64,000 bases of DNA from Candidatus Omnitrophota bacterium. GTDB lineage: Bacteria > CAIJMQ01. The position numbers and the translations under genes are program-made. Positions within the stretch are counted from its first letter, which is position 1. Each line of letters opens with the position of its first letter. The stretch covers positions 70,957 to 134,956 of the forward strand of contig JAHJCU010000005.1 of NCBI GenBank assembly GCA_018812925.1, given 5' to 3'. Below the pieces are notes generated by a model. That model saw nothing but the letters and a program-made list of their open reading frames with translations, did not search any database and had not been told where the DNA came from. Positions 1 to 64,000 of this stretch are shown one piece after another.

Positions 1-36
1 ATTCGCATTAATATTGATAATAAGAAGAACTTTCAT

Positions 37-474
37 TTGGGTAAATCCGATTTCCTGAATCATGTGCTTTTCCCGACGGATTTCTCGAAGAACGCAGACA
101 ATGCTTTTGCGTATTTGCAAAAAATGGTTGAAAGCGAAGCAAAACGCGTAACGCTTTTACATGTTCAAAATAAAACCCGCATCACTCCTCATCTTGTCCA
201 TAGATTAGCGGAGTTTAATAAAATTGATATGGAGCGTCTTGAAAAAATGAAAGAAAAATTGACGAGTAAAAGCAAAGCATCCGTAAATATTCAAGTGGAC
301 AGCGGCTATCCGATGACGGAAATAATCCGACAATCAAAGAAAAACAAAGCGTCTCTTATACTCATGGGCAGCCAAGGGCACGGATTTGTTAGTGAAATAT
401 TCTTGGGTAGTGTAAGTCATAACGTAGCCAGAAATTCAAAGGTGCCGGTTTTACTTATCCCGATGACCCGTTAA
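37..474 (+). CDS. Universal stress protein (UspA family). The start is uncertain: no in-frame stop between position 1 and 37, so the gene may begin at a TTG at 37 or run off the window edge.
   Basis: Translation has UspA hallmarks: 'VTLLHV' early, then C-terminal 'LILMGSQGHGFVSEIFLGSVSHNVARNSKVPVLLIP' (ATP-binding G-x2-G-x9-G-S motif). Confidence 0.75.
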   Translation: MGKSDFLNHVLFPTDFSKNADNAFAYLQKMVESEAKRVTLLHVQNKTRITPHLVHRLAEFNKIDMERLEKMKEKLTSKSKASVNIQVDSGYPMTEIIRQSKKNKASLILMGSQGHGFVSEIFLGSVSHNVARNSKVPVLLIPMTR

Positions 475-623
475 TCGAAACGCAGTTCCGATTACCCCGT
501 AGAGTATCGGAAAAATATCCCTGCCCGCTGAAACAGTTTGTTGGCAGGCGGGGAAGAAATTTTTCCAATGTCTTACGTTGCGGGGTTCATCAAAGGAACA
601 AAATAAAAAAGAGGTTTCTCCCA

Positions 624-857
624 ATGAAAATTGAAATTTTAGGGACAGGATGTCCCAAGTGTAAAAAACTAACAGAACAAGTAGAAGAAGCAGTCAAGGA
701 GCTTGGCATTTCTGCGGAAATTGTTAAAGTGACGGATATACAAGACATTATAAATTATGGTGTTATGATGACGCCGGCTCTTGTTATTGACGGTGAGGTG
801 AAGTCAGCTGGCAGCGTTCCGTCTCCTGAGGAAATAATAAAACTATTAAAGGAGTGA
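624..857 (+). CDS. Small thioredoxin-fold protein ('redox-active disulfide protein 2' type).
   Basis: 77 aa. 'MKIEILGTGCPKCKKL' carries a CPKC redox motif at the N-terminus, typical of the TM0983-like thioredoxin family frequently linked to arsenic-resistance loci. A GAGG RBS lies upstream. Confidence 0.7.
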   Translation: MKIEILGTGCPKCKKLTEQVEEAVKELGISAEIVKVTDIQDIINYGVMMTPALVIDGEVKSAGSVPSPEEIIKLLKE

Positions 858-1294
858 ATGTGAATAGATTATTTTTAACAGGATTATTTATTTTTGCTTT
901 TGTTCTAAGTTTTTTAGATATGTCTTTTGCTGCAAATGAGGAGCAGGTTATTGCGTATTATTTCCATACAAATTTTCGCTGTGTTTCTTGTCACAAGATT
1001 GAGACGTATACAGAAGAATCAATAAAAAAATATTTCAGTAAACAAATAGAGTCTAATGAGCTTATTTATAAAGTGGTTAATGTCGAAGAAAAGGGAAATG
1101 AACATTTTATGCGGGATTATCAACTTTATACAAAATCAGTCGTTTTGTCTTTGGTGAAAGATGACAAAGAGATAAAATTTAAGAATTTAGATAAAGTGTG
1201 GAAACACCTGAATAATAAGGACGAGTTTTTTGAGTATATTAAAGAAGAAACACAAAAATTTCTTAACGAGATGAATTCAGAAGAAAAACAATGA
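854..1294 (+). CDS. Secreted thioredoxin-like protein (signal peptide plus CxxC).
   Basis: N-terminal hydrophobic signal 'LFLTGLFIFAFVLSFLDMSFA', then 'FRCVSCHKIE' (CxxC). It overlaps the upstream stop by 4 nt and the downstream start by 4 nt, indicating an operon. Confidence 0.5.
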   Translation: MNVNRLFLTGLFIFAFVLSFLDMSFAANEEQVIAYYFHTNFRCVSCHKIETYTEESIKKYFSKQIESNELIYKVVNVEEKGNEHFMRDYQLYTKSVVLSLVKDDKEIKFKNLDKVWKHLNNKDEFFEYIKEETQKFLNEMNSEEKQ

Positions 1295-1980
1295 TTGCAT
1301 TGCTTTCAGCATTATGGTTAGGCATTCTTACCTCAATAAGTCCTTGCCCTTTGGCGACAAATATTGCGGCTGTTTCGTTTCTTTCCAAAAAAATTAATCA
1401 TCCACGCACGGTTTTGTGGTCCGGATTGGCATATACGTTGGGAAGGATGACGGCATATGCTGTACTTGGTGTAATTATTATTTCTTCTTTAGCCGGAGTT
1501 CCGGTTGTTGCTAATTTTTTGCAAAAGTATATGAATAAAATTTTAGGTCCTGTTCTTATTATTGTTGGGCTTTTCCTTTTAGATGTCCTGAAATTAGATT
1601 TTTTAAACTTTTCAATATCAAGTGAAAAACATAATAAGCTGGCAGAAATGGGTATCTTCGGTTCATTTACCCTGGGTGCTGTTTTTGCGCTTTCTTTCTG
1701 TCCTATATCAGCAGCGCTGTTTTTCGGAAGTTTAATTCCTCTGGCATTGAATAATAATTTTGGCATAACATTTCCTTTTGTATACGGTATTGGGACAGGA
1801 TTACCTGTTGTTATTTTTGCAATAGGTATAACTTTTGGTGTTCATTCAATAGCGCACTGGTTTAAGCAGGTAACTAAACTTGAAAATTATATGCGAAAAG
1901 TTACCGGAGTTATATTTATCCTAGTGGGAATTTATTTCCTTTGGTCTCATATTATAGTTAATTTTATGTTAAGAGGGTGA
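1291..1980 (+). CDS. CcdA/DsbD-family transmembrane thiol:disulfide electron-transfer protein.
   Basis: Polytopic membrane protein with intramembrane Cys motifs 'ISPCPL' and 'SFCPIS', characteristic of the DsbD/CcdA cytochrome c biogenesis transmembrane region. Confidence 0.65.
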   Translation: MIALLSALWLGILTSISPCPLATNIAAVSFLSKKINHPRTVLWSGLAYTLGRMTAYAVLGVIIISSLAGVPVVANFLQKYMNKILGPVLIIVGLFLLDVLKLDFLNFSISSEKHNKLAEMGIFGSFTLGAVFALSFCPISAALFFGSLIPLALNNNFGITFPFVYGIGTGLPVVIFAIGITFGVHSIAHWFKQVTKLENYMRKVTGVIFILVGIYFLWSHIIVNFMLRG

Positions 1981-1986
1981 CCAAAA

Positions 1987-3069
1987 ATGGAACGAGTTAT
2001 TTATGAAAAAAAACTGAATATTTTCGAGAGATATCTTACTCTATGGGTATTTATCTGTATCGGGATAGGTATATTTCTTGGTAAATTTGCGCCCGGAATT
2101 GCCAGGACATTAGAAGGCATTGCAATAGCCAATGTTTCTATTCCCATTGCGATATGTCTTTTTTTCATGATGTATCCAATTATGGTGAAAATAGATTTTG
2201 CGGAAGTAATCAAGGCAGGGAAAACGCCGAAACCGGTTTTGCTGACTCTTTTTATTAACTGGATGATTAAACCTTTTACGATGTATTTTATAGCGACGTT
2301 TTTCTTGGGTTATTTATTTAAAAATATCCTGCCGGGAGTGGAAATACTTAAAGATGGAAATACCGTTGAGCTATATCGTTCGTATATATCTGGTGCGATA
2401 CTTTTAGGCATTGCCCCATGCACGGCTATGGTTTTGATGTGGAGTTACTTGGCAAAAGGCAATAGCGGGCTTACTTTGGTTATGGTTGCCGTTAATTCTT
2501 TAATGATGCTTTTTCTTTACGCCCCGTTGGGAGGATTTCTCCTTAGGATAAATCAAATGCCTATTCCTTGGATGACGATTGTTTTATCTGTGATATTTTA
2601 TGTCGCTATACCGCTTGCTGCAGGTTATTTTTCCCGAAAATGGATTATTAAATATAAAGGGAAAGAATGGTTTGAGAGAAAGTTTTTGCGGTTCTTAACT
2701 CCTGTTTCTATTGGAGCTTTGTTAGTAACGCTGGTTCTTTTGTTCTCTTTTAAGGGTGACGTTATTGTCGCTCAACCGCAAGTTATATTTTTGATTGCGA
2801 TTCCGTTGTTTATCCAAACTTGTCTTATTTTTGCGCTGGGATATATATTGGCTAGGGTTTTAAAATTGAAATATAAAGACGCTGCTCCGGCTGCAATGAT
2901 CGGGGCGAGCAATCATTTCGAAGTAGCGATTGCAACGGCTACAATGCTTTTCGGTCTTTCTTCGGGCGCGGCATTGGCGACAGTAGTTGGTGTTTTAATC
3001 GAAGTCCCGGTAATGCTTATGCTTGTCTCAATATGCAAAAACACCCGCCATTTCTTTTCTAATAAATAG
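1987..3069 (+). CDS. acr3: Arsenite efflux transporter, ACR3 family.
   Basis: 360-aa, 10-TM protein with ACR3/BART-superfamily sequence character ('[21 protein letters not shown]', '[10 protein letters not shown]', '[15 protein letters not shown]'). It immediately follows the thiol-redox trio. Confidence 0.8.
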
Positions 3070-3115
3070 TATAATATATCGGTTTTCATCCTAACATCTT
3101 TAAAATTTCAAAAAT

Positions 3116-4111
3116 ATGATTGTAGTAACCGGCGGGGCAGGATTTATCGGTAGCGCTATTGTATGGGCGCTTAATTTGAGAGGATACAATGAAATCCTGA
3201 TTGTTGACTTACTTGATAAGAGTAAAAAATGGGAAAATCTTGCTTGCTTAAAATTTTCCGATTCTATTGACAAGGATGAATTTATTGAAAAATTATATCA
3301 AGGAAAATTCTGTGACAAGATAGATGCAGTCATCCATATGGGCGCTGAAAGTTCTACGACTGTATATGAAACTGATTATCTTATGAAGAACAACTATGAA
3401 TATACAAAAAAATTGGCGATGTGGTGCATTAAAAATGACAAGAGATTTGTGTATGCTTCATCTGCCGCCACATACGGAAATGGTGACGAAGGGTTTTGCG
3501 ATGAACATTTGCAACTTGAAAAATTAAGGCCTCTAAATCCTTATGCCGATTCAAAACATCTTTTTGATTTATGGGCATATAGGCAGGGTTTGTTGGAAAA
3601 AATAGCAGGATTAAAATTCTTCAATTGTTTTGGTCCCAACGAATATCATAAAGAAAGTATGAAAAGCATGGTGCTTCAGGCTTTTGAGCAGATTAAAAAA
3701 AACGGAAAAGTTAAACTTTTTAAATCGTTTAATACACAATACAAAGACGGAGAACAATTGCGCGATTTTATATATGTTAAAGATGCGGCGGATATGACGT
3801 TATTTATATTTGAAAATAAAAAAGTAAATGGTATTTTTAATATCGGCACGGGAAAAGCACAAAGCTTCAACGAACTTGTGAATTCAGTCTTTGGAGCCAT
3901 GGGAAAAGACAGCAACATAGCATACATAGACATGCTGGAGTCAATAAAAGATAAATACCAATATTTTACCCAAGCCGATATGGGGAAATTAAAGGATGCA
4001 GGATATATAAAGAAAACTCATACACTTAAAGAAGCAGTCTATGATTATGTTAAGAATTATCTGTTAAAAGATAATTCTTATCTTAAAATAAACAACATTT
4101 CTTTTAGTTGA
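3116..4111 (+). CDS. hldD: ADP-L-glycero-D-manno-heptose 6-epimerase.
   Basis: 'MIVVTGGAGFIGSAIVWALN' Rossmann NAD motif, a YxxxK-type SDR-like core, length 331 aa, typical HldD/RfaD layout. Confidence 0.85.
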   Translation: MIVVTGGAGFIGSAIVWALNLRGYNEILIVDLLDKSKKWENLACLKFSDSIDKDEFIEKLYQGKFCDKIDAVIHMGAESSTTVYETDYLMKNNYEYTKKLAMWCIKNDKRFVYASSAATYGNGDEGFCDEHLQLEKLRPLNPYADSKHLFDLWAYRQGLLEKIAGLKFFNCFGPNEYHKESMKSMVLQAFEQIKKNGKVKLFKSFNTQYKDGEQLRDFIYVKDAADMTLFIFENKKVNGIFNIGTGKAQSFNELVNSVFGAMGKDSNIAYIDMLESIKDKYQYFTQADMGKLKDAGYIKKTHTLKEAVYDYVKNYLLKDNSYLKINNISFS

Positions 4112-4120
4112 AACTAAGCC

Positions 4121-5722
4121 ATGAAACAGATGAAGTGGATTAATAGTTTAGGAATATTTTTAGCAATTTTTTTTCTTACAGGATGCGGCGCCGCGCGCAT
4201 AAGAACTTCCGCTGACCGTGAAGTTTATAAAATATTAGAAAAGAAAACAAAAGAAGTTACCTCCGAAAAAATCCCATGGGATATCCGGTTCCAATCAATA
4301 CAAGAAACACCTTCCGAAGATACTCCTTTAACGCTTAAAGATGTTTTGATTATAGCTACAAAAAATAACCGAGATTATCAATCGGCAAAAGAAGACGTTT
4401 ATCTGCAAACATTAGCTTTAATTTCCCAAAGATATAATTATAGCTTGCGGTATGGAATAGACGGGACAGTAACATGGGAAAAAGATAGTTTAGGGACAGA
4501 AAATGTAAATGCAGATTTAAATTTGAATCTTGTAAAATGGTTGGCTCAAGGGGCTCAAATAACATTTAACATTGCCCAGGAGTATCTCAAGTATCTAATC
4601 GGGGATACTGACGGAATTTTTCAGACAGTTGTCGGTTTGGATATTCTGCAACCATTATTTAGAGGTGCCGGCAGGAGTGTTGCTCAAGCAGGTTTAATTC
4701 AGGCAGAAAGAGACGTAATATATCAAATAAGGTCTTTTTTAAGATATCAGCGAGGTTTTTCTGTAACTGTTGCAGATAAATATTTCACTCTACTGGAAGT
4801 AGAGAATAATCTTGAAAACTATTCTAAGAATTATATTTATTTAAAACAGACGAGAGGAAGGATAGAGATGCTTTCTGAAGCCGGTAGAGCTACTCCTATT
4901 GAGGTGGATCAGACAAGGCAGGATGAATATAGAGCGTATCAAAGTTGGCTTTCTGCTAATAATAATTATCAGAAGTTATTAGACGAATTTAAAATATTTT
5001 TAGGTCTTTCTCCTGAAATAAAAATTTCTCTTGAAGCTGAGGGGTTGGAAACATTTTTAGAAGAGGGTATATCCGAAATTAAAGTTGAGCCGCAAGAATC
5101 TGTAAAATTAGCTCTTGAGAAAAGGCTTGATTTAATGACAGCATATGACCAATTGGAAGACAGCAAAAGAGATGTGCACGTTGCCTTAAATGCATTAAGA
5201 ACAAGACTTGACTTAAATCTTGGCGTTGAAAGTAGAACTCCTACAGGAGATAAACCCAGTTGGGAATTTGAGGAGCCAACTTATACCGCAGGATTTAATT
5301 TGGAACTTCCATTAAACAAAGTTCCTGAAAGAAATGCTTATATACAAGCTTTAATTAGTTTTGAAAGAGAAAAAAGGAGTGTTACTCAAACAAGAGATGA
5401 GCTCAAACTTGATATCTTAAATCTCTGTCGAGATTTAGAAGAGTTATATCAGACATATATTATTCAAGACAAAAGCCTTAAACTTGCAAGTAAAAGAGTT
5501 GAAGGAACTGATTTGTTGCTTCAAGCAGGAAGAGCAACTACACGAGATTTGTTGGAAGCTCAAGAATCGTATCTTAACGCAAAGAATTCCTTATCAACGG
5601 CAATTGTAAACTATTTAGTTTCTTATCTGGAATTTTTAAGAGATACTGAAACTTTAGAAATTGATGAGGGTGGAGTATGGAAAGGAGACCTCTATGAAAA
5701 AATCAGTGGGGAAAGAGACTAA
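4121..5722 (+). CDS. TolC-family outer-membrane efflux protein (lipoprotein).
   Basis: Signal plus lipobox 'FLTGCGA'. 533 aa with the two repeated alpha-helical/beta-barrel halves typical of outer-membrane factor proteins. It is the first gene of the efflux operon. Confidence 0.75.
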   Translation: MKQMKWINSLGIFLAIFFLTGCGAARIRTSADREVYKILEKKTKEVTSEKIPWDIRFQSIQETPSEDTPLTLKDVLIIATKNNRDYQSAKEDVYLQTLALISQRYNYSLRYGIDGTVTWEKDSLGTENVNADLNLNLVKWLAQGAQITFNIAQEYLKYLIGDTDGIFQTVVGLDILQPLFRGAGRSVAQAGLIQAERDVIYQIRSFLRYQRGFSVTVADKYFTLLEVENNLENYSKNYIYLKQTRGRIEMLSEAGRATPIEVDQTRQDEYRAYQSWLSANNNYQKLLDEFKIFLGLSPEIKISLEAEGLETFLEEGISEIKVEPQESVKLALEKRLDLMTAYDQLEDSKRDVHVALNALRTRLDLNLGVESRTPTGDKPSWEFEEPTYTAGFNLELPLNKVPERNAYIQALISFEREKRSVTQTRDELKLDILNLCRDLEELYQTYIIQDKSLKLASKRVEGTDLLLQAGRATTRDLLEAQESYLNAKNSLSTAIVNYLVSYLEFLRDTETLEIDEGGVWKGDLYEKISGERD

Positions 5723-7436
5723 ATCTCATATCCGTTCGTTTATTAAGACAGCGCTACAGGGTAAAAATAAATTCTTCTTGGCGGGCGGAATTGTTTTTAT
5801 ATTTCTCTTGCTATTTCTTAACGGTTTTATTCACGGGAAAAAAAGGATAGAAGGACTAATTAGCTATGAAGTAAAAAGACAAGGTCTAGTTATATCTGTT
5901 GTAGAAGGAGGAAATCTCAAGGCACTGCGTTCTCAGAAAATTATTAATGAAGTCCCTGGTCAGCGGAATATTCTAGAGGTAATTGACGAAGGAATACTAA
6001 TCACTGAAAAGGATGTTCAGGACAGCAAAATCCTTATGAAACTTGATTCCAAGGATTTAGATGACCGCGCAGAGGAGTTAAGGATAACTGTAGAGAACAG
6101 TTTGTCGTCTTATACGCAGGCACAGCAAAATCTTGAAATACAGAAAAAACAGAATGACAGCGATATTATACAGGCAGAATTGAACGTCAAGTTTGCGAAG
6201 ATAGATTTAGAAAAATATTTAGGAGAGAAATTAGCTGGTGAGCTTATTATAAATGAGAGTGAGAATATAAACTTTTCAAAGTTGATAGCAAATCCGCAGT
6301 TGGAAGGAGAGGCTCTTAATAAGAAAAGGGAACTTGAGAATAGTATAGACCTTTCAAAAGAAGAAGTCGCTCGGGCGAAAGACAGAGTCCAGTGGAGCGA
6401 AAAATTATCCGAAAAAGAATATATAACAAAAAGTGAATTGGATGCAGACAGATTTTCTTTGCAACAACAAGAGGCCTCTTCAGAGAATTCTAAGTTAGGA
6501 TATCAACTTTTCCTGGATTACGACTTTCCCAAACAAGTGGCGTTACTTCTTTCTAATTATCAGGAATCTCTAAGAGAACTTGATAAAACAAAAGCCAAAT
6601 GTGGATCTGAAATTATTAAAGCAGAATCATATGTTAGAAGTAGCGAAGCAGCTTATTTAGGAATTAAGAATAATCTTAGTGAAGCGGAACAAAATATTGT
6701 CAAATGCACAATCAGGGCAACACAACCAGGGCTCGTTGTCTATGCAACAAGCAGTAACCCTTGGCGTTCACAGAATCCAATTCAACCAGGTACTACCGTG
6801 TACGACAGGCAAGATTTATTGAATCTTCCAGATTTCAGCAGTATGGGAGTTGAAGTAAAGATTCATGAATCTTCAATAGAAAAAATAAAGGTTGGGCAAA
6901 AAGTCCTTATAAAAGTAGATGCTTGTAGTGGGAACCAATTTACTGGAGAAGTGAAAAAAGTTGCACCTTTGCCAGACGCTACTTTCAAATGGATGAACCC
7001 TGATTTGAATGTTTATCTCGTTGAAATTTCGCTTGATAAAAATGGGCAGAATTTTGATTGCCTAAAACCGGGGCTGTCTGCAGAAGTAGAAATCATGATT
7101 GAGAAATTAGAAAATGTTTTGGTGGTTCCTTTAGCAGTCATATCACAAAGAGAAGGAAAATCCACCTGTGCTGTTCTTAGAGGAAGTAGGATTGACATTA
7201 GAAAAATCGAACTTGGTAGTAGTAGTGAAGATATGGTAGAAGTAAAAAGTGGATTAAAAGAAAGGGAAATCGTAGTAATATTGTCCGGTGAAATGGGAGA
7301 ACAAGTTAAAAAAACGCCCATGGCTGAAACAGGAAAATTTAAGAGCGAAGAGACAGAGAATATGCCGACAGAACAACCCCCAACGACGAATACAACAAGA
7401 CCTGAAAATAGCGGAACAGGTAGACCTAATCGATAA
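5694..7436 (+). CDS. HlyD/MacA-type periplasmic adaptor (membrane fusion protein).
   Basis: N-terminal TM anchor 'FFLAGGIVFIFLLLFL', a long coiled-coil, and a C-terminal beta-barrel region ('VPLAVISQREGKSTCAVL'). A low-complexity Pro/Thr tail is present. The likely start is ATG at 5694 with an AAAGGAG RBS; the ORF caller extends it to 5661. Confidence 0.75.
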   Translation: MKKSVGKETKSHIRSFIKTALQGKNKFFLAGGIVFIFLLLFLNGFIHGKKRIEGLISYEVKRQGLVISVVEGGNLKALRSQKIINEVPGQRNILEVIDEGILITEKDVQDSKILMKLDSKDLDDRAEELRITVENSLSSYTQAQQNLEIQKKQNDSDIIQAELNVKFAKIDLEKYLGEKLAGELIINESENINFSKLIANPQLEGEALNKKRELENSIDLSKEEVARAKDRVQWSEKLSEKEYITKSELDADRFSLQQQEASSENSKLGYQLFLDYDFPKQVALLLSNYQESLRELDKTKAKCGSEIIKAESYVRSSEAAYLGIKNNLSEAEQNIVKCTIRATQPGLVVYATSSNPWRSQNPIQPGTTVYDRQDLLNLPDFSSMGVEVKIHESSIEKIKVGQKVLIKVDACSGNQFTGEVKKVAPLPDATFKWMNPDLNVYLVEISLDKNGQNFDCLKPGLSAEVEIMIEKLENVLVVPLAVISQREGKSTCAVLRGSRIDIRKIELGSSSEDMVEVKSGLKEREIVVILSGEMGEQVKKTPMAETGKFKSEETENMPTEQPPTTNTTRPENSGTGRPNR

Positions 7437-7441
7437 AGACA

Positions 7442-8122
7442 ATGAAGAAGGAAATAATAAACCTTGTCGATATTTGGAAAGTTTACAGACTTGGACCAGT
7501 AGATGTTCCCGTGCTTAAAGGAATTAACCTCTCCATAGAAACAGGCGAACATTTATCAATTATGGGTCCCTCCGGAAGCGGCAAGACAACTATTTTGAAT
7601 ATTCTCGGATGTCTTGATAAACCCACAGAAGGACAATATCTTATGGAAGAAAGAAAGATTTCCACTTTATCAGATGATGAACTCTCTGAAATTCGCAGTC
7701 GGAAAGTTGGTTTCGTTTTCCAGACATTCAACCTCATTCCTCAATTAACCGTATTAGAAAATATAGGCATTCCACTTTTTTATCAGGGAGTTGATGAAAT
7801 TACCATTAAAGAGAAAGCTTTTAAATTAGCAGATATTGTAGGTTTGGGAGAGCGTATTAAACATAGGCCTTCGGAACTTTCAGGAGGTGAGCGCCAAAGA
7901 GTTGCGATTGCCAGAGCTTTAATAAACCAACCCATTTTGATTTTAGCCGATGAACCGACGGGTAATCTCGACAGTGAAACCGGTAAGGAAATCATGGACC
8001 TGCTTATTCAGTTAAATAAAGAAGGCAAAACGCTCGTCGTAATAACTCACGACCCGAAAATAGCAGGTTACTCTCAAAAAGTAGTGCGGCTATTTGATGG
8101 GGAAATCGTAGATGAAAATTAA
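7442..8122 (+). CDS. ABC transporter ATP-binding protein, MacB/LolD type.
   Basis: Walker A 'GPSGSGKTT', signature 'LSGGERQRVAIARAL', Walker B 'ILILADEPT'. 226 aa. Confidence 0.85.
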   Translation: MKKEIINLVDIWKVYRLGPVDVPVLKGINLSIETGEHLSIMGPSGSGKTTILNILGCLDKPTEGQYLMEERKISTLSDDELSEIRSRKVGFVFQTFNLIPQLTVLENIGIPLFYQGVDEITIKEKAFKLADIVGLGERIKHRPSELSGGERQRVAIARALINQPILILADEPTGNLDSETGKEIMDLLIQLNKEGKTLVVITHDPKIAGYSQKVVRLFDGEIVDEN

Positions 8123-9383
8123 TATTCTTCATATTATAAGAATAGTAAAATTTGGGGGGAAGAATCTGTGGCTTCACAAACTTCGTTCTCTCCTTACTAT
8201 GCTGGGAATTGTTTTTGGAGTTGCTTCTGTGATAGCAATGCTTGCAATTGGAGAAGGCGCAAGTTTTGAAGCAAGGGAAAAAATTAAAGAACTTGGAAGC
8301 AATAATATAATTATCCGAAGCGTAAAACCACCAAGCGAAGCTGCAACTCAAATGACTTCTTGGCTTGATGTTTACGGTCTTGCTCCTTCAGATTTCAGAA
8401 AGATTTCGTCAATTCCTTCTATTGAAAATATTGTCCCTACATGGGAAATTAAAGAAGAAATTTGGCGTCTCGCCAAGAATACTCCGGGAAGAGTTGTGGG
8501 TACAACTCCCGATTATGCGGAAACCACCAATATGAAAGTTGAAAATGGTGGAAGATTCATTAATGAAGTCGATATGGATACGAGTAAATCGGTAGTTGTA
8601 ATAGGTTATTCAATAAAGAATATCCTTTTCCTTGGAGTAAATCCTATTGGTGAGAAAATAAAAATAAAGAGTAATTATTTCACCGTTATCGGTGTGGTGA
8701 AGGCGAAAGTATTTTCAAAAGGGACAGGAAGTTTCGAAGCCGAAGATATTAACTTTGATGTTTATCTTCCCTTGAGTACAGCAAGAGCTTATTTTGGAGA
8801 ATTCGACGTTAAAATGCGGACCAGACAGATGAGCTGGGTAAAGTTTCATCGCTTCATAGCGAAAGTTAAGGATACTAATAAAATCATGTCAACTTCAGCA
8901 TTGATAAACCAGATTTTAGAATCAACTCACAAAAATCCGGATTACGAAATCCTTGTCCCCTTAGAATTATTAAGACAGGCGGAACACACAAAAAGAATTT
9001 TTAGTATTGTTCTTGGTTCTATAGCAGCGATTTCATTACTTGTTGGCGGGATTGGAATTATGAATATTATGCTGGCAACGGTTACAGAACGAACCAGGGA
9101 AATTGGCATAAGAAGGGCGCTTGGAGCCAAAAGAAGAGATATTATCTATCAATTTGTTACAGAAGCCGTAATCCTTTCGGCTACGGGAGGATTTATTGGT
9201 GTGGTTATCGGTGTTGTAATTCCAGCAATAGTTTCCAAATTCGCAGACATGGTAACAATAATTACTCTATGGTCGGTATTGTTAGCTTTCCTTATTTCGG
9301 TTGCGGTAGGACTTACTTTTGGTATATATCCCGCTAGAAAAGCTGCGCTCTTAGATCCAATTGAAGCGTTGAGATATGAATAG
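8112..9383 (+). CDS. ABC transporter permease, FtsX/MacB-permease family.
   Basis: 423 aa with an N-terminal TM, a large periplasmic domain and a C-terminal FtsX-like 3-TM bundle ('IGIMNIMLATVTERTREIGIRRALGA'). Its start overlaps the ATPase stop. Confidence 0.8.
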   Translation: MKINILHIIRIVKFGGKNLWLHKLRSLLTMLGIVFGVASVIAMLAIGEGASFEAREKIKELGSNNIIIRSVKPPSEAATQMTSWLDVYGLAPSDFRKISSIPSIENIVPTWEIKEEIWRLAKNTPGRVVGTTPDYAETTNMKVENGGRFINEVDMDTSKSVVVIGYSIKNILFLGVNPIGEKIKIKSNYFTVIGVVKAKVFSKGTGSFEAEDINFDVYLPLSTARAYFGEFDVKMRTRQMSWVKFHRFIAKVKDTNKIMSTSALINQILESTHKNPDYEILVPLELLRQAEHTKRIFSIVLGSIAAISLLVGGIGIMNIMLATVTERTREIGIRRALGAKRRDIIYQFVTEAVILSATGGFIGVVIGVVIPAIVSKFADMVTIITLWSVLLAFLISVAVGLTFGIYPARKAALLDPIEALRYE

Positions 9384-9441
9384 CAAAATAAAAAATTTAA
9401 AACAAAAATTAAAATCAAAAATAAGAAAGTTAAGGAGATAA

Positions 9442-9792
9442 AGACCTGCTCGTCCACTCACGCGTGGCAAAATCGTTCTTATTCTTGCCGGCGGCGGAGC
9501 TAAATCTTTATCCCAGATAGGCGTTTTAAAAGTCCTTGAAAGAGAAAAAATTCCTATCGATATGCTCGTGGGATGTAGTATGGGCGCAATTGTGGGAGCT
9601 CTTTTTTCCATAGGAGTTCCCGTGGGAAAAATAGAAAGTATAATCCTGAATTTTTGCCAATTCAAACAGATAAAAGAAATAGAAAGAACATTTACCTCGG
9701 AAGCAGAAGGTATACAGAAAATTGGAGAATTTGTGAGGGATTTAAAAAGAAGTTATAGCCCAACTTCCTTTTCTAAAAAAAGCTCTTATTAA
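9442..9792 (+). pseudogene. Patatin-like phospholipase N-terminal fragment. It lacks a start codon and is truncated before the catalytic Asp region.
   Basis: The frame from 9442 encodes 'KIVLILAGGGAKSLSQIGVLKVLEREKIPIDMLVGCSMGAIVGALF', which carries the GGGxK oxyanion motif and the GxSxG nucleophile motif. There is no ATG/GTG/TTG before the first internal Met at 9562, and the ORF stops after ~110 aa, whereas full patatins are ~250-300 aa. Confidence 0.5.
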
Positions 9793-9868
9793 AAGCAACA
9801 CTGAGAAAAAGAAACTTAGAAAATTAGTTTTGCCCCTTTTTTATTGAAATAAGACTTACTGCGTAGAT

Positions 9869-10135
9869 TTATTTTTTGCAGGTAGAGCAGCCTTTTGGCT
9901 CGCAGGATGAAGAACAGGAAGAACTTTTTGGAGGGCTTTCAGTTTTATTTTCTTTCTTCTTATAATCCGTAGCGTAAAACCCGGAACCTTTGAATATCAG
10001 CCCCGCTCCCGCTCCTATCAATCTTTTTACTTTACCGTTGCATTTCGGACACTTCTTTAAAGATTCTGCTGTCATGCTGTGGAACGCTTCAAATTTGTGT
10101 CCGCATTTTTTACATTCGTAGTCGTAAGTAGGCAT
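9869..10135 (-). CDS. FmdB-family zinc-ribbon protein.
   Basis: 'MPTYDYECKKCGHKFEAF...CPKCNGKVKRL' is the canonical FmdB CxxC...CxxC N-terminus. The likely start is the internal Met; the ORF caller extends it to 10168. Confidence 0.7.
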   Translation of the reverse strand: MPTYDYECKKCGHKFEAFHSMTAESLKKCPKCNGKVKRLIGAGAGLIFKGSGFYATDYKKKENKTESPPKSSSCSSSCEPKGCSTCKK

Positions 10136-10243
10136 TTTTTCTCCTAAAACAGCAGGGCAATATACCATTTCAACTTCATTTTAGTCAAATTCTGCCACGA
10201 AATTGACTCATTTTAAAAAACCGCTTATAATGCCAAGTCATTC

Positions 10244-10317
10244 GGGCCATTAGCTCAATTTGGCAGAGCAGTGGACTCTTAATCCATTTGTTGCAGGTTC
10301 AAGTCCTGCATGGCCCA
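10244..10317 (+). tRNA. tRNA-Lys (anticodon CTT).
   Basis: Cloverleaf folded by hand. Acceptor GGGCCAT/ATGGCCC, D-stem GCTC/GAGC, anticodon stem GTGGA/TCCAT with loop CTCTTAA (anticodon CTT), T-arm GCAGG-TTCAAGT-CCTGC, discriminator A. Confidence 0.85.
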
Positions 10318-10532
10318 CTAAACTAAGAAAATGATACTTGATGCTAGATTCTTGATACTAGTGGAAACAAGTAATCAGACTAAAACCCAATAAAAGCGGA
10401 GAAAAACTAATTCTATAAAGATTAAAAGTATCTAGACAAAACAAGTTTTGTAGTTACCCAACACCTATTTCAGAGAGAAATCCTACCAATTTATTTGTGC
10501 ATAAATATTTTTAAAGTAAGACAAAAAAGCAC

Positions 10533-10561
10533 TTGACATACTTTTTATAGTATAGTATACT
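10533..10561 (+). promoter_or_regulatory. Sigma70-like promoter with an overlapping palindromic operator upstream of the antitoxin gene.
   Basis: TTGACA (10533-10538), a 17-nt spacer, then TATACT (10556-10561). The palindrome AGTATAG/TATACT overlaps the -10. An AAGGAGG RBS lies 8 nt before ATG 10586. Confidence 0.45.
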
Positions 10562-10585
10562 TTCTATCAAAAGGAGGAAATTTAG

Positions 10586-10822
10586 ATGACCACAACAGTT
10601 GTAACCACAAAAGGGCAGATAGTAATACCTTCAAAAATTCGCAATCGGCTAAAAATAAAAAGAGGGACAAAACTTTATATAGAAGAAAACGGCACGGAAC
10701 TAATTCTTAAACCTGTCACGCCCGAATACTTCGGAAGAATAGCCGGAGTTTTATCTACTAAGGGTAAATTGTCAAAAGCGTTATTGGAAGGACGCTCAAA
10801 AGACAAAGGAAGAGAGGGCTAA
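10586..10822 (+). CDS. AbrB/MazE/SpoVT-type antitoxin.
   Basis: 78 aa. 'TKGQIVIPSKIRNRLKIKRGTKLYIEENGTELILKP' is a swapped-hairpin AbrB-type DNA-binding fold. The stop lies 3 nt before the PIN gene start. Confidence 0.7.
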   Translation: MTTTVVTTKGQIVIPSKIRNRLKIKRGTKLYIEENGTELILKPVTPEYFGRIAGVLSTKGKLSKALLEGRSKDKGREG

Positions 10823-10825
10823 ACT

Positions 10826-11224
10826 ATGACGAGCATTCTTGATTCTCACGGACTTTTAGCATTCTTGGAAAAAGAACCCGGATTCGAAAAAGTGGAATCT
10901 CTTTTTGTAAATGCGGTTGCAAAAGACAAAGACCTGCTGATGACTTCGGTAAATTGGGGAGAAGTTTATTATATAGTTCTCCGTGAATGCGGAGCAGAAA
11001 AAGCGCAGGAAATAGAAAGAGTAATAAAAACCCTGCCTATAGAAATTATTGATGTTGACATAACCCTTGCCAAACAAGCCGCTTATTTCAAAGCCACAAA
11101 GAAGCTCTCCTATGCGGATTGTTTCGCCGCCGCTTTAGCAAAACAACATAAAGGAGAAGTCGTAACGGGTGATAAAGAATTTAAAGCAGTAGAGGATGAG
11201 GTAAGAATTGCATGGATAATTTAA
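10826..11224 (+). CDS. PIN-domain ribonuclease toxin (VapC-like).
   Basis: 132 aa. Begins 'ILDSHGLLAFL', with a PIN acidic residue pattern including a C-terminal 'VTGDKEF'. Paired with the upstream AbrB antitoxin. Confidence 0.7.
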   Translation: MTSILDSHGLLAFLEKEPGFEKVESLFVNAVAKDKDLLMTSVNWGEVYYIVLRECGAEKAQEIERVIKTLPIEIIDVDITLAKQAAYFKATKKLSYADCFAAALAKQHKGEVVTGDKEFKAVEDEVRIAWII

Positions 11225-13566
11225 ATTTATTATTAAAATTAGTAAAAGCACAAGATGAGGAAGAAGTTGGCAATATAATTACTTGCCATCCTGTATTGTC
11301 AAAAGAGGAGAATTGGAAACCACTTGCTGGGGAGCGCTCAAATATCGGTTTTGCTCATGCTCAACAAGCAAGTCCGATTCCCGCTTTAATAGAAAAACCA
11401 GTCAACTCGATAGATGCTCTTTTAACAAAGGAATGTATTCTAAGGGATATCGATCCTGAAGAACAGAAAGCCCCCTCTAGTATTCAAGAAGCTGCTGAAA
11501 AATTTTTCGGTATAGAAAGAGGGGATTTTACTGAAATTACAGACAAGCGATTACGTGAGGTTGCAGAAAATATTCAGATAATCGCTGACGGCACCAGACG
11601 AAACCCAAATATAATAATTTATGATAATGGAGAAGGACAGCATCCATCTAATTTTGAAAAAACTTTTCTGTATCGTTCAAGAGAGAACAAAATCAAAATA
11701 AAATTTGTTCAAGGGAAATTTAATATGGGCGGGACTGGAGCATTACGTTTCTGCGGAGCAAATAAATATCAACTTATATTATCACGCAGACATACTTCGT
11801 TATTAAATGAAAATCTAGGCCTTTATGGATTTACTTTAGTAAGATTTCATAGAGTAACTACTGTGGGTGAATATAAAAGCCAGTGGTATGAATATTGTGT
11901 CGATAAAACTGGGGATGTCTTTTCTTTTTCATCTGAAGAACTAAATTTGGGTCTATTCAGAAGGAAATTCCAATATGGGACTTACATAAAACTTTTCAAT
12001 TACGATTTACCAGATCGTTCCGATATAAGATTGGGACTATGGAGAGCATTCAATCGCTACTTATATTATCCAGCTTTACCGATTCTTTTATATGAAAAGA
12101 GAGATTATAAAGGAGGACATGGGGACCCAACAAAACTGATGCTTGGAAATAAAATGAGAATTATGAAAGACGGAAGGGAGCAAAAAGAGACATCCTTCCC
12201 TTTAGAGATAAATTTTAAGAATTTTAAGTTCCATGGAGAGGTTACAGTTTTTAAAGATGAGGTTGATAAGAATGAATTCGTAGAAAAACTTGCTGTGATA
12301 TTTACAATAAATGGACAAGTACATGATTATTTGGGTAGTTCTTTTATTGCTTCCAAGAACGGCGCTAATTTACCATATTTAAGTAACTCCCTTTTAGTTA
12401 ATATCGATTGCAGTAATATATCGCCATATATTCGCGATGAGTTATTTATGTCTTCTCGAGATAGAAGGGCTGAAACAGAGACGAAACGCGAATTAGACTA
12501 TGAGATAGCAAGGGAATTAAGAGACCTCGATATTTTACGGCAACTTAATGAGAAAAGAAGAGATGAAAAAATTTTCAAAAATCCTAAAGACGAGGACTTT
12601 CTAAAAAGAGTAATGAGCAGGTTAATTAGTAAGAATGAAGAAATTAGTAAACTGTTAGGACTTAATGGAGACATTGCTAGTAATATTATAAAGAAAACGC
12701 TACAAAAGAGAATTGAGAAGCAAGGCGAAATATTTAAACCAAAACGTTATCCTTCTTTTGTAAGATTTAAAAAGATAGCCCCCGGTAATATTAAAATGCT
12801 ACCTCAAAATGGCGAGTGCAAATTGTTCTTAGAAACAGACGTAGAGAACGAATACCTTATAAGACCACGAGACAAAGGAGACTTTAAAATTACCTTTGAA
12901 AAACCCCATTTAGGTGTTGGAGGAGAAGGAAGAGAAAAAGGTTCAGAAGAAGAAGTTTTTGATGTCAATATTGTTGGACCTACTCAAGGAGAAATAAAAC
13001 TAAGAATAAAAACAAAAAAAGAGTTACCAGTAGGCACAACTGTTAATATGAAAATAGAATTGTCTTCACCCGATGGACCTCATGTGTTAACAGCTTTTAT
13101 TAAAATTGATAATCCAATCAAAGAAGCACATGAAAAAGAAATTGAAATTAGAAAAACTTATCAATTGCCAGAAATTATAGATGTATATCGAGAGAAAAAA
13201 CAAGATATTGATACTCCAATTTGGAATAGTAATGATTATAATTGGACTGGAGAAGACATATGTAAAATTTGGCAATCAAGTGGAGAAAATAGTCTTGTTG
13301 ACGCAGTAGCAATAAATATGGATGCTAATTCCCTTCATGACTATATAAGAAAAAGAAAATTAACGGACAAACAAATAGAGAGCACTTCAAGATTATATCG
13401 GGTAGGGATTTATTTAATCTCTTTAATAACATACTTCCAACTTTCTCAACGAGAAGGTATTGAAGACAAAGAAGAATTGGCTTCTTATCTGATGAAGGGT
13501 GTAGGTAAGATTATAATTCATGTCATAATTAATGACGAAATAATTAAAGAGATAGATAAGGAATAA
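11212..13566 (+). CDS. Large GHKL (Bergerat-fold, MutL/MORC/HATPase_c_3-like) ATPase with an uncharacterised ~330-aa C-terminal region.
   Basis: N-box 'IEKPVNSIDALL' (E-x3-N-x2-DA), G1 box 'IIIYDNGEGQ' (DxGxG), G2 box 'GKFNMGGTGALRF', then a MutL-transducer-like 'VIFTINGQVHDY' segment. The start ATG overlaps the PIN stop by 13 nt (ATGGATAATTTAA), indicating translational coupling. Confidence 0.6.
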   Translation: MDNLNLLLKLVKAQDEEEVGNIITCHPVLSKEENWKPLAGERSNIGFAHAQQASPIPALIEKPVNSIDALLTKECILRDIDPEEQKAPSSIQEAAEKFFGIERGDFTEITDKRLREVAENIQIIADGTRRNPNIIIYDNGEGQHPSNFEKTFLYRSRENKIKIKFVQGKFNMGGTGALRFCGANKYQLILSRRHTSLLNENLGLYGFTLVRFHRVTTVGEYKSQWYEYCVDKTGDVFSFSSEELNLGLFRRKFQYGTYIKLFNYDLPDRSDIRLGLWRAFNRYLYYPALPILLYEKRDYKGGHGDPTKLMLGNKMRIMKDGREQKETSFPLEINFKNFKFHGEVTVFKDEVDKNEFVEKLAVIFTINGQVHDYLGSSFIASKNGANLPYLSNSLLVNIDCSNISPYIRDELFMSSRDRRAETETKRELDYEIARELRDLDILRQLNEKRRDEKIFKNPKDEDFLKRVMSRLISKNEEISKLLGLNGDIASNIIKKTLQKRIEKQGEIFKPKRYPSFVRFKKIAPGNIKMLPQNGECKLFLETDVENEYLIRPRDKGDFKITFEKPHLGVGGEGREKGSEEEVFDVNIVGPTQGEIKLRIKTKKELPVGTTVNMKIELSSPDGPHVLTAFIKIDNPIKEAHEKEIEIRKTYQLPEIIDVYREKKQDIDTPIWNSNDYNWTGEDICKIWQSSGENSLVDAVAINMDANSLHDYIRKRKLTDKQIESTSRLYRVGIYLISLITYFQLSQREGIEDKEELASYLMKGVGKIIIHVIINDEIIKEIDKE

Positions 13567-13587
13567 AAGGAGTTGTATCTTGTATTG

Positions 13588-13605
13588 AGCAGGGCAGGCT
13601 GATAC
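13588..13605. repeat. Left arm of a 300-bp-spaced inverted repeat (AGCAGGGCAG-G-CTGATAC).
   Basis: Reverse complement of 13910-13927 with one mismatch. Located 22 nt after the GHKL gene stop. Confidence 0.6.
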
Positions 13606-13682
13606 TTCCTTTTTGCAACTTTCAAGTCTGGTATTTGGGGAAGACAGATAACTGAAGGTTTGTCAGAAAGGAGGTGAAAGCC

Positions 13683-13895
13683 ATGGTTAATTGTAAGAAC
13701 GATGCTCCTGGAATGAGGGGGTATCGTTCTAGGAACCAAAATGGCCTACTGCGTGACAAACGTGATGATACTCATATGGGCACCATTGAAGCGCAGTATG
13801 GTCATGATTTCGGGGTTCGTTCTGATATGCTTTTGGGAAATTACCTAAAGCAAAGAAGAATTGCTTCTCTGAATGATTTAGTTAATGGTAAATAA
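13683..13895 (+). CDS. Small basic hypothetical protein (70 aa) lying between the inverted-repeat arms.
   Basis: AGGAGGTG RBS 7 nt upstream of ATG 13683. The ORF is visibly GC-richer than the flanking DNA. No recognisable motif. Confidence 0.4.
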   Translation: MVNCKNDAPGMRGYRSRNQNGLLRDKRDDTHMGTIEAQYGHDFGVRSDMLLGNYLKQRRIASLNDLVNGK

Positions 13896-13909
13896 CCATA
13901 ACTAAAGGT

Positions 13910-13927
13910 GTATCAGACTGCCCTGCT
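13910..13927. repeat. Right arm of the inverted repeat (GTATCAG-A-CTGCCCTGCT).
   Basis: Pairs with 13588-13605. Confidence 0.6.
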
Positions 13928-14023
13928 GTACAAAACAGCGACTAATCACACAAAAATGTATTTATAAAATAGCGCTCTCTTCCCCTTTTTACATTCTCTA
14001 TTATGTGGTAAAATTTAACACTT

Positions 14024-14107
14024 GCCGAGGTGGCGGAACTGGTAGACGCGCATGGTTGAGGGCCATGTCCCTTTATTGGGATGGGGGTTCAAGTCCCCCC
14101 TTCGGCA
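14024..14107 (+). tRNA. tRNA-Leu (anticodon GAG).
   Basis: Acceptor GCCGAGG/CTTCGGC, anticodon stem CATGG/CCATG with loop TTGAGGG, long variable arm, T-arm GGGGG-TTCAAGT-CCCCC, discriminator A. Confidence 0.85.
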
Positions 14108-14118
14108 CTAATTTTTTT

Positions 14119-14260
14119 GTCATTGCGAGCGACTGAAAAGAGCGCGGCGATCTCATGAGATTGCTTCACTTCGTTCGTCTCTAGAAATCTGCCCTCTGCA
14201 ATTTGAAAAATTGCGAGGACTAAGTCCCTGAAATTCCTGCGAATTTCTCAGGGCAATGAC
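14119..14260 (+). repeat. MITE-like element (family A, full-length copy). It has terminal inverted repeats GTCATTGCGAGCG...GGGCAATGAC and an internal ~66-bp triple-hairpin core.
   Basis: Core GCAATTTGAAAAATTGC-GAGGACTAAGTCCCT-GAAATTCCTGCGAATTTC-TCAGGGC. A homologous full-length copy is at 39241-39393, and core copies are at 35557, 44644, 44800 and 62221. Confidence 0.6.
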
Positions 14261-14294
14261 ATTTCTCCGTAATCAATCTTTTATACAAAAAATA

Positions 14295-15350
14295 ATGAAA
14301 CTTTCCGATTTTAATTACGAACTTCCAAAAGAATTTATTGCGCAAGAACCTGTAACGCCAAGAGACAGTTCCAAGTTAATGGTTGTTGACAGAAAAAACA
14401 AAACCATCCAGCATAAAGTCTTTAGTGATATAGGTGATTTTCTTAATAAAGGCGACCTCTTAGTAATAAACGATGCGAAAGTATTTCCTGCTCGATTGTT
14501 AGGTAAAAAAGAATCTACCGGAGGCAAAGTAAATGTCCTGCTTATTGAAAAAGAAGAAGGCAAGAGGTGGAAGTGTCTTGTTCAAGGTTCCGGCAGGATA
14601 AAAATAGGACTACGGATGGTATTTGGAGACGGAAAGTTGAAAGGTGAAATAGAGAATTATAACAGGGGAATATATACTGTAAACTTTGCCCTGAACCAGA
14701 ACGAGTTCGATTCAGGGTCTAAATATGAAGATAATTTCAGACAGATTTTAGGAGAGATAGGAGAAGCACCCATACCCCCGTATATTACAAAGAGAACTGA
14801 TACTTCGGAAGAGAGATATCAGACTGTTTATGCAAAAAAAGATGGAGCTATCGCGGCGCCTACAGCAGGTTTTCATTTTACGAAAGAATTACTTGAAAGG
14901 CTGAAAGCCAAAGGAATATCAATTGCGACGATAACACTCATAGTAGGCAGAGGTACTTTTAATCCCATAAAAACAGAAATCTTAGAAGAACATGTAATGG
15001 ACGAGGAATATTTCGAGTTAAGAAACGAGGAGATAGAGAAAATAAACAAACAAATTGAAAGAAAAGGCAGGATAATTGCTGTGGGGACTACAAGTGTAAG
15101 AACTCTCGAAAGCGCATTTAAGAATGGCAAAATAAGCAAAAATATGGGAAAAACTTCGCTCTTTATTTATCCGGGTTATAAATTCGAAACCATAGATACA
15201 CTTATTACTAATTTCCATCTTCCCAAATCAACTTTACTATTGTTAACTTGCGCTTTTGGCGGAAGAGAACTGATATTAAGAGCTTATCAAGAAGCTATCA
15301 AAAAAAATTATCGTTTTTATAGTTTTGGAGATGCAATGCTTATATTATAA
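14295..15350 (+). CDS. queA: S-adenosylmethionine:tRNA ribosyltransferase-isomerase.
   Basis: 'MKLSDFNYELPKEFIAQEPVTPRDSSKLMVV' is the canonical QueA N-terminus, and the ~350-aa length fits. The ORF caller extends it to 14256. Confidence 0.85.
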   Translation: MKLSDFNYELPKEFIAQEPVTPRDSSKLMVVDRKNKTIQHKVFSDIGDFLNKGDLLVINDAKVFPARLLGKKESTGGKVNVLLIEKEEGKRWKCLVQGSGRIKIGLRMVFGDGKLKGEIENYNRGIYTVNFALNQNEFDSGSKYEDNFRQILGEIGEAPIPPYITKRTDTSEERYQTVYAKKDGAIAAPTAGFHFTKELLERLKAKGISIATITLIVGRGTFNPIKTEILEEHVMDEEYFELRNEEIEKINKQIERKGRIIAVGTTSVRTLESAFKNGKISKNMGKTSLFIYPGYKFETIDTLITNFHLPKSTLLLLTCAFGGRELILRAYQEAIKKNYRFYSFGDAMLIL

Positions 15351-15490
15351 AAATTCGAATTTCGAATATCGAAGCACGAAACAAGCGCGAATGACAGAAA
15401 TTCAAATAACCAAAACAATAAGTTTAGAAAATTAGGACATTAGAATTTTGAATTTGTTTCGGATTTCGTGCTTAAGATTTAGGATTTGCT
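15351..15490. repeat. Palindromic ~140-bp dispersed element (family B, copy 1).
   Basis: Internal inverted repeat CGAAGCACGAAAC...GTTTCG-GTGCTT. About 85% identical over ~100 bp to 20606-20745. Confidence 0.6.
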
Positions 15491-15568
15491 TTAACGGGTC
15501 AGATTGACGAGGAGCACGTATTTTAGTAAATTACTAACTTACAAAAACAAAATCAGGAGATTTAACAA

Positions 15569-17266
15569 ATGTTATCTGATTTGGATATTGCTCAACAAGC
15601 AAAAATGCAGCCTATTAGCGAGATTGCCGACAAGTTAGGAGTGCAACAAGACGAGTTAGAATCTCACGGCAATTATATGGCGAAAATAGACCTTAATATA
15701 CTCAAGCGATTAGAAGATAAACCTAATGGTAAATTTATAACTGTTACAGCTATAACCCCTACACCTTTAGGAGAAGGTAAAACAGTTACTAATCTGGGCT
15801 TAGGGATGGCTCTTTCTAAAATTGGCAAGAAAACCTGCAATGTTATTCGCGAGCCTTCAAAAGGTCCGACTTTTGGGATAAAAGGCGGTGCCTGCGGAGG
15901 AGGATATTCGCAAGTTGTCCCAATGGAGAATATAAATCTTCATTTTACAGGAGACATTCATGCAGTAGATACGGCTCATAATCTATTAAACGCCGCACTT
16001 GATTCCCATCTTGCCCATGGCAACAAGCTCAATATTGATACTAATTTCATAACAATAAACAGATGTGTCGATGTAAGTGACAGGGCTTTAAGAGATATAG
16101 TAATTGGTTTGGGAGGAACAGCTAACGGTTATCCGCGTCAGGCAGGTTATGATATTACCGTAGCAACGGAAACCGCAGCCATACATTCCCTAACTAATTC
16201 ATTAAAGGATTTGAGGCAAAGATTGGGAAGAATGGTGGTGGGATATACTTATGATGGAAAACCCGTAACCGCGGAAGACTTAAAAGTAGCCGGCGCAATG
16301 ACTGTGTTGATGAAAGACGCTATAAAACCAAACTTGGTGCAGACGCTTGAAAATACTCCCGCCATAGTTCACGGATTCCCTTTTGCCAATGTAGCTCACG
16401 GTAATAATTCCGTTATAGCTAATCTTGCAGCGCTTAAGTTGGCTGATTATGTTGTTACTGAAAGCGGGTTTGGCGCTGACTGCGGAGCGGAAAAATTAAT
16501 TGATGTAGTTTGCAGGCAGGCAAATTTGAAACTTGACTGTGTGGTAATTACTTTGTCCATAAGAGCTTTGAAGATGCACGGCGGTGCTTTTGAATTAAAG
16601 CCGGGACAGAAATTAAACAGAGAACTCGTAGCAAAAGATAATATGCCTGCCTTGGAAAAGGGCTGCGAGAATTTAAAAGTGCATATAGAAAATATGCGTA
16701 GTTTCGGTATACCTGTTGTAGTTACTATCAACAAATTTACAGACGATAAACCTCAGGAAACGGATTTTGTTAAGAAGTATGCTGTTGATAACGGCGCAAG
16801 TTTCGCTGTTCCTATAGACCCGTGGGCTAAAGGAGGGGAAGGATGCTTAGAGGCGGCAGAAGCTATAGTCAAAGCCTGCAGTATGCCTAACAATTTCCAT
16901 TTCCTTTATCCAGATGATTTATCAATAGAGGAAAAGATAGAAACTATTGCCAAGAAAATATACCGCGCGGATGGCGTCGATTATTCTCCGCAAGCAAAAA
17001 AGAGAATAAAACTTTATACAAAATTAGGTTACAGCAAGTTACCGATAAATATGGCTAAGACACATCTTTCTATTTCGCATGACCCTAATTTAAAAGGCGC
17101 GCCTAAAGATTTCCGTGTGCCGGTAAGAGATATAAGAGCTTCGATAGGAGCGGGTTTTCTATATCCGTTACTTGGCCAGATGCGGACAATGCCGGGACTT
17201 CCTTCTCGCGCTGCGTATATGGATGTGGATATCGACAGTGAAGGAAAAACATTAGGACTGTTCTAA
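15569..17266 (+). CDS. fhs: Formate--tetrahydrofolate ligase.
   Basis: 'LSDLDIAQQAKMQPISEIA', 'TPTPLGEGKTVT' and a length of 565 aa fit FTHFS. Confidence 0.9.
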   Translation: MLSDLDIAQQAKMQPISEIADKLGVQQDELESHGNYMAKIDLNILKRLEDKPNGKFITVTAITPTPLGEGKTVTNLGLGMALSKIGKKTCNVIREPSKGPTFGIKGGACGGGYSQVVPMENINLHFTGDIHAVDTAHNLLNAALDSHLAHGNKLNIDTNFITINRCVDVSDRALRDIVIGLGGTANGYPRQAGYDITVATETAAIHSLTNSLKDLRQRLGRMVVGYTYDGKPVTAEDLKVAGAMTVLMKDAIKPNLVQTLENTPAIVHGFPFANVAHGNNSVIANLAALKLADYVVTESGFGADCGAEKLIDVVCRQANLKLDCVVITLSIRALKMHGGAFELKPGQKLNRELVAKDNMPALEKGCENLKVHIENMRSFGIPVVVTINKFTDDKPQETDFVKKYAVDNGASFAVPIDPWAKGGEGCLEAAEAIVKACSMPNNFHFLYPDDLSIEEKIETIAKKIYRADGVDYSPQAKKRIKLYTKLGYSKLPINMAKTHLSISHDPNLKGAPKDFRVPVRDIRASIGAGFLYPLLGQMRTMPGLPSRAAYMDVDIDSEGKTLGLF

Positions 17267-17400
17267 GAAAGTAAGAAGTTCAATGAAGAAGACTTTAGAC
17301 ATTAGACTTTGGACTCTGGATTTAAAAATCTTTTTTTGGGTAGTCTTAAGTCTAAGGTCTTTGGTCTATAGTCTATTCGCCAAAGGCGAATATTAAAATT

Positions 17401-20034
17401 ATGAAATCAAGCGAAATTAGAACGGAATTTCTTAGATTTTTTGAAAAGAAAGGGCATATTATTAAACCTCCTTCTTCTTTAGTACCGCAAGATGACCCTA
17501 CGCTGTTATTTACCGGCGCGGGAATGAATCAATTCAAAAAAGAATTTTTAGGGGTAGGTGATAAGAAATTAAAAAGGGTTACGACTTGCCAAAAATGTTT
17601 CAGAACTTCGGATATAGAGATTATAGGCAAAAGCCCCTTGCATCATACATTTTTTGAAATGCTTGGCAATTTTTCCTTCGGTGATTATTTTAAGGAAGAA
17701 GCGATCCAGTGGGCTTGGCAGTTTGTAACAGAAACCTTTAAGCTGTCGGAAGAAAGCATCTGGATTTCTGTCTACGAAGATGATGAAGAGGCTTACAGAA
17801 TATGGAGCAAAGAAATAGGTGTTAAAAAAGAACGGATAGTGCCTTTGGGGAAAAACACCAACTGGTGGGATGCAGGAGAAACGGGTCCTTGCGGTCCATG
17901 TTCAGAAATAATTATTGACAGAGGGAAAGCGTTCGGGTGTGGTAAAAAAAGTTGCGATATAAACTGTGATTGTGGACGCCATCTTGAACTCTGGAATCTT
18001 GTATTTACCCAATTCAATAGAAAAGCAGACGGAAGTTTGGAACCATTGCCACAAAAAAATATCGATACGGGAATGGGGTTGGAAAGAGCATCGGCTATTA
18101 TGCAAAAAATGGAAGATAATTTTTTAACCGATGTTTTTTCTCCTCTTGTTCAGTCTATATGCGAAAAATCGAAAACAAAATACAATAAAGAAAACGTAAG
18201 ACCCATAAGGATTATTTCGGATCATATAAGAGCGATTGTCTTTTTGATTTCCGACGGGGTTTTCCCGTCCAACGACGGAAAAGGTTATGTGCTAAGAAGA
18301 CTTATCAGAAATGCCGCAAGGCAGGGAGAAAAAATAAAGCTCAAACTTCCTTTCCTATATGAATTCATTCCTACCGTAATAAAAACAACGGCAGAGGCAT
18401 ATCCTGATTTAAAAGACAGGAAGGAGCATGTCGCCAAAGTTTTAAAAAGCGAGGAAGATTCCTATAAACGCACTCTTAGGGAAGGTTCTAAAATTTTGGG
18501 AGAAATTTTTCAAAAACATAAAGAGAAAAAACAAAAGGGCATATCAGGAAAAGAATTATTTAAACTTTATGATACATACGGTTTGCCTTCGGATTTAGTT
18601 GAAGAAATTGCACGCGAGGAAGGTTTTGAAGTAGATAAAAAGGGATTTCAGAAGGAAATGGACTCTCAAAAAATAAAGGGACGGCTTGCATGGACAGGAG
18701 ACACGAAAACTTCCGACAAAGCAACGCTATATGAACACCTGTCGGAAAAATTCGGCTCTACAAAATTCGTAGGTTACGAAAAATTACAATGCGATACTGA
18801 AATTCTTTCTATTGTTCAAGACAGTATTGATTATAAGGGAAAAATCGGTAATGCAGAAGTGGGATTAATTGTCGCTACGACTCCTTTTTATGCGGAAATG
18901 GGTGGACAGGTTTTTGATATGGGCAGTTTTCAGACGAAAAAAGCAAAGGGAAGCATAGACAATGTGTATTATGGCAAAGAAGGATTAATAGTCCATAGCG
19001 CGAAAATAGAAGAAGGAGAGATAGAAAAAGGAGAAAAAATACATTTAACGGTAAACAAACAAAGAAGACAAAATATCGCCTGCCATCATACCGCAACGCA
19101 TTTACTTCAATATGCTCTGCGAACCGTATTGGGAAGTCACATTCAGCAGTCAGGTTCGCTTGTTGAGGAAAATTACTTAAGGTTTGACTTTTCACATTTT
19201 TCCCAGATTACAAAAGAGGAACTTGCAAGAATAGAAGAAATTGTTAACGAAAAAATAAGAGAAATTATACCTGTAAAAATAGAAAATTTATCGCTTGTAG
19301 AAGCCAAAAAGAAAGGCGCTTTAAGTTTCTTCGGTGAAAAATACGGCGAGCTTGTACGGGTGGTTTCGGTTGGTGATACAAGCAAGGAATTCTGCGGAGG
19401 AATTCACGTAAATAATACCGGCCAAATAGGCATGTTCCACATATTAAGTGAAAGTTCCATAGGCAAAGGATTAAGAAGAATTGAAGCTGTTGCCGGACAG
19501 CCGGCATATGTATCAATCAGAAATAAACTGCATTCTGTTGAAAAAATATCTTATCTTTTAAAAACTTCCCCGGAAATTATAGAAAAAAGAGTTCAAGAAT
19601 TGCTTGACCAGCAAAAACTTCTTTCAAAACAGATAGAGGTATTATCGGAACAAACTTTACTTGAAAAGATAAACAATGCGTCGGATAAAGCTAAAACTAT
19701 AAACGGAATAAGCGTTGTTAATTTAAGAATAGATGGAGTAAGAGCAGATGCTTTAAGAAGAGCCGTTGATATCTTGAAAGACAAAATAAAAAACTCCGCT
19801 GTTGTTGTTTTTGGGTCAGTAAAAGATAAAAATGTAATATTTGTCGGGGGTATTACTACTGACTTGGTGGAAAAAGGGTTTAACGCAGGAACAATAATAA
19901 GCGAAATTTCCAAGATTGCGGGCGGAAGCGGCGGAGGTAGAACCGAGATGGCAACAGGCGGAGGCAAAGATATAAGTAAATTGGATAAGGCCCTGCAGGA
20001 AGTCGAGAATATCATAAAGAAATTCAAAGTTTAA
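17401..20034 (+). CDS. alaS: Alanine--tRNA ligase.
   Basis: 877 aa. The N-terminal catalytic core ('FTGAGMNQFK', 'FEMLGNFSFGDYFK'), editing-domain 'HHTATHLL' and a C-terminal DHHA1-like tail match AlaS. Confidence 0.9.
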   Translation: MKSSEIRTEFLRFFEKKGHIIKPPSSLVPQDDPTLLFTGAGMNQFKKEFLGVGDKKLKRVTTCQKCFRTSDIEIIGKSPLHHTFFEMLGNFSFGDYFKEEAIQWAWQFVTETFKLSEESIWISVYEDDEEAYRIWSKEIGVKKERIVPLGKNTNWWDAGETGPCGPCSEIIIDRGKAFGCGKKSCDINCDCGRHLELWNLVFTQFNRKADGSLEPLPQKNIDTGMGLERASAIMQKMEDNFLTDVFSPLVQSICEKSKTKYNKENVRPIRIISDHIRAIVFLISDGVFPSNDGKGYVLRRLIRNAARQGEKIKLKLPFLYEFIPTVIKTTAEAYPDLKDRKEHVAKVLKSEEDSYKRTLREGSKILGEIFQKHKEKKQKGISGKELFKLYDTYGLPSDLVEEIAREEGFEVDKKGFQKEMDSQKIKGRLAWTGDTKTSDKATLYEHLSEKFGSTKFVGYEKLQCDTEILSIVQDSIDYKGKIGNAEVGLIVATTPFYAEMGGQVFDMGSFQTKKAKGSIDNVYYGKEGLIVHSAKIEEGEIEKGEKIHLTVNKQRRQNIACHHTATHLLQYALRTVLGSHIQQSGSLVEENYLRFDFSHFSQITKEELARIEEIVNEKIREIIPVKIENLSLVEAKKKGALSFFGEKYGELVRVVSVGDTSKEFCGGIHVNNTGQIGMFHILSESSIGKGLRRIEAVAGQPAYVSIRNKLHSVEKISYLLKTSPEIIEKRVQELLDQQKLLSKQIEVLSEQTLLEKINNASDKAKTINGISVVNLRIDGVRADALRRAVDILKDKIKNSAVVVFGSVKDKNVIFVGGITTDLVEKGFNAGTIISEISKIAGGSGGGRTEMATGGGKDISKLDKALQEVENIIKKFKV

Positions 20035-20066
20035 GATTCTCAATTCCTTAATAATACAATAATAAC

Positions 20067-20537
20067 ATGCTAATCGTTGACGGATATAATGTGCTTATGC
20101 AAATGGGGTTAAGAGACAAGACTTTAGAAGTAAGAAGAGACCATTTCATTAGAATATTAAACATTAGGAACAAGATGTTCGGTGGGATAACGGTAGTCTT
20201 TGACGGGAAAGAAGAAATTGAAGGGTCTTACATAAAAGCAAGAACACCCGTAAAAGTTATTTATACCAGAGGTGAATCTGCAGACGACTGTATCAAATCA
20301 ATGATAGAAAAATCCCAGAATCCACAGGCAATAACAATAGCAACGGATGACAGGGAAATCAAAGATTTTGCAAAAATGCATTTTTGTAAACTTATATCTT
20401 CGCTTGACTTAATAAGCAAAGTTTCCCCCGTTAAAAAAGAACTTCCTGAAGAACCCGAAGAAAACAAAGACGATTTTGTGAATAGCGTCAAAGCAAGGGC
20501 AATTACCGACGAACTGAAAAAAAAGTGGCAAATGTAA
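20067..20537 (+). CDS. NYN-domain protein (YacP/Rae1-like predicted RNase).
   Basis: 'MLIVDGYNVLMQMG' is the YacP-type NYN N-terminus. 156 aa. Confidence 0.65.
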   Translation: MLIVDGYNVLMQMGLRDKTLEVRRDHFIRILNIRNKMFGGITVVFDGKEEIEGSYIKARTPVKVIYTRGESADDCIKSMIEKSQNPQAITIATDDREIKDFAKMHFCKLISSLDLISKVSPVKKELPEEPEENKDDFVNSVKARAITDELKKKWQM

Positions 20538-20605
20538 ATTCCAAATCACAAATAAATTATTTTAAAATAGGGATAGGTGACGGTTAGGGTTTACGTAAAG
20601 CTTTT

Positions 20606-20745
20606 TAAATTCGAAGCACGAAATTCAAAATACGAAACAATATCGAATGACTAAAACTCAAATGACAAAAACATTAAGTTTGGGAAATTTGGACATTAGG
20701 ATTTTGAATTTGTTTCGTGCTTCGATATTAGGATTTCGGATTTTA
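20606..20745. repeat. Palindromic ~140-bp dispersed element (family B, copy 2).
   Basis: TCGAAGCACGAAA...TTTCGTGCTTCGA inverted termini. It shares 'ATGACA-AAA...AAGTTT-GGAAA-TT-GGACATTAGGATTTTGAATTTGTTTCG' with copy 1. Confidence 0.6.
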
Positions 20746-20751
20746 TAATAT

Positions 20752-21462
20752 TTATCTATATTTAAATTCTACATACCTTATAAAACGGAATAATCCGTGC
20801 GTATCTTTAATCCCTATTCTATTAAGCGCGTAAAGGTTGTCGTTCTGCTTTACTATGCCTCTTTTTGTAGTTAAAGCGCATTTATAGCCGACTTCTTTTA
20901 GAATCTGTTGCACCCCAGAATTGAAGTGTCCGTATGGATAACATAAAAAATCCGCTTTCTTACCCAGTTGTTTTTCGATTATCTCTCTTGAAATAACGAG
21001 TTCTTTTTTTATCTTTTCTTTATCCAGTTTAGGTAGGGATGGATGTGTATGAGTATGCGGCTGAAAATCTATACCGTAATTCGCCATTTCTTTTATCTTA
21101 TCCCACGAGAGTAGCGGCTCTTTTATAGTTTCCTCACTATTTATCCACCCGGACAAACCACCGATATCTTTTGTTATCAGAAAAATAGTCGCGCTAAATC
21201 TGAACTCTTTTAGAATAGGGAATGCGTAAGTATAATTGTCCTCATATCCGTCATCAAATGTGAGAATAATAGATTTTGAGGGAAGTTTTTTTGTACCGTC
21301 AAGCCAATTGAGCAATTCATATAAGCTGATGGTCTTATAACCGCGCCACTTAAGATACCTCATCTGACGGCGAAAATTATATGGTGTAACATATAGGGCT
21401 GATACTTTTGCCTTAGGATTTGGCTGGCTAATTTTGTGATAGAACAGAATCGGGACTTTCAT
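20752..21462 (-). CDS. Polysaccharide deacetylase (NodB-homology) family protein.
   Basis: 'LTFDDGYEDNYTYAFPILKEF' and 'HTHTHPSL' are NodB-domain motifs. Confidence 0.75.
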   Translation of the reverse strand: MKVPILFYHKISQPNPKAKVSALYVTPYNFRRQMRYLKWRGYKTISLYELLNWLDGTKKLPSKSIILTFDDGYEDNYTYAFPILKEFRFSATIFLITKDIGGLSGWINSEETIKEPLLSWDKIKEMANYGIDFQPHTHTHPSLPKLDKEKIKKELVISREIIEKQLGKKADFLCYPYGHFNSGVQQILKEVGYKCALTTKRGIVKQNDNLYALNRIGIKDTHGLFRFIRYVEFKYR

Positions 21463-22669
21463 TTTTTATTTTTTTATGCGTAATATTGTGAGAACCTGCC
21501 AAATTTTCAAAGAGAGGAAGTCTTCCAAAACGCGCAGGAAGGGGGACATTATCTCTTTTCAAAGGAAGGATTACGGTAATTTCGGTACCTTCATCTAATT
21601 TACTTTTGAATTTTATATCTCCGCCGTGAGCTTTGATTATGCGATATGTTATCATCAGACCCAACCCCGAACCTTCCGTTTTTGTCGTGAAATACGGTTC
21701 GAATATTCTATAAAGATTATTTTCAGCAATACCGATCCCCTCATCTTTGATTACTACTTCAATTATGTCGCCTCTTAAAAAAGTGGATATATAAATATTT
21801 CCGCCTTTAGGCATTGCTTCTAAGGAATTTTTAAAGATGTTCAGTAACGCTTGTTTTATCTGAATACGGTCAAGAAGAAAGGAAGGAATATATGGAGAAA
21901 AGCTTTCTTTTATTTTTATATTATTTTTTTTAAACTCGGGTGAAAAGAAAGTGACAAGCTCTTTTATTATACTTTCTATTGCTACTTCTTCCAATTTGAG
22001 AAGTGAAGGGCGAGATGCTTCAAGAAATTGTTCGACTATTTTATCCAGTCGGTCTATTTCTTCTCTTATAGTTTCCACAAAACCGACAAGTTTTTCCTGG
22101 GAATTAGCAGATAATTTTTTGATTTCCTTCTTTAAAAGTTCAAGATGAATCTGAAGAGAATTTAAAGGGTTGCCGACTTCGTGTGCAACACCAGCTGCAA
22201 GTTGTGATAAAGTCGCAAACCTTTCTCCGCTTGCCCTTTCTTCTTGAGTTTTTCTTTCTTGAGTAATGTCATCTATTATTATAATCCCTCCCAAGGGTTT
22301 CCCTTTTTTCGATAAAAGGGCTAATTTGCTCATTTTAAGCAAACGGTGGCGGGGTTCTGAGACCTCTACTATTTCGTCTTTGAATTCCTTTTTGCTTTCC
22401 AATATCAAATGCGCTAAACGTTTGTCATAGAACGAAAAAGAACCAAACAAGTCGTTTATATCAATAGACATTATCTCGTTAAGACGTTTATTTATATATA
22501 CAGCGTTATTGTCAAAATCTAAAACGAGTATTCCTTCTGTAAGAGAATTGAAAATATTTTCTAAAAGACCTCTTTCCCAAAGAAGTTCGCCTATATACTG
22601 GCGAATTTCCCCTTTGTCTATATTCTCTATCTTGTCTATTAATTTTTCCCAAAATCTTTCCAGAATCAT
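21428..22669 (-). CDS. Sensor histidine kinase (PAS, HisKA and HATPase_c domains).
   Basis: H-box 'HEVGNPLNSLQ', N-box 'IFKNSLEAM', G-boxes 'IKDEGIGI' and 'GSGLGLMI'. Confidence 0.8.
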   Translation of the reverse strand: MILERFWEKLIDKIENIDKGEIRQYIGELLWERGLLENIFNSLTEGILVLDFDNNAVYINKRLNEIMSIDINDLFGSFSFYDKRLAHLILESKKEFKDEIVEVSEPRHRLLKMSKLALLSKKGKPLGGIIIIDDITQERKTQEERASGERFATLSQLAAGVAHEVGNPLNSLQIHLELLKKEIKKLSANSQEKLVGFVETIREEIDRLDKIVEQFLEASRPSLLKLEEVAIESIIKELVTFFSPEFKKNNIKIKESFSPYIPSFLLDRIQIKQALLNIFKNSLEAMPKGGNIYISTFLRGDIIEVVIKDEGIGIAENNLYRIFEPYFTTKTEGSGLGLMITYRIIKAHGGDIKFKSKLDEGTEITVILPLKRDNVPLPARFGRLPLFENLAGSHNITHKKIKNESPDSVLSQN

Positions 22670-22686
22670 ATTTTTTAAAAACTCAC

Positions 22687-22723
22687 GAAATACATAGAAA
22701 TATGTTGAAATACAGTGGAAATA
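22687..22723 (+). promoter_or_regulatory. Four helically phased GAAATA direct repeats (10/10/11-bp spacing) in the promoter region of the histidine-kinase gene.
   Basis: ACGAAATAcataGAAATAtgttGAAATAcagtgGAAATAat. An inverse pair of TATTTC repeats lies at 22770-22786. Confidence 0.45.
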
Positions 22724-22801
22724 ATATTGTCATTTTAAAAATCTAAATTTTTAACAACGTATCTCTATGTATTTCTATTCTATTTCCATGTATATTCACA
22801 T

Positions 22802-23560
22802 TCATTCAAGTAATTCTTCTCTGTTATCCAACAAAACTGTTATGGGACCTACTGCAGTGTTGGCTTTCATCAAAATGGGTAATTTTCTCTCATCATCGGT
22901 CAACCATATTTTAATGTCACTTATTTTGGTCGAGGAAATACCCAATGTAACATCTTGTGTCGCAACATCAATCACAATAGTATCGAAAGTCTTGCCGTAA
23001 ATTTTCAAAGGTTCTTTTGAAACTGCCTGCACTTTTATGGGATAGATTTTCTTTTGAACTAACACAGGCACAATAACGCTCTCACTCACTTCCCATTTTT
23101 TCAAACGAATTAAGAATAAAGCCGAGAGAGGATTTTGTAAGCCGGGTTCTTTTGCTAAAAGTTCCACAAAATCCGTTTTCTCTTCGTATTTATAATTTTT
23201 CTCCTGCTGTTTTACTTCCCACCATATCGGCAAGATTTCTTTCGAGTCTAGAATTGCAAGCGTGGAATATTCATTCCTAATTCTAAAAAATATATCCGCT
23301 AAACCTACAGTTTTTAATTGGGACTGAAAAAAATAAGATTTTTGTTCCAAATCCGGTAAAGGAATTTTTTCGAAATCTATTGTTGATTTGCCGCCTATTA
23401 TGCCATTCCATCTAAGGGAAAATTCCAATTTTTCAGTGTCTTTTGAAAAAATCTCTTCCCCGCCTGATGCGAAGCTGGCAGGGGATTTTAGTTCAAAGTT
23501 CCCATAAAGAAAAAAGAGCATGCAGACAATAAGGGCAAAAAATATTTTCTTTTTTTTCAT
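22802..23560 (-). CDS. Secreted/lipoprotein-like hypothetical protein.
   Basis: 'MKKKKIFFALIVCMLFFLYGNF' is a signal peptide. No catalytic motif recognised. Confidence 0.4.
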   Translation of the reverse strand: MKKKKIFFALIVCMLFFLYGNFELKSPASFASGGEEIFSKDTEKLEFSLRWNGIIGGKSTIDFEKIPLPDLEQKSYFFQSQLKTVGLADIFFRIRNEYSTLAILDSKEILPIWWEVKQQEKNYKYEEKTDFVELLAKEPGLQNPLSALFLIRLKKWEVSESVIVPVLVQKKIYPIKVQAVSKEPLKIYGKTFDTIVIDVATQDVTLGISSTKISDIKIWLTDDERKLPILMKANTAVGPITVLLDNREELLE

Positions 23561-23655
23561 ATGTTTATATCTCCTTTCTTGTTGTAGTTTTCCCATCTGT
23601 CGCTTGCTTTTCCTTTTTAAAGTAATTTAAGAGAAGGTTGATATCAAGCAACGGG

Positions 23656-25260
23656 TTATTTCTCATATTTAACTTTTTCTTTTTGTAAGATAATATGTTT
23701 TTGCCAAATTTTATCATTTCTTTTTGGGTAGTCCAACCTATAATGACCGCCGCGGGATTCCTTCCTTATAAGAGCGGATTTTACTATCAAAGAAGATACT
23801 GTAAGCATGTTTTGAAGTTCCCACCCTTTTGGGGAAGAAAATTCTTTTGCAAGAACATAATCCATCCAAAATTTTATTTTATCTTTTACTTCCTTTAGCT
23901 TGTCTTCTTTTCTTTCAATTCCTACATCTCTGGTCATATAACTCCTTAAAGAATTTTTAATATCTTCCAGGTCAAGATTGAATGGCAACTGAGAAGGATG
24001 GTTCTTGATATAGATTGATTCTTTAATTTTTCTTTTCTTCCCAAGAGTTTGTCCTGCTTCTTTGCCCGTCCTATAACCAAAAACTAATCCTTCTAATAAT
24101 GAATTTGAAGCCAGGCGATTTGCTCCGTGAACGCCGGAAGAAGCAACTTCTCCGCATGCAAAGAGATTGTTTATAGATGTCCTGCCTTTTAAATCTACTT
24201 TTACGCCTCCAATGGTATAGTGAGCAGAGGGGCGAACAGGAACAAGATTTTTACCTACGTTTAATCCTACTTTTTCGCATATGTTTACCAAGTTGGGAAA
24301 TCTTTTTCTCACCTTGTGATAAGGGATACTTTTGACATCAAGATATACATTTGGTGAATCCGTTAATTTCATTTCCTTTATAATTGCTCTGGATACAATA
24401 TCTCGGGGAGCCAAATCGCCGGAAGGATGATATTTAAGCATAAATTTTTTCCCGTATTTATTTCTTAAAACGCCGCCTTCGCCTCTAACAGATTCGGAAA
24501 TCAACAATCTTGAAGTCCCTGCAACATATAAAGCAGTAGGATGGAATTGGATAAATTCCATGTCTTGCAATTGTCCTCCTGCTCTATAAACCATAGCAAT
24601 ACCATCGCCTGTAGCAACGGCATGATTTGTAGTTTCCCTGTAAACTTGACATACGCCGCCTGTGGTAAGGATTACTTTATCTGCCAAAACAGAAAATAAC
24701 CCTTCTTTAGCGGTAAACATGTACGCCCCCAAACAATGATTATCTTTGACAATCAAATCAATGCAAAAAGTATTTTCCAAAACTTTAATATTTTTTAAAT
24801 TATGGACACAGGAAATAAGAGTCTTTTCTATTTCTCTTCCTGTTGCATCGCCCTGAGCATGAATTATTCTTTTTAAACTATGACCGCCTTCTTGAGTAAA
24901 AAGAATTTTTCCGTTTTTATTATCAAAATTGGCGCCGCCGTCTATTAATTCTTTTACTCTTTTGGGACCTTCTTTTACCAAAACTTCCACAGCTTTTCTT
25001 TTACATAATCCGTTACCAACGTTTAATGTGTCTTCTATATGTTTTGCGTATGTATCGCTCTCTGAAAGCACAACGGCAACTCCTCCCTGAGCTTCACTAG
25101 TATTGCAGTCGGGAAGTTTCTTCTTGGTTGCTATAACTACTTTTCCGTATTTGGATGCAACAAGTGCCGACTCAAGGCCGGCAACGCCGCTACCTATTAT
25201 GAGAATATCGGTAGTGATATGATATGTTTTTAATTTTTCGGGATTCATTAGAGATTCCAA
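23656..25260 (-). CDS. nadB: L-aspartate oxidase.
   Basis: FAD motif 'DILIIGSGVAGLESA', fumarate-reductase/succinate-dehydrogenase flavoprotein family motifs ('RLASNSLLEGLVFG'). 534 aa. Confidence 0.85.
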   Translation of the reverse strand: MESLMNPEKLKTYHITTDILIIGSGVAGLESALVASKYGKVVIATKKKLPDCNTSEAQGGVAVVLSESDTYAKHIEDTLNVGNGLCKRKAVEVLVKEGPKRVKELIDGGANFDNKNGKILFTQEGGHSLKRIIHAQGDATGREIEKTLISCVHNLKNIKVLENTFCIDLIVKDNHCLGAYMFTAKEGLFSVLADKVILTTGGVCQVYRETTNHAVATGDGIAMVYRAGGQLQDMEFIQFHPTALYVAGTSRLLISESVRGEGGVLRNKYGKKFMLKYHPSGDLAPRDIVSRAIIKEMKLTDSPNVYLDVKSIPYHKVRKRFPNLVNICEKVGLNVGKNLVPVRPSAHYTIGGVKVDLKGRTSINNLFACGEVASSGVHGANRLASNSLLEGLVFGYRTGKEAGQTLGKKRKIKESIYIKNHPSQLPFNLDLEDIKNSLRSYMTRDVGIERKEDKLKEVKDKIKFWMDYVLAKEFSSPKGWELQNMLTVSSLIVKSALIRKESRGGHYRLDYPKRNDKIWQKHIILQKEKVKYEK

Positions 25261-25345
25261 TTTAACCTCATTTCATTCGGTTAGACTTAAGAAGACAGAA
25301 ATCAGATGTCAGACTTTTGTTTTCTGCCCTCCACATACTTTATAA

Positions 25346-26980
25346 CTAGATAATGGCTTTTTTAATACAAGAAGGGAGCTTTGGGAAACCTTTTAGATAT
25401 TTTTGCCTTTCTAAACGCAGCGCTGAGACAGCTTTTTTAATATCATCTGCGCCGTAGAAATTTTCAAGTTCATATTTATCTAAATTGACATTTTCTATCA
25501 CCTTGGGCACAAGAATTTGCCAATATCGGCTTTTCACCCATTTAATATCTCCTTTAAAGATAGCTTTTCCTACACGGGAAAGATCCTGGTTTTCTATTTT
25601 TTTGGGCCTTGATTTTCTCTTCTTTTTGACTTCTTTACTAAACGATTCTCCAACGCTACCTGTATTGATTAAATAAGTTTCAACCTTTTGTTTGTTATTT
25701 TCTGCAAAACTTAAAAATCCTTCCGCTTCTTCTTCGGCGTTTCCTATCAAATAGGGATTGCTTGCCGGGTTTCTAATAATCTTGCCGTCGTAAACGGATT
25801 CACCCAACATAAAAAGAGCGGATGCTTGTTCGAGTTCGAGTTTGCAAATCGGCGGAACAACTGTATTGAATTTTGTCATAATAAATATTTTCAACCCGTC
25901 CAGTTTTTCTATTGAAGACAAATTAAAATTTTCTTCGCTCAAAGATTTTTTTTCGGATAAAGAAGCAGGATTTGACCGCCCTACATCTTGTATTTGAATT
26001 AATGCTTGACCATTATCCGTAACAGTGCTGTCCTGAAAATCTAATCTGCCTTGATGGTCAATAATGACATTTTCAAAATTTGTTTTTCTGTTAAGCGCAG
26101 CTCTGTAAAGAAGAGGATTTAAATGAGATTCCAATCCTTGAGCTTTTACCAAAAAAGTTTTTTCAGCGCCAAGAACCTGATTGTGTTTTCTTATAAATAA
26201 GATTCCATCTTGCAATGGTCTTGCATCTTCGCCTTTGGCGTTTAAAGAAAAATTGTCGTTCAAATAAGCTGTTTTACCGGTTTGAGACGGACCAACAAAA
26301 ATCACCGCATAATTTTTGAACTTTTTTTCTTTGCTATAGTAATGCGTAACGAGTTTACTTGCGCCATAAAGAACCTGAAGCCCGTTTGCTTTGGCAAACC
26401 ATGTAGCCATCCGCAAAAAGCTAGTTCTTATCTCGTCAAAATAATCACTCCCAAGCACATATGTTACGCCCATTTCCGGAAAAACGATTGTTTGTCTCTG
26501 AGGCCATTCTGGAATGCAGATAAGGTGAAGTTTTAACGCCCGTTTTTTTTGCGGATTGAATAAAGACTGGCTCCACAAAAAAGGCAATTTTACGCTTTCT
26601 TTTTTGTGAAGCGATGTGAATAATGTACAGTGCAAATTAAAATCTTCGTTATTGCATATTTTCTTTTCGACACATGTAAAAGGCACTTTCTTTGCGTAAT
26701 GGTGAATTTTTGCCAGAGTTGAGGGAAGTTCTCGAAGAATACGGATCTGGGAAGGATTTAGATTTTTCTGCGCAACATCCTTACCTCCGACATAAACGGT
26801 TAACGGTAAAGAGGAGCATTGCGTATTTGAGGTGAAAGCCAAACTGCCATGTTGAGTTCTAATCCCATAGTTGGCTGCAAACTCTTCCAACTCATAGTCA
26901 TCTACATGCCTTAAGTTGGGCTGATAATAAAAATCTTTTATTTCATTTGCTACGATATGTAGAATCTTTTCTACTTCCAT
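25346..26980 (-). CDS. Divergent phosphoenolpyruvate carboxykinase (ATP)-like protein.
   Basis: Kinase-1a-like 'VIFVGPSQTGKTAYL', 'ENVIIDHQGRLDFQDSTVTDNGQ' (compare PckA 'ENV..DG.IDFDDGS.TEN') and 'YLINTGSVGE' (compare 'YLVNTGWNG'). The metal-binding 'LIGDDEHGW' segment is poorly conserved. Confidence 0.5.
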   Translation of the reverse strand: MEVEKILHIVANEIKDFYYQPNLRHVDDYELEEFAANYGIRTQHGSLAFTSNTQCSSLPLTVYVGGKDVAQKNLNPSQIRILRELPSTLAKIHHYAKKVPFTCVEKKICNNEDFNLHCTLFTSLHKKESVKLPFLWSQSLFNPQKKRALKLHLICIPEWPQRQTIVFPEMGVTYVLGSDYFDEIRTSFLRMATWFAKANGLQVLYGASKLVTHYYSKEKKFKNYAVIFVGPSQTGKTAYLNDNFSLNAKGEDARPLQDGILFIRKHNQVLGAEKTFLVKAQGLESHLNPLLYRAALNRKTNFENVIIDHQGRLDFQDSTVTDNGQALIQIQDVGRSNPASLSEKKSLSEENFNLSSIEKLDGLKIFIMTKFNTVVPPICKLELEQASALFMLGESVYDGKIIRNPASNPYLIGNAEEEAEGFLSFAENNKQKVETYLINTGSVGESFSKEVKKKRKSRPKKIENQDLSRVGKAIFKGDIKWVKSRYWQILVPKVIENVNLDKYELENFYGADDIKKAVSALRLERQKYLKGFPKLPSCIKKAII

Positions 26981-27020
26981 CGAATTGGACTATAGTGTAT
27001 CATTCTTAAGCGTCGATTGT

Positions 27021-27150
27021 CAACCCCGTTAGAGATAAGAAATGCCTTTAGGCGTTTCTATATCTACGAGATTTCCTGCCTTAATTATATTACTTTTATA
27101 GCTCTACATTAACTAAGTTTTTGACAGATTAACATCTCTAACGGGGGTTG
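27021..27150. repeat. Long-range inverted repeat CAACCCCGTTAGAGAT ... ATCTCTAACGGGGGTTG (16/17 bp, ~97-nt loop) in a divergent intergenic region.
   Basis: Arms at 27021-27036 and 27134-27150, read directly from the sequence. Confidence 0.6.
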
Positions 27151-27312
27151 AATTATTCGTTATTTTAGGTTAAAATTCTATCCAAATAAACAAAATAAGC
27201 GCAAAAATTTCCTAAAACAAGAGGTGGGAAGATCATTAATTTCAAGAAAATTGCTCTTATAGGAGCTTTAGCGGCAGAGGAAAAAAAAGCAGAAGATATA
27301 GTTATCCTAAAC

Positions 27313-27576
27313 TTGCAACCCCTTACTGTTCTAACCGATTATTTCGTAATTCTTTCCTGCGAAAGTCAGGTCCAAATTAAAACTGTTGCCGGTGCAATAA
27401 CCGACAAGCTGTCCCAAAAAGGTATCAAAGCAAACCATATTGAAGGTACGCCTGAAAGCAAATGGATACTTTTGGATTACAACGGAGTAATTATACACAT
27501 CTTTCATAGAGAATTAAGGAATTACTATCAGTTGGAAAAAGTGTGGGGTGATGCAAAGAACATAAACTATAAATGA
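27313..27576 (+). CDS. rsfS: Ribosomal silencing factor RsfS (Iojap). The conserved N-terminus continues upstream of the only canonical start, a TTG at 27313.
   Basis: 'DYNGVIIHIFHRELRNYYQLEKVWGDA' is the RsfS C-terminal signature. The upstream in-frame sequence 'KKIALIGALAAEEKKAEDIVILNL' (27244-27312) is the conserved RsfS N-terminal helix, but no ATG/GTG/TTG precedes it. Only ATT/ATC codons follow the AGAGGTGGG RBS. Confidence 0.75.
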   Translation: MQPLTVLTDYFVILSCESQVQIKTVAGAITDKLSQKGIKANHIEGTPESKWILLDYNGVIIHIFHRELRNYYQLEKVWGDAKNINYK

Positions 27577-27636
27577 AATACATAGAAATATGCCCGCTTG
27601 CTTGCGAAGCGGGCAGGATAGATATACATAGAAATA
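27575..27636 (+). promoter_or_regulatory. Phased GAAATA repeats upstream of argS.
   Basis: GAAATAcataGAAATA at 27575-27590 and GATATAcataGAAATA at 27621-27636, flanking the GC-rich hairpin. Confidence 0.4.
27592..27615 (+). terminator. GC-rich hairpin GCCCGCTT-gcttgcg-AAGCGGGC after rsfS. Terminator-like, without a U-tract.
   Basis: 8-bp perfect stem with a 7-nt loop. Similar GCCCGC/GCGGGC hairpins follow other genes (for example around 39291 and 37181). Confidence 0.35.
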
Positions 27637-27682
27637 CATGGCATACAGACAATTTATTTCTATTTATGTTTGATATTTAATT

Positions 27683-29332
27683 ATGAATCCTCGAGAAGAA
27701 ATAATAAAACAGTTAAAGAAAATCACAAATCTAAAAGAAATCAATTTAGAAATTCCTCCCGAAGGTTTGGGGGATTACGCTTTTCCTTGTTTTGTTTTGG
27801 CTAAAACCTTTAAAAAAAGCCCTATTCAGATCGCTCAAGATTTAGCAGGTAAAATCAAACCTACCAAACTTATCGAAAAAGCGGAAGCCAAGGGTCCATA
27901 TCTGAACTTTTTCGTCAATAAAACAATTATCGCAGAAGATATCCTGAGGAAAATCATAAAAGAGAAAAATAAATTCGGTTCAAGAAAGCATAAGAAAGAG
28001 AAGATACTCGTTGAGCATACAAGCATAAATCCAAATGCTTCACCTCATATAGGAAGAGCGCGAAACGCTTTGCTTGGTGATTTTATCGTGCGTCTTTTAA
28101 GATTTCAAGGGTATGATATCGAAACACATTATTTTGTAAACGATATCGGTAAACAAATAGCAATGCTTGTTTTGGGCGCGGAAGACAAACAAAAAATAAC
28201 GTTTAATGATTTATTAAATCTCTATATCAAAATAAACGAAAAAATTGAAAAAACTCCGGAATTGGAACAAAAGGTCTTTGAATTATTAAAGAAACTTGAA
28301 GAAGGTGATGAGAAAACAAAGAAACGATTTAGAGATATTGTAGATATTTGTGTTAAAGGCCAGGTAAAGATTTTTCGGGAACTGGATATCAAGTATGATA
28401 AATTTGATTACGAGTCAGACTATCTTTGGACAAAAAAAACAGTTCAAGTTTTAAAAGAATTAGAAAAAACGGGAAAACTGTTTATGGACGAGGAAGAAAG
28501 ATATGTGCTTGACCAGAAAGATTCCAACCTTCCTATGGAAAGTCCTTTCTTAGTCCTAACCAGAGCGGATAAAACAAGCTTATATCCATTAAGAGACCTT
28601 GCGTACCATATTGATAAGAAAAAATCCAAAAGCATTATTGTTCTTGGAGAAGACCAGAAGCTTTATTTCCAACAGCTAAAGGCGGCTTTAACATTGCTGG
28701 GGAAACCTTCTCCTCAACCTGTTTTTTATTCTTTTGTCCTCTTGGAAACCGGGAAAATGTCAACAAGAAAAGGCAACCTTGTTTTGTTGGAAGATTTTAT
28801 GAAAGAGGCATTGCAAAAAGCAAGGGAAGAAATAAAGCAGCGACATAACAACATTGACGATAAAGACGCAAAAAAAATCGCTTACGGAGCAATAAAGTAT
28901 TCAATCTTAAAAGTTACTCCGGAGAGAAATGTAACTTTCAGCTGGAAAGCGTTACAGTTTGAAGGAGATACGGGCCCATATATTCAATATGCCTGCGCGA
29001 GAATAAATTCAATCTTGAGAAAATACGAGAAAGAAATAGACGAAAAAATTGATTTTTCTTTATTAAAAACAGATGAAGAAAACAATTTAATAAAACTGTT
29101 ATCTAATTTTAGTGAGATAATAAAAGAATCGCAGAGAACGCTCAAACCAACAATAATCATAAATTATATCTACAATTTGGCACAGGGCTTTTCCAATTTT
29201 TATATAAAGTGTCCGATATTAAAGGCTGATGAAGGGCTCCAAAAAGCCCGTATGCTATTGGCAAGTTGTGTTAAACAGGTTTTGGAGAATGGATTAAGCA
29301 TTTTGGGTATAGAAACGCTTGAGAAGATGTGA
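27683..29332 (+). CDS. argS: Arginine--tRNA ligase.
   Basis: Class I 'HTSINPNASPHIGRARN' (HIGH region), a 'KMSTRKG' KMSKS-like motif, and a DALR anticodon-binding C-terminus. 549 aa. Confidence 0.9.
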   Translation: MNPREEIIKQLKKITNLKEINLEIPPEGLGDYAFPCFVLAKTFKKSPIQIAQDLAGKIKPTKLIEKAEAKGPYLNFFVNKTIIAEDILRKIIKEKNKFGSRKHKKEKILVEHTSINPNASPHIGRARNALLGDFIVRLLRFQGYDIETHYFVNDIGKQIAMLVLGAEDKQKITFNDLLNLYIKINEKIEKTPELEQKVFELLKKLEEGDEKTKKRFRDIVDICVKGQVKIFRELDIKYDKFDYESDYLWTKKTVQVLKELEKTGKLFMDEEERYVLDQKDSNLPMESPFLVLTRADKTSLYPLRDLAYHIDKKKSKSIIVLGEDQKLYFQQLKAALTLLGKPSPQPVFYSFVLLETGKMSTRKGNLVLLEDFMKEALQKAREEIKQRHNNIDDKDAKKIAYGAIKYSILKVTPERNVTFSWKALQFEGDTGPYIQYACARINSILRKYEKEIDEKIDFSLLKTDEENNLIKLLSNFSEIIKESQRTLKPTIIINYIYNLAQGFSNFYIKCPILKADEGLQKARMLLASCVKQVLENGLSILGIETLEKM

Positions 29333-29483
29333 AGCTCCACGACTCCAATCCATGCTTTATGCTATAAGATTTCGTGGAGCGGAACCCCGCATCGTTTCGA
29401 ACCATTATTGGTTCGGAACTGGTGTGCGGGTAGATTCAAATAATAATTGTATCTATAAGTCTTCTTGGTTTTAAGATGGAAAT

Positions 29484-30215
29484 ATGAATAAAACCCTCAA
29501 TATTCTGTCCCTCGGATTAAAAGATTATCAAGAAACATACAAAATCCAAAAAGAGCTTGTCAAACAAAGGGCTGCAGGACAAATCCCAGATACGCTGCTC
29601 TTGGTAGAACATACGCCCGTTTTTACAATCGGCAGAAATGGTGGTAGGGAAAATATATTGGTCTCCTCTATAAAACTAGAAAAAGAAGGGATAAATGTCC
29701 ATGAAACTGATAGAGGCGGAGACATTACTTATCACGGTCCGGGTCAAATAGTGGGATATCCGATAATCGATTTGAAAAACTACGGGAAAGATATTCATCT
29801 TTATTTGCGAATGCTTGAAGAAGTGATTATAAAATTACTGGAAAAATTTAATATAAAAGCCAAAAGAATAAAAGGGATGACAGGTGTCTGGGTTCGCCCC
29901 GTTAGAGATAGGTCGCCATTTGGCGACCGTACGGAAGTGCCAGAGGCACTTCTTAGCTCTAATGGGGTTGATGACAAGAAGATTGCTTCAATCGGCATAG
30001 GAGTAAGCAGGTGGGTTACTTATCACGGATTTGCACTCAATATAGACCCGAATATAAAACACTTTGCTATGATTAATCCCTGCGGGCTTGGTAAATCCGT
30101 TACTTGCATGAAAGAACAATTAAACGACAGATGTCCTGAAAGAAAGAAAATAGAGAGTAAATTATTTGAAAGTTTTTCGGAAGTTTTTTCCAAAAGAAAT
30201 CTTAGTATAGTATAA
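29484..30215 (+). CDS. lipB: Octanoyltransferase (lipoyl(octanoyl) transferase).
   Basis: 'LLLVEHTPVFTIGRNG', 'RGGDITYHGPGQIVGYPII' and a catalytic C/K region 'CGLGKSVTCM'. Confidence 0.85.
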   Translation: MNKTLNILSLGLKDYQETYKIQKELVKQRAAGQIPDTLLLVEHTPVFTIGRNGGRENILVSSIKLEKEGINVHETDRGGDITYHGPGQIVGYPIIDLKNYGKDIHLYLRMLEEVIIKLLEKFNIKAKRIKGMTGVWVRPVRDRSPFGDRTEVPEALLSSNGVDDKKIASIGIGVSRWVTYHGFALNIDPNIKHFAMINPCGLGKSVTCMKEQLNDRCPERKKIESKLFESFSEVFSKRNLSIV

Positions 30216-30224
30216 TTAAACATT

Positions 30225-31325
30225 ATGAACGAGAAAAAAATAGACTTAGATGATTTTCTTGGCATAATGCTCAAAGAAAATGCTTCCGACCTTTATTTCA
30301 AAGTCGGAAGCGTACCCTACATAAGAACAGGTAAAGGCGTTCAGCCAATTTCAGTTCAAAATATTTCTTCTGCGGATATGGAATTAATATCCCGGAGGAT
30401 AATGAATGATGGGCATAAAGAAGCTTTTAACAAACACAAAGAATTGGATTTGGCTTATAGTTCTCCAAAATGGGGACGCTTCAGAGTCAATATGTTTTTG
30501 CAACGGGGAGAGATTGGGATAGTTTTGAGAGAAGTTAAGAGAAAAATATCTACATTCCAAGAGCTTAATCTGCCAAGTGAAGTGCTGAAAAAACTTTCTT
30601 TGGAGCCAAGAGGTTTGGTGTTGATTACAGGACCCGCAGGATGCGGGAAATCCACAACACTTGCTTCAATTATAGAGTTTATAAATCAGAACAAGGAATC
30701 ACATATAGTTACAATAGAAGACCCTATAGAATTTTTGCACGAAGACAAGAAATCACTCATAAATCAGCGGGAAATAGGAACAGACACTAATTCGTTTGCG
30801 ATGGCTTTAAAACACGTTATAAGACAAAGCCCCGATGTTATACTTATCGGCGAGACGAGAGACACTCCAACAGCGGAGGCGGCAATAATGGCAGCAGAAA
30901 CGGGACATTTGGTTTTTTCAACTTTGCATACTATTGATGCGCCGTCGACTCTAGAAAGAATTTTGAATTTTTTCCCTCCACATATACAGCCGCAAATGAG
31001 AGTTCAACTTGCTTATGTATTAAAAGGAGTCATTTCTCTAAGACTATTGACTACTTTAAAAGGCGAAAGAATTCCGGCAGTTTCGGTTATGATTCCGACC
31101 CCGACAATCCAAAAATTGATATTAGAAAACAGACTTTTAGAAATACGGGAAGTGATGGAACAAGGAGAACTTTTCGGAATGCAAACTTTCACTCAGGCGC
31201 TTTTAAAACTTTATAAAGAAAGACAAATTTCACACGAATATGCAATGCAAATGAGTGATGCTCCAACCGAATTTGCCCTTAAAACTAAAGGTATTTTTAG
31301 AGGAACTAAAGAAGAAATACTGTAA
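30225..31325 (+). CDS. pilT: Type IV pilus retraction ATPase PilT.
   Basis: Walker A 'GPAGCGKST', 'DPIEF' Asp box, 'LIGETRD' Walker B and a His-box 'GHLVFSTLHT'. Confidence 0.85.
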   Translation: MNEKKIDLDDFLGIMLKENASDLYFKVGSVPYIRTGKGVQPISVQNISSADMELISRRIMNDGHKEAFNKHKELDLAYSSPKWGRFRVNMFLQRGEIGIVLREVKRKISTFQELNLPSEVLKKLSLEPRGLVLITGPAGCGKSTTLASIIEFINQNKESHIVTIEDPIEFLHEDKKSLINQREIGTDTNSFAMALKHVIRQSPDVILIGETRDTPTAEAAIMAAETGHLVFSTLHTIDAPSTLERILNFFPPHIQPQMRVQLAYVLKGVISLRLLTTLKGERIPAVSVMIPTPTIQKLILENRLLEIREVMEQGELFGMQTFTQALLKLYKERQISHEYAMQMSDAPTEFALKTKGIFRGTKEEIL

Positions 31326-31345
31326 AAAAGAGAAGGAGAAATCAA

Positions 31346-32395
31346 ATGGACATATCGGAACTTTTAAAAGAAGCCGTCCAAAGAACCGCTTCGGATTTGC
31401 ATATTATCGCCAACGCTCCGCCCGTTTTTAGAATAAACGGTGAACTTATTTTATCGCAAGATTATCCGATTTTGAAATCCGAAGATACCAAAAAACTTAT
31501 CTACGGGTTCCTTTCTGATTCACAAAAAGTCGTATTTGAAGAGAAGAAAGAATTAGATTTTTCAATAAACATTCCAAAAGTTACACGATTCAGAGTAAAT
31601 GTCCATATGCAAAGAGGAAATGTGGAAGCCGCTTTAAGAATAGTGCCTTTGGCCATTCCTGTAATAGAAGAACTTAATTTACCTGAAATTGTAAAAACAT
31701 TAATTAATAAACCCAATGGCATAATTATAGTCACGGGGCCTACGGGTATGGGGAAAACCACAACTTTGGCAGCTTTAGTCGATAGGATAAACGAAGAAAA
31801 TAAATATCTTATCATAACCGTAGAAGACCCTATAGAATATATCCACACAAACAAGCAGGGGGTAATCAAACAAAGAGAGGTTGGTTCCGATACCTTGAGT
31901 TTTGCGAATGCTTTGAAATATACGCTTCGCCAAGACCCCGATGTGATAAGTGTCGGCGAGATGCGGGATTTAGAAACGATATCCACGGCGCTGACTGCGG
32001 CGGAAACAGGACATTTGGTTTTGACAACGCTTCATACACCTGATGCTTCGCAAACTATAGATCGTATAATCGATGTATTTCCTCCTTATCAACAACAGCA
32101 GATAAAAATACAGCTCTCGGGATGTCTTCAAGCAATAATATCTCAGGTATTGCTTCCCCGTGCGGACAAAGAAGGCAGAATTCTTGCAACAGAAATACTC
32201 GTTGCCACATCGGCAATACGCGCATTGATACGGGAACAAAGAACCGAACAGATTCCTTCAAGCATTCAAACCGGCGCGCAATTTGGGATGCAAAGCATGG
32301 ATAAATCATTAAAAGAACTTTATCAAAAAGGGTTGATTACTTATGAAATAGCATTATCTCATGCCAAAAACCCTTTGGATTTTAAAAAAATGTGA
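31346..32395 (+). CDS. pilU: PilT/PilU-family twitching ATPase paralog.
   Basis: 'GPTGMGKTTT', 'DPIEYIH', 'SVGEMRD' and 'GHLVLTTLHT'. Confidence 0.8.
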   Translation: MDISELLKEAVQRTASDLHIIANAPPVFRINGELILSQDYPILKSEDTKKLIYGFLSDSQKVVFEEKKELDFSINIPKVTRFRVNVHMQRGNVEAALRIVPLAIPVIEELNLPEIVKTLINKPNGIIIVTGPTGMGKTTTLAALVDRINEENKYLIITVEDPIEYIHTNKQGVIKQREVGSDTLSFANALKYTLRQDPDVISVGEMRDLETISTALTAAETGHLVLTTLHTPDASQTIDRIIDVFPPYQQQQIKIQLSGCLQAIISQVLLPRADKEGRILATEILVATSAIRALIREQRTEQIPSSIQTGAQFGMQSMDKSLKELYQKGLITYEIALSHAKNPLDFKKM

Positions 32396-32492
32396 TAGAT
32401 AAACAGATGACAGAAAACAGACGACAGAAGGCAGAAAAAATTCAACTATTATCTGATTTCTGTACTCTGACATCTGACTTCTGAATTTAAAC

Positions 32493-33665
32493 ATGATTGA
32501 ATCTAAAAGAATTTCAAAACTGCCTACTTATATATTTGCAAGATTAAATAAACTTAAGAGTGAGGCAAGAAAAGAAGGTAAAGATATTATCGATTTAGGT
32601 ATGGGTAATCCCGACCAGCCACCTTCTCCCAAAATAATTGCCAAACTAATCGAGACGGCTCAAAAAAGCAAAGTCCATGGTTATTCTACATCAAAAGGTA
32701 TTCCCCATTTAAGGGAAGCTATTACAAAAAGATATGAAGAAAAATACGGTGTAAAATTAAACCCTGAAACAGAAGCTGTTGTTTGCATAGGGGTAAAAGA
32801 AGGATTTTCTCATCTTGCGTTAGCTATATTAGATGAGGGTGACACTGTAATAGTCCCTACGCCTACCTATCCTTCCCATATTTATCATATTGCTATTGCC
32901 GGGGGCAATCTTGTAACAACGCCACTGTTAGATGAGAATTCTTTTATCCCCGAATTAGAGCGTACTGTCAAAAAAAGAGCCCCGAAAGCAAAAGTTTTAG
33001 TTATATCTTTTCCTCATAATCCAACGACAAGAACTGCTTCGATAGAATTTTTCGAAGAGATAGTCAAATTTGCAAAAAAACATAAATTGATCGTAATACA
33101 CGATTTTGCTTATGCAGATATATGTTTTGACGGTTATAAAGCTCCTTCATTTATGCAGGCAAAAGACGCGAAAAAAATAGGAGTGGAATTCTATTCTATT
33201 TCCAAGACATACAACATGGCTGGATGGAGAGTAGGATTTTTGGTTGGCAATAAAGATATTGTTGGCGCTCTTATAAAAATTAAAAGTTATTATGATTATG
33301 GAATATTTACTCCGATTCAGGTTGCCACTATTCAGGCATTAAATGGTCCGCAGGATTATGTGGAAAAAACTTTAGAGAATTATAAAATAAGAAGAGACGT
33401 CTTAGTTAACGGCTTTAATAATATGGGTTGGCATGTAGAATTACCCGAAGCAACAATGTATGTGTGGGCTCCGCTTCCCGAAAAATTCAAAAAAGAAGGT
33501 TCTTTGAATTTTTCAATTCGCCTTTTAAAAGAAGCCGATGTAGTATGTTCTCCGGGTATCGGATTCGGCGATAACGGCGAAGGATTCGTAAGATTCGCGC
33601 TGGTAGAAAACGAACACAGAATAAAACAGGCAGTAAGAGGAATAAAGAAAGTGATACAAAAATAA
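32493..33665 (+). CDS. Class I/II pyridoxal-phosphate aminotransferase (AlaA/DapL-like).
   Basis: 'ISKLPTYIFARLNKLK' N-terminus, and a PLP lysine region 'FYSISKTYNMAGWRVGF'. 390 aa. Confidence 0.75.
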   Translation: MIESKRISKLPTYIFARLNKLKSEARKEGKDIIDLGMGNPDQPPSPKIIAKLIETAQKSKVHGYSTSKGIPHLREAITKRYEEKYGVKLNPETEAVVCIGVKEGFSHLALAILDEGDTVIVPTPTYPSHIYHIAIAGGNLVTTPLLDENSFIPELERTVKKRAPKAKVLVISFPHNPTTRTASIEFFEEIVKFAKKHKLIVIHDFAYADICFDGYKAPSFMQAKDAKKIGVEFYSISKTYNMAGWRVGFLVGNKDIVGALIKIKSYYDYGIFTPIQVATIQALNGPQDYVEKTLENYKIRRDVLVNGFNNMGWHVELPEATMYVWAPLPEKFKKEGSLNFSIRLLKEADVVCSPGIGFGDNGEGFVRFALVENEHRIKQAVRGIKKVIQK

Positions 33666-33711
33666 TATTCAAGATTAAAAATTTAACATTCCAGCTTCTC
33701 TAAATCAGAAC

Positions 33712-34005
33712 ATGAAAAATATTATAAGTAAAAAAGATGTAGAGTATGTAGCGAAACTATCTCGGCTCAAATTGAGAGAAGACGAGATACCAAAATTTAC
33801 ACATCAGTTAAACACTATACTTGAATACATAAAAAAATTAAACGAAGTTGATACATCTAAAACGGAACCGACTTTGCAGGTTGTACCCCTTGTGAATGTT
33901 AGAAGAAAAGATGTTCAAGTGCTGTCTTCCACGGTAGAAGACGTGCTCAAAAACGCGCCTGATAAAGAAAGAGGATATTTTAAAGTACCGCCAATCATAG
34001 AATAA
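33712..34005 (+). CDS. gatC: Glu/Asp-tRNA amidotransferase subunit C.
   Basis: 97 aa. 'VAKLSRLKLREDE' is a GatC signature. It sits directly upstream of gatA. Confidence 0.85.
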   Translation: MKNIISKKDVEYVAKLSRLKLREDEIPKFTHQLNTILEYIKKLNEVDTSKTEPTLQVVPLVNVRRKDVQVLSSTVEDVLKNAPDKERGYFKVPPIIE

Positions 34006-34011
34006 CGATAT

Positions 34012-35523
34012 ATGGAATTATACAAACTAACTGCTCACGAGCTTAATAATTTGCTTGTAGAGAAAAAAGCTTCTTCCTTTGAGATTACCACGAGTATTTA
34101 TGAACGCATAGAAAAATTAAACAAAAAAATAAATTCCTATATTACACTTACTAAAGAATTAGCTCTACAAAAAGCCGAAAAAGTAGACAAAAAAATCAGT
34201 AAGGGTGAGAAAATAAGCTCTATCTCCGGTATTCCCATCGCAATAAAAGATGTTATCTCGACAAGAGATATCAGAACTACCTGTGGTTCAAAAATACTTT
34301 CGAATTATATCCCTATCTATGACGCAACAGTGATAGAAAAATTCAAAAAAGAGGATGTCATAATTTTGGGTAAAACGAATATGGACGAATTCGCTATGGG
34401 TTCTTCAACCGAAAATTCTGCATACGGGGTCTGCAGGAATCCTTGGAATACTTCTACTATACCGGGCGGTTCTTCAGGCGGTTCGGCGGCTTGCGTGGCG
34501 GCCGATTTTGCAATTATGTCATTGGGGTCGGATACAGGCGGTTCTATTCGTCAGCCTGCAAGTATGTGCGGGGTTGTTGGATTAAAACCCACTTATGGCA
34601 GAGTGTCGCGATATGGACTTGTGGCATTCGCGTCTTCCCTAGACCAGATTGGCACATTTACGAAAGATATAGAGGACTGTGCAATTCTTCTGAATATGAT
34701 AGCAGGACATGACCCGATGGATTCAACTTCTGTTGTAAAAGAAGTCCCAAATTATACTCAGTACCTAAAAAATGACGCCCAAAAAGTAAAGGTCGGAATT
34801 CCTAAGGAATATTTTGTCAAAGGGACGGATAAAGAAGTTGAGAAAGCGATTTTAAACAGTATAGAAACTTTTAAAAAACTGGGAGCCGAAATCGTTGAGG
34901 TTTCATTGCCTCATACAGAATACGCAGTTGCTGCATATTATATTATTGCGCCCGCAGAAGCCAGTTCCAACCTTGCCCGATATGACGGAGTGCACTATGG
35001 GTTCAGGACAGAAAACAGAGGACACCTGCCCGCTTCGCAGCAGGCGGGGAAAACAGAGGACAGAAAAATTAGCAGTATTGTCGATATGTATGAGAAGACG
35101 CGTGATGAAGGTTTCGGCGAAGAGGTAAAAAGAAGAATAATGCTCGGAACATACGCTTTATCTTCAGGTTATTATGAAGCTTATTACCTAAAAGCATTAA
35201 AAGTGAGAACACTGATAAAAAACGATTTTGATAAGGCATTTAAAAAATGTGATGTAATTGTTACGCCAGTTTCTCCGACACCTGCATTTAAAATAGGAGA
35301 AAAAATTTCCGACCCGTTGCAGATGTATCTTTCGGATATATTTACAATTCCCGTAAACTTAGCCGGACTTCCCGCTATTTCTATCCCTTGCGGATTTTCT
35401 AAAGGCGGATTGCCGATAGGTCTTCAAATTATAGGTAAACCTTTTGATGAAGGACAAATTTTACGGACTGCTTATACATTTGAGCAGAATACGGAATACC
35501 ATAATAAGAAACCGAAAATATAA
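34012..35523 (+). CDS. gatA: Glu/Asp-tRNA amidotransferase subunit A.
   Basis: Amidase signature '[33 protein letters not shown]'. Confidence 0.9.
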
Positions 35524-35556
35524 TAATAATTCAAGATTCCAGATTTAAGATTCCCC

Positions 35557-35616
35557 TAGAAATTGCGAAGCAATTTCAGGGACTGAGTCCCGGAAATCCT
35601 CCGGATTTCTCGGGGC
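35557..35616 (+). repeat. Family A triple-hairpin core copy.
   Basis: GAAATTGCGAAGCAATTTC-AGGGACTGAGTCCC-GGAAATCCTCCGGATTTC-TCGGGGC. Confidence 0.6.
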
Positions 35617-35639
35617 AAAATTCGCAAGAATCTTTAATC

Positions 35640-37118
35640 TTGAATTTTCAATCTTTAATGGAGATTATGACATACGAACCTGTAATCGGTCTTGAAATAC
35701 ACGCTGAACTTGCTACCGAAACGAAACTATTTTGCGGATGCTCAACAAAATTTGGTTCTCCGCCGAACTCGCAAGTTTGCCCCGTGTGTATGGGGCTTCC
35801 AGGTGTGCTTCCCGTAGTAAACGAAAAAGCGGTTGAATATATGATTAGGACTGCTTTAGCGCTCAATTGTATAATAACACACCTAACAAAATTCGACAGG
35901 AAGAATTATTATTATCCCGACCTTCCCAAAAATTATCAGATTTCACAACAATATCTGCCTTTTGCCAAAGACGGATTTCTTGAAATTAAACTTGGCGATA
36001 AAATTAAACGAATCGGCGTGGACAATATTCATCTTGAAGAAGATGCGGGTAAGAATATCCATCTTGAAAATGGGCAAGCATCTTTGGTGGACTTAAACCG
36101 CACGGGTATACCTTTAATAGAAATCGTAACGAAACCGGATATGAGGAGCCTGGAAGAAGTTGAAGTGTTTATGAATAACTTAAGAGACATATTACTTTAT
36201 ATCGGGATTTCTGACTGTAAAATGGAAGAGGGTTCTTTAAGATTTGAAGCAAATATATCAGTAAGAGAAAAAGGCGAAGATATTTTGTCGCCAAGAGTTG
36301 AAATAAAAAATCTGAATTCTTTCAAAATTGTTCTTGCGGCTATCAAATACGAAGTAGAAAGACAAAAAGAAACACTTGAAAAAGGGGAAAAGGTTTCTCA
36401 AGAAACCAGATTATGGGATGAAGAAGGGCAAAAAACACACCCGATGCGCAGTAAAGAAGAAGCGCACGATTACCGATATTTCCCCGAACCGGACCTTCCC
36501 CCGCTTTTTATTTCGGATGAAGAAATAGAAAGAATAAAAAAGGAACTGCCTGAACTTCCAAATGCGCGCAAAGAAAGATTCGCAGTTGAATATGGCTTGA
36601 CAGAATACGATTCAAACATACTCATATCAAACAAAGAAACGGCAGACTTTTTCGAAGAATGCTTAAAAGAATTCAATCAGTCCCGCTCCGACAACATCGG
36701 AGCAAAGGAAATTGCCAACTGGCTTATAGGACCTGTTGCGGGATATTTAAACGAGCATAACATTACTATTACTGAAAGCAAACTCACTTCTGAACATCTC
36801 ATTTCACTGCTTACACTTGTTAAAGAAGGGAAAATCAACCAAAATACTGCCAAAAATATACTCACGAAGATTTTTGAAAAAGGCAAACATCCGCAGGAGA
36901 TAGTTAAAGAGAACGGTCTTGCTCAAGTAACAGACGAGGAAGAGCTCTCCCAAGCAGTAGATAAAGTCCTTAAAGAAAACCAACAAGTAATAGACGATTT
37001 CAAGAAGGGTAAAACAAATGCATTCGGTTTCTTAGTCGGGCAGGTAATGAAATCAACCAAAGGCAAAGCAAATCCAAAAATAGTTAATGAATTACTTAAC
37101 CAAAAACTGAAGAAGTAA
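35640..37118 (+). CDS. gatB: Glu/Asp-tRNA amidotransferase subunit B.
   Basis: 'YEPVIGLEIHAEL', 'CPVCMGLPGVLP' and a C-terminal YqeY-like tail. The true start is possibly the Met at 35661. Confidence 0.9.
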   Translation: MNFQSLMEIMTYEPVIGLEIHAELATETKLFCGCSTKFGSPPNSQVCPVCMGLPGVLPVVNEKAVEYMIRTALALNCIITHLTKFDRKNYYYPDLPKNYQISQQYLPFAKDGFLEIKLGDKIKRIGVDNIHLEEDAGKNIHLENGQASLVDLNRTGIPLIEIVTKPDMRSLEEVEVFMNNLRDILLYIGISDCKMEEGSLRFEANISVREKGEDILSPRVEIKNLNSFKIVLAAIKYEVERQKETLEKGEKVSQETRLWDEEGQKTHPMRSKEEAHDYRYFPEPDLPPLFISDEEIERIKKELPELPNARKERFAVEYGLTEYDSNILISNKETADFFEECLKEFNQSRSDNIGAKEIANWLIGPVAGYLNEHNITITESKLTSEHLISLLTLVKEGKINQNTAKNILTKIFEKGKHPQEIVKENGLAQVTDEEELSQAVDKVLKENQQVIDDFKKGKTNAFGFLVGQVMKSTKGKANPKIVNELLNQKLKK

Positions 37119-37349
37119 TAAATCCTGAAATGATTAATAACTAAACACCAATTATTAGGAACGGTAACTGTAACACCCGCCTGTTTGCGAAGCGGGCAGA
37201 AAGCTCGTGTCGGTAAATTTCGTAATTCGTAACCCTTACCAACTAACGATATTCAATTATCTTGGTTATTGATTTGTACAGGGTCTTGACAAAGAGGGAA
37301 TGATATGATAAAAACAATTTGATTTCTAAAAAAGAAAAGGAGGTTAAAT

Positions 37350-38075
37350 ATGAATTTGTTGAATAAAAAGTTTGCTGGCTTTACATTGATAGAATTGTTG
37401 GTTGTTATTGCGATTATCGGAATCTTGGCTGCATTGATACTGCCGGCATTGAATAGAGCAAGAGAGAATGCCAGACACGCTGTCTGCTCAAGCAATCTAA
37501 AGCAGATTGGTCTTGGAATGCACCTGTTTGCGGGTGACCATAATGAGAGTTTTCCGATGGGTGACGTGACTGGTGCTTCTACTACTGTTTTCACCAGTGC
37601 CACAACAAAGGGTAGTTTTGCGCGCTTATGGCCTGATTATATTAAGCCTTTTAGGACATATATCTGCCCGAGTAATATTTTAGCTCAACCAGCTACTATT
37701 GTTGGTAATGCGACTACAGGATTTCTAAATACAAGTGCTGCAACCTGCCACTATGCTTATAATATCGGGTTTAATGAATCAGTCCGGTCCGATACTGTCC
37801 TGGCTATGGACCAGACATACAACGATGGTAATGCTATAAATACATCACCCTATTGGATTACCACTCCGGTGGTTGGAGTAAACCTTACGACTACAAAGGG
37901 AGCTGGCTCCCAATTTCTTAACCATACTACCGATGGTGTCAATGTGCTGTTTGTCGCTGGTCATGTAAAGTGGATTAAACCTGTAAAATCAGGCATTAAT
38001 AAGGTGCTTTCTACAACTGATCTACCCGGATTGAGTGGCACCTCAAATGACACCTTAAATCCTGATAATGATTGA
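37350..38075 (+). CDS. Prepilin-type N-terminal cleavage/methylation domain protein, DUF1559-like.
   Basis: '[51 protein letters not shown]' is a class III signal followed by the DUF1559 consensus. The C-terminus has '[12 protein letters not shown]' (a degenerate H-X9-DG motif). Confidence 0.7.
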
Positions 38076-38299
38076 TGATATTTAATGAATAAAATGGATA
38101 ACTTTTTTCGTGTTGGAGGTCTGACTTCTTATAAACACGGTAAAGGTAATGAAGCCCGTATCGGTTAATTTACGTAACTCGTAATTGGTAATTAGTAATT
38201 TTTAAAATTACGGATTACGATTTACAGATTACCGATTACAAAAAAATGGGCATCGTAACCCTAACCAGGATAACGTTTCTTAAAGAAAGGAGATGAAAA

Positions 38300-39169
38300 A
38301 TGATGATGAGTAGATTAAAGGTTAAAGATACAAGATTCCGCAATCTGCAATCTGAAGTCGGTTTTACCCTCATCGAGCTTTTGGTTGTGATAGCGATTAT
38401 CGGGATTCTTGCCGCACTCATACTTCCGGCATTGATCCGAGCAAGAGAATTGGCCCAAAGGGTTTCCTGCGTTAGTAACCTAAAAGATATCGGTCTTGCG
38501 ATGAATTTATACGCCATGGATAATCAGGAACACTTTCCGCATCGCCTATATATGGACGTAGTCTACCTTGGAAGCTTTTCTATGGCACAGTTATATCCTG
38601 ATTATGAAAGCGATTGGGCCATCTTCGTTTGCCCTTCTTCCGATCAAGTAATAAATCCAGTAGTAGGAACTGTTGAGGAGCAAAGATACGAATTTTTCTC
38701 CAGTAATTCGCCTTCTAACCCTAATAAGTTACCACATTGCTCCTATGCTGTGCAGGCTCATCCTGAAATCCTCACTGAGCCACTCACACAAATGCATTTT
38801 AATTTGACAGAAGGAAGGTCTGTTGTATGGTTTATTGACAGAGCTCAACCAAATGGTTATGGTATAAGCCCAATAAACAATCACTTTGGTCACAATTTGG
38901 TAACTGTTGGCACAACAAATTACATTGTGCTGGGTTACAATGTGAAGCCTGCTCCCAATAATCAGTTCGCCAGCCCTACCCACGGAGCTGAAGGAACGAA
39001 TATCTTGTTTTCAGATGGCGGTGCAGGATGGGTTAAAACTAAGCCCATTATGGTTGGTGCTGTCCAGCGCTGGGGTATATCTAATAATGATGTCTCTACT
39101 TTAGCCCAGTATTGGAAGGCAGGTTGGGAAAATCTCTTTTTCCAATATGTCTGTCAGCCCAATGGATAA
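38300..39169 (+). CDS. Prepilin-type N-terminal domain protein, DUF1559-like (paralog of the upstream gene).
   Basis: '[61 protein letters not shown]' and '[20 protein letters not shown]'. Confidence 0.7.
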
Positions 39170-39240
39170 TTAGAAAAGAAAGGTAGGGAAAATGGGACGG
39201 TTCTTTTAAAATAGAGTTGTCCCCTTTTCTATTAGTTCTT

Positions 39241-39393
39241 GTCATTGAGAGAGAGCGAAAGCAACCGAAGTAATCTAAAAAGCGAGATTGCCTGCCCGCA
39301 AAGATTTGGCAGGCGGGCTTTGCCTTTGGCTCGCCCCTAGGAATCTGGAAGATTTCAGGGACTTTAGTCCTGGAAATTCGTACGAATTTCTCA
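39241..39393 (+). repeat. MITE-like element (family A, full-length copy 2).
   Basis: GTCATTGAGAGAGAGCGAAAGC ... GATTTC-AGGGACTTTAGTCCT-GGAAATTCGTACGAATTTC-TCAGGGCAATGAC. It contains an inner CTGCCCGC/GCGGGC hairpin. Confidence 0.6.
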
Positions 39394-39607
39394 GGGCAAT
39401 GACACTTATTTTATTTGTATTAAACATTGGACATTTCATTAAGAACTAGAAATTGGTAATTAGAAATTTAAGTAGAGCAGAACCAAAAGTTCATAAATAG
39501 GCAACTACAAAGCAAGACAGTTTAGAGAGAGCCGCTTTTCTTTTCATATTACATTTCCGCAATTGTAAATCCTATTAAAATTGTTATATAATTCAATTTC
39601 TAAAGCC

Positions 39608-39693
39608 GCCGGGATGGCGGAATTGGTAGACGCCTGGGATTTAAAATCCCATGGACCTTAAAGTCCGTGCCGGTTCAAGTCCGGCTTCCGGCA
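39608..39693 (+). tRNA. tRNA-Leu (anticodon TAA).
   Basis: Acceptor GCCGGGA/TTCCGGC, anticodon stem TGGGA/TCCCA with loop TTTAAAA, long variable arm, T-arm GCCGG-TTCAAGT-CCGGC. Confidence 0.8.
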
Positions 39694-39779
39694 CTGTATG
39701 ATTTTGGATTTCAGAATTCGGATTGCGGATTACAAATTTTCTATTCCGAAATCTGAAATCATAAATCCGCAATGGAATG

Positions 39780-39853
39780 GGGCGATTAGCTCAGTTGGTT
39801 AGAGTGCCACGTTGACATCGTGGAGGTCAGAGGTTCAAATCCTCTATCGCCCA
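39780..39853 (+). tRNA. tRNA-Val (anticodon GAC).
   Basis: Acceptor GGGCGAT/ATCGCCC, anticodon stem CCACG/CGTGG with loop TTGACAT, T-arm AGAGG-TTCAAAT-CCTCT. Confidence 0.85.
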
Positions 39854-39919
39854 CTAACTAAAAAGGATAAAAGAATTAGCCAATACGATAGAAATAGTGA
39901 TATTGGCTGTTAGGTATTT

Positions 39920-41659
39920 ATGAAACAGAAGCCACAAGATTCCTCACTTGAAACATATAGGCATAGTACTTCTCATATTCTTGCCTATGCTGTAAAAGAA
40001 CTCTATCCTGGGGTAAAATTAGGCATAGGTCCTGCTATTGAAGATGGTTTTTATTACGATTTCGACCTTTCCCACAGGTTTGTTCCCGAAGACCTCGCCA
40101 ATATTGAAAAGAAAATGCAGGAGATTATAAATTGTGCTTATGAATTTGTAAGAGAAGAATATTCCAAAGAAGAAGCCATTGAAATCTTTAAAGCGAAAGG
40201 TGAGAAATATAAAGTAGAGCTTTTACAAGAAATAAAAGATAAGCAAGTTTTCTTCTTTACCTCAGGCGATTTTGTTGACCTATGCAGAGGACCGCACGTT
40301 GAATCAACAGGTAAGATTAAATCTTTCAAGTTACTTCGAATCTCGGGGGCTTACTGGAGAGGCAGCGAAAAAAATCCTATGCTTCAGAGGATATACGGCA
40401 CGGCATTTTACAAAGATAATGAATTAAAAGATTATTTGAATAAATTGGAGGAAGCTAAGAAGCGAGACCACAGAAAAATCGGCAAAGAATTAGACCTGTT
40501 TTCTATTCAAGAGGAATCTGGTTTAGGGCTGGTTTTGTGGCATCCCAAAGGCGCTGTTATAAGAAGAACTATAGAAGATTTCTGGTACAAAGAACACGAG
40601 AAACGCGGTTATGACATTGTATATACTCCGCATATTTTAAAGAGTAAATTATGGCAGAAGAGCGGACATACCGAATTTTACAAAGAGAATATGTTTCCCA
40701 CGTTGAAGTTTGAAGATAGCGAAGAAGAATATACGCTTAAACCGATGAATTGCCCTGGGCATATTCTCATATATAAATCTTCCAAAAGAAGCTATCGTGA
40801 GTTACCGATAAGGTATGCAGAACTTGGAACAGTTTACAGATACGAAAAAAGCGGCGTGTTGCACGGATTGTTGAGGGTGAGAGGTTTTACTCAGGATGAC
40901 GCCCATATTTTTTGCACGCTGGAACAGTTAAAAGATGAAATATCAGGCGTCGTTGATTTTGTTCAGTTTATGCTGAAAAGTTTTGGACTAGATTATTTCG
41001 CATTTCTTGCAACCCGTCCTGAAAAATTTTCAGGAAGCTCTCAAGATTGGGACAAAGCGGAGAATACTCTAAAAGAAGTTCTGGAAGAGAAAAAGATTGA
41101 TTATGAAGTGGATGAAGGCGCTGCGGTATTTTACGGTCCCAAGATAGATGTAAAGATAAAAGACGCTTTAGGGCATTTTGAACAAGGTCCTACTATTCAA
41201 TTTGATTTTAATCTACCGAAGAAGTTTGATGTCACTTATGTTGGAGAAGATGGACAGGAACATAATGTTGTGATGGTCCACAGAGTTGTTTTGGGTAGTA
41301 TGGAGCGTTTTTTTGGAACTTTGATTGAATACTACGGCGGGGCATTCCCTATATGGCTGTCACCTGTCCAGGTTAAAGTTCTTCCCATATCTGAAGATAT
41401 TCTGCCTTATGCTAAGGAAGTATATTCCCAGATTAAATCAGCCGGGATAAGAGTTGAAGTTGATTCAAAAAATGCGACCTTAGGTTATAAAATCAGGGAA
41501 GCTGAAAAGGAGAAAACCCCATACATAGTAGTGTTGGGTAAAAACGAAGAAAAGGAGAAAACGCTTTCCGTAAGGAAAAGAAAAGAAGGGGACAAGGGGA
41601 AAATCAATATAGAACAGTTTATTAATAATATTAAAAAAGAAATAGAAGATTATACATAA
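39920..41659 (+). CDS. thrS: Threonine--tRNA ligase (lacks the N-terminal TGS extension).
   Basis: Editing-domain 'HSTSHILAYA', class II motifs 'FRELPIRYAELGTVYRYE' and 'GFTQDDAHIF', and a C-terminal anticodon-binding domain. 579 aa. Confidence 0.9.
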   Translation: MKQKPQDSSLETYRHSTSHILAYAVKELYPGVKLGIGPAIEDGFYYDFDLSHRFVPEDLANIEKKMQEIINCAYEFVREEYSKEEAIEIFKAKGEKYKVELLQEIKDKQVFFFTSGDFVDLCRGPHVESTGKIKSFKLLRISGAYWRGSEKNPMLQRIYGTAFYKDNELKDYLNKLEEAKKRDHRKIGKELDLFSIQEESGLGLVLWHPKGAVIRRTIEDFWYKEHEKRGYDIVYTPHILKSKLWQKSGHTEFYKENMFPTLKFEDSEEEYTLKPMNCPGHILIYKSSKRSYRELPIRYAELGTVYRYEKSGVLHGLLRVRGFTQDDAHIFCTLEQLKDEISGVVDFVQFMLKSFGLDYFAFLATRPEKFSGSSQDWDKAENTLKEVLEEKKIDYEVDEGAAVFYGPKIDVKIKDALGHFEQGPTIQFDFNLPKKFDVTYVGEDGQEHNVVMVHRVVLGSMERFFGTLIEYYGGAFPIWLSPVQVKVLPISEDILPYAKEVYSQIKSAGIRVEVDSKNATLGYKIREAEKEKTPYIVVLGKNEEKEKTLSVRKRKEGDKGKINIEQFINNIKKEIEDYT

Positions 41660-41691
41660 CTAATAATGTTATATTAAAAAAGGAGTGAAAA

Positions 41692-43812
41692 ATGAGTGTA
41701 GTTGTAGAAACAAAAATCGGAGAAAAGAATCTTATTATTGAAACGGGGAAATTAGCCAAGCAGGCAGACGGCGCTGTAGTTGTCAGTTATGGCGACACTG
41801 TAGTTCTTACCACCGTTGTAGCGCGTGAACTGCAGGATATACCTCCATACTTTCCTTTATTTGTCGATTATAGAGAAATGACATATGCTTCGGGTAAAAT
41901 ACCCGGCGGGTTTTTCAAAAGAGAAGGCAGGCCTTCAGAAAAAGAAATCGTGACATCAAGAATGATAGACCGTCCCCTAAGACCTCTTTTTGCTGACGGT
42001 TATCTGGAAGAGATTCAGATCGTTTCTAATGCTCTTTCTGCGGACGGAGAAATTGACCCTGATATACTAGGAATTATTGGTGCTTCAGCGGCCCTGGCAA
42101 TTTCCGACATACCCTTTCCTGCTCCTGTAGGGGCGGTTAGGATAGGTAAAATCGGAGATAAATTTATTGTTAATCCTACCTATAAACAAGTGGATGAAGG
42201 TGGATTAGATTTAGTAGTTTGCGGTTGGGGTGATGGCGTGTCTATGGTGGAAGGCGATGCAAAAGAGATATCCGAAGAGGTTATTCTTGAAGCGTTGAAG
42301 TTGGGACAGGAAGTTTGCGGAGAAATTTCATCTCTTATCCAACAGTTGGTTAAAAAAGTAGGAGTTTCTAAAAAAGAAATTAAAGTTGTTTCTATTCCCG
42401 AAGAACTGGAAAAAGAAATAGAAGATTTTGCTTCAAAAAGAATTGATGAAACAAAAAAGATTGAAGTTAAGAAAAAAAGAGTAATGCAGGCGAAGCTGTT
42501 GAAAAAAGAATGCGTAGAAAAATTTGGCGAGACGTATTCCGAAAAAATTGTGGAAATGGCTTTGGGAAAATTAGAGCAGAAGAAATTCAGAGAGAAAATA
42601 ATTAATGAAGCTGTAAGGTCAGACGGCAGAAAGAGAGATGAAGTAAGACCCATAACATGTGAAGTTGGTATATTGCCAAGAACGCACGGCTCGGCTGTTT
42701 TTACCCGAGGCGAAACGCAGAGTTTGGTAACTGCAACGCTGGGGACTTCGGAAGATGAGAAAAGAATGGATGAACTAAGAGGTGAATCTAAGAAGACATT
42801 TATGCTTCATTATAATTTTCCGCCGTTTTCGGTTGGAGAAGTCAAACCCATGAGGGGTCCATCCAGAAGAGACATAGGTCATGGCAATTTAGCCGAAAGA
42901 GCTTTGAAACCTATGATGCCGGATTGGGAAGACTTTCCTTACACCATAAGATTGGTATCCGATATACTTGAGTCCAATGGCTCTTCTTCTATGGCTAGCG
43001 TATGCGGAGCGTCGCTTTCCTGTTTTGACGCGGGTATTCCTCTTAAAAAAGCGGTGGCAGGTGTGGCATTAGGCGTTATAAAAGAAGGTAAGAAATATGT
43101 TCTTCTTTCAGACATTGCAGGAGCCGAAGATAAATACGGCGATATGGACTTAAAAATAGCCGGAACCAATGAAGGAGTTACCGCTATTCAAATGGACGTT
43201 AAAATAAAAGGTATAGAATTCGATATTTTGAAAGAAGCATTTTTGCAGTCCAAGCAAGCCCGAAAACACATATTAGACATAATGAATAAGACAATTAGCT
43301 CTGCTCGTGAATCGGTTTCTGTCTATGCTCCGCTTATAACCATTATCGATATTAATCCTGAAAAAATCGGGGCTTTTATTGGTCCAGGTGGTAAGAATAT
43401 ACGCAAGATTATTGCGGAAACAGGAGCAAAAATAGATATTGATGATGAGAAAAATAAAGTGATTGTAGCCGGAGTAGATCAGGAAAGCACAAAGAAAGCT
43501 GTAGCATATGTTGAGGCATATACGCATGAAGTCAAGGCAGGAGAGATATATGACGCAACAGTGACTAAGGTTATGCAATTCGGTGCTTTTGTTGAAATTC
43601 TTCCCGGACAAGAAGGTCTTGTCCATGTTTCTGAATTGGATTCAAATTTTGTTAAAAACGTTGAAGATGCAGTCAAGGAAGGCGATAAATTCAAGGTGAA
43701 AGTTTTAAAAATAGATGAGAAAGGGAGAATAAATCTTTCTCGAAAAGCAATGCAGGGGAAGGAAACGAAGGACGAGAAAAACAAAAAACGAAAAAAGCGT
43801 CCATCGTCCTAG
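41692..43812 (+). CDS. pnp: Polyribonucleotide nucleotidyltransferase.
   Basis: Two RNase PH domains, a KH domain ('IGPGGKNIRKI') and an S1 domain ('GEIYDATVTKVMQFGAFVEI'). 706 aa. Confidence 0.9.
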   Translation: MSVVVETKIGEKNLIIETGKLAKQADGAVVVSYGDTVVLTTVVARELQDIPPYFPLFVDYREMTYASGKIPGGFFKREGRPSEKEIVTSRMIDRPLRPLFADGYLEEIQIVSNALSADGEIDPDILGIIGASAALAISDIPFPAPVGAVRIGKIGDKFIVNPTYKQVDEGGLDLVVCGWGDGVSMVEGDAKEISEEVILEALKLGQEVCGEISSLIQQLVKKVGVSKKEIKVVSIPEELEKEIEDFASKRIDETKKIEVKKKRVMQAKLLKKECVEKFGETYSEKIVEMALGKLEQKKFREKIINEAVRSDGRKRDEVRPITCEVGILPRTHGSAVFTRGETQSLVTATLGTSEDEKRMDELRGESKKTFMLHYNFPPFSVGEVKPMRGPSRRDIGHGNLAERALKPMMPDWEDFPYTIRLVSDILESNGSSSMASVCGASLSCFDAGIPLKKAVAGVALGVIKEGKKYVLLSDIAGAEDKYGDMDLKIAGTNEGVTAIQMDVKIKGIEFDILKEAFLQSKQARKHILDIMNKTISSARESVSVYAPLITIIDINPEKIGAFIGPGGKNIRKIIAETGAKIDIDDEKNKVIVAGVDQESTKKAVAYVEAYTHEVKAGEIYDATVTKVMQFGAFVEILPGQEGLVHVSELDSNFVKNVEDAVKEGDKFKVKVLKIDEKGRINLSRKAMQGKETKDEKNKKRKKRPSS

Positions 43813-43851
43813 CGAAGCGGTCGTCTGTCGTGTGTCATTTCACTTTTTACT

Positions 43852-44289
43852 ATGATGGAACTGAAAATAGAGAGAACAGAAGAAGCTAAAAGGATTAATC
43901 TTCCTTTGCCGTTATATCAGCACGAAGGCGATGCCGGGTTTGATTTAAGGTCGGCAAAACAGTGTGTAATCCAAAAAGGGACAAGACAAACAATTCCCAC
44001 CGGTATAAAAATAGCAATTCCCTCGGGCTATTTTGGTCTTGTAAAAGACCGCAGCGGTTTAGCTTCCAAACACGGAATTCATACGCTTGCGGGAGTCATT
44101 GATTCCGGCTATCGGGGCGAAGTTGCGGTTGTTCTCCACAATTTCGCAGAAGAAGATTTTACTATTGATGTGGGAATGAGAATTGCTCAGCTTTTAATTG
44201 TCCCGGTTGTTTGTGTGAAAATAAAGGAAACTTCTCTTGACGAAACTTCCCGAGGTGCAGACGGCTGGGGAAGCACAGGACATAAATAA
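43852..44289 (+). CDS. dut: dUTP diphosphatase.
   Basis: 'HEGDAGFDLRS', 'GLVKDRSGLASKHGI' and 'GVIDSGYRGEV' dUTPase motifs. Confidence 0.85.
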   Translation: MMELKIERTEEAKRINLPLPLYQHEGDAGFDLRSAKQCVIQKGTRQTIPTGIKIAIPSGYFGLVKDRSGLASKHGIHTLAGVIDSGYRGEVAVVLHNFAEEDFTIDVGMRIAQLLIVPVVCVKIKETSLDETSRGADGWGSTGHK

Positions 44290-44328
44290 AAGTTTAACAG
44301 TTATTCATGTTAAAATTGCGAATAGAAT

Positions 44329-45261
44329 ATGTTCCATAAGCAAATTGTAATAATTGACAATAAGGAAATTGCCGCCGGTTATTTTGTTATGGAACTTATA
44401 TCTTCCCAAATAGCCCAAAATTCATTCCCCGGACAATTCCTCCATATAAAATGTTCTTCCGATTCCCAACCCTTACTACGCAGGCCTTTAAGTATACACA
44501 GAGTAATAGACAAAAAAACAATAGAAATCTTATACAAAGTGGTAGGCAAGGGCACTCATTATCTTTCCGAAAGAAAAAAGGGGGGGGAAATAGATTGTTT
44601 GGGTCCCTTGGGAAACGGATTTGAACTACCGAAAACCGAAAACCCCCTTAGAAATTCTATGGAATTTCAAGGACCAAAGTCCCGGAAATCTTTCAGATTT
44701 CTCGGGGGGAAACCGAAAACCGAAATTTTACTTGTTGCTGGCGGAATAGGGATAGCGCCTTTATTTTTTCTTATAGAAAGGATAACGAAAACCGATAACC
44801 TCCTTAGAAATTCTATGGAATTTCAAGGACCAAAGTCCCGGAAATCTTTCAGATTTCTCGGGGGGAAACCGATAACTGTATTTATTGGAGCAAAGACAAA
44901 AGATGAAATTTTATGCGCTAACGAACTTAAAAGTTTGGGAGTAGAATTACACATCGCCACTGAAGACGGTAGTATGGGATACAAAGGATTAGTAAGCGAC
45001 CTCTTGAAAAATAATCTGTCATCTGTCATCTGTCATCTGTCATCTGTTGTTTACGCCTGCGGACCGAAAGCAATGTTGAAAGAAATCGCTCTTATATCTA
45101 AAAAACACCAAATTCCCTGTCAGGTATCTTTCGAACAATTTATGGGATGTGGGATAGGTATATGCAATGCTTGTGTTATTAAAACCAAACATGGATATAG
45201 GCGGGTTTGTAAAGACGGTCCCGTCTTTAAGTCGGAAGAAATTGATTGGAATAAAATATAA
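44329..45261 (+). CDS. pyrK: Dihydroorotate dehydrogenase electron-transfer subunit. It carries three in-frame repeat insertions.
   Basis: FAD/NAD-binding 'RRPLSIHRV' and 'LLVAGGIGIAPL', plus a C-terminal 2Fe-2S 'CGIGICNAC...C'. At 310 aa it is ~50-60 aa longer than typical PyrK, owing to the duplicated 'LRNSMEFQGPKSRKSFRFLGGKP' peptide and 'SSVICHLSSV'. Confidence 0.8.
   Translation: MFHKQIVIIDNKEIAAGYFVMELISSQIAQNSFPGQFLHIKCSSDSQPLLRRPLSIHRVIDKKTIEILYKVVGKGTHYLSERKKGGEIDCLGPLGNGFELPKTENPLRNSMEFQGPKSRKSFRFLGGKPKTEILLVAGGIGIAPLFFLIERITKTDNLLRNSMEFQGPKSRKSFRFLGGKPITVFIGAKTKDEILCANELKSLGVELHIATEDGSMGYKGLVSDLLKNNLSSVICHLSSVVYACGPKAMLKEIALISKKHQIPCQVSFEQFMGCGIGICNACVIKTKHGYRRVCKDGPVFKSEEIDWNKI
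44644..44709 (+). repeat. Family A triple-hairpin core, in-frame within pyrK (copy 1).
   Basis: CCTTAGAAATTCTATGGAATTTC-AAGGACCAAAGTCCCGG-AAATCTTTCAGATTTC-TCGGGGGG, flanked by direct repeats GAAAACCGAAAACC / AAACCGAAAACC. Confidence 0.7.
44800..44865 (+). repeat. Family A triple-hairpin core, in-frame within pyrK (copy 2). It is 100% identical to copy 1 over 66 bp.
   Basis: Flanked by GAAAACCGATAACC / AAACCGATAAC direct repeats. Confidence 0.7.
45016..45043 (+). repeat. (CTGTCAT)x4 perfect tandem heptamer inside the pyrK coding region.
   Basis: ctgtcatctgtcatctgtcatctgtcat read directly. 28 bp is not a multiple of 3, but the frame is preserved downstream. Confidence 0.8.
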
Positions 45262-45287
45262 CGAGATTTCGGATTGCAGAGTGCGGA

Positions 45288-46244
45288 TTGCGGAATGAAA
45301 AAAGTCCGAAAGAAAATATCAAAATGAAAAATAAACAAAATCTTTCAGTTAAACTCGGGAATATAAAACTTCAAAATCCTGTTATCTTAGCTTCGGGAAC
45401 CTGTGGATTTGGTGAAGAGATATCGGAGTTTCTAGATTTAGGAAAAATCGGAGCGTTAATTACCAAGACAATCACGCTCAAACCTAAGGAAGGCAATCCT
45501 CCACCCAGAATTGCAGAAATCGAAGGCGGTATTATAAATTCAATCGGACTGGAAAATCCTGGAGTAGAAGTATTCATAAAAGAAAAACTGCCATTTTTGA
45601 AAAAAATAAAGATTCCATTTTTTGTAAGCATATCAGGCGAAACAGACGAAGAATTTGTAGAACTTGCAAGAATTTTAGACGGGCAAAAGCAAATAAGCGC
45701 AATAGAGCTTAATCTATCTTGCCCGAATTTGAAAAGAGGTAGGAATCTATTCGGGCAAGATCCAAAAATAACTTATAACATTATCAAAAAAGTTAAAAAA
45801 ATAACATCTATACCGATTATTGCCAAACTTACTCCGCAGGTAAAAAACATAACTGAAATAGCACTTGCCTGCCAAAAAGCGGACTGCGATATCATATCTT
45901 TAATAAACACAATTCCTGCAATGGTAATAGATTTAGCAACAGGAAAACCCTTCTTAGGCGGGATTACGGGTGGACTTTCAGGCCCCGCAATAAAACCTAT
46001 CGCATTAAAAATGGTTTATGATGTAGCAAAAACGGTAGATATTCCGATAATCGGATGCGGCGGAATAACAAGCGGCAAAGATGCGATTGAATTCATGCTC
46101 GCAGGCGCGTCAGCCGTATCTATCGGCACCGCAAGCTTAGTGTCTCCTGATTCTTCAATAGAAATAATAAAAGAAATAGAAGACTATCTCGTCCGGCACA
46201 AAATTGATTCTTTAAAAGAACTTGTGGGCAGCATTCACAAGTAA
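45288..46244 (+). CDS. pyrD: Dihydroorotate dehydrogenase catalytic subunit (class 1B).
   Basis: 'LSVKLGNIKLQNPVILASGTCGFG', 'NLSCPN' and 'IGCGGITSGKDAIEFMLAGASAV'. Confidence 0.85.
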   Translation: MRNEKSPKENIKMKNKQNLSVKLGNIKLQNPVILASGTCGFGEEISEFLDLGKIGALITKTITLKPKEGNPPPRIAEIEGGIINSIGLENPGVEVFIKEKLPFLKKIKIPFFVSISGETDEEFVELARILDGQKQISAIELNLSCPNLKRGRNLFGQDPKITYNIIKKVKKITSIPIIAKLTPQVKNITEIALACQKADCDIISLINTIPAMVIDLATGKPFLGGITGGLSGPAIKPIALKMVYDVAKTVDIPIIGCGGITSGKDAIEFMLAGASAVSIGTASLVSPDSSIEIIKEIEDYLVRHKIDSLKELVGSIHK

Positions 46245-46342
46245 GCCTCCCAAAATTTTCTCCGTTTCTTTCCCCCTAACCCCTTGACTAACAATATTTA
46301 GTAGTGTATTATTACATTAGTACACTGATGGAGAGATAAGCA

Positions 46343-46738
46343 ATGTATATCAAAATAAATTCTGAAAGCGGAGTGCCTTTATATCTGCAGATTACCAAGC
46401 AAGTGAGATACCTCGTGGCATGCGGCGCTTTAAAATCAGGCGATAAATTGCCTACGGTTAGAGAGTTAGCTATTCAACTGCGAATAAATCCTAATACGGT
46501 TGCAAAAGCATACCGCGAGTTGCAGCACGAAAAAATAATCGACAGCAAATGGGGAGAAGGTAATTTTATCTCGGAAGAAGTAAAAAAGGTAACCGAATCT
46601 CAGAAGGGAAAAATCATCTCCGAAATTCTGGATAACGCAATCCGGCAAGCAGTGGATATCGGTCTTTCAAAAGAAGAACTAACCAAACTTTTTTCTCAAC
46701 AACTTAAAATAACAAAACCGAAAGGAGCGGAAAAATGA
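46343..46738 (+). CDS. GntR-family (YtrA-like, short) transcriptional regulator.
   Basis: 'GDKLPTVRELAIQLRINPNTVAKAYRELQHEKII' is a GntR winged HTH. 131 aa with no effector domain. Confidence 0.8.
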   Translation: MYIKINSESGVPLYLQITKQVRYLVACGALKSGDKLPTVRELAIQLRINPNTVAKAYRELQHEKIIDSKWGEGNFISEEVKKVTESQKGKIISEILDNAIRQAVDIGLSKEELTKLFSQQLKITKPKGAEK

Positions 46739-48915
46739 AAGCTCTAATCTGGAAAGAATGGCGGGAACAGCGGATTTTTCTACTTATGGCTGTAGGACTT
46801 CTTTTGTGTATTGCTATTATAAATATTGTATATCTTAATATTCCTTCTCAAGTTGCTACACAATCTTTACATGAAGAACTTTTGCGTAGATTAGACAATA
46901 TTAATTATTCTAATCTTTTTTTAGGCTGGGTAATTCTGCCAGCGCTTTTTGCTTTTATTTTAGGAGCAGTCTCCTTTGTAAAAGAATTTTCAAACAACAC
47001 GCAGGATTTTCTAATTCAAAAACCGATTACTACGGCAAAAATATTCTGGGTAAAATTCTTCTTTGGTATTTTTCTTCTTTTATTTATTATTCAACTATGC
47101 CATATAGTTCTATGTGTCCCTTATTCTTCTTTCAAGATGCAAATGTCACTTCCTGATTTTCAATATCCTACTCCCCTCATTATGTTTTATTTACTATCTC
47201 TTTTAATATACTCTTCTACATTCTTTTCTTCTCTGTTATTAAAAAAAGAATTACCTGCAATACTTTTATCGCCACTTATAATAGTGTTTGGGCTATTATG
47301 TTTATTACCCCTTTATCTAATTTCATTTATTATTCTACCTTCGGAACAATTGCAATTTCTATTCTCAGGAATAGGGGACGACATTACGTTTTATTATTTC
47401 CCGACTGCCATTTTGTTAACAAGTTTTGCGCTATTTGGCTCTCTGCTATGGCAGAAGGCAATTTCGAAAGGAATTAAAGCAACTAAGATATTTTTTACCG
47501 TTACAGGAATAATTTTCGGAATTTATTTTGTGACGTATACGATTTTAAATATTTCTGCGGGATTGGAATTATCCAAAACACTTAAGCAAGTAAAAGCACA
47601 GGGGATAAAAATGACACTGGAAGACATAATCCCGCCGCCTGTTCCTGATGAAGAAAACGCCGCTTTGGTTTATCAAAAAGCTTTTGATTTAGTGGAAGAA
47701 TTAAATAAGGAATATAAGGATAAATGGGAATACTTGCCTTGGGTTTATAATACTAGATATTCTTTTGATAGGGAAGGAATCTATTATTATAACAATGATG
47801 GTAAATTGGAAGAGTTAACTCCAGAACAAAAGAAAGCTTTTAGTCAATTGTTATTTGAAGATACCGATTCTATTAACATTTTTTCTTTAATAGAAAAATC
47901 TGTTGATTTTCCTGCCTGCCGTTTTGATATAAAGTATGAAGACGGCCCGGCAATGTTATTACCTCATATCCAGAAGATGCGGCAATTGTCAAGATTTGTA
48001 GCGTTTCGCACATATCTATTAACCGATGAAAAGAAATACCAAGAAGCTTTCAATTCGGCTTTTGTCGGGCTTAAATTAGGAGAATCCCTAAAAGATGAAC
48101 CTTTTCTTACACATCAACTTGTTAGAATAGCTTTGAATGGAATTGCTGCAGCATCCTTTCAGCCAATTATCAGCATCTCCCCCGAAGAGATTTCGATTAA
48201 AGATTATCAGAATTTAATTGCGGAAATAGACAAAAAAGAAAATAAATTAACAAAAGGATTGGAAGCAGAATTGGCATTTATAAATACCTTTATATTTAAA
48301 AAACTACTAACAGGTAATCTAGAAGAATTATATGAGGGGGGTATTTTTGGAGAACCGGGGTCAACAACATCAAAGTTGTTCTTAATATTCTATAGTTATC
48401 TTGGAAGGCCCCTGCTAAAGCAGGATTGTGCTTTCTATGTACATTATTTAATTGAATCAATGAGTTTATCTCGTCTACCTTATTACCAAACGAAAGATAG
48501 ACTTTTAGAATGGGATAAGAAATTTTGGAGAGATAGATGGCAATATAAATATTCAATCAGCGCAATGGTTATGCCTGCATTGAATCGCTGTCAACTTAAC
48601 CAAGCTCGGGATAATGCCCAGCTTGACGGGTTAAAAATTGCTCTAGCTTTAAAAATTTATAAGAAAAAGAATGGTTCTTATCCTAATAACCTTACGGCTA
48701 TTGTTCCAGATATTATTTCAGAATTACCACTTGACCCATTTACTGGTGAAAACTTTATCTACAGAAAAGAAGGGGAAGGTTTTATTGTATATAGTGTTGG
48801 AGAAAATGAGACGGATAATAACGGCGTATACGAGCCAAAATATCGGCTACAACGTCGGCTACCGTTCTTAAAGGGAGAAGAATATGATGATATTGTCTGG
48901 AAGTGCAAAGAATGA
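46735..48915 (+). CDS. Polytopic membrane protein (ABC-2-type permease-like N-terminal ~270 aa) with a large extracytoplasmic C-terminal domain ending in a pseudopilin/GspG-like motif.
   Basis: Six to seven hydrophobic helices in residues 10-270. The C-terminus 'LPLDPFTGENFIYRKEGEGFIVYSVGENETDNNG' resembles the GspG pseudopilin C-terminal 'DPWG..Y.Y...G..DL.SLG.DG' signature. The start overlaps the GntR stop. Confidence 0.45.
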   Translation: MKALIWKEWREQRIFLLMAVGLLLCIAIINIVYLNIPSQVATQSLHEELLRRLDNINYSNLFLGWVILPALFAFILGAVSFVKEFSNNTQDFLIQKPITTAKIFWVKFFFGIFLLLFIIQLCHIVLCVPYSSFKMQMSLPDFQYPTPLIMFYLLSLLIYSSTFFSSLLLKKELPAILLSPLIIVFGLLCLLPLYLISFIILPSEQLQFLFSGIGDDITFYYFPTAILLTSFALFGSLLWQKAISKGIKATKIFFTVTGIIFGIYFVTYTILNISAGLELSKTLKQVKAQGIKMTLEDIIPPPVPDEENAALVYQKAFDLVEELNKEYKDKWEYLPWVYNTRYSFDREGIYYYNNDGKLEELTPEQKKAFSQLLFEDTDSINIFSLIEKSVDFPACRFDIKYEDGPAMLLPHIQKMRQLSRFVAFRTYLLTDEKKYQEAFNSAFVGLKLGESLKDEPFLTHQLVRIALNGIAAASFQPIISISPEEISIKDYQNLIAEIDKKENKLTKGLEAELAFINTFIFKKLLTGNLEELYEGGIFGEPGSTTSKLFLIFYSYLGRPLLKQDCAFYVHYLIESMSLSRLPYYQTKDRLLEWDKKFWRDRWQYKYSISAMVMPALNRCQLNQARDNAQLDGLKIALALKIYKKKNGSYPNNLTAIVPDIISELPLDPFTGENFIYRKEGEGFIVYSVGENETDNNGVYEPKYRLQRRLPFLKGEEYDDIVWKCKE

Positions 48916-48932
48916 TTGCCAGGAGGTGAAAA

Positions 48933-49826
48933 ATGACAGAATTTGCGATTGAGACAAAAAATCTAACGAAAAAATATACTCTCCACAAAGAAGCAGTTAA
49001 GAATATTTCTTTAAAAGTCCCCAAGGGTTCCGTGTATGTATTTTTAGGAAGGAACGGCGCCGGGAAAACTACTACTATCAGAATGCTTTTGGGATTACTG
49101 CAAAAAACATCTGGCGAAATTGAAGTGTTAGGATATGACCCCGATAAGGAACCAGTTGCTATTAAGAGAAAAGTTGGCTACGTTGCGGATAACCAAAAGA
49201 TGTATGATTGGATGAGTATCGGGGAAATTATTAACTTCACTCGTTCTTTTTATCCTGATTGGGATGACGAACTTGAGAGAAACCTTCTTGAGCAATTTGA
49301 ATTATATCCAAAGATGAAATTAAAAGACCTTTCAAGAGGGATGTACAGCAAAGTTGCGCTTCTGCTTGCTCTTTCACATCAACCGGAACTTTTAATTCTT
49401 GATGACCCAACATCAGGTTTAGACCCGGTTGTAAGAAGACAATTCCTGCAGGGAATAATTGAAGTAATACATCAGCAGGAACGCACCGTATTTTTCTCCA
49501 CGCATATCGTTACCGAAGTAGAACAAGTTGCCGATTGGGTGGGAATTATTAACGATGGGGAACTTATTCTTTCTCAACCTATGGAAGAATTGAAGAATTC
49601 GGTTAAGAAGATTCGACTTATATTTGAAGATAAAGTACCGAAATCTGTCGTATTTCCCAACATCTTAAAGAAAGAAACAAGCGGGCACGAAATGATTTTT
49701 ACAGTCAAGGATTTTGGTCCTGAAACGCTAAAGTCATTTACGAAATTTAATCCCAAAAACACTGAAGTTCTTGATTTAAACTTAGAAGAAATTTTTATTG
49801 CATTGGTCGGGAAGAACAAAAATTAA
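48933..49826 (+). CDS. ABC transporter ATP-binding protein.
   Basis: Walker A 'GRNGAGKTTT', signature 'LSRGMYSKVALLLAL', Walker B 'LLILDDPTSGLD'. Confidence 0.8.
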   Translation: MTEFAIETKNLTKKYTLHKEAVKNISLKVPKGSVYVFLGRNGAGKTTTIRMLLGLLQKTSGEIEVLGYDPDKEPVAIKRKVGYVADNQKMYDWMSIGEIINFTRSFYPDWDDELERNLLEQFELYPKMKLKDLSRGMYSKVALLLALSHQPELLILDDPTSGLDPVVRRQFLQGIIEVIHQQERTVFFSTHIVTEVEQVADWVGIINDGELILSQPMEELKNSVKKIRLIFEDKVPKSVVFPNILKKETSGHEMIFTVKDFGPETLKSFTKFNPKNTEVLDLNLEEIFIALVGKNKN

Positions 49827-49847
49827 TTTCCTGTCTTTTTCTATCTA

Positions 49848-50369
49848 TTATCTGCTTTCTGTCTTCCCCGCCTGCCAGTCTTTGGCGGGCAGGTGTTCTC
49901 TGTCGACAAGGCTTACAATAGAAATGCAGGCAATACCTTCGCCGTTACCTAAAGCGCCTAAGCCTTCGGGCGAAGTGGCTTTTATGTTGATTTTGTTTCC
50001 GGGAATTTTAATGATTGAGTTGAGGCTTTCTTTTATTTGTTCTCTGTAAGGGGAGACTTTGGGCTCTTGAACTATAATTGTCACATCTAAATTATTCACC
50101 GCAAGATTTTTCTTTTTCATTATTTCCAATACTTTCTCCAACAGTTTTAAAGAAAAGATATCTTTATATTCGGGGTCAGTGTCGGGAAAGTGTTCTCCTA
50201 TATCTTTCTCGCCCATAGCGCCTAAAATGGCATCGCAGATGCAGTGAGTAACCACATCGGCGTCGGAATGCCCCAACAATCCTTTTGAATTCGGTATTTG
50301 AATACCGCCGAGGATAAGTTTGCGTCCTTTTTGCAACTTATGAATATCGTAACCTAGCCCTATTAACAT
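49848..50369 (-). CDS. ispF: 2-C-methyl-D-erythritol 2,4-cyclodiphosphate synthase.
   Basis: 'IGLGYDIHKL', 'GGIQIPNSKGLLGHSDADV' and 'GDAILGA'. The ORF caller extends it to 50393. Confidence 0.85.
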   Translation of the reverse strand: MLIGLGYDIHKLQKGRKLILGGIQIPNSKGLLGHSDADVVTHCICDAILGAMGEKDIGEHFPDTDPEYKDIFSLKLLEKVLEIMKKKNLAVNNLDVTIIVQEPKVSPYREQIKESLNSIIKIPGNKINIKATSPEGLGALGNGEGIACISIVSLVDREHLPAKDWQAGKTESR

Positions 50370-50561
50370 AGTCATAATAAAATTAAATATCAAAAATCAA
50401 ATATTAAATATACATATAGAAATTTAAAAAGATAAAGCAAGCCAAATAAAATTTTATTAGTTGTCTTTTTTAATATTAAGCATCCCGTATCAAGAATCTT
50501 GTTTTTTATTTTGAATTTTAATATGTCATTTTGCATTTTACATTTTGATTTTTGCATTTGT

Positions 50562-51368
50562 TCACCAGTTCCCTATTTCAAAGATAGCTTCGGCAAGAAT
50601 TAAATCTTCCGGAGTTGTTATTTTTACATTGAAGGAGCTTCCTTCCACTATTTTTACAGGATGAGGCAGTCTTTCAACAACGCCCGCATCGTCCGTGGCT
50701 TGGAACCCCTCTTCTGCTGCCTTTTTATATGCTTTCATTATCAAAGAATATCGAAAAATCTGAGGTGTTTGCACAAGCCATAACCCTTTTCGGTCCTGTG
50801 TAGATTTAACCTCGTTTTTTTCGTTTACATTTTTCAATGTATCTCTAACGGGTATAGCGCATATAACCGCACCGAATTTTCCTATATGTTTGATTATATT
50901 ATTAAAGACAGAAGCCGTTATAAAGGGCCTAACTCCGTCATGGATTGCAACTATTTGTGTTTTTTTATCCAAACTTTGCAGTCCGTTTACAACCGATTCG
51001 CTGCGTGTTTCGCCTCCGGCTATTATTTTCTCTACTTTTTTTATATTGAACTTATCAATTATTTTCTCCTTGCACCAGTCAATTCTGTCTTCACTAACTA
51101 CTAAAGTTATGGAATCAACTGCTGGAATTTTGGATAAATTGATTAATGTGTGAGCCAAAATTGGCTTGCCTTCTAGGGGCAAATATTGCTTGGGCAGGGA
51201 ATGGTTCATTCTTGTGCCTTTTCCGGCTGCCGCGATAATCACCGAGATTTTGTCTTTATCCCGTAAGAATTTCTCGTTTGATGACGGCGGGGAACTCATA
51301 ACTTCCGAATCTTTTAACTTTTTCACCCCTCTGTTATTGGAGGGAAAATTCCAACGGGATTTATCCAT
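50562..51368 (-). CDS. ispD: 2-C-methyl-D-erythritol 4-phosphate cytidylyltransferase. The start is uncertain; an internal Met at ~51299 is more typical.
   Basis: 'ISVIIAAAGKGTRM', 'KQYLPLEGKPIL' and 'VAIHDGVRPF'. Confidence 0.8.
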   Translation of the reverse strand: MDKSRWNFPSNNRGVKKLKDSEVMSSPPSSNEKFLRDKDKISVIIAAAGKGTRMNHSLPKQYLPLEGKPILAHTLINLSKIPAVDSITLVVSEDRIDWCKEKIIDKFNIKKVEKIIAGGETRSESVVNGLQSLDKKTQIVAIHDGVRPFITASVFNNIIKHIGKFGAVICAIPVRDTLKNVNEKNEVKSTQDRKGLWLVQTPQIFRYSLIMKAYKKAAEEGFQATDDAGVVERLPHPVKIVEGSSFNVKITTPEDLILAEAIFEIGNW

Positions 51369-51993
51369 TTTCCATTCTTTCCTTTACTTTCATAAGACGA
51401 ATAAAATTTTCTCTTTCTATTTCGGATAACCTGAAAGAAATATAAGAAATAGTTTCTTTTATATCGGGTATCATTTTATATTCCAAAGCGTTAACTTTCC
51501 TTCGCGTTTTTTTTATTTCTTCACCGATTAATAGAATCGCCTTTTCTACTGAAGCCAATTCCAGCATTTTAGGAGTTATGTCCTCTAAGATTCTCAAACA
51601 CGAATCAAGTTCTCCCGTAGTGTTGCTTACACCGTATTGCATTAAATTCAATTTAGAGTGAGCCCCTTTTTTGATACGCAAAAAAGGCAGTCGCAGATTA
51701 AATATCGCTTGTTCTTCTTTTTCAATTTCTAAAATATCGGTGCGATTAATTAGAGCTTCACCTATATCGTTTAATTGGACTTGTCCTCTTGCCAATATAT
51801 AGAAAGAGAGTAGCTTAAGCCAATTTTCTTCAACTTCATCTCTTAATGTATCTCCATTTTTTGCAAAACTCAAGAATTTGCCGACAAGTTCATCTAATTT
51901 ATCTCTAAGAAGTTTGCAACCGCGTCGAGCCAAATCCAATCTTTTGCGCAGCAGCAAAAGCTCCATTCTTGTGGCGGAAACATTAAGTTTCAT
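51361..51993 (-). CDS. V/A-type ATP synthase subunit D homolog (orphan).
   Basis: 'MKLNVSATRMELLLLRKRLDLARRGCKLLRDKLDEL' and C-terminal 'IGEEIKKTRRKVNALEYKMIPDIKETISYI' match the V-ATPase D-subunit N- and C-terminal consensus. No other V-ATPase subunits are adjacent. Confidence 0.7.
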   Translation of the reverse strand: MKLNVSATRMELLLLRKRLDLARRGCKLLRDKLDELVGKFLSFAKNGDTLRDEVEENWLKLLSFYILARGQVQLNDIGEALINRTDILEIEKEEQAIFNLRLPFLRIKKGAHSKLNLMQYGVSNTTGELDSCLRILEDITPKMLELASVEKAILLIGEEIKKTRRKVNALEYKMIPDIKETISYISFRLSEIERENFIRLMKVKERMENG

Positions 51994-52059
51994 ATTTTTA
52001 TTTGAGATTCCAGATTTAAAATTAAAAATTCGAGAATCTTTAATCTTCAATATAGTATT

Positions 52060-53385
52060 TTATTTTTCAAAAACATTAACAAAAAATCCCGTAGGAACTT
52101 TTGGATAAAAATATGTGGCTTTACCGGGCATCCTTTCTTGCCGATTTGCTACGAGTTTTACTTCTTCCACCTTTGTAGGATTTAGGAGAAATGCTATCTG
52201 ATAAGTGCCGTTTTTAACTAAATCTATGGCCTTATATCTATCAACTTCATAGGCAAGACGCAAAGTATCTTGAAGTTCCTTTTCTTCATATCCCAAGATG
52301 TGGGAAAATATTAAAGAATGTAATACTGACACGTCTAAATGCTTCCACGCAGGAGAATGCTGCTGCATTTTGCCTAATAGTTTCTTTTCATTTTTGGATA
52401 CGAAGAGCAATGTTTTGATTGCGCCGTTATCGTTATGTACTACGCCGAAAGCGTGTCGGCTATGCCCTTCTTCTCGGATAAGTTTAAAGCTTTTATCTAT
52501 ATCGTTTAGGGGAAGTTCTTTTATAAAGAAAAAGTCACAAGCTTTATTGTTAAGTTTTTTCCAATCATCTAGGCTAAAATCTTTTAATAGTCGATGGGCA
52601 GGAAAAATCTTTAAACTATCATCCTCCATAGGAGAAATATAGGCCAAAATCCATCTATTGTAATCCTTCTTATTTTCTTTCCAAAATTTCAGAGCCGTTT
52701 CATATCTATGGTGACCGTCTGCGATGTATAATGTTTTTTGCTTTATTATTTCCTTAATTTTATCATTGGTTTGAAGATTGGAAATTCTCCATAGGGTATG
52801 TTTTTTGCCCAAAGGATGAGGGAATCCTTTGGGAATATATTTAGAGTTTTTTCTTTCCAACGGAACAAAATCGGCAAAAGTAGACTCTTCTTTGTTTTGT
52901 TCAAGCGATTTCATTACTTCATTGTTTTCATCCGAATAGATTAAGAATATCGGCGAAAGGTTGGTGCGTGTGGCGTTTAAAAGCTTGAATCTATCTTCTT
53001 TTGGAGAAGAAAGTGTATTTTCATGCGGCAGAATTTTCCCGTCCGCGAAATCCTCAAGTCGTACAAGAGCAAAAAATCCTTTTCTTAATAAATTCTCATT
53101 ATTAGCCAGAAAATGCTGGTGATACAGGTAGAAAGAAGATTTATCTCCTTTCATAAAAATCCCATCTCTTAACCATTCATTTAGCATAGAAGCAGAGTGT
53201 TGGTATTTATCCTGATTTGTGGTTTCTTTTGGAAGAATGAGGTTGATAATATTATGCTTTCTTGCATAATATTCCTCTCTTTCCTCAATAGGAATAACAT
53301 CGTACGGAGGCGCAATAACTTGCGAAAGACTTTTTATCTTATTGGGATTATAAAAATATCCGTTAAAAGGTTTTATTTCAGCCAT
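52060..53385 (-). CDS. Conserved hypothetical protein (possibly DUF1015-like).
   Basis: 441 aa. 'MAEIKPFNGYFYNPNKIKSLSQVIAPPYDVI' is my recollection of the DUF1015 N-terminus, with low certainty. Confidence 0.4.
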   Translation of the reverse strand: MAEIKPFNGYFYNPNKIKSLSQVIAPPYDVIPIEEREEYYARKHNIINLILPKETTNQDKYQHSASMLNEWLRDGIFMKGDKSSFYLYHQHFLANNENLLRKGFFALVRLEDFADGKILPHENTLSSPKEDRFKLLNATRTNLSPIFLIYSDENNEVMKSLEQNKEESTFADFVPLERKNSKYIPKGFPHPLGKKHTLWRISNLQTNDKIKEIIKQKTLYIADGHHRYETALKFWKENKKDYNRWILAYISPMEDDSLKIFPAHRLLKDFSLDDWKKLNNKACDFFFIKELPLNDIDKSFKLIREEGHSRHAFGVVHNDNGAIKTLLFVSKNEKKLLGKMQQHSPAWKHLDVSVLHSLIFSHILGYEEKELQDTLRLAYEVDRYKAIDLVKNGTYQIAFLLNPTKVEEVKLVANRQERMPGKATYFYPKVPTGFFVNVFEK

Positions 53386-53411
53386 TTTTAAAAGTGATAA
53401 ATCTGAAAAGG

Positions 53412-54689
53412 TTATGTTTTTTCAATTTTCGTTTTTCCGTTCATATAAGGACGCAGGACTTCAGGAATAAGAATTGAGCCGTCCTCTTGCTGGTAGTTTT
53501 CTAATATTGCGATAACTGTTCTTGCCAAGGCCACGCCTGAGCCGTTTAATGTATGTAAATATATCGGCTTTCCGCCGCCTTTAGGTTTATACTTTGCGCT
53601 TATTCTCTGCGCCTGAAAATTCGTGCAGTTTGAGCATGAAGATACTTCTAAATATCTTTCTAATCCGCTTGCCCAAAGTTCGATATCGTAACATTTTGAG
53701 GCGGAAAATCCCATGTCGCCGGTGCAGAGTAAAATTATGCGATAAGGCAATTTTAATTTTTGAAGAATATCCTCGGCGTTTTTCAACATTGATTCAAGTT
53801 CGTCAAAAGAATTTTCCGGTTTTACAAATTTTACCATCTCTACTTTATCGAATTGATGAACCCTGATAAGTCCTTTCGTGTCCTTACCGTAAGAACCCGC
53901 TTCTCTCCTGAAACAGGGAGTGTAGCCGGTATAATATATCGGCAAATCTTCTTCTGGGAATGTCTCGCCCGCATGCAGATTAGTTAATGGAACTTCTGCC
54001 GTGGGAATGAGAAAATAATCCTCTTTCTCAATATGATACATATCTTCTTCCAATTTCGGCAGTTGTCCCGTGCCTGTCATGGTAGCGCGGTTAGCCAGAA
54101 ACGGCGGCGATATTTCGGTATATTTATGTTCTTTTGTATGAACATCCAGCATAAAGTTGATTAAAGCTCGTTCCAATAAAGCACCCATACCTTTGTATAA
54201 AGGGAAATTGCTGCCGACAATTTTCAGAGCTCTCTCAAAATCGATAATATCCAAATCTTTTGCCAACTGCAGATGGTCTTTGGGCGAAAAATTAAACTTA
54301 GGAATTGTTCCCCACTGGCGAATCACTTTGTTGTCTTTAGCGTCTTTGCCGACTGGAACCGAAGAATGAGGGATATTAGGAATAGTTAGTAAAACGGGAT
54401 TAACCTTATCTTCTATCTCTTTGACTTGTTTATCAAGTCCTTTTATTTGTTCCGAGACATCTCTCATCTCATCTTTTAATTTTTCGGCGTCTTTGCCCTC
54501 TTTAATCAACTTGCCGATATCATCCGATTGAGTATTTCGTTGATGTTTAAGAGTTTCTACTTCGCTAAGCAGTTTTCTTCTTTCTTCGTCGGATTTAAGC
54601 AATTCATCTATATTTACTTTCATGCCTCTATCCCTCATCGCTTTTTTTACTACTTCAGCGTTACTTCTTATATATTCCAGTTTTAACAT
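53412..54689 (-). CDS. serS: Serine--tRNA ligase.
   Basis: N-terminal coiled-coil arm, and class II motifs '[25 protein letters not shown]' and '[10 protein letters not shown]'. Confidence 0.9.
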
Positions 54690-54720
54690 AATTTACCTCA
54701 TCGGCACTTTTTAAAAAAGT

Positions 54721-56166
54721 TCAGCCCTTTATCACACCCAAAGGTTTCATTTTTGCTACTTTTTGCGATATCCCTGCCTTATGAACTATATCCACAACCA
54801 TATTTATATCTTTATACGCTTCAGACATTTCTTCTGCAAGTGTGTTTTTGTTCCTAGCCCTTACTGTAATGCCTTTTTCTTCCATTTCCCTAAAAATCGA
54901 CCTGCCTTCGGCAATCTTTATAGCCTTATGCCTGCTCATAGTTCTTCCAGCTCCGTGACAAGTACTGCCCCATGTTTCTTCAAAGGCTTTTTGTGTACCG
55001 GCAAGTAAATAAGACGCTCTTCCCATATCACCCGGAATTATAACAGGTTGGCCTATACTTTTATATTTTAATGGGATATCAGGATGATTCGGCGGAAAAG
55101 CTCTTGTTGCGCCTTTGCGATGGACGCAAAGAAGAGTTTCTTTCCCATTGACCTTATGTTTTTCTAACTTGGCAATATTATGCGCTACATCGTATATCAG
55201 TTCCATACCCAAATCCTGCCACTTCTTGCCGAAAAATTTTCCAAAGGTTTCTCTTACAAGATGCATAAGTATCTGCCTATTGCACCACGCATAATTAGCC
55301 GCAGATGCCATAGCTGAAAAATAATCTTTTCCCTCGGGTGAATCTATGGGCACGCTTACGAGTTGTCTGTCGGGGAGTTTAATTCCGTATTTAGATACTA
55401 CTTTTTGCATAATTCTCAAACTATCGTCGCATATCTGATGACCCAGTCCTCTTGAGCCGGAATGGATCATAATCGTAATTTGGTCTTTTTCTATCCCGAA
55501 AACTTTTGCTTTTTGTTCATCATATATTTCATCAATCTTTTGTATTTCCAGAAAATGATTGCCTGAACCTAACGTGCCGCTTTGATTTTTGCCTCTTTCA
55601 TAAGCCCTGGGGCTCACTTTATCCGGATTAGCGCTCTGCAAACATCCACCTTCCTCTGTATTTATTATGTCATCTTCTACGCCATAACCTTGTTTTACTG
55701 CCCATTTTGAACCATCTTTTAGAAGTTCTTTTTCCTGTTGAGGCGAAACTTTTATTTTGCCGCCTATGCCTACGCCGCAGGGAATATTAGTAAAAAGAGC
55801 ATCCATTAAGGCAGGAATTTTATTTTTTATATCTTCTGTTTTTAGATTGGTCTTGAGTAAACGAATCCCACAGTTAATGTCGTAGCCTACACCGCCGGGC
55901 GAAATAACTCCGCCTTGTTCTGGGTCTGTTGCCGCAACACCGCCGATAGCAAAACCATAACCCCAATGTGCATCAGGCATAGCGAACGAATGCTTAACGA
56001 TTCCCGGAAGACATGCTACATTTGCAACTTGTTTCATTACTTGTTCTTTTTCAAGAGACTGCATCATTTTTTCATTGGAATAGATAATTCCCGAAACGCG
56101 CATTCCTTCGACATATCCTTTGGGTATTTCCCATCTATAATCGTCAATTTTCTTAAGATTTGCCAT
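54721..56166 (-). CDS. rtcB: RNA 3'-phosphate/RNA-splicing ligase RtcB.
   Basis: 'MPDAHWGYGFAIGGV', 'NHFLEIQ', 'HSGSRGLGHQ' and 'HNIA' metal/GTP motifs. 481 aa. Confidence 0.9.
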   Translation of the reverse strand: MANLKKIDDYRWEIPKGYVEGMRVSGIIYSNEKMMQSLEKEQVMKQVANVACLPGIVKHSFAMPDAHWGYGFAIGGVAATDPEQGGVISPGGVGYDINCGIRLLKTNLKTEDIKNKIPALMDALFTNIPCGVGIGGKIKVSPQQEKELLKDGSKWAVKQGYGVEDDIINTEEGGCLQSANPDKVSPRAYERGKNQSGTLGSGNHFLEIQKIDEIYDEQKAKVFGIEKDQITIMIHSGSRGLGHQICDDSLRIMQKVVSKYGIKLPDRQLVSVPIDSPEGKDYFSAMASAANYAWCNRQILMHLVRETFGKFFGKKWQDLGMELIYDVAHNIAKLEKHKVNGKETLLCVHRKGATRAFPPNHPDIPLKYKSIGQPVIIPGDMGRASYLLAGTQKAFEETWGSTCHGAGRTMSRHKAIKIAEGRSIFREMEEKGITVRARNKNTLAEEMSEAYKDINMVVDIVHKAGISQKVAKMKPLGVIKG

Positions 56167-56301
56167 ATTTTTATTGAGATTTTAGGGATATTATATCAGA
56201 CCCACCTGTTCACGAAAAGAAGAGGGGAATTGAGAAATGCCTTGATATCTATCTATTAAACTTTCTTATCTTGTTTTAAAACTCTGTAAAAACAATTTTT
56301 A

Positions 56302-56853
56302 TTATTTCAAAAAATTATTGAATTTTTTTAATAATCCTTTTTGATCGTCCATCTTACTAAACTCTAAAAGCCATTTCCCAATATATTTAAAATCGATTTT
56401 ATTTTTGTTCTTGGTTAATATATTTTTCACATCTTCTTCGTCAATGGCTCTGCCCGCAAACATTTTGTGAATAATAACATCTTCGCAAGAAGCGAATTTT
56501 ACCGGATAGCCATCAATTAAAACTTTCTTTGCTTTTTCTATGGCCTGTTTCTCATACGGCATAAAAGAGAAAATAAAATCTATTCTTATTTTTAGTTTGC
56601 TTTCTTCAACGGGCAAGACATTAGTGCTTTTTGCAAAACCTTCGGGATTTTTAGGGAGAAGCTCGAAGTTTAATTTCTTGCACAGGTTTTTAATTGAAAG
56701 AAATTTATCTACATCAATACCTAAAGTTATATCTATATCCCGTGTTAAGCGAGGTGTTCCGTATAGTAAAACGGCTTGACCGCCGATAATCATATAAGGG
56801 ATTTTTTCTTTATCTAACTGCTGTGCCGTTTTTCTTATTAATTTTTCAAACAT
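56302..56853 (-). CDS. Pol-beta-superfamily nucleotidyltransferase-like protein (possible TA/abortive-infection-type nucleotidyltransferase).
   Basis: 'IGGQAVLLYGTPRLTRDIDI' fits the hG[GS]-x9-13-DhD minimal nucleotidyltransferase motif and is reminiscent of the AbiEii 'GGTAL...R.S.DID' pattern. 183 aa. Confidence 0.4.
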   Translation of the reverse strand: MFEKLIRKTAQQLDKEKIPYMIIGGQAVLLYGTPRLTRDIDITLGIDVDKFLSIKNLCKKLNFELLPKNPEGFAKSTNVLPVEESKLKIRIDFIFSFMPYEKQAIEKAKKVLIDGYPVKFASCEDVIIHKMFAGRAIDEEDVKNILTKNKNKIDFKYIGKWLLEFSKMDDQKGLLKKFNNFLK

Positions 56854-56860
56854 TTAACTT

Positions 56861-57082
56861 TTATTTGGAAATCTTAGAGGTATTTCTGCGGGGGTTTAAT
56901 GCTCTGGCAATTCTCAAATCAGTTTCTATACCATCTAATATATTCTTGGAATTGATAATGTTTAAAGAAACCGCTTCTTTGTGAAGGGCTTCATATATAG
57001 ACAAAGCTTTTTTGTAGGAAAGATTTTCGTTTTTGATGAGTTGTTTGTTGAATTTGTTTAATTTAATTGTATTTTTTATCAT
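56861..57082 (-). CDS. Small hypothetical protein (73 aa) immediately upstream of, and co-oriented with, the nucleotidyltransferase-like gene.
   Basis: An 8-nt gap to the downstream gene. No recognisable motif. Confidence 0.3.
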   Translation of the reverse strand: MIKNTIKLNKFNKQLIKNENLSYKKALSIYEALHKEAVSLNIINSKNILDGIETDLRIARALNPRRNTSKISK

Positions 57083-57338
57083 CTTTTTTGTTTAATACAT
57101 CTTATATAAACCTCTTGTTTGTGTCAAACGGCATATGTTAAAAAGATGCTTTAAAAACCGCTTGAATTTTGATATAATTTATCAAAAGAATCAATGACCA
57201 AGATACAAGAAACAATAACCAAACAATATCCAAATTCCAAATTCAAATAACCAAACTATTTGTTTCTCTGAGTACTTGCTTTTGTTTAGTTATTTGGTGA
57301 TTAATATTTTTAATTTTAAATAGGAGGACTAAAAGAAA

Positions 57339-59759
57339 ATGCCGGAAATTATCAAGCAGGTAAACATCGAAGAAGAGATGAAAACGTCCTATTTGGACTA
57401 TGCTATGAGCGTCATAGTAGCGCGCGCTTTGCCTGATGTAAGAGACGGCTTAAAACCTGTTCATAGAAGAATTTTATTCGCTATGCGTGACTTGAGCCTC
57501 TTCCCTAATCGTCCTTTCAGGAAATGCGCTAAAATCACGGGCGATGTATCCGGAAATTACCATCCTCACGGCGCAGATATCGTATATCCTTCGCTTGTTA
57601 GGTTGGCCCAAGATTTTTCTATGAGATATCCGCTTGTAACAGGACAGGGAAATTTTGGCTCAATTGATGGCGACCCACCTGCAGCTATGCGTTATACTGA
57701 AGCGAAAATGTCGCATTTAGCCGTAGAAATGTTGGAAGATATAGAACAGGAAACAGTAGATTTTGCTTCCAATTATGACGGAACTTGTCTTGAGCCGGTA
57801 GTTCTTCCTTCTAAAATTCCAAATTTGCTTCTAAACGGTTCATCAGGAATTGCCGTTGGAATGGCAACTTCTATTCCGCCTCATAATCTAACGGAAATCA
57901 CTAAGGGTTTAGTGTTGCTTTTGGAAAATCCCAAAGTAACTACTGAAGAAATTATGAAACTTGTCACAGGTCCCGACTTTCCCACAGGCGGAATCATTCA
58001 AGGGAGAAACGGTATAAATGACGCTTATTCGACAGGCAGGGGATTAGTAAGAGTTCGAGGTAAAGCTTTCATAGAAGGAGAAGAAGACGAAAAGCGAAAG
58101 ATAGTTATTTCCGAAATTCCTTACATGACAAATAAGGCGCGGCTTGTAACATCAATTTCCGAATTGGTAAGAGAGAAAAAAATTGAAGGAATATCAGATC
58201 TCAGAGACGAATCCGATAAAGACGGAATGAGAATCGTTCTGGAGATAAAAAGAGGTAAAGAACCGCAAGTCGTTTTGAATAAACTTTATCAGCATACTGC
58301 TCTTCAAACGACTTTTGGAATTATTCTTTTGGCATTGGTCGACAGAAGACCCAGAATCCTGCCGCTTAAGGATGTGATGGCGGATTTTCTATCTCACAGA
58401 GAAGAAGTGGTAAAACGGCGAACCGCCTTTCAATTAAGAAAAGCAAAAGAAAGAGCGCACATATTAGAAGGGTTAAAAATAGCGTTAAAAAATTTGGACG
58501 AAATAATTAAACTCATCAAGGGTTCTCAAAACGCAGAAATCGCAAGAGAGAACTTAATCAAATCTTTTGACCTTTCTCAAATCCAAGCCCAATCGATTCT
58601 GGATATGAGATTGCAGCGGCTTACAGGTCTTGAGAGAAAGAAAATAGAGGAAGATTATTTGGCTGTTATAAAAGAAATCGTCCGACTTGAATCGCTGCTT
58701 GCTTCGTCTGTTCAAATAAGAAGTGTAATCAAGGAAGAATTAATCTACCTTCAGGAAAAATACGGTGATGAAAGAAGAACTAAGATTGTGGATGCACAGC
58801 CGATGTTAAACGATGAAGATTTTATTGAAGAAGAAGACATGGTTGTTACGATTTCTAAACAGGGTTATATAAAACGTCTTCCTCTTAACACTTATAGGAC
58901 GCAGGGAAGAGGCGGAAAGGGAATTATCGGCGCCGGCACCAAAGAAGAAGATTTCATAGAGGATATATTCATTGCGTCAACTCATGATTATATACTCTGC
59001 TTTTCTAATTTGGGGAAAGTTTATTGGATAAAAGTATACGAAATCCCGCAGGCGGGAAGATTATCAAAAGGACAAGCAGTAGTAAACTTTTTGAAACTTC
59101 CAGATGAAGAGAGAATAACCGCGTTTTTATCGGTTAAAAATTTTTCCCAAGAGGGATATGTTTTCATGGTAACAAGACGTGGCAAAGTTAAAAAGACACC
59201 TTTGTCAAATTTCTCCCATCCGCGCACCACGGGAATAATAGCATTGGGATTGGAAAAAGATGACGAGCTTATAGGCGTTGACCTTATAAAAGGCGACGAG
59301 GATATATTAATCGCGACCAAAAACGGCAGAGCGATTCGATTCTCCGGCAAACAAGTCCGTTCTATGGGAAGAACAGCAAAAGGAGTTCGAGGTATAAGAC
59401 TAAAACCCAAAGACGAAGTTGTGGGCAGAGAAATAGTAAAAGAAGACGAATCGCTTCTTGTAGTCACCAGCAAAGGTTTCGGTAAAAAATCTACATATGA
59501 GCTATATCCAAAAAGGGGTAGAGGCGGAAGTGGTGTAATTAACATAAGACAATGCAAGAGAAATGGTGAAGTCATAAGCATTGCCGGAATAAAAAAGACC
59601 GACCATATGCTGATAGTGACACAAAACGGCAAGATTATCCGAATGGATAGCGCTTCGATGAGAAATATCAGCCGCAACACAATGGGTGTGCGTTTGGTGT
59701 CTCTTGGCGAGGGCGATTGTATCTCATCCTTTACGATTGTTAAGGAAGAAGAAGTATGA
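57339..59759 (+). CDS. gyrA: DNA gyrase subunit A.
   Basis: 'ALPDVRDGLKPVHRRILFAM', active-site 'RYTEAKM' (Tyr) and C-terminal beta-pinwheel repeats including the GyrA-box-like 'QGRGGKG'. 806 aa. Confidence 0.9.
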   Translation: MPEIIKQVNIEEEMKTSYLDYAMSVIVARALPDVRDGLKPVHRRILFAMRDLSLFPNRPFRKCAKITGDVSGNYHPHGADIVYPSLVRLAQDFSMRYPLVTGQGNFGSIDGDPPAAMRYTEAKMSHLAVEMLEDIEQETVDFASNYDGTCLEPVVLPSKIPNLLLNGSSGIAVGMATSIPPHNLTEITKGLVLLLENPKVTTEEIMKLVTGPDFPTGGIIQGRNGINDAYSTGRGLVRVRGKAFIEGEEDEKRKIVISEIPYMTNKARLVTSISELVREKKIEGISDLRDESDKDGMRIVLEIKRGKEPQVVLNKLYQHTALQTTFGIILLALVDRRPRILPLKDVMADFLSHREEVVKRRTAFQLRKAKERAHILEGLKIALKNLDEIIKLIKGSQNAEIARENLIKSFDLSQIQAQSILDMRLQRLTGLERKKIEEDYLAVIKEIVRLESLLASSVQIRSVIKEELIYLQEKYGDERRTKIVDAQPMLNDEDFIEEEDMVVTISKQGYIKRLPLNTYRTQGRGGKGIIGAGTKEEDFIEDIFIASTHDYILCFSNLGKVYWIKVYEIPQAGRLSKGQAVVNFLKLPDEERITAFLSVKNFSQEGYVFMVTRRGKVKKTPLSNFSHPRTTGIIALGLEKDDELIGVDLIKGDEDILIATKNGRAIRFSGKQVRSMGRTAKGVRGIRLKPKDEVVGREIVKEDESLLVVTSKGFGKKSTYELYPKRGRGGSGVINIRQCKRNGEVISIAGIKKTDHMLIVTQNGKIIRMDSASMRNISRNTMGVRLVSLGEGDCISSFTIVKEEEV

Positions 59760-59769
59760 TTTTTAACAA

Positions 59770-59850
59770 CGGTTATCGGAAAAGAGAAAGACGGTGTTCG
59801 GTTTTCGCAGTAACGATAACCGAAAACCTATAACCGTTTTCTTTTTTTTG
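59770..59850 (+). terminator. Rho-independent terminator-like structure after gyrA.
   Basis: CGGTTATCG ... CGATAACCG inverted repeat plus CGGTTTTCG/CGAAAACCG, followed by TTTTCTTTTTTTT. It contains the GAAAACC...ATAACC motif also seen flanking the pyrK inserts. Confidence 0.45.
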
Positions 59851-59852
59851 AA

Positions 59853-60269
59853 ATGGGTACCTACCACCTAATCGACCACACTGCTGACATCGGCATTTTT
59901 ATTGAAGGGAAAGATTTAAAAGACCTGTTTTCAACTGCTGCTTATGCGATGTTTTCGCAGATGTTTGATTTGGATAAGCTCGAAGAGAAAGAAAAAAAGA
60001 AAATAGAACTTGAAGGCGCGAATTTAGAAGACTTGCTCATTAGATGGCTAAATGAGTTATTATTTCTTTCGGATAGTGGTTATATATTCAAACAATTTAA
60101 TATAGAAATACTGCAACAAAACTCTCTTTCCGCAACTGTAAAAGGCGAAAAAATAGATTTTCAAAAAACATCTCTAAAACAACAAATCAAAGCCGCAACT
60201 TATCATCAGTTGGAAATCAAAAAAGCGGATTCAGGAAACTTGCAGGCAACAATTATCTTCGATGTGTAA
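59853..60269 (+). CDS. Archease (RtcB activator).
   Basis: 'YHLIDHTADIGIFIEGKDLKDLF' is the archease N-terminal signature. 138 aa. Confidence 0.7.
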   Translation: MGTYHLIDHTADIGIFIEGKDLKDLFSTAAYAMFSQMFDLDKLEEKEKKKIELEGANLEDLLIRWLNELLFLSDSGYIFKQFNIEILQQNSLSATVKGEKIDFQKTSLKQQIKAATYHQLEIKKADSGNLQATIIFDV

Positions 60270-60297
60270 TCTTCAAACTTACAACTTATAACTTTTT

Positions 60298-61557
60298 TTA
60301 CGTTCCCATATCCCAAGAAGCAAGATATTCCTCTTGCTCTGGAGTGAGAACATCTATGGCGGTATTCATAGATTCCAATTTAAGCCGGGCTATTTCGTCG
60401 TCAATTTCTTTGGGAACGGGATAAACCTTGTTTTTAAAAGTCCCCGCCTTGTTCTTTATATACTCGCAGGAAAGTGCCTGATTTGCAAAACTCATATCCA
60501 TAACCTCGGAAGGATGGCCTTCGGCACAAGCTAAATTGACAAGCCTTCCTTCACCTAAAAGATGGATTTTATTGCCATTTTCTAAAGTATATTCATCAAT
60601 AAAACCTCTGATTCTTCTTTTTCCCTTCGAAATTTTTTCCAATTTTTCGATATCTATTTCAACATTGAAATGACCTGAGTTTGATAAGATAGCACCATCT
60701 TTCATCGCCATAAAATGTTCTTCTCGGACAACATGTAAATCCCCCGTAGCAGTTACTATGACATCTGCAGTTGGGCAAGCTTCAATAAGAGTTTTCACTT
60801 CAAATCCATCCATAATTGCTTCCAACGCTTTTAGGGGGGAAACTTCGGTAACAGTAACTCTTGCACCCAATCCTTTAGCGCGAGAGGCAATTCCTCTGCC
60901 GCACCATCCATACCCACATACGACAAACCTACTTCCTGCTAAAAGTTTATTCGTAGCTCTCAAGATTCCATCAATTGTACTCTGTCCTGTACCGTAACGG
61001 TTATCAAACAGATACTTGGTATTAGCATCATTGACTGAAACGAGAGGATAGGGGAGTTTTCCGTCTTTTTCCATTGCCTTCATCCTAATAACACCTGTCG
61101 TTGTCTCTTCACTTCCTCCAATCATATTAGGAAGAAGTTCTTTGCGGGATGAATGCAAGGTTGAAACTAAATCAGCACCGTCATCCATAGTATATTGAAG
61201 CCCGCTATCCAAAACTTTTTGTATATGCTGATAGTAGGAATCTCTGTCTTCACCCTTAATAGCGAATACGGGAATCTGGTAATCTTTCACTAAAGATGCA
61301 GCAACCTCATCTTGCGTGGAAAGCGGATTTGAAGCGCAAAGTTCAACAGATGCGCCGCCCTCTTTTAACGTAATCATTAAATTTGCAGTTTCACTTGTTA
61401 CATGAAGACACGCCCCGATTTTCAAATCTTTAAGTGGCTTTTCTTTTTTGAATCGTTCTCTTATCAATGCAAGAACAGGCATTCTTTTATTAGCCCATTC
61501 TATTTTTAACTTACCTTCCTCGGCAAGACTGATATCTTTTATATCATAATCCATCAT
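60298..61557 (-). CDS. ahcY: Adenosylhomocysteinase.
   Basis: '[21 protein letters not shown]', NAD motif '[12 protein letters not shown]'. 419 aa. Confidence 0.9.
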
Positions 61558-61692
61558 TTACTCCTTTTATTGATTAAACAATAATTTTGAATTTGATTTT
61601 TAACACAAAAGATTGATGTCTGTCAAAAGGACATCTGATTATTATTTCCTGTAAAATTTTTTCCATAATTCACAAATACCTTAGCCATAATT

Positions 61693-62193
61693 TTAAAATT
61701 GTAATTTCTGAATTAATCCTATCCCTGCAATTGAAAGAACGGTTACGGTTATACCCGCAAGTAGTATACCTATAAGAATTGCTATAACCGAATATTTGAA
61801 TCTGATTTTGAAAAGCATTGCTGCTACGCAACCTGTCCAAGCTCCTGTTAAAGGAAATGGGATTGCAACAAAAAGCGCCAATCCTATTGCTTCGTATTTT
61901 TCAACTATTTTCGCTTTTCTCTTTGTCCTTTCAAAAAACCAGTCGAAAAATTTCTTGAATGGTCTCCATTTGCTTAAGAATTCGCTGGCGGGTTTCAAGA
62001 AAAGAAGAAGAGGTATTACCGAAATGAAATTTCCCAAAACCGCCAAGAAAAAACTTTTTAGAACCGAAAAATTATAAAGGGCAAGCCCTACGGGTATTCC
62101 TCCTCTTAATTCTGATATCGGCAATGCAGAAATAATCATTACGATTAATTCTTCCGGCAGTCCTTGTAACACTTGAATTATCTTCTCTATCAT
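61693..62193 (-). CDS. Small membrane protein (COG2426 / 'small multidrug export'-like).
   Basis: Four TM helices with a 'SELRGGIPVGLAL' motif. Confidence 0.5.
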   Translation of the reverse strand: MIEKIIQVLQGLPEELIVMIISALPISELRGGIPVGLALYNFSVLKSFFLAVLGNFISVIPLLLFLKPASEFLSKWRPFKKFFDWFFERTKRKAKIVEKYEAIGLALFVAIPFPLTGAWTGCVAAMLFKIRFKYSVIAILIGILLAGITVTVLSIAGIGLIQKLQF

Positions 62194-62220
62194 AAAAATT
62201 ACTTTTATTAAAGATTACCC

Positions 62221-62280
62221 CTAGAAACGCATAGCATTTCAGGGACTAAGTCCTCGGAATCTTGCTAAGATTCCAGAGGG
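62221..62280 (+). repeat. Family A triple-hairpin core copy.
   Basis: CATTTC-AGGGACTAAGTCCT-CGGAATCTTGCTAAGATTC-CAGAGGG, followed by AAGATTC/GAATCTT low-complexity repeats. Confidence 0.55.
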
Positions 62281-62338
62281 AAAATTTAAGATTCGAGATT
62301 TTAAGAATCTTTAATCTTCAATCTTGAATTTTGAATGT

Positions 62339-62992
62339 TTATTTATCCCATCCGTGTTTTCCTATTAAGGGCACAAATGTGCATCCACAAATTGTTTTTG
62401 TTATTAATTCTCCTTTTATTTTTTCCCCGAGGATTAAATCTTGAGAAAAGGGCCCCCCTATTGGAATGACGATTCGGCCGTTTTCAGAGAGTTGTTTAAT
62501 CAAAGGTTCTGGAATTTTGGGCGAACCTGCCGTTACTATAATGCCGTTATAAGGAGCATATTCGCTCCAACCTTCACTTCCGTCGCCCACTTTCACTTTT
62601 ATATTCTGGTATCCCAATTCTTTAAACATTTCTTCAGCTTTTAAAGCAAGAGATTCTATTTTTTCCACAGTATAAACTTCTTTTGCGGTTTTGCTTAAAA
62701 CGGCCGTCTGATATCCCGAACCTGTTCCAATCTCCAAAACTTTTTCGTGTTCTTTAAGCCGAAGCAATTCTGTCATTAAAGCTACCATATAGGGTTGAGA
62801 AATAGTTTGTCCTTCTCCTATGGGAAGAGGAAAATCTTCATATGCGCACGACCTTTGTTGTTCTGAAACGAAAAGATGTCTTGGTATTTGCCCCATAACT
62901 TCCAGGAGTTTTTCGTCTTTTATTCCCCTTGTTTTTAGCTGAACTTCCACCATATTTTCTCGTAATATTTTGTAATCTTCTTTATTAAACAT
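62339..62992 (-). CDS. pcm: Protein-L-isoaspartate O-methyltransferase.
   Basis: SAM motif 'VLEIGTGSGYQTAVL' and 'RIVIPIG'. The ORF caller extends it to 63016. Confidence 0.8.
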   Translation of the reverse strand: MFNKEDYKILRENMVEVQLKTRGIKDEKLLEVMGQIPRHLFVSEQQRSCAYEDFPLPIGEGQTISQPYMVALMTELLRLKEHEKVLEIGTGSGYQTAVLSKTAKEVYTVEKIESLALKAEEMFKELGYQNIKVKVGDGSEGWSEYAPYNGIIVTAGSPKIPEPLIKQLSENGRIVIPIGGPFSQDLILGEKIKGELITKTICGCTFVPLIGKHGWDK

Positions 62993-63045
62993 AATATAGT
63001 CAATAAAGAATAGCAAGTAAAAATAAAAAACTATCTTTATCTTTT

Positions 63046-63771
63046 TTATAGATTTTTCAGGACAAATCTAAAAAATCTTAAAGTATCAATAAACGGATTG
63101 ATTTTGCTTCTTTTTGTAGATTCTGCCAAATAAACTGTGGAAATGGGAATTTCTTTGATTTTGAAACCCTTACGCGCGGCTTTTATTATTACTTCGGATT
63201 CTATTTCGAAATTGGAAGTGGAGAGCTCTATTTTTTTAAGCGCATCGGTTGATATGAGCCTAAAACCTGACTGGCTATCAGAAACACTAGATCTGCTCAA
63301 GACAGAAGTAATAAAAGAAGTGAAATGATTTGTAGCATATCGTATAAAGGGCATACCCGCCTGCTTTTTGGAAGATGGCAGGTCTTTGCATTGCATCCCA
63401 CCACTAATACGATGGCGGGCAAGCATCCTTGAACCGACCACAATATCAGCGTCGCCTTTTTTATATGCTTCTATAAAATTGGGGATTTCACTATATTTAT
63501 GTTGTCCGTCACCGTCTAGGGTTATAACGGCGCCGTAATCTTTGCTTTTTATATAAGAAAAACCTGTTCTTAATGCAGCGCCTTTGCCTTTGTTTTTTTC
63601 ATGCCTTAGGACAATTGCGCCTGCTTTTTTGGCTTCTTCATATGTATTATCAACTGATCCGTCATCAACCACAATTACGTCGGAAATTCCTTCTACTTCG
63701 CGAATTTGTAAAATTAGCTGCCCTATTCTTTCTTTCTCGTTATAAGCTGCAATTAACGCGCATATCTTCAT
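63046..63771 (-). CDS. Family 2 glycosyltransferase (dolichyl-phosphate mannosyltransferase-like).
   Basis: 'ICALIAAYNEKERI', 'VIVVDDGSVD' and 'LDGDGQH' (DxD) motifs. Confidence 0.8.
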   Translation of the reverse strand: MKICALIAAYNEKERIGQLILQIREVEGISDVIVVDDGSVDNTYEEAKKAGAIVLRHEKNKGKGAALRTGFSYIKSKDYGAVITLDGDGQHKYSEIPNFIEAYKKGDADIVVGSRMLARHRISGGMQCKDLPSSKKQAGMPFIRYATNHFTSFITSVLSRSSVSDSQSGFRLISTDALKKIELSTSNFEIESEVIIKAARKGFKIKEIPISTVYLAESTKRSKINPFIDTLRFFRFVLKNL

Positions 63772-63836
63772 AATATTTTTCCGCCTACTTGTTTTGCATC
63801 AAAGCGGGCAAGGAAATAAATTGCCTTTCTACTATG

Positions 63837-63862
63837 TATTTCCAAGTATTTCCACATATTTC
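63837..63862 (-). promoter_or_regulatory. Three GAAATA direct repeats with exact 10-bp phasing, on the gene strand, upstream of the glycosyltransferase gene.
   Basis: The + strand reads TATTTCcaagTATTTCcacaTATTTC, with an additional GAAATA at 63813 on the + strand. Confidence 0.45.
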
Positions 63863-64000
63863 TACCGTATATCTATTTTATTTTTTGTCTACCAGACCTC
63901 TTCAAAAACACACCATTGTTCGGGATAAAGACGGACATATTTTTCTATTACCGTAGCTATTTTCTGCGTGTTAATTCTGATAAATTCCTCTTTATCTTTA

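Follow-up and report, generated by a model that had tools for sequence, protein, structure and literature searches.

An accessory VapBC-GHKL ATPase operon between two tRNA genes of a Candidatus Omnitrophota bacterium as a candidate immune module

Analysis of a 64,000-nucleotide stretch of DNA from a Candidatus Omnitrophota bacterium (the window) drew attention to the interval between a tRNA-Lys and a tRNA-Leu gene, which encodes an AbrB-type antitoxin, a PIN-domain toxin and a 784-aa ATPase (here called the core). This arrangement raises the question of whether the three genes form a defence module and which of them is its conserved part. An initial annotation had described the interval as a ~3.7-kb accessory insert bracketed by the two tRNA genes. 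The boundaries are as follows.

10244..10318, + strand: tRNA-Lys (anticodon CTT; ARAGORN; Rfam, 71 bits), conserved host gene, left insertion boundary
10319..14023, no strand: 3.7-kb insertion; the syntenic relative L096 has a 124-nt spacer in its place
14024..14108, + strand: tRNA-Leu (anticodon GAG), conserved host gene, right insertion boundary; 86.5% identical to the L096 copy

The flanking proteins of the window and L096 share 61 to 86% identity (upstream genes, 70 to 86%; Zn-ribbon gene, 77%; queA, 61%), and in L096 the two tRNA genes are 124 nt apart. Positions 10201-10318 are 89% identical to L096; homology stops at 10318 and resumes at 14023, and no similarity to L096 was detected inside 10319-14023. 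This empty site indicates that the 3.7-kb segment is an insertion, and the interval is accessory, as had been proposed. The search for an integrase between the two tRNA genes found none, in agreement with the initial annotation. No att-like repeat of the tRNA-Lys 3' end was found either, the sole match between tRNA-Lys and tRNA-Leu being the T-arm common to both. The suggestion that tRNA flanking is typical of such modules did not hold, since tRNA flanks are not a feature of the ATPase family.

Examination of the left part of the insertion revealed a compact gene arrangement with the following elements.

10492..13567, + strand: conserved transferable unit (promoter, AbrB, PIN and GHKL ATPase genes) with contiguous nucleotide homology to the loci L001, L005 and L016
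10533..10561, + strand: sigma-70-type promoter, TTGACA-17 nt-TATACT, 11/12 consensus positions
10549-10561, over the -10 element: 13-bp palindrome AGTATA-G-TATACT (AGTATAgTATACT), putative operator
10586..10822, + strand: VapB-type antitoxin with the AbrB/SpoVT (MazE_antitoxin) DNA-binding fold, 78 aa
10826..11224, + strand: VapC-type PIN-domain RNase toxin, 132 aa
11212..13566, + strand: 784-aa GHKL-S5 ATPase (core)

The three genes are co-oriented, with a gap of 3 nt between the AbrB stop and the PIN start and an overlap of 13 nt between the PIN and ATPase reading frames, exactly as first described. The AbrB reading frame is preceded by a GGAGG ribosome-binding site 7 nt upstream of its ATG, and the search of the + strand from 10561 to 12040 found no further promoter-like site. 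Nucleotide homology of the unit extends from ~95 nt 5' of the AbrB ATG to the ATPase stop codon, with identities of 79% to L001, 66% to L005 and 79% to L016 (cut by a contig end). These units occupy different chromosomal contexts and have the same trio geometry; the 13-nt overlap is retained in L001 (core 83% identical) and L005 (core 59%). The promoter is conserved in four homologous loci, and its elements CTTGAC and TATACT are kept in L001, L005 and L020. Outside GTATAC, the palindrome is not conserved among the homologous loci, so that of the strong promoter with a palindromic operator proposed initially, the promoter was corroborated and the operator remains putative. These results indicate that the AbrB, PIN and ATPase genes form one operon, in which both the promoter and the junction geometry are conserved.

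The assignment of the first two products as an AbrB/MazE-type antitoxin and a PIN toxin was supported by matches of the antitoxin to Pfam PF04014 (1.6e-9) and TIGR01439 AbrB (4.5e-13) and of the toxin to Pfam PF01850 (1.9e-18). AbrB homologs with 47 to 77% identity lie 5' of the PIN gene in L005, L020 and L031. The acidic residues D6, E46, D98 and D116 of the PIN domain are all present and recur in the copies of L020 and L031; judged by its residues, the catalytic motif is intact. Searches retrieved 3,351 PIN homologs, with the source annotation "VapC family toxin". More than 120 clusters are at least 73% identical to the window PIN, one of them alone between rlmN and FTHFS, and an 81%-identical copy was found in a stand-alone AbrB-PIN pair. 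The VapBC lineage of the window is thus an autonomous toxin-antitoxin (TA) system and greatly outnumbers the core.

The MazE_antitoxin and PIN matches were clear, but the Pfam model HATPase_c_3 matched the core only at E=0.0046 (17.4 bits versus a cut-off of 25). The GHKL assignment therefore does not come from Pfam alone: it is established by motifs that are invariant in the family (E61-x3-N65-x2-D68, D138-x-G140-E-G142 and G168...G173-G174), and fold searches agree. On the basis of these motifs and the predicted fold, the 784-aa protein is a GHKL ATPase, as proposed, with intact ATPase motifs. The description as MutL/MORC-like was right as to GHKL kinship; the predicted fold is nearest to Hsp90, followed by MORC and MutL. 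The model predicts N-terminal helices, a Bergerat ATPase domain (~55-270), an S5-like transducer (~275-420) with the conserved basic residues R297, K308, R316 and R416, a helical hairpin (423-481), an all-beta Ig-like region (483-702) and a C-terminal helical bundle (706-784). No recognisable nuclease or DNA-binding domain was found in the core, the C-terminal half of which is beta-sandwich/helical with no invariant His. Engagement of DNA by the core is therefore suggested by its fold relatives and genomic context.

The initial annotation counted three genes in the island. These were confirmed, and a fourth, which had been missed, lies 3' of the operon.

13580..13935, + strand: separate cassette with structured RNA, outside the unit common to L001, L005 and L016
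13683-13895, + strand: 70-aa ORF with a GGAGG ribosome-binding site, within an inverted repeat

The ORF lies between the arms of an 18-nt inverted repeat (13588-13605/13910-13927) and has 537 homologs with 72 to 87% identity across phyla. Changes at third codon positions dominate, which indicates that it is coding. The cassette transcript is hyper-structured, with a minimum free energy of -142.3 kcal/mol versus -89.4+/-4.9 kcal/mol for shuffles (z=-10.8). A further copy lies 573 nt 3' of the core gene in L185. This is a second cassette, unrelated to the VapBC-GHKL unit, and the islet is best explained as a horizontally acquired segment with two independent cassettes.

The census of the core family at E≤1e-30 yielded 975 clusters from at least 514 species. 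Omnitrophota, Actinobacteria, Cyanobacteria, Ignavibacteria and a Methanomassiliicoccales archaeon have homologs with 47 to 67% identity to the core. No PADLOC model matched any of the three proteins and no NCBIfam model the ATPase; the family is large, widespread and unnamed. Neighbourhoods were compared at ~90 distinct core loci. The slot directly upstream of the core is occupied by a 76-aa helical protein at 19 of the 90, by VapBC of the window type at ~6 loci in three lineages and by a HARE-HTH protein at one. Each of the three TA-linked lineages has closer relatives without TA: the cores of the window, L001 and L016 are 83 to 86% identical to one another and 77 to 79% identical to that of the C2-linked L183, the L005 core is 74% identical to that of L185, and the L031 core is 69% identical to that of the C2-linked L047. 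Three kinds of VapBC/core junction were found (-13, +24 and ~+88 nt), and the divergence of PIN and core is uncoupled (L031: PIN 62%, core 37%; L020: PIN 41%, core 57%). These results indicate that core lineages have exchanged their upstream partners and that the conserved unit is the ATPase, not the AbrB-PIN-ATPase trio, with an exchangeable upstream slot. The trio does recur elsewhere with the same geometry, as expected of the module envisaged initially, but AbrB-PIN is one of several interchangeable partners.

Defence genes were frequent around the cores. Type II restriction-modification (R-M) genes lie directly 3' of the core in L183 and L184, the latter also with AAA_15/21, AbiEii and TraG, and MNT-HEPN pairs and NYN neighbour the cores of L003 and L008. 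Among 150 neighbour ORFs, YhcG/PDC-S02 nuclease and MTase_II were found four times each and integrase three times. SspB, SspC or SspD genes lie within 6 kb of 35 of the 90 distinct cores, essentially in one sister clade, whose partners are DGQHR, DUF262 or GIY-YIG proteins; this link also occurs on Ensifer and Hymenobacter plasmids. No ssp genes are present in the 64-kb window, and many close core homologs reside among housekeeping genes. TA, R-M, Abi and phosphorothioation genes thus recur next to core homologs, so that the family is not one never linked to defence. The position of core relatives beside DNA-sulfur-modification and restriction genes makes the islet a credible candidate immune module. 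The observations of the initial annotation were confirmed, its interpretation in part.

We give about an even chance to a reading in which the main operon of the two-cassette islet combines the ATPase, as the conserved engine of a mobile conflict/defence family, with an exchangeable front end encoded directly upstream. For the majority of relatives without Ssp linkage this front end would be the 76-aa helical protein, with HARE-HTH or a different small protein in some; in the window a complete VapBC would take this role. At rest, the AbrB-PIN complex would repress the common promoter and hold PIN inactive, and the overlap between the ATPase start codon and the PIN stop would keep synthesis of the ATPase at a low, fixed ratio. 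Infection or stress would deplete the labile antitoxin and derepress the operon, whereupon PIN would cleave RNA and growth would halt. The level of the ATPase, presumably an ATP-gated dimeric clamp by analogy with Hsp90, MORC and MutL, would then rise, and it may engage foreign DNA via its C-terminal half of beta-sandwich and helices. The ATPase of the sister clade, with DGQHR/DUF262 and GIY-YIG-like nucleases beside SspBCD, is probably the restriction/sensor arm of the phosphorothioate system. Both the repression by AbrB and the function of the module are inferred.

The position of VapBC could also be coincidental. Since this VapBC exists autonomously and in far greater numbers than the core, its upstream position could reflect promiscuous TA insertion: an ordinary selfish VapBC addiction module would have entered before the ATPase gene, perhaps repeatedly, as TA cassettes favour such islets, and the toxin would be functionally independent of an ATPase that acts alone or with unlinked R-M/modification partners elsewhere in the genome. 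Most cores lack VapBC, core relatives at 77% and 61% identity have the 76-aa protein in its place, and an unrelated VapBC near the Ensifer copy points to general TA clustering. However, at least three core lineages have this VapBC directly before the ATPase gene and in its orientation, with three different junctions. Within 6 kb of a core it was found in no other position, it fills the exact slot of the other small partners, and the 13-nt overlap and common promoter are kept down to 59% core identity; we consider such insertion possible but rather unlikely. Less probable still is a circuit in which the GHKL protein senses a phage cue (foreign or single-stranded DNA, or a phage protein) and, by ATP-driven binding, remodelling or sequestration of AbrB, frees PIN to abort infection. 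VapKSC offers a precedent, as its GHKL protein gates VapC through the antitoxin and protects against phage (PMC13373217). The predicted co-transcription and translational coupling of the genes, the repeated capture of VapBC by the family and the Hsp90-family chaperones, remodellers of client proteins, as top structural neighbours are consistent with it. On the other hand, the core is an Hsp90/MORC-type ATPase with an S5 transducer rather than a SpoIIAB-type kinase, it has no STAS domain, the antitoxin is of the AbrB and not the STAS type, most members of the family lack a toxin that could be gated, and the DNA enzymes that accompany the sister clade indicate DNA, not an antitoxin, as client.

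Very little probability was assigned to two further explanations. In mycobacterial HigBA-TAC, a SecB-like chaperone stabilises the antitoxin, and the Hsp90-like core might be a dedicated chaperone of this kind. Against this, the family is overwhelmingly without any TA and occurs with R-M and Ssp genes, the same AbrB-PIN pair is found alone elsewhere and hence needs no chaperone, and the extra beta-sandwich and helical domains are unlike the Hsp90 C-terminal dimerisation domain. It is just as improbable that the core is a merely mobile niche housekeeping or stress ATPase, e.g., a chromatin or nucleoid organiser. Several loci have housekeeping neighbours only, no defence HMM matches the core, viral contigs rarely encode a member of the family (7 matches in 2.9 million), and phage records yielded none; but the phyletic distribution of the family is patchy, the site is empty in the nearest relative, SspBCD genes are in tight linkage with one clade, neighbours frequently include R-M, Abi and TA genes, and six plasmid copies were found, with plasmid loci beside integrases, SIR2 and DUF262.

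Hsp90/HtpG, TRAP1 and GRP94 share only 13 to 17% sequence identity with the core, which has no sequence-level match among PDB chains, and differ from it in C-terminal architecture, genomic context and distribution. Type II VapBC systems with AbrB-type VapB resemble the operon in gene order and spacing, the strong promoter, the palindrome over the -10 element and the four PIN acidic residues; unlike these, the window and ~5 other loci have the ATPase gene in translational coupling with the toxin 3' end under a common promoter. The SspABCD-SspE and SspABCD-SspFGH phosphorothioate defence systems are connected with the family by gene neighbourhood: SspB, SspC and SspD (PADLOC E-values of 1e-93, 0 and 2e-96) are encoded no more than 6 kb from distant cores (33 to 36% identical), which often share an operon with DGQHR (DndB/SspE-N-like), DUF262 and GIY-YIG-like proteins. 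A survey found 83.9% of sspBCD modules to be without a known restriction partner (PMC8092258). The core is distinct from SspE, SspF, SspG and SspH: it is matched by none of the PADLOC Ssp models, SspF carries a Walker A motif, and SspH is of the FtsK type.

Besides VapKSC, the nearest precedents are the prokaryotic MORC/paraMORC GHKL-S5 ATPases of R-M systems (Iyer, Abhiman & Aravind 2008, PMC2292703), among them VcSduA/paraMORC3, a Shedu type I-D protein whose phage defence is ATPase dependent (PMC12137116). Like the core, they have an N-terminal GHKL domain with intact ATP motifs, then an S5-like transducer and a C-terminal extension specific to the family, are sporadic and laterally mobile, and neighbour methylases, restriction enzymes and other nucleases. 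In contrast, none of the 90 cores has the MORC S5 signature motif, and the core lacks the conserved ExxxH (paraMORC2), HxH (paraMORC5), RecB/DUF4263 nuclease (paraMORC3) and TIR (paraMORC4); these comparisons covered paraMORC2 to paraMORC5. Linkage to SspBCD, DGQHR, GIY-YIG or VapBC is not described in PMC2292703.

The initial annotation recognised no described system composed of PIN, AbrB and a GHKL ATPase. PADLOC agreed, but VapKSC (Chambers et al., EMBO J 2026), of similar general composition, has now been described. It consists of the GHKL kinase VapK, the STAS antitoxin VapS and the PIN toxin VapC; its anti-phage activity was shown experimentally, the GHKL protein being the sensor that releases the toxin (PMC13373217). 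Like the operon of the window, VapKSC is a mobile three-gene operon of a GHKL-superfamily protein, a small antitoxin and a VapC/PIN RNase, often with defence genes nearby. VapK, however, is a serine kinase of the SpoIIAB type that has a STAS domain, whereas the core is an Hsp90/MORC-type ATPase without STAS, in which the S5 transducer is followed by Ig-like domains and a helical tail; the window has an AbrB/VapB antitoxin in the order antitoxin-toxin-GHKL rather than K-S-C, its TA is autonomous elsewhere, and its GHKL protein is mostly without TA. The general composition of GHKL protein, antitoxin and VapC is therefore no longer unprecedented, and the parts assembled in this islet differ.

Analysis of the islet between the tRNA-Lys and tRNA-Leu genes returned the gene coordinates and geometry of the initial annotation, and the 3-nt gap and the 13-nt overlap were likewise present in the ORF calls. 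The following features were located in the window:

10244-10318, tRNA-Lys(CTT), called by ARAGORN and Rfam
10533-10561, promoter TTGACA-17-TATACT, near consensus
10549-10561, 13-bp palindrome AGTATAgTATACT, overlapping the -10 element
10586-10822, AbrB/MazE-fold antitoxin, 78 aa (Pfam PF04014, 1.6e-9; TIGR01439, 4.5e-13)
10826-11224, PIN protein, 132 aa (PF01850, 1.9e-18), starting 3 nt past the AbrB stop
11212-13566, core ATPase, 784 aa, its ATG overlapping the PIN gene by 13 nt
13580-13935, second cassette, with inverted repeats at 13588-13605 and 13910-13927
13683-13895, 70-aa ORF, starting 117 nt after the core stop codon; missed in the initial annotation
14024-14108, tRNA-Leu(GAG), called by ARAGORN and Rfam

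The segment between the two tRNA genes is an insertion. Scanning for relatives of the flanking queA gene revealed a 319-kb metagenome contig (L096) in which the genes upstream of the site are 70 to 86% identical to those of the window, the Zn-ribbon gene is 77% identical, and queA is 61% identical. In this contig, the site is empty: tRNA-Lys(CTT) is followed by a 124-nt spacer, tRNA-Leu(GAG), and queA. Nucleotide homology between the window and L096 ends exactly at 10318 and restarts at 14023. The empty site bears out the proposal of an accessory insert bracketed by tRNA-Lys and tRNA-Leu, and the interval is very probably an acquired accessory operon. The GC content of the interval (0.31 to 0.39) is near the flank values and thus gives no compositional sign of foreign origin. 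Rfam analysis of the interval detected nothing beyond the two tRNAs, and the ORF and Pfam check of the interval detected no integrase, in agreement with the initial annotation. That annotation had also suggested looking for an att-like repeat of the tRNA-Lys 3' end; the sole match to the right end was the generic T-arm, which is common to tRNA-Leu, and it was discarded as an att direct repeat. Of the marks of a tRNA-targeting integrative island, the empty site was therefore found by means of L096, and the integrase and att repeat were not.

The window lacks both the GTTAACA-containing tandem repeats and the small hydrophobic ORF that L096 carries in its spacer between tRNA-Leu and queA (7645-8000), which indicates that the tRNA-queA spacer is variable on both sides. 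The stretch after tRNA-Leu in the window (14119-14200; GTCATTGCGAGCGAC...) was considered as a REP-like element and rejected, because it occurs only once in the window and its structure is not unusual (z=-1.0).

The AbrB, PIN, and core ORFs are co-oriented between the two tRNA genes and constitute one operon, with a GGAGG ribosome-binding site preceding the AbrB ATG. Of the strong promoter and overlapping palindromic operator proposed earlier, the promoter stands, its hexamers being kept in three homologous Omnitrophota loci (L001, L016, and L005) and also in an Ignavibacteriaceae locus (L020). The palindrome is not kept in the homologous loci beyond GTATAC, and a conserved operator is not supported. 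Contiguous nucleotide homology with the three Omnitrophota loci begins at window position 10492, some 95 nt upstream of the AbrB ATG, and extends to the core stop codon (13562-13567). The identity of this unit is 79% in L001, 79% in L016, where it is cut by the contig end, and 66% in L005. All three loci have the same order of AbrB (78 aa), PIN (132 aa), and ATPase (about 785 aa), with the 3-nt gap and the 13-nt overlap. The housekeeping flanks differ, consisting of RecR/HAMP and HTH genes in L001 and of MgsA and DUF5981/NifU in L005. Because the shared unit lies in unlike contexts and tRNA genes are generally not adjacent to it, the three genes and their promoter move together, and the tRNA site is incidental. 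tRNA flanking was accordingly rejected as a family trait.

The initial annotation had counted three genes in the interval. The fourth, the 70-aa ORF, was recognized as a gene from its homologs and codon pattern. It has 537 homologs of 67 to 72 aa and 72 to 87% identity, none of them annotated, in Omnitrophota, Patescibacteria, Bacilli, and Bacteroidota. Comparison of the window copy with that of another locus (L189) revealed 11, 9, and 41 substitutions at the first, second, and third codon positions, respectively; this concentration at third positions indicates a coding gene. The ORF is enclosed by an 18-nt inverted repeat (17 of 18 positions complementary) located 78 nt upstream and 49 nt downstream. 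The predicted fold of the 356-nt cassette has an energy of -142.3 kcal/mol, compared to -89.4+/-4.9 kcal/mol for shuffled sequences (z=-10.8), with a closing 5'-3' stem around the ORF and an anti-SD/SD hairpin. Three other cassette copies are also hyper-structured (z of -6.3 to -7.5), and their flanking stems have different but compensating, covarying sequences. The cassette lies outside the unit common to L001, L005, and L016. L185 has a copy with 70% identity 573 nt downstream of its core gene, and in L187 a copy is adjacent to a type I restriction-modification (R-M) system. The 70-aa protein is hydrophilic and gave no fold, sequence, or family match. In its architecture, the cassette mRNA is similar to the transcripts of type I toxins that are translationally gated. 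The cassette may encode a translation-gated small toxin or regulator, or it may be a cassette of about 340 bp with terminal inverted repeats.

The 784-aa core protein had been described as a GHKL ATPase, and this assignment was confirmed by both motif and fold analysis. Pfam analysis detected only a subthreshold match to HATPase_c_3 (E=0.0046). In an alignment of 64 homologs with 41 to 83% identity, the N-box residues E61, N65, and D68 and the G1 residues D138, G140, E141, and G142 are invariant. In the G2 box, G168 and G173 are invariant and G174 is nearly so. The core thus has the superfamily marks of an ExxxNxxD N-box, a DxGxG G1 box, and a glycine-rich G2 box. Invariant basic residues (R297, K308, R316, and R416) are found in the domain after the ATPase. 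An AlphaFold2 model (pLDDT 81.8, pTM 0.70) was compared with solved structures by Foldseek and matched Hsp90/HtpG, TRAP1, MORC3, GyrB, and MutL with E-values of 9e-9 to 2e-4. These alignments reach about 320 residues and cover the ATPase and the S5-like middle domain, that is, the Bergerat alpha/beta sandwich followed by an S5-like transducer, as in the Hsp90/MutL/MORC/topo II subgroup. The earlier label of MutL/MORC-like is only approximately right, since MORC3 and MutL are among the matches but Hsp90 is the nearest fold. Residues 483 to 702 are predicted to be all-beta and residues 706 to 784 all-alpha. No nuclease-like alpha/beta domain was detected in the core, and no histidine is invariant in the family, the best His column being at most 69% conserved. 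A sequence-level profile search of PDB chains gave no meaningful match, and neither did NCBIfam or PHROGs. Judged by residue conservation, the catalytic motifs of both the core and the PIN protein are intact; in the PIN protein, the window, L020, and L031 copies all keep the acidic residues D6, E46, D98, and D116.

Searching for core homologs revealed a large family. A word-indexed search retrieved at least 1898 homologs, all labeled "hypothetical." An exhaustive profile search against representatives of clusters at 50% identity retrieved 975 representatives at E<=1e-30, a number that rises to 1882 at E<=1e-10; almost all of them have 750 to 830 aa and match from end to end. In a scan that took a single genome for each species, 514 candidate stretches were confirmed to encode a core relative; these span Omnitrophota, Bacteroidota, Poribacteria, Nitrospirota, Chloroflexota, Patescibacteria, Bacillota, Pseudomonadota, and archaea. 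Cultured hosts include Ensifer, Devosia, Hymenobacter, Aquimarina, and Tenacibaculum. Six copies are plasmid-borne in cultured strains, among them Ensifer adhaerens, Devosia neptuniae, and Hymenobacter, and PGAP labels them "hypothetical protein." Viral carriage is rare, with seven weak matches in 2.9 million IMG/VR contigs (one is on a contig of 597 kb) and no core in the INPHARED phage records. The HMMs of PADLOC-DB v2.0.0 matched none of the four window proteins and neither of two distant cores, and NCBIfam models likewise missed even distant core members. No current annotation tool recognizes the family.

Gene neighborhoods were surveyed around 90 distinct full-length cores, with genes in the fetched loci called by a simple longest-ORF procedure; the sample of 80 genome loci consists of those that scored best among the 514 confirmed stretches. 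SspB, SspC, or SspD is encoded within 6 kb of 35 of the 90 cores (PADLOC E-values of representative neighbors, 1e-93, 0, and 2e-96, respectively). These cores form essentially one large clade in a neighbor-joining tree computed without support values, in which key placements are backed by pairwise identities. One core clade is thus linked to the phosphorothioation genes sspBCD; this adjacency was found only for a distant clade, and the 64-kb window has no ssp genes. Ssp or R-M partners may lie in other parts of this genome, beyond these 64 kb. A DGQHR/DndB-like protein (TIGR03187, 1e-28), usually together with a GIY-YIG-like protein, is present in 16 of the 35 loci, and a DUF262/GmrSD_N protein is present in 9. 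The clade is represented in L051 to L095, for instance from Aquimarina longa (L058) and Poribacteria (L067), and its cores often share an operon with the GIY-YIG-like protein and the DGQHR/DndB-like or DUF262 protein. RefSeq neighbors of the plasmid cores of Ensifer adhaerens (pC; L192 6995-9412) and Hymenobacter (L193 6962-9430) include a PAPS-reductase family protein, DUF4007, DUF262, SIR2, and an integrase. This linkage makes the family a candidate partner, so far undescribed, for restriction or sensing in orphan SspBCD systems; 83.9% of SspBCD systems have been reported as orphans (PMC8092258).

The Ensifer locus also encodes, between SspD and the core (4369-6699, minus strand), a 775-aa "sensor histidine kinase" with an N-terminal GHKL N-box, which is a second GHKL protein in one Ssp neighborhood and has no sequence relationship to the core. 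Neither this protein nor the VapC near the Ensifer core copy is related to the window proteins.

In the other clades, the commonest partner is C2, a basic helical protein encoded directly upstream of the core in 19 of the 90 loci. It has about 76 aa, ranging from about 72 to 82 aa, and the motif ERFKR-x5-RT-x10-GNCSNR-xxY-Y, lies 0 to 45 nt before the core (e.g., L008 7729-7959, L017 5761-5988, L183 373-621, and L184 5768-5989, besides about 15 other loci), and gave no Pfam, NCBIfam, or PADLOC match. C2 fills the same slot as AbrB-PIN, which precedes the core in the window, L001, L016, L005, L031, and L020. Recurrent linkage of the core to PIN/AbrB pairs, a check proposed earlier, is thus seen in six loci, and C2 is the commoner partner. 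Single cases of a HARE-HTH protein, a 195-aa protein, and a 350-aa protein were also found in this position. In L020, the core gene (5989-8334) is broken into two pieces, an N-terminal fragment of 50 aa and an ORF of 628 aa, downstream of an intact AbrB-PIN pair, representing either a pseudogene or an assembly frameshift. Two C2-linked cores, 77% (L183) and 61% (L184) identical to the window core, are directly followed by a type II R-M pair, N6_N4_Mtase and MvaI_BcnI (L183 4873-6581; L184 8571-10313). The C2-core-methyltransferase-endonuclease block may itself be a conserved unit. One of these two loci also carries an AAA_15/21 ATPase, AbiEii, and a TraG coupling protein, and other core loci carry MNT-HEPN pairs, NYN, and AbiEii. 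The neighbors up to two genes away from the closer cores, 150 ORFs in total, include YhcG/PDC-S02 nucleases (4), type II methyltransferases (4), PIN proteins (4), and integrases (3) as recurrent families, and housekeeping genes are also frequent among them. We lean toward a conflict or defense role for the core family.

The window pair has the marks of VapBC, namely, an antitoxin-first bicistron with a 3-nt gap, an AbrB/VapB antitoxin, and a PIN toxin with the four conserved acidic residues. This toxin-antitoxin (TA) pair is a self-sufficient VapBC that sometimes fills the front-end slot, as seen from its abundance and from a stand-alone copy: the VapC lineage of the window has 3351 homologs, with more than 120 clusters at 73% identity or above, compared to about 5 for the core, and an AbrB-PIN pair with 81% identity stands alone between rlmN and FTHFS. 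Both findings count against a real link. In favor of one, the VapBC lineage was never found elsewhere within 6 kb of a core in the 90-core survey.

Also in favor of a link, the TA-linked cores fall by pairwise identity into three lineages, and in each of them a closer relative lacks the TA pair. The window, L001, and L016 cores are 83 to 86% identical to one another and 77 to 79% identical to the C2-linked L183 core, the L005 core is 74% identical to that of L185, and the L031 core is 69% identical to that of the C2-linked L047. The PIN/core junction takes three values (-13, +24, and about +88 nt), and divergence of the two proteins is uncoupled, the PIN protein being 62% and the core 37% identical in L031 and the values being 41% and 57% in L020. 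The three lineages, the differing junctions, and the uncoupled divergence indicate that cassettes were repeatedly captured or exchanged at a single slot; the core is conserved, and its front end is exchangeable. Functional coupling of VapBC and the core is plausible, but coupling that goes beyond co-expression seems to us somewhat doubtful. Even if the ATPase and the TA pair are independent, the locus records the integrase-free assembly of small defense-type islets between tRNA genes.

In the proposed mechanism, the AbrB-PIN complex would autorepress the promoter and keep the RNase inactive, and the ATPase would be cotranslated at a fixed ratio. Infection or stress would lead to loss of the antitoxin, whereupon the operon would be derepressed, the PIN protein freed, and the ATPase level raised. 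The ATPase would act as an ATP-gated dimeric clamp on foreign DNA, a proposal based on the analogy with Hsp90, MORC, and MutL and on the DNA-enzyme partners of the sister clade. It is rather unlikely that the core defines a new family of ATP-driven immune clamps that, next to SspBCD, serve many orphan phosphorothioation systems as a restriction or sensor arm together with DGQHR/DUF262 and GIY-YIG nucleases and, in genomes without Ssp, this one among them, are rewired to other front ends, including VapBC. Were the clamp reading true, the window operon would couple the sensing of foreign DNA to an RNase-based abortive response. If the family is an immune engine, a widespread module (at least 514 species and about 975 clusters) would be added to the defense catalogue, SspBCD systems would gain a concrete candidate restriction partner, and the window operon would amount to a natural experiment on how such modules are rewired, with a TA pair in place of DNA nucleases.

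Comparison with known systems placed the core nearest, in structure and context, to the paraMORC group, GHKL+S5 ATPases encoded in R-M operons (PMC2292703), one of which, VcSduA/paraMORC3, is a validated Shedu-type defense protein (PMC12137116). The MORC S5 motif GhXhhpXXRhl (PMC2292703) was detected by regular-expression scan in none of the 90 cores, the window protein included. The window core lacks the ExxxH motif (S5) of paraMORC2 and the C-terminal HxH of paraMORC5. No Pfam or PADLOC match was obtained in the core for the PD-(D/E)xK (DUF4263) nuclease of paraMORC3/Shedu type I-D, and the TIR domain of paraMORC4 was found neither in the core by Pfam nor among the neighbors. The core thus lies outside the MORC and paraMORC2 to -5 signatures; paraMORC1 is described as having a family-specific C-terminal extension and an association with MORC or HNH operons (PMC2292703). 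Identity with SspFGH was rejected, given the Walker A motif of SspF and the FtsK-like character of SspH, and SspE is a different protein. No GHKL partner is mentioned in the searchable phosphorothioate-system literature, and no GHKL component is mentioned in the Aravind-lab phosphorothioate reappraisal or in the BREX type 4 paper.

The initial annotation had recognized no described system of the composition found in the window. This agrees with the lack of a PADLOC match, but VapKSC is similar in outline. In VapKSC, a STAS+GHKL kinase senses single-stranded DNA, phosphorylates a STAS antitoxin, and releases VapC, thereby protecting against phage; its hallmarks are the SpoIIAB-like kinase VapK with STAS and the STAS antitoxin VapS with a conserved Ser/Thr (PMC13373217). 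The window trio shares this composition in outline, and VapKSC is its nearest functional precedent. The defining features of VapKSC are lacking: Pfam analysis detected no STAS domain in any of the three window proteins, there is no SpoIIAB-type kinase, the GHKL protein being of the Hsp90/MORC type, and the antitoxin is of the AbrB type. Should the clamp reading hold, the window operon would represent a second, independently evolved GHKL-gated VapC system beside VapKSC. If the core family is an immune engine, the coupling of its ATPase to the TA pair in the window would parallel the logic of VapKSC with unrelated parts.

Follow-up and report, generated by a model that had tools for sequence, protein, structure and literature searches.

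A mobile AbrB-PIN-ATPase cassette in Omnitrophota carries a member of an unnamed prokaryotic family of MORC-like GHKL proteins

The 784-aa protein encoded at positions 11212..13566 (+) of the window, by which we mean the whole 64,000-nucleotide stretch of Candidatus Omnitrophota DNA analysed here, belongs to a large, unnamed prokaryotic family of MORC-like proteins in which a GHKL ATPase is combined with an S5-fold transducer. Its gene is the last of a three-gene mobile cassette (10492..13566, +, delimited as a blastn homology block), where it follows a promoter, an AbrB antitoxin gene, and a PIN gene. Because one branch of the family lies nearly always beside sulfur-marking genes of the Ssp type, this adjacency makes the family a candidate new anti-invader component.

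The open reading frame starts with ATG and translates without stops, and the opposite strand across it is packed with them. GHKL motifs I (ExxxNxxD), II (DxGxG), III (G-rich lid), and IV (GT) are all present and in order. The N-box 'EKPVNSIDA' (residues 61-69), G1 'IYDNGEG' (136-142), and G2 'GKFNMGGTGAL' (168-178), which an earlier note on this DNA had read from the translation, are where it had placed them, and so is its transducer segment 'VIFTINGQVHDY' (362-373). In an alignment of 81 homologs with ~33-100% identity, conservation is at least 97% at each of Glu61, Asn65, and Asp68 of motif I, Asp138, Gly140, and Gly142 of motif II, Gln167, Gly168, and Gly173 of motif III, and Gly206 and Thr208 of motif IV, as well as at Asn367-Gly368-Gln369 of the transducer. 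Judged by this conservation, the motif matches are not chance resemblances, and the protein is a real and, to judge by its intact motifs, probably active MORC-type ATPase. Pfam HATPase_c_3, a model for the MORC/MutL type, matches the protein below threshold (E 0.0046, 17.4 bits against a cutoff of 25 bits), and a precomputed PF13589 match is found in only 2 among the 120 homologs listed. Since the GHKL call is weak from sequence alone, the case for it rests on motif conservation together with the predicted fold, which agree on a complete GHKL ATPase followed by a MutL/MORC-like transducer, as the earlier note had proposed.

A predicted model, rather than a solved structure, is the basis of all structural inference for the protein. 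The model contains a Bergerat alpha/beta sandwich, which with an N-terminal helical extension occupies residues ~1-270 (11212..12021, +; boundary approximate), and, as in MORC and paraMORC proteins, an S5-fold transducer follows (residues ~271-420; 12022..12471, +). The next segment, a predicted helical linker (residues ~421-482; 12472..12657, +), had been described as a coiled coil; the model resolves it into four lower-confidence helices between residues 423 and 481 (423-437, 440-454, 459-474, and 476-481; pLDDT 52-90). The region earlier called beta-rich corresponds in the model to an Ig-like beta-sandwich with a smaller beta subdomain (residues ~483-635 and ~648-702; 12658..13317, +), in which Thr542-Asp543, Tyr548, Arg551, Gly556, Pro653, Trp671, and Asn702-Met703 are conserved. 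The chain ends in a helical bundle (residues ~703-784, 706-783 in the model; 13318..13566, +), a candidate constitutive dimerisation domain. No nuclease or DNA-binding fold is recognisable anywhere in the protein, and the Ig-like and helical C-terminus is an architecture that has apparently not been described before.

At the DNA level, blastn homology of the cassette begins at 10492-10502 and stops at 13562, with unrelated flanks, and the 3.07-kb block covers exactly the three genes and their promoter; identity is 79% over 3,074 nt to loci L091/L092 and 66% to locus L007. In the window the cassette, which has a lower GC content, sits between tRNA-Lys and tRNA-Leu; in L091 the same trio follows dnaX-recR-HAMP at a different chromosomal site. 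The cassette is mobile, the same unit occurring at other chromosomal sites in other Omnitrophota. Neither att-type direct repeats nor an integrase was found around it, and the only 'repeat' that flanks it is a pair of tRNA T-arms. Upstream of the AbrB gene, the best match to a sigma-70-like promoter is TTGACA-17-TATACT (10533..10561, +; 11/12), with TATAG/TATAC repeats in its spacer; because the total of promoter-like matches in a scan of 10300-14100 did not exceed that of shuffles, support for this site is positional only. There is no terminator between the cassette genes, and the 13-nt overlap of the PIN and ATPase genes, the single promoter-like site, and the lack of an internal terminator are evidence that the trio may form one operon. 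Searches of the 64-kb window by tblastn for ssp, dnd, DGQHR, DUF262, methyltransferase, SIR2, and YhcG genes gave no match, so that any partner marking self DNA is either lacking here or encoded elsewhere in the genome.

AbrB-PIN is the textbook arrangement of a VapBC-type toxin-antitoxin pair. In the cassette, a 78-aa AbrB/MazE-type (SpoVT-AbrB) antitoxin-like gene (10586..10822, +; Pfam MazE_antitoxin 1.6e-9, NCBIfam AbrB-family domain 4.5e-13) directly precedes a 132-aa PIN-domain (VapC-like) nuclease gene (10826..11224, +; Pfam PIN 1.9e-18), which begins 4 nt after it and runs 13 nt into the ATPase gene. The PIN protein has the four acidic residues Asp6, Glu46, Asp98, and Asp116, conserved in all four copies of the trio; NCBIfam VapC equivalogs fall below cutoff, so that membership in VapBC holds at the domain level only. 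The same PIN cluster lies directly upstream of the ATPase gene in Omnitrophota genomes (the window, L007, and L091/L092), one Ignavibacteriaceae genome, and one Planctomycetota genome, and the 13-nt stop/start overlap recurs in the window, L007, and L091. Divergence of PIN and ATPase does not track across the trio copies: relative to the window, identity is 40% for PIN and 59% for the ATPase at locus L008, and 62% and 41%, respectively, at locus L019. On Devosia and Ensifer plasmids, VapBC pairs adjoin integrases a few kb from the ATPase gene.

The ATPase family comprises 2,516 clusters at 50% identity and is spread patchily over many bacterial phyla and some archaea, with members in at least 490 of 185,579 species genomes (well under 1%) and also on plasmids; this distribution is non-housekeeping and mobile. 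A phage origin was rejected, with no match among 50,697 phage genomes and just 7 IMG/VR contigs, whose contexts are host-like. Three clades can be distinguished, and the window copy falls in clade 1. The Ssp association is confined to clade 2, where sspB, sspC, or sspD (phosphorothioation) is no more than 7 genes away at 34 of 36 loci, against 0 of 45 in clades 1 and 3, and is independently confirmed by the RefSeq annotation of Hymenobacter, Devosia, and Ensifer plasmids. On the plasmid of Hymenobacter sp. YIM 151858-1 (NZ_CP110137.1), the island at ~65.8-75.4 kb comprises GHKL, SIR2, DUF262, sspD, sspC, and sspB genes; Aquimarina longa carries another locus of this clade. Some members adjoin DNA methyltransferases rather than Ssp genes. 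Partners in clade 2 include DGQHR/DndB, GIY-YIG-like, DUF262, SspE-like, SIR2, Ser/Thr kinase, and MORC-type genes, the last with HATPase_c_3 scores of 89-91 bits in the same loci. The label GIY-YIG-like, given to neighbour clusters c7/c20/c88, is provisional, combining sub-threshold Pfam matches (GIY_YIG_2, E 0.009; Eco29kI, E 0.17) with motifs read by eye. No SF-II helicase was found among the identified recurring neighbour clusters, and neither Topo VI-A nor MutS nor a response regulator adjoins the family gene.

Most family members lack PIN; the upstream gene is c5 (a 75-aa protein), c31, or absent, and such a combination of a variable upstream gene and a conserved core is consistent with a sensor or motor whose partners can be exchanged. 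In the window, a 76-aa ORF at 9562-9792 was considered as c5 and ruled out by its translation and by a six-frame scan with the c5 HMM. A Pfam scan of 110 genes flanking clade 1 and clade 3 members yielded no consistent family, only a mixture in which mobile or defence genes are dotted among housekeeping ones, and the neighbourhood of these clades, the window included, is not a clear defence island. Clusters of sspBCD occur in only ~3% of genomes (PMC12914056), and ~84% of them have no known restriction partner (PMC8092258). By a rough reverse estimate, ~3 of 86 plasmid-borne sspB loci carry a family gene; the family is therefore a minority Ssp partner and could account for no more than a small fraction of the orphan Ssp systems. 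Our literature search found no GHKL/MORC protein linked to Ssp or Dnd.

In MutL-MutH and MutL-Vsr, a GHKL clamp licenses a separate nuclease. From our analysis, we give about even weight to the reading that the 784-aa protein serves a restriction-like conflict system as a MORC/MutL-like DNA clamp that is gated by ATP and works with swappable partner nucleases. For this mechanism, modelled on MORC, MutL, and Topo VI-B, we infer that the protein is an active ATPase, dimerises, clamps DNA, activates a partner, and has a role in defence. The protein would form a dimer joined through the C-terminal helical bundle, and ATP binding would shut the N-terminal GHKL gate, trapping DNA, clamped or as a loop, within a cavity whose walls are formed by the transducer, the helical linker, and the Ig-like domains. 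The closed clamp would then license a separately encoded enzyme, as MutL does with MutH and Topo VI-B with Topo VI-A. In the phosphorothioation-linked clade, sulfur marks would label self DNA, and the licensed partners might be GIY-YIG-like proteins with DGQHR, DUF262 with SIR2 or a kinase, or SspE-like proteins; in the window, the partner is possibly the co-transcribed PIN nuclease.

In another possible reading, though one we hold only tentatively, the ATPase acts alone or with unlinked partners, and AbrB-PIN is an ordinary VapBC addiction module that stabilises the mobile cassette, hitchhikes with it, and is mechanistically separate from the ATPase. Pfam matches typical of VapBC, the repeat-rich promoter spacer as in autoregulated toxin-antitoxin operons, the many members without PIN, the out-of-step divergence of PIN and ATPase, and the VapBC pairs beside integrases near the gene on Devosia and Ensifer plasmids all agree with such a module, but hitchhiking sits poorly with one PIN cluster directly upstream in three lineages, an overlap kept at three loci, and a homology block of exactly three genes and a promoter. 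That the pairing recurs while ATPase identity ranges over 37-83% suggests selection on the PIN-ATPase linkage. For clade 2, it is the modification side that offers another explanation: the protein might be an accessory that loads, scans, or regulates SspBCD or methyltransferases, or one engaged in the repair or protection of marked DNA, with the solitary clades having drifted to DNA maintenance. Linkage of clade 2 to sspBCD does hold whatever effector genes are present, no neighbouring nuclease is obvious at locus L082 or at flavobacterial T-XRE-sspBCD-MORC loci, and DndB/DGQHR partners are regulators in Dnd systems, going by their NCBIfam and Pfam names. We nevertheless consider an accessory role unlikely, given that SspABCD of Vibrio and E. 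coli modifies DNA without such a protein (PMC8092258; PMC12914056), that ssp genes are missing from all 45 clade-1 and clade-3 loci and the family gene from all but ~3 of 86 plasmid sspB loci, and that restriction or effector modules typically show just such a patchy, mobile spread with variable nuclease, SIR2, and kinase partners.

Two further explanations draw on the wider GHKL superfamily. In one, which seems to us quite improbable, the protein is an Hsp90-like chaperone of a tripartite toxin-antitoxin-chaperone module that controls AbrB stability or PIN activity and senses phage proteins through its Ig-like domains; there is no match to the HSP90 Pfam or the HtpG NCBIfam equivalog, and the fold likeness to Hsp90 covers the N and middle modules only and is weaker than that to MORC3. 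The other would make the protein a divergent housekeeping GHKL enzyme, an HtpG, MutL, GyrB/ParE, or Topo VI-B ortholog or a sensor histidine kinase, and has in its favour only a Bergerat fold and transducer common to such proteins; we regard it as effectively already refuted. The protein falls in no family of Pfam, NCBIfam, PADLOC, or PHROG, and this includes its C-terminus, which the earlier note had called uncharacterised; nor does it match HisKA/DHp, the Hsp90 middle domain, MutL_C, Toprim, or the Topo VI-B transducer. A MutL identity finds neither DNA_mis_repair nor MutL_C in Pfam or NCBIfam and a sporadic distribution; a histidine kinase would require HisKA or HATPase_c, both absent, and what comes after the ATPase domain here is an S5 transducer; a topo-type transducer with a Toprim or Topo VI-A partner, as in Topo VI-B or GyrB, was not found. 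PDB chains show no sequence similarity to the protein, queried as a single sequence or as a family profile, and the matches returned were rejected as being at chance level (an ABC transporter, E 1.4; the TRAF7 coiled coil, E 0.022). Occurrence in <1% of species genomes, at varied chromosomal positions and on plasmids, and the lack of a Topo VI-A, MutS, or response-regulator neighbour likewise speak against a housekeeping role. The earlier statement that the protein falls in none of the housekeeping GHKL classes is thus upheld by absent diagnostic domains and a patchy, mobile distribution, and no full-length assignment to HtpG or MutL emerged from the family and PDB searches. The PHROG search gave a weak match to phrog_16471, of no known function.

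Extending the clamp mechanism to the whole family, we tentatively suggest a hitherto unrecognised immune MORC class in prokaryotes, an ATP-gated clamp that might distinguish self from foreign DNA through phosphorothioate (or methyl) marks on the backbone or bases. It would then call in one of several exchangeable effectors (PIN, GIY-YIG, SIR2, kinase) or else keep the trapped DNA silenced or blocked, uncut. If this were true, the family would be a bacterial counterpart of eukaryotic MORC silencing of foreign DNA and would number among the 'missing' restriction partners that orphan SspBCD systems should have; solitary members, accompanied by the 75-aa c5 protein or by AbrB-PIN, would act as defence cassettes in their own right. 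At stake is how sulfur marks come to signify 'self' when just part of the sites carry them, a question that cultured carriers (Aquimarina, Hymenobacter, Devosia, and Ensifer) make directly testable; the compact 3.07-kb cassette is a ready-made construct for studying cooperation between VapBC-like and GHKL proteins.

The described systems closest to the family include MORC/paraMORC1-5 and eukaryotic MORC2/MORC3, from which the 784-aa protein differs in that HATPase_c_3 stays below threshold. In 2008, Iyer, Abhiman, and Aravind predicted that prokaryotic MORC/paraMORC proteins with GHKL and S5 domains act in restriction-modification systems together with nucleases, fused or standalone; their paper makes no mention of a link to SspBCD (PMC2292703). 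The present family would extend their prediction that MORC-type ATPases began in prokaryotic restriction systems. Relatives of the window copy adjoin SspBCD, methyltransferases, and nucleases; the window copy itself has only AbrB-PIN, and its C-terminus matches none of the modules described for paraMORC3 (RecB-like nuclease), paraMORC4 (TIR), or paraMORC5 (HxH motif). Unlike MutL, the family is not universal in its host lineages and has no MutS partner, and a beta-sandwich region replaces MutL's own C-terminal domain. Clade-2 relatives hold the same position beside sspBCD as SspE, SspFGH, and DndFGH, sometimes with SspE-like genes, but none of those proteins is a GHKL ATPase, no ssp gene lies close to the window copy, and no PADLOC or NCBIfam match indicates homology to SspE, SspF, SspH, or DndFGH. 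SspE combines DUF262 and DUF1524 (PMC8092258); an identity with SspF, SspG, or SspH, suspected at first, was dropped, SspF having a Walker A motif and SspH being FtsK-like (PMC8092258). A likeness to Ambrosia was also dropped, its HATPase being a two-component-type kinase with a REC partner. In PADLOC-DB v2.0.0, no family matches the ATPase, PIN, or AbrB protein at E ≤0.01. VcSduA, a Shedu nuclease with an N-terminal GHKL ATPase that has been shown experimentally to act against phages, and for which modelling gave an entwined dimer whose middle domain is clamp-like (PMC12137116), shares a GHKL domain with conserved motifs I-IV; identity with it was rejected, VcSduA being a GHKL-Shedu fusion whose DUF4263 PD-(D/E)xK nuclease has no equivalent in the 784-aa protein, which has neither a nuclease domain nor a PADLOC match. 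The upstream pair resembles VapBC in its antitoxin-PIN order, acidic residues, and promoter with a repeat-rich spacer, but here a GHKL ATPase gene overlaps the toxin gene and moves along with it as one unit. The best Foldseek match over the longest alignment is Topoisomerase VI-B (E 4.6e-10, 686 columns), and the M. mazei protein has a similar order of GHKL domain, transducer, long helices, and Ig-like C-terminal domain.

The ATPase gene (11212..13566, +) is a genuine ORF, as the earlier note had claimed, with 784 codons open from an ATG without internal stops and an opposite strand full of stops. The Bergerat motifs named from the translation were located at residues 61-69 (EKPVNSIDA), 136-142 (IYDNGEG) and 168-178 (GKFNMGGTGAL), and the proposed transducer motif VIFTINGQVHDY at residues 362-373. 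Sequence comparison on its own gives a faint GHKL signal: the match to Pfam HATPase_c_3 is below threshold (E 0.0046, 17.4 bits; cutoff 25 bits), NCBIfam and PADLOC return no match, PHROGs gives a single weak match to a family of unknown function, and no similar PDB chain was found by sequence with either the single protein or a 48-sequence profile as query. In an alignment of 81 homologues reaching down to about 33% identity, Glu61, Asn65, Asp68, Asp138, Gly140, Gly142, Gln167, Gly168, Gly173, Gly206 and Thr208 are at least 97% conserved, as are the transducer positions Gly312, Arg316, Asn367-Gly368-Gln369 and Arg416. Together these positions make up the complete Bergerat motif set I-IV, a point in favor of a functional ATPase; the window protein is conserved and probably active as an enzyme.

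Using an AlphaFold2 model built with the family alignment (pLDDT 79.7, pTM 0.69), Foldseek agreed on the superfamily, matching Topo VI-B (4.6e-10), Hsp90 (2e-8) and MORC3 (3e-8). Since the alignments cover both the GHKL and S5-type domains of the predicted model, they bear out the proposed MutL/MORC-like transducer. The segment previously taken for a coiled coil is indeed helical in the model but is predicted to form a four-helix linker (residues 423-481) instead. The final ~80 residues are modeled as a helical bundle, for which no match appears among the listed Foldseek matches.

A search of 5.8 billion proteins returned 1,898 relatives, nearly all 750-830 aa long, aligned end to end and annotated as 'hypothetical', and an exhaustive profile search gave 2,516 clusters at 50% identity (967 with E ≤ 1e-30). 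A scan of one genome per species showed that at least 490 species, drawn from many phyla and including cultured Bacteroidota, have relatives. The family is not phage-borne: none of 50,697 phage genomes carries it, and the seven IMG/VR contigs that do show host-like contexts. At 83 loci, ORFs were called and the neighboring genes clustered; clustering of the ATPases themselves yielded three clades, with the window protein in clade 1.

Clade 2 (36 loci), whose ATPases share about 33-35% identity with the window protein, is linked to the DNA phosphorothioation genes sspBCD: sspB (DUF4007, Pfam 2.9e-67), sspC (an AAA protein of ~1,070 aa) and/or sspD (PAPS_reduct) lie within seven genes of the ATPase in 34 loci. 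With sspBCD present in only about 3% of genomes (PMC12914056), chance cannot account for this linkage. RefSeq annotation of Hymenobacter, Devosia and Ensifer plasmids shows it independently, with the order integrase, GHKL, SIR2, DUF262, PAPS reductase, SspC, DUF4007, integrase in Hymenobacter, and SspDCB with a class-V aminotransferase (SspA-like) in Devosia. A clade-2 query returned names that were all 'hypothetical protein', even from cultured isolates. Further partners vary and include DndB/DGQHR proteins (Pfam 1.7e-31), SIR2_2 (5.5e-26), a Ser/Thr kinase (2.2e-19), DUF262-only proteins, SspE-like GmrSD proteins, bona fide MORC-type HATPase_c_3 proteins and small GIY-YIG-like proteins, the last recognized by eye with sub-threshold Pfam matches only.

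Several arrangements recur among the Ssp loci. In L054, L078 (Poribacteria), L055 and L061, two different GIY-YIG-like plus DGQHR pairs flank the ATPase, upstream cluster c88 or c20 with a long DGQHR protein and downstream cluster c7 with one of ~420 aa. Adjacent to sspD, a SIR2-family protein or a Ser/Thr kinase forms a pair with a DUF262-only protein (L100, NZ_CP110137.1 65.8-75.4 kb; L072, L075, L065), which looks like a split SspE with its nuclease half swapped for other effectors; tyrosine recombinase genes bound the entire island in L100, the Hymenobacter plasmid. A ~720-810-aa double-GHKL protein (HATPase_c_3 + HATPase_c), named 'sensor histidine kinase' in RefSeq, accompanies the ATPase in the Ssp loci of Alphaproteobacteria and in some others (L101 and L103, the Devosia and Ensifer plasmids; L062, L066); its N-terminus resembles the BbrUII/HgiDII restriction enzymes. 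On the Devosia and Ensifer plasmids, VapBC pairs adjoin integrases a few kb from the ATPase gene.

Ssp linkage was found at none of 45 loci in clades 1 and 3, where the gene directly upstream of the ATPase is c5, c31, AbrB-PIN or nothing, and the neighborhood beyond it is heterogeneous. The c5 product, a conserved helical protein of ~75 aa (signature ERFxRxAxxRTN...LGNCSN...YxY) without a Pfam or NCBIfam family, was detected by HMM at 17/100 loci from many phyla (L005:7761-7988, L017:240-467, L034:7773-7985, L095:5729-5959 and 13 others). The window lacks it. At those loci its gene always lies upstream of the ATPase gene at a spacing of -1 to 42 nt, and the protein is likely to serve as a dedicated partner or regulator. 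The second recurrent partner, c31 (~350 aa; L001:6935-7999, L021:6919-7962, L087), abuts or overlaps the ATPase start and has no Pfam match; its N-terminus appears ribbon-helix-helix-like by eye. Some family members adjoin DNA methyltransferase genes, distant ones lying directly beside site-specific or N6/N4 enzymes, not ssp (a haloarchaeal plasmid copy, L102, Halogeometricum borinquense pHBOR02, 1789-5963; L088, L090, L042), which suggests that the family is not restricted to a single kind of DNA modification as partner.

In the window, an AbrB/MazE-type antitoxin gene (10586-10822, +; Pfam 1.6e-9, NCBIfam AbrB domain 4.5e-13) precedes a PIN gene (10826-11224, +; Pfam 1.9e-18) whose acidic residues Asp6, Glu46, Asp98 and Asp116 are intact and whose end overlaps the ATPase start by 13 nt. 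The region's best-scoring promoter-like site (TTGACA-17-TATACT, 10533-10561, +) lies upstream of the AbrB gene, and a scan of the region found no terminator-like site between the PIN and ATPase genes. The trio, bracketed by tRNA-Lys(ctt) (10244-10318) and tRNA-Leu(gag) (14024-14108), has a slightly lower GC content (about 0.32-0.34) than its flanks (0.36-0.40), where housekeeping genes lie: on the upstream side an efflux operon of the MacAB/TolC type, and on the downstream side queA, fhs and alaS. A search around the cassette for an integrase gene or att-type repeats found neither. In L091, another Omnitrophota genome, the trio recurs after dnaX-recR-HAMP with the identical overlap and an 83% identical ATPase. 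In blastn comparisons with L091/L092 (79%) and L007 (66%), homology begins at 10492-10502 and ends at 13562, spanning promoter through ATPase stop codon between unrelated flanks; the three genes form a mobile unit.

For the window, the chief competing explanation is that AbrB-PIN serves only as an addiction module. PIN-ATPase pairs also occur in an Ignavibacteriaceae (L008) and a Planctomycetota genome (L019), and their identities to the window copy do not track each other (PIN 40%, ATPase 59%; PIN 62%, ATPase 41%). One possible cause is repeated capture, which would speak for function; another is that a hitchhiking toxin-antitoxin module has been exchanged. Against a defense reading, a search of the 64-kb window turned up no ssp, dnd or methyltransferase gene, clades 1 and 3 show no clear defense island, and the ATPase gene is present at only about 3/86 plasmid sspB loci.

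The closest concept dates from 2008, when prokaryotic GHKL+S5 ATPases of the MORC/paraMORC type were proposed to work in restriction-modification systems together with nucleases, whether fused or standalone, ATP driving DNA looping and complex remodeling (PMC2292703). The family fits it in fold, mobility, and DNA-modification and nuclease neighbors, but differs in its sub-threshold HATPase_c_3 sequence, its distinct C-terminus, predicted to be Ig-like and helical, and its phosphorothioation link; we therefore propose an ATP-gated dimeric clamp, which when closed would license partner effectors on DNA lacking a self mark. On this view the cassette in the window would be a derived, solitary form, and its ATPase may have the PIN nuclease as partner. 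The earlier reading is supported overall and its observation confirmed, and we interpret the window protein as a putative MORC-like conflict-system ATPase. The interest of the family lies mainly in the Ssp-linked clade, because through it some orphan phosphorothioation systems gain a candidate partner that can be tested. Literature searches found no paper tying a GHKL/MORC protein to Ssp or Dnd. Identity with SspF, SspG or SspH was rejected (SspF carries a Walker A motif and SspH is FtsK-like; PMC8092258), as was a PADLOC-catalogued system.

Just beyond the cassette homology block lies a 70-aa ORF (13683-13895, +) with a good Shine-Dalgarno sequence (aggaggtgaaagccATG) and no Pfam match, flanked by an 18-nt inverted repeat (13588-13605/13910-13927; 94% complementary, arms 304 nt apart). 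Upstream, the ORF at 9562-9792 (within 9440-9792, +) has a G-x-S-x-G-like 'GCSMGA' segment and, judged by eye from its translation, looks like a patatin-like lipase gene fragment. An FmdB-family zinc-ribbon gene (9869-10168, -; NCBIfam 5.6e-20) and the gene for a 413-aa protein (21428-22669, -) that by BLAST resembles the histidine-kinase-type half of the double-GHKL proteins appear unrelated to the ATPase finding.

What the first reader, a model, noticed from the sequence alone, without database searches (positions are those of the whole stretch)
14119..14260. A dispersed MITE/REP-like family (family A): six same-orientation copies of a ~66-bp triple-hairpin core, two of them full-length with GTCATTG...CAATGAC terminal inverted repeats next to tRNA-Leu genes.
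Copies are at 14119-14260 (12 nt after tRNA-Leu-GAG), 35557-35616, 39241-39393 (215 nt before tRNA-Leu-TAA), 44644-44709, 44800-44865 and 62221-62280. The core is three consecutive hairpins, with a central GGGACTNAGTCCC-type stem, ending TC(A)GGGC. All six are on the same strand regardless of the neighbouring gene's strand. This suggests a function as RNA (for example a terminator or stability element) or a replication-direction bias, rather than random insertion. Two of the copies flank tRNA-Leu genes.
Basis: seen in the sequence. Interest (0 to 1): 0.55.

Follow-up and report, generated by a model that had tools for sequence, protein, structure and literature searches.

The report
Mobile double-hairpin repeat invading genes
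A 63-base piece of selfish DNA made of two mirrored hairpins is scattered through this uncultivated Omnitrophota genome, its relatives and at least one phage, and it also sits in frame inside housekeeping genes, much as the palindromic elements of Rickettsia do.

Summary
The repeat is real. A covariance model finds exactly six copies in the window (60-89 bits) and nothing else above 17 bits.

- **Structure.** Covariation in 42 distinct copies supports two bulged hairpins joined by a conserved ACTnAGT linker, not three hairpins.
- **Orientation.** The core is dyad-symmetric and every copy scores on both strands, so "all six in the same orientation" is not robust. Three copies are clearly +, one is undecided and two lean -.
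- **"Full-length" copies.** These two are cores nested inside an unrelated palindromic element with GTCATTGCGAG...CTCGCAATGAC ends.
Two copies lie in frame inside pyrK. The closest PyrK homologue lacks both inserts, and AlphaFold2 models them as disordered loops.

The same core also sits in frame in miaB, cobT, hypF and pseudopilin genes of related genomes. It is nested in other copies and lies on a phage contig. It occurs in at least 27 assemblies labelled Omnitrophota, Ratteibacteria, Planctomycetota, Auribacterota, Desantisbacteria and others.

A paralogous empty site in the window shows a clean insertion with no fixed target duplication. The best reading is a REPIN/RPE-like non-autonomous mobile element. 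I did not identify the enzyme that moves it, and IS200-like Y1 transposase genes in relatives are not linked to it. It is a new member of a known kind, of moderate interest.

The parts
14119..14260 (+). Composite element: a family C palindromic element (GTCATTGCGAG...CAATGAC ends) carrying a family A core just inside its right end.
   Evidence: Sequence. Family C stands alone, without a core, in L126, L049, L107 and L027.
14192..14253 (.). Family A core, a divergent copy. It reads best on the - strand, where it matches the subfamily whose second hairpin is CCTCGCAAT..ATTGCAGAGG.
   Evidence: R1 gives 66.2 bits on - and 60.0 bits on +. Its - strand reading matches L027 6963-7025.
35518..35662 (.). 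Host hairpin made of inverted heptamer arrays (ATTCAAG/AATCTTT units), with the family A core at its apex, in the gatA-gatB spacer.
   Evidence: Alignment A6 against the empty paralogue.
35553..35615 (+). Family A core, the canonical copy.
   Evidence: R1 gives 88.6 bits on + and 65.1 bits on -. Folding z-score -5.0.
39241..39403 (+). Composite element: family C left end, a nested family B hairpin, a family A core and the CAATGAC right end. It lies 204 nt upstream of tRNA-Leu-TAA.
39291..39317 (.). Family B hairpin CCTGCCCGC-aaagatttg-GCAGGCGGG, nested in the composite.
   Evidence: Inverted-repeat pairs I7, I12 and I18.
39334..39396 (.). Family A core, orientation undecided.
   Evidence: R1 gives 67.9 bits on + and 67.2 bits on -.
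44329..45261 (+). pyrK (electron-transfer subunit of dihydroorotate dehydrogenase B), 310 aa, carrying two in-frame cores and one in-frame heptamer array.
44645..44707 (+). Family A core inside pyrK at site 1, within a CCGAAAA heptamer array. It is translated as ...PLRNSMEFQGPKSRKSFRFLGG...
   Evidence: R1 gives 75.9 bits. Translation. Relatives have heptamer arrays here without a core (A5). pLDDT is below 50 at residues 104-127.
44801..44863 (+). Family A core inside pyrK at site 2, flanked by the 11-nt direct repeat AAACCGATAAC.
   Evidence: R1 gives 73.1 bits. Alignment A4. pLDDT is below 50 at residues 158-178.
62218..62280 (.). Family A core of the subfamily whose second hairpin is CCTCGGAAT..ATTCCAGAGG, lying between two - strand genes.
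   Evidence: R1 gives 70.8 bits on - and 66.3 bits on +. Sequence.
51990..52066 (.). Paralogous empty site: the same inverted heptamer-array hairpin as 35518-35662 but without the core.
   Evidence: Alignment A6 shows conserved flanks and a clean gap of about 65 nt where the core sits in the filled copy.

Best explanation
Family A is a 63-65 bp non-autonomous mobile palindromic element. It consists of two hairpins in inverted orientation, each with a conserved foot (CCY...RGG), a one-base bulge, a conserved GAAAT/ATTTC stem segment and a free tip, joined by an ACTnAGT linker. In architecture it is a REPIN-like doublet and in behaviour it resembles the Rickettsia palindromic elements.

It multiplies within genomes and moves between them. 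In proteins one stop-free frame is translated as a disordered peptide of about 21-30 aa.

**Shown:** the structure, the copy set, in-frame gene invasion, presence/absence differences, nesting, spread across genomes and carriage by a phage.

**Inferred:** movement uses single-stranded hairpin DNA recognised by a trans-acting enzyme through the conserved hairpin feet and linker. An HUH/Y1 (IS200-like) transposase is the obvious candidate, but I found no link to one.
For: - **Copy set.** Six copies in the window score 60-89 bits and nothing else scores above 17 bits.
- **Structure.** In 42 distinct copies, 98.6% of cells are paired, 12 pairs show changes on both sides, and the covariation score is 0.321 against 0.130 for shuffles (0 of 500 shuffles reach it). 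Sliding the 3' partners by 1-3 columns drops pairing to 21-62%. Wobble pairs are as rare as mismatches, so both DNA strands fold equally well.
- **Presence/absence.** The closest PyrK homologue, P0001 (84% identity), lacks both inserts, and its 20.8 kb syntenic locus has no core at all. P0002 carries the site 2 insert while its near-twin P0016 does not.
- **Empty site.** A paralogous empty site in the window shows a clean insertion of about 65 nt.
- **Recent movement.** One subfamily is identical over 28 nt in 13 copies on 12 metagenome stretches. Its contexts include pyrK, miaB, hypF and pseudopilin genes, besides intergenic sites.
- **More in-frame sites.** In-frame copies also occur in cobT and in the miaB gene of two further genomes.
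- **Nesting.** Nested and tandem copies are seen in L027, L062, L075 and L092.
- **Phage carriage.** A phage contig encoding terminase, portal and major head protein carries an 86-bit copy.
- **Tolerated inserts.** AlphaFold2 predicts the PyrK fold with confidence except for the two inserts, which fall below pLDDT 50.
- **Not an artefact.** The identical insert-bearing PyrK is found on 5 contigs and under several NCBI accessions.
- **No known RNA family.** Rfam gives no match at gathering or relaxed thresholds.
Against: - **No mobilising gene found.** No gene family recurs next to copies.
- **No link to Y1 transposases.** Y1_Tnp genes exist in two close relatives, but they are bracketed by other inverted repeats. 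No Y1_Tnp lies in the window or in about 60 core-bearing loci. No core lies within 2.5 kb of 13 further Y1_Tnp loci.
- **No fixed target-site duplication.** Flanks are direct repeats in about 20% of copies, inverted repeats in about 16%, and neither in the rest.
- **Selection for structure not excluded.** Near-perfect pairing in diverged copies could also reflect selection for a structural function.
- **Sampling bias.** My sample of relatives was collected with a pattern that fixes much of the central region.
- **Taxon labels.** The names attached to metagenome-assembled genomes may be imprecise.
Confidence: 0.8

Rival explanations
1. The element exists mainly because it works in RNA, as a transcription attenuator, a barrier to RNases or an mRNA stabiliser placed between genes of an operon. 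This is what the first reader proposed.
For: - 39 of 43 intergenic copies lie in short spacers between co-directional genes.
- The element folds strongly, with z-scores of -2.8 to -5.0.
- The dyad symmetry means either orientation would give the same RNA shape, so the 22:17 orientation split does not exclude this reading.
- REPs are reported to be located mainly downstream of coding regions and plausibly to act as RNA elements (PMC3733652).
Against: - Copies sit in frame inside pyrK, miaB, cobT and hypF, where a terminator would be lethal.
- No run of T follows the hairpins.
- Close relatives lack the copies at the same sites.
- Wobble pairs are no more common than mismatches, which is not what RNA-only selection produces.
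- Rfam gives no match.
Confidence: 0.1
2. It is a classical MITE, a deletion derivative of a DDE-type insertion sequence, moved through its terminal inverted repeats and leaving a fixed-length target-site duplication.
For: - The core ends are inverted repeats (CCCYTAGAAAT versus ATTTCTCRGGG).
- Two copies carry GTCATTG...CAATGAC ends.
- Some copies are flanked by 7-15 nt direct repeats.
Against: - There is no consistent duplication. Only 14 of 68 copies have flanks that match directly at 6 or more of 7 positions, and these lie in pre-existing heptamer arrays.
- The GTCATTG ends belong to a separate element.
- No transposase gene with these ends was seen in about 1 Mb of related loci.
- At 63 bp the element is almost entirely hairpin.
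Confidence: 0.07
3. Copies spread without a dedicated enzyme. Template switching or gene conversion between heptamer arrays and palindromes during replication copies the hairpin from one array into another.
For: - Cores and family B hairpins sit inside tandem heptamer arrays with 10-15 nt direct repeats on both sides.
- The loop of the second hairpin is inverted (TTTC to GAAA) between two otherwise near-identical copies, a mark of intra-palindrome strand switching.
- Subfamily-specific flanks (ACCGAAA-type heptamers) tend to travel with the TTCTATGGAA..CCAAAG subfamily.
Against: - Many copies have neither heptamer nor palindromic flanks.
- Near-identical cores occur in different genomes and in a phage.
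- The sharply conserved hairpin feet and linker, set against free hairpin tips, look like a protein recognition surface.
Confidence: 0.1
4. The inserted peptide is itself the selected product, a functional protein module that is added to host proteins.
For: All six coding contexts of the TTCTATGGAA..CCAAAG subfamily use the same frame, although 3 of the 6 frames are open.
Against: - The host proteins are unrelated: PyrK, MiaB, CobT, HypF and pseudopilins.
- The peptide is predicted to be disordered.
- Most copies are intergenic.
- Other subfamilies encode different peptides.
- The frame bias is explained more simply by purging of stop-containing or hydrophobic readings.
Confidence: 0.03

Closest known systems
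REPINs / REP dimers (BIME-like), thought to be mobilised by RAYT tyrosine transposases
   Same: - Both consist of two short imperfect palindromes in inverted orientation separated by a short spacer.
- Both are high-copy and lie mostly in short spacers between co-directional genes.
- Both are occasionally intragenic, encoding 20-30 aa (PMC3337134 abstract; PMC3733652).
- Hairpins are kept intact by compensatory change.
   Different: - There is no GTAG or CGTC tag at the foot of the hairpin. Here the unpaired flank is nAGT.
- The Y1_Tnp genes found in relatives are not flanked by this element.
- The family spans several phylum-level labels and a phage, whereas REPIN families are described as lineage-bound.
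Rickettsia palindromic elements (RPEs)
   Same: - Both are palindromic repeats inserted in frame into unrelated housekeeping genes.
- The inserts appear to be tolerated in the folded protein.
- The mobilising enzyme is unknown in both cases (RPE description: PMC10969869, PMC3733652).
   Different: - RPE-1-type elements are about 150 bp and confined to Rickettsia. This core is 63 bp with no sequence similarity to them.
- This family occurs in free-living or episymbiotic uncultivated phyla.
- It is embedded in heptamer arrays.
Bacterial MITEs (Correia/NEMIS, Nezha, ERIC, RUP)
   Same: All are small non-coding repeats with inverted ends. All are sometimes co-transcribed or fused in frame to ORFs (PMC10969869).
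   Different: MITEs are defined by TIRs matching a parent insertion sequence and by a fixed TSD. Neither was found here.
Cyanobacterial small dispersed repeats and STRR heptamer repeats (Elhai et al. 2008 and Mazel et al. 1990; cited from my own knowledge, papers not held)
   Same: Both involve very small hairpin elements nested in one another and in tandem heptamer repeats, in a genome rich in period-7 arrays.
   Different: The phyla and sequences differ. I could not check the published definitions, so this remains a lead only.
IS200/IS605 family and its miniature derivatives (PATEs)
   Same: Both rely on hairpins with bulges as the recognised feature and leave no target duplication. IS200-like Y1_Tnp genes are present in close relatives.
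   Different: In IS200/IS605 the two end hairpins lie on the same strand in the same sense, next to a fixed target tetra- or pentanucleotide (my own knowledge). Here the hairpins are mirror images, and I found no fixed flanking motif.

Membership tests
REPIN / REP doublet | Two imperfect palindromes in inverted orientation with a short spacer | tested here: met
   The second hairpin is the mirror of the first: a bulged A in the 5' arm against a bulged T in the 3' arm. The spacer is ACTnAGT.
REPIN / REP doublet | Unpaired GTAG (or CGTC) tag at one end of each palindrome (PMC3733652) | tested here: not met
   The feet are flanked by nAGT/ACTn on the inner side and by variable bases on the outer side.
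REPIN / REP doublet | A single-copy RAYT gene flanked by REPs of the same family | tested here: not met
   The Y1_Tnp genes in L126 and L128 are bracketed by GGGTCAAATCTTGACATT and GGGACGGTTCTATTTT inverted repeats. 13 further Y1_Tnp loci have no core within 2.5 kb. No Y1_Tnp occurs in the core-bearing loci. Whole genomes were not searched.
REPIN / REP doublet | High copy number, mostly extragenic | tested here: met
   There are 6 copies in 64 kb. 51 of 62 sampled copies are intergenic.
MITE | Terminal inverted repeats | tested here: met
   CCCYTAGAAAT matches the reverse complement of ATTTCTCRGGG at 10 of 11 positions.
MITE | Target-site duplication of fixed length | tested here: not met
   In the flank test on 68 copies, 14 had direct matches and 11 inverted matches at 6 or more of 7 positions, and the rest had neither. 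The empty/filled pair shows no duplication beyond the pre-existing heptamer units.
MITE | A parent insertion sequence with the same ends | tested here: inconclusive
   None was seen in about 1 Mb of loci, but complete genomes were not searched.
Rickettsia palindromic elements | Palindromic repeat inserted in frame in functional genes | tested here: met
   Found in pyrK (twice), miaB, cobT and hypF. Pfam domains are intact around the inserts.
Rickettsia palindromic elements | Sequence membership in RPE-1 to RPE-10, genus Rickettsia | not tested
The host is an Omnitrophota MAG, so membership is implausible.
Intrinsic terminator | GC-rich hairpin followed by a run of T on the transcribed strand | tested here: not met
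   Downstream flanks are A-rich or variable. Some copies lie inside ORFs.
Any Rfam family | Score at or above the gathering threshold | tested here: not met
   Only 4 tRNAs pass in the window. A relaxed search of 35400-35750 gives only chance-level hits far below threshold.
IS200/IS605-derived miniature element | Two subterminal hairpins of the same sense plus a fixed target tetra- or pentanucleotide at the left end | tested here: not met
   The hairpins are mirror images and there is no fixed left-flank motif.

The most novel reading that the evidence does not exclude
The double hairpin (families A and B) is the substrate of a still unrecognised single-strand DNA insertion/excision system shared by Omnitrophota, Planctomycetota and their phages. 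On this reading, the abundant locus-specific heptamer arrays of these genomes, including those that lengthen loops of essential proteins, are the footprints left by repeated insertion and excision. If so, the element would be a general engine of loop evolution in proteins of these small-celled bacteria.
Probability: 0.12. Interest if true: 0.75.

Novelty: new member of a known kind. Interest (0 to 1): 0.5.

Why it matters
- **A second case of gene-invading selfish DNA.** It shows that the "selfish DNA inside protein-coding genes" phenomenon known from Rickettsia also operates, apparently recently, in a quite different and poorly known part of the bacterial tree. One core is found across several phylum-level labels and in a phage.
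- **A route to the mechanism.** How such very small palindromic elements move is unknown for RPEs. Near-identical copies of this family lie at many different sites in public metagenomes, so insertion and excision junctions could be read directly from population data, and candidate enzymes could be found by co-occurrence.
- **A practical point for annotation.** These elements and the heptamer arrays lengthen proteins (PyrK, GatA, MiaB, CobT, HypF) and can mislead gene calling and homology-based annotation of Omnitrophota MAGs.

Tried and rejected
- **Central stem / cloverleaf fold.** Rejected at its discriminating pairs. A caveat remains: the inner 5 bp were fixed by my search pattern. Among pattern-independent copies, one lineage shows GGGAT..ATCCC and one copy breaks the stem.
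- **Rfam.** Nothing at gathering or relaxed thresholds.
- **Orientation against transcription and GC skew.** No significant bias.
- **Search for a partner gene.**
  - Clustering ORFs within 2.5 kb of copies gave only housekeeping and pilus genes.
  - tblastn with two Y1_Tnp proteins gave nothing in core-bearing loci.
  - The covariance model on 13 Y1_Tnp loci gave nothing.
- **Fixed target-site duplication.** Not found.
- **Literature.** Full-text searches for the core and for the GTCATTGCGAG string returned only unrelated papers. The Elhai 2008 paper is not held. A search on Omnitrophota plus repeat terms found no description of this family.
- **tRNA-Leu association.** Dropped. It applies to 2 of 6 copies, both of them passengers in a family C element.
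- **DNA-uptake-sequence idea.** Considered and set aside. Uptake sequences are lineage-specific, whereas this core is shared across phylum-level labels.

Full report

Yes. Reading the six places shows one shared core of about 63 nt, and the repeat finder groups them (families D2, D5, D7, D12). An orientation-specific core pattern hits five of them, against none in 100 dinucleotide-preserving shuffles. A covariance model (R1) built from 42 distinct copies was run without filters over both strands of the window. It returns exactly these six loci at 60-89 bits (E 1e-14 to 1e-21), and the next best hit scores 17 bits.

One coordinate is wrong: the second composite ends at 39403, not 39393, so it lies 204 nt from tRNA-Leu-TAA.

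The window comes from a MAG labelled Candidatus Omnitrophota. Its insert-bearing PyrK occurs identically on five contigs and under several NCBI accessions, so the repeat is not an assembly artefact.

**2. Structure**

Each copy folds well below shuffled controls, with z-scores of -2.8 to -5.0. The minimum-energy fold is two long hairpins, not three.

On alignment A3 (42 distinct copies) the two-hairpin model pairs 98.6% of cells. Twelve pairs show changes on both sides, and the covariation score is 0.321 against 0.130 for shuffles (0 of 500 shuffles reach it). Sliding the 3' partners by 1-3 columns drops pairing to 21-62%.

The pairs that tell the models apart are clear:
- Columns 4-29 give CG 26 / UA 16 with none unpaired.
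- Columns 42-69 give CG 22 / UA 18 / AU 1 with one unpaired.
- In the model with an outer stem and a central GGGACTnAGTCCC stem, the corresponding pairs leave 18 and 16 of 42 sequences unpaired.

Each hairpin has a conserved foot (CCY/RGG), a single bulged base, a conserved GAAAT/ATTTC segment and a freely co-varying tip. The bulge is an A in the 5' arm of the first hairpin and a T in the 3' arm of the second, so the second hairpin is the mirror image of the first. Wobble pairs are as rare as mismatches, so both DNA strands fold equally well.

Caveat: my search pattern fixed much of the centre, so its invariance in A3 is partly circular. In pattern-independent copies, one lineage has GGGAT..ATCCC and one copy breaks the central palindrome. 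A transient central stem cannot be excluded.

**3. Orientation**

Because of the dyad symmetry, every copy scores on both strands.

| Copy | + minus - (bits) |
|---|---|
| 35553 | +23.5 |
| 44645 | +12.2 |
| 44801 | +11.6 |
| 39334 | +0.7 |
| 62218 | -4.5 |
| 14192 | -6.2 |

Copy 14192 read on the - strand matches a subfamily seen in L027. The two pyrK copies are 156 nt apart and share 101 nt at 93% identity (family D3), so they are not independent.

Across related genomes, intergenic copies between co-directional genes are 22 co-oriented and 17 anti-oriented with transcription. GC skew on the element strand is positive in 41 copies and negative in 26 (p = 0.09). The strand argument for an RNA function or a replication bias therefore has no support. 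Equally, a symmetric element cannot be excluded from an orientation-independent role on these grounds.

**4. Copies inside genes**

Copies 44645 and 44801 lie inside ORF 44329-45261, in frame and without stops. The ORF is pyrK (Pfam). In alignment A2 the closest homologue, P0001 (262 aa, 84% identity), lacks both inserts. P0002 has the same insert at site 2 only, and its near-twin P0016 lacks it.

AlphaFold2 predicts the fold with confidence (mean pLDDT 79, about 90 in most blocks of ten residues). The two inserts, residues 104-127 and 158-178, fall below 50 and lie between core secondary-structure elements.

The same core sits in frame in other genes of related genomes:
- miaB, at the same loop in L044, L080, L134 and L140
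- cobT (L040)
- hypF (L138)
- upstream of the N-terminal methylation motif in the ORFs of type II secretion pseudopilin-like genes (L137, L139)
- within the ORF of a T2SS-K-like gene (L131/L133)

Three of the six frames of the core are open. All six coding contexts of one subfamily use the frame that reads PLRNSMEFQGPKSRKSFRFLGG.

**5. Evidence that it moves**

- Presence/absence differences exist between close relatives (section 4). The 20.8 kb syntenic locus of the closest relative has no core, where the window has three.
- Window 51990-52066 is a paralogue of the host hairpin 35518-35662. Its flanks are conserved and it lacks exactly the core, which marks a clean insertion at the hairpin apex.
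- A 28-nt subfamily-specific string occurs in 13 copies on 12 metagenome stretches, in several different coding and intergenic contexts.
- Copies are nested in the loop of the second hairpin of other copies, and tandem clusters occur (L027, L062, L075, L092).
- Four IMG/VR contigs carry true copies. One of them encodes terminase, portal, protease and major head protein, and another encodes an integrase.

**6. The "full-length" copies and the surroundings**

GTCATTGCGAG...GCAATCTC-loop-GAGATTGC...CTCGCAATGAC is a separate palindromic element of about 75-95 nt (family C). It stands alone, without any core, in L126 (three copies), L049, L107 and L027. In the window's two composites the family A core lies just inside its right end. 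The second composite also holds a nested third element, family B (CCTGCCCGC..GCAGGCGGG).

Family B also sits in frame in gatA. There it is flanked by a 14-nt direct repeat and adds 17 residues relative to a solved GatA structure.

The window holds more than 20 period-7 tandem arrays, with units that differ from locus to locus. They often occur as inverted pairs that form long hairpins. Site 1 of pyrK is a heptamer array in all relatives, but the units differ: AAGACCA, CAGAAAA or CCGAAAA.

**7. Distribution**

About half are full cores. They come from at least 27 assemblies labelled:
- Omnitrophota/Omnitrophica
- Ratteibacteria
- Planctomycetia, Phycisphaerales and Sedimentisphaerales
- Auribacterota
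- Desantisbacteria
- Nitrospirota
- Syntrophaceae

The remaining stretches are chance matches in coding sequence. MAG labels and binning may be imperfect, so the breadth should be taken as provisional.

**8. Mechanism: what is shown and what is inferred**

Shown:
- A structured, dyad-symmetric DNA element that is copied to new sites within and between genomes.
- Copies persist in permissive places.
- It is translated when it lands in frame.

Inferred:
- The sharply conserved hairpin feet, bulges and linker, set against free hairpin tips, look like a protein recognition surface.
- The absence of a fixed target duplication points away from DDE transposases and towards a hairpin-recognising single-strand mechanism. 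In the flank test, 14 of 68 copies had direct matches, 11 of 68 had inverted matches, and the rest had neither.
- IS200-like Y1_Tnp genes lie in two close relatives, near where the window has composite 39241-39403.

The link to Y1_Tnp fails every test I could run:
- Those genes are bracketed by unrelated 16-18 nt inverted repeats. This resembles the "TIRtrons" of PMC3733652.
- No Y1_Tnp occurs in the window or in about 60 core-bearing loci.
- Thirteen further Y1_Tnp loci have no core within 2.5 kb.
- No other gene family recurs next to copies.

The mobilising enzyme is therefore unknown.

**9. Comparison with what is known**

- In architecture the element is a REPIN-like doublet (PMC3337134). 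It lacks the GTAG/CGTC tag and the RAYT association that define those families (PMC3733652).
- In behaviour it is closest to the Rickettsia palindromic elements, which insert in frame in metabolic genes (PMC10969869). It differs from them in size and host.
- It has inverted ends like a MITE, but no fixed duplication and no parent insertion sequence were found.
- From my own knowledge, it also recalls the very small nested repeats and heptamer arrays of heterocystous cyanobacteria. I could not read that paper.
- Rfam has nothing for it. Full-text searches for its sequence strings found nothing relevant.

**10. Verdict**

It is a new member of a known kind, the small palindromic mobile elements. 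It stands out for its breadth, its carriage by a phage and its apparent recent activity. Interest is moderate (0.5).

Noticed in passing
window 35025-35051 (also 23456-23482, 39291-39317, 49867-49900): A second small hairpin family (family B, CCTGCCCGC-loop-GCAGGCGGG). The 35025 copy lies in frame inside gatA, is flanked by the 14-nt direct repeat GAAAACAGAGGACA, and corresponds to a 17-residue insert ([17 protein letters not shown]) relative to solved GatA 3h0l. Another copy is nested next to a family A core in the pyrK gene of L128.
   Followed up: partly
window 14119-14191 and 39241-39290; L126 578, 1678, 10889; L049, L107, L027: A third palindromic element (family C, GTCATTGCGAG...GCAATCTC-loop-GAGATTGC...CTCGCAATGAC, about 75-95 nt). 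It occurs on its own in relatives and hosts the two composites in the window.
   Followed up: partly
window-wide, e.g. 17290-17376, 32401-32484, 35529-35659, 45014-45047, 50374-50559, 62305-62341: There are more than 20 tandem arrays of period 7 in 64 kb. Their units differ from locus to locus, and they often form inverted pairs that make long intergenic hairpins. Some lie inside coding sequence: ATCTGTC x4.9 in pyrK encodes LSSVICHLSSV. Where they come from is unexplained.
   Followed up: partly
window 39194-39224; L128 9139-9168 and 9913-9929; L126 2760-2785 and 3770-3790: IS200-like Y1_Tnp genes sit at or near this position in two close relatives, each bracketed by its own 16-18 nt inverted repeats. 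The window has no such gene there, only a solitary hairpin (GGGACGGTTCT..AGAGTTGTCCCC) that matches the repeats bracketing the L128 gene.
   Followed up: partly
L128 10437-10499 versus window 44801-44863: The two copies at pyrK site 2 are nearly identical, except that the loop of the second hairpin is inverted (TTTC versus GAAA). This fits strand switching within the palindrome.
   Followed up: no
L126 19172-20789 versus window 54721-56166: RtcB of the closest relative is called as 1001 aa with an intein-splicing domain. The window's RtcB is 481 aa without one. In L126 the tRNA-Val region also holds a GIY-YIG gene and what look like duplicated tRNA 3' ends.
   Followed up: no
window 15351-15487 and 20607-20743: A 137-nt direct repeat at 79% identity lies in two intergenic regions. 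A weak (17-bit) model hit at 15520-15579 is nearby. I did not study it.
   Followed up: no
L122 1073-1135 (IMGVR_UViG_3300009311_000038) and L119 2515-2577: Family A cores lie on a phage contig (terminase, portal, protease, major head protein) and on an integrase-bearing contig. These could be vehicles for spread between lineages.
   Followed up: partly
L092 3885-4178: A cluster of three to four family A copies in alternating orientation lies within 300 nt of one intergenic region.
   Followed up: no
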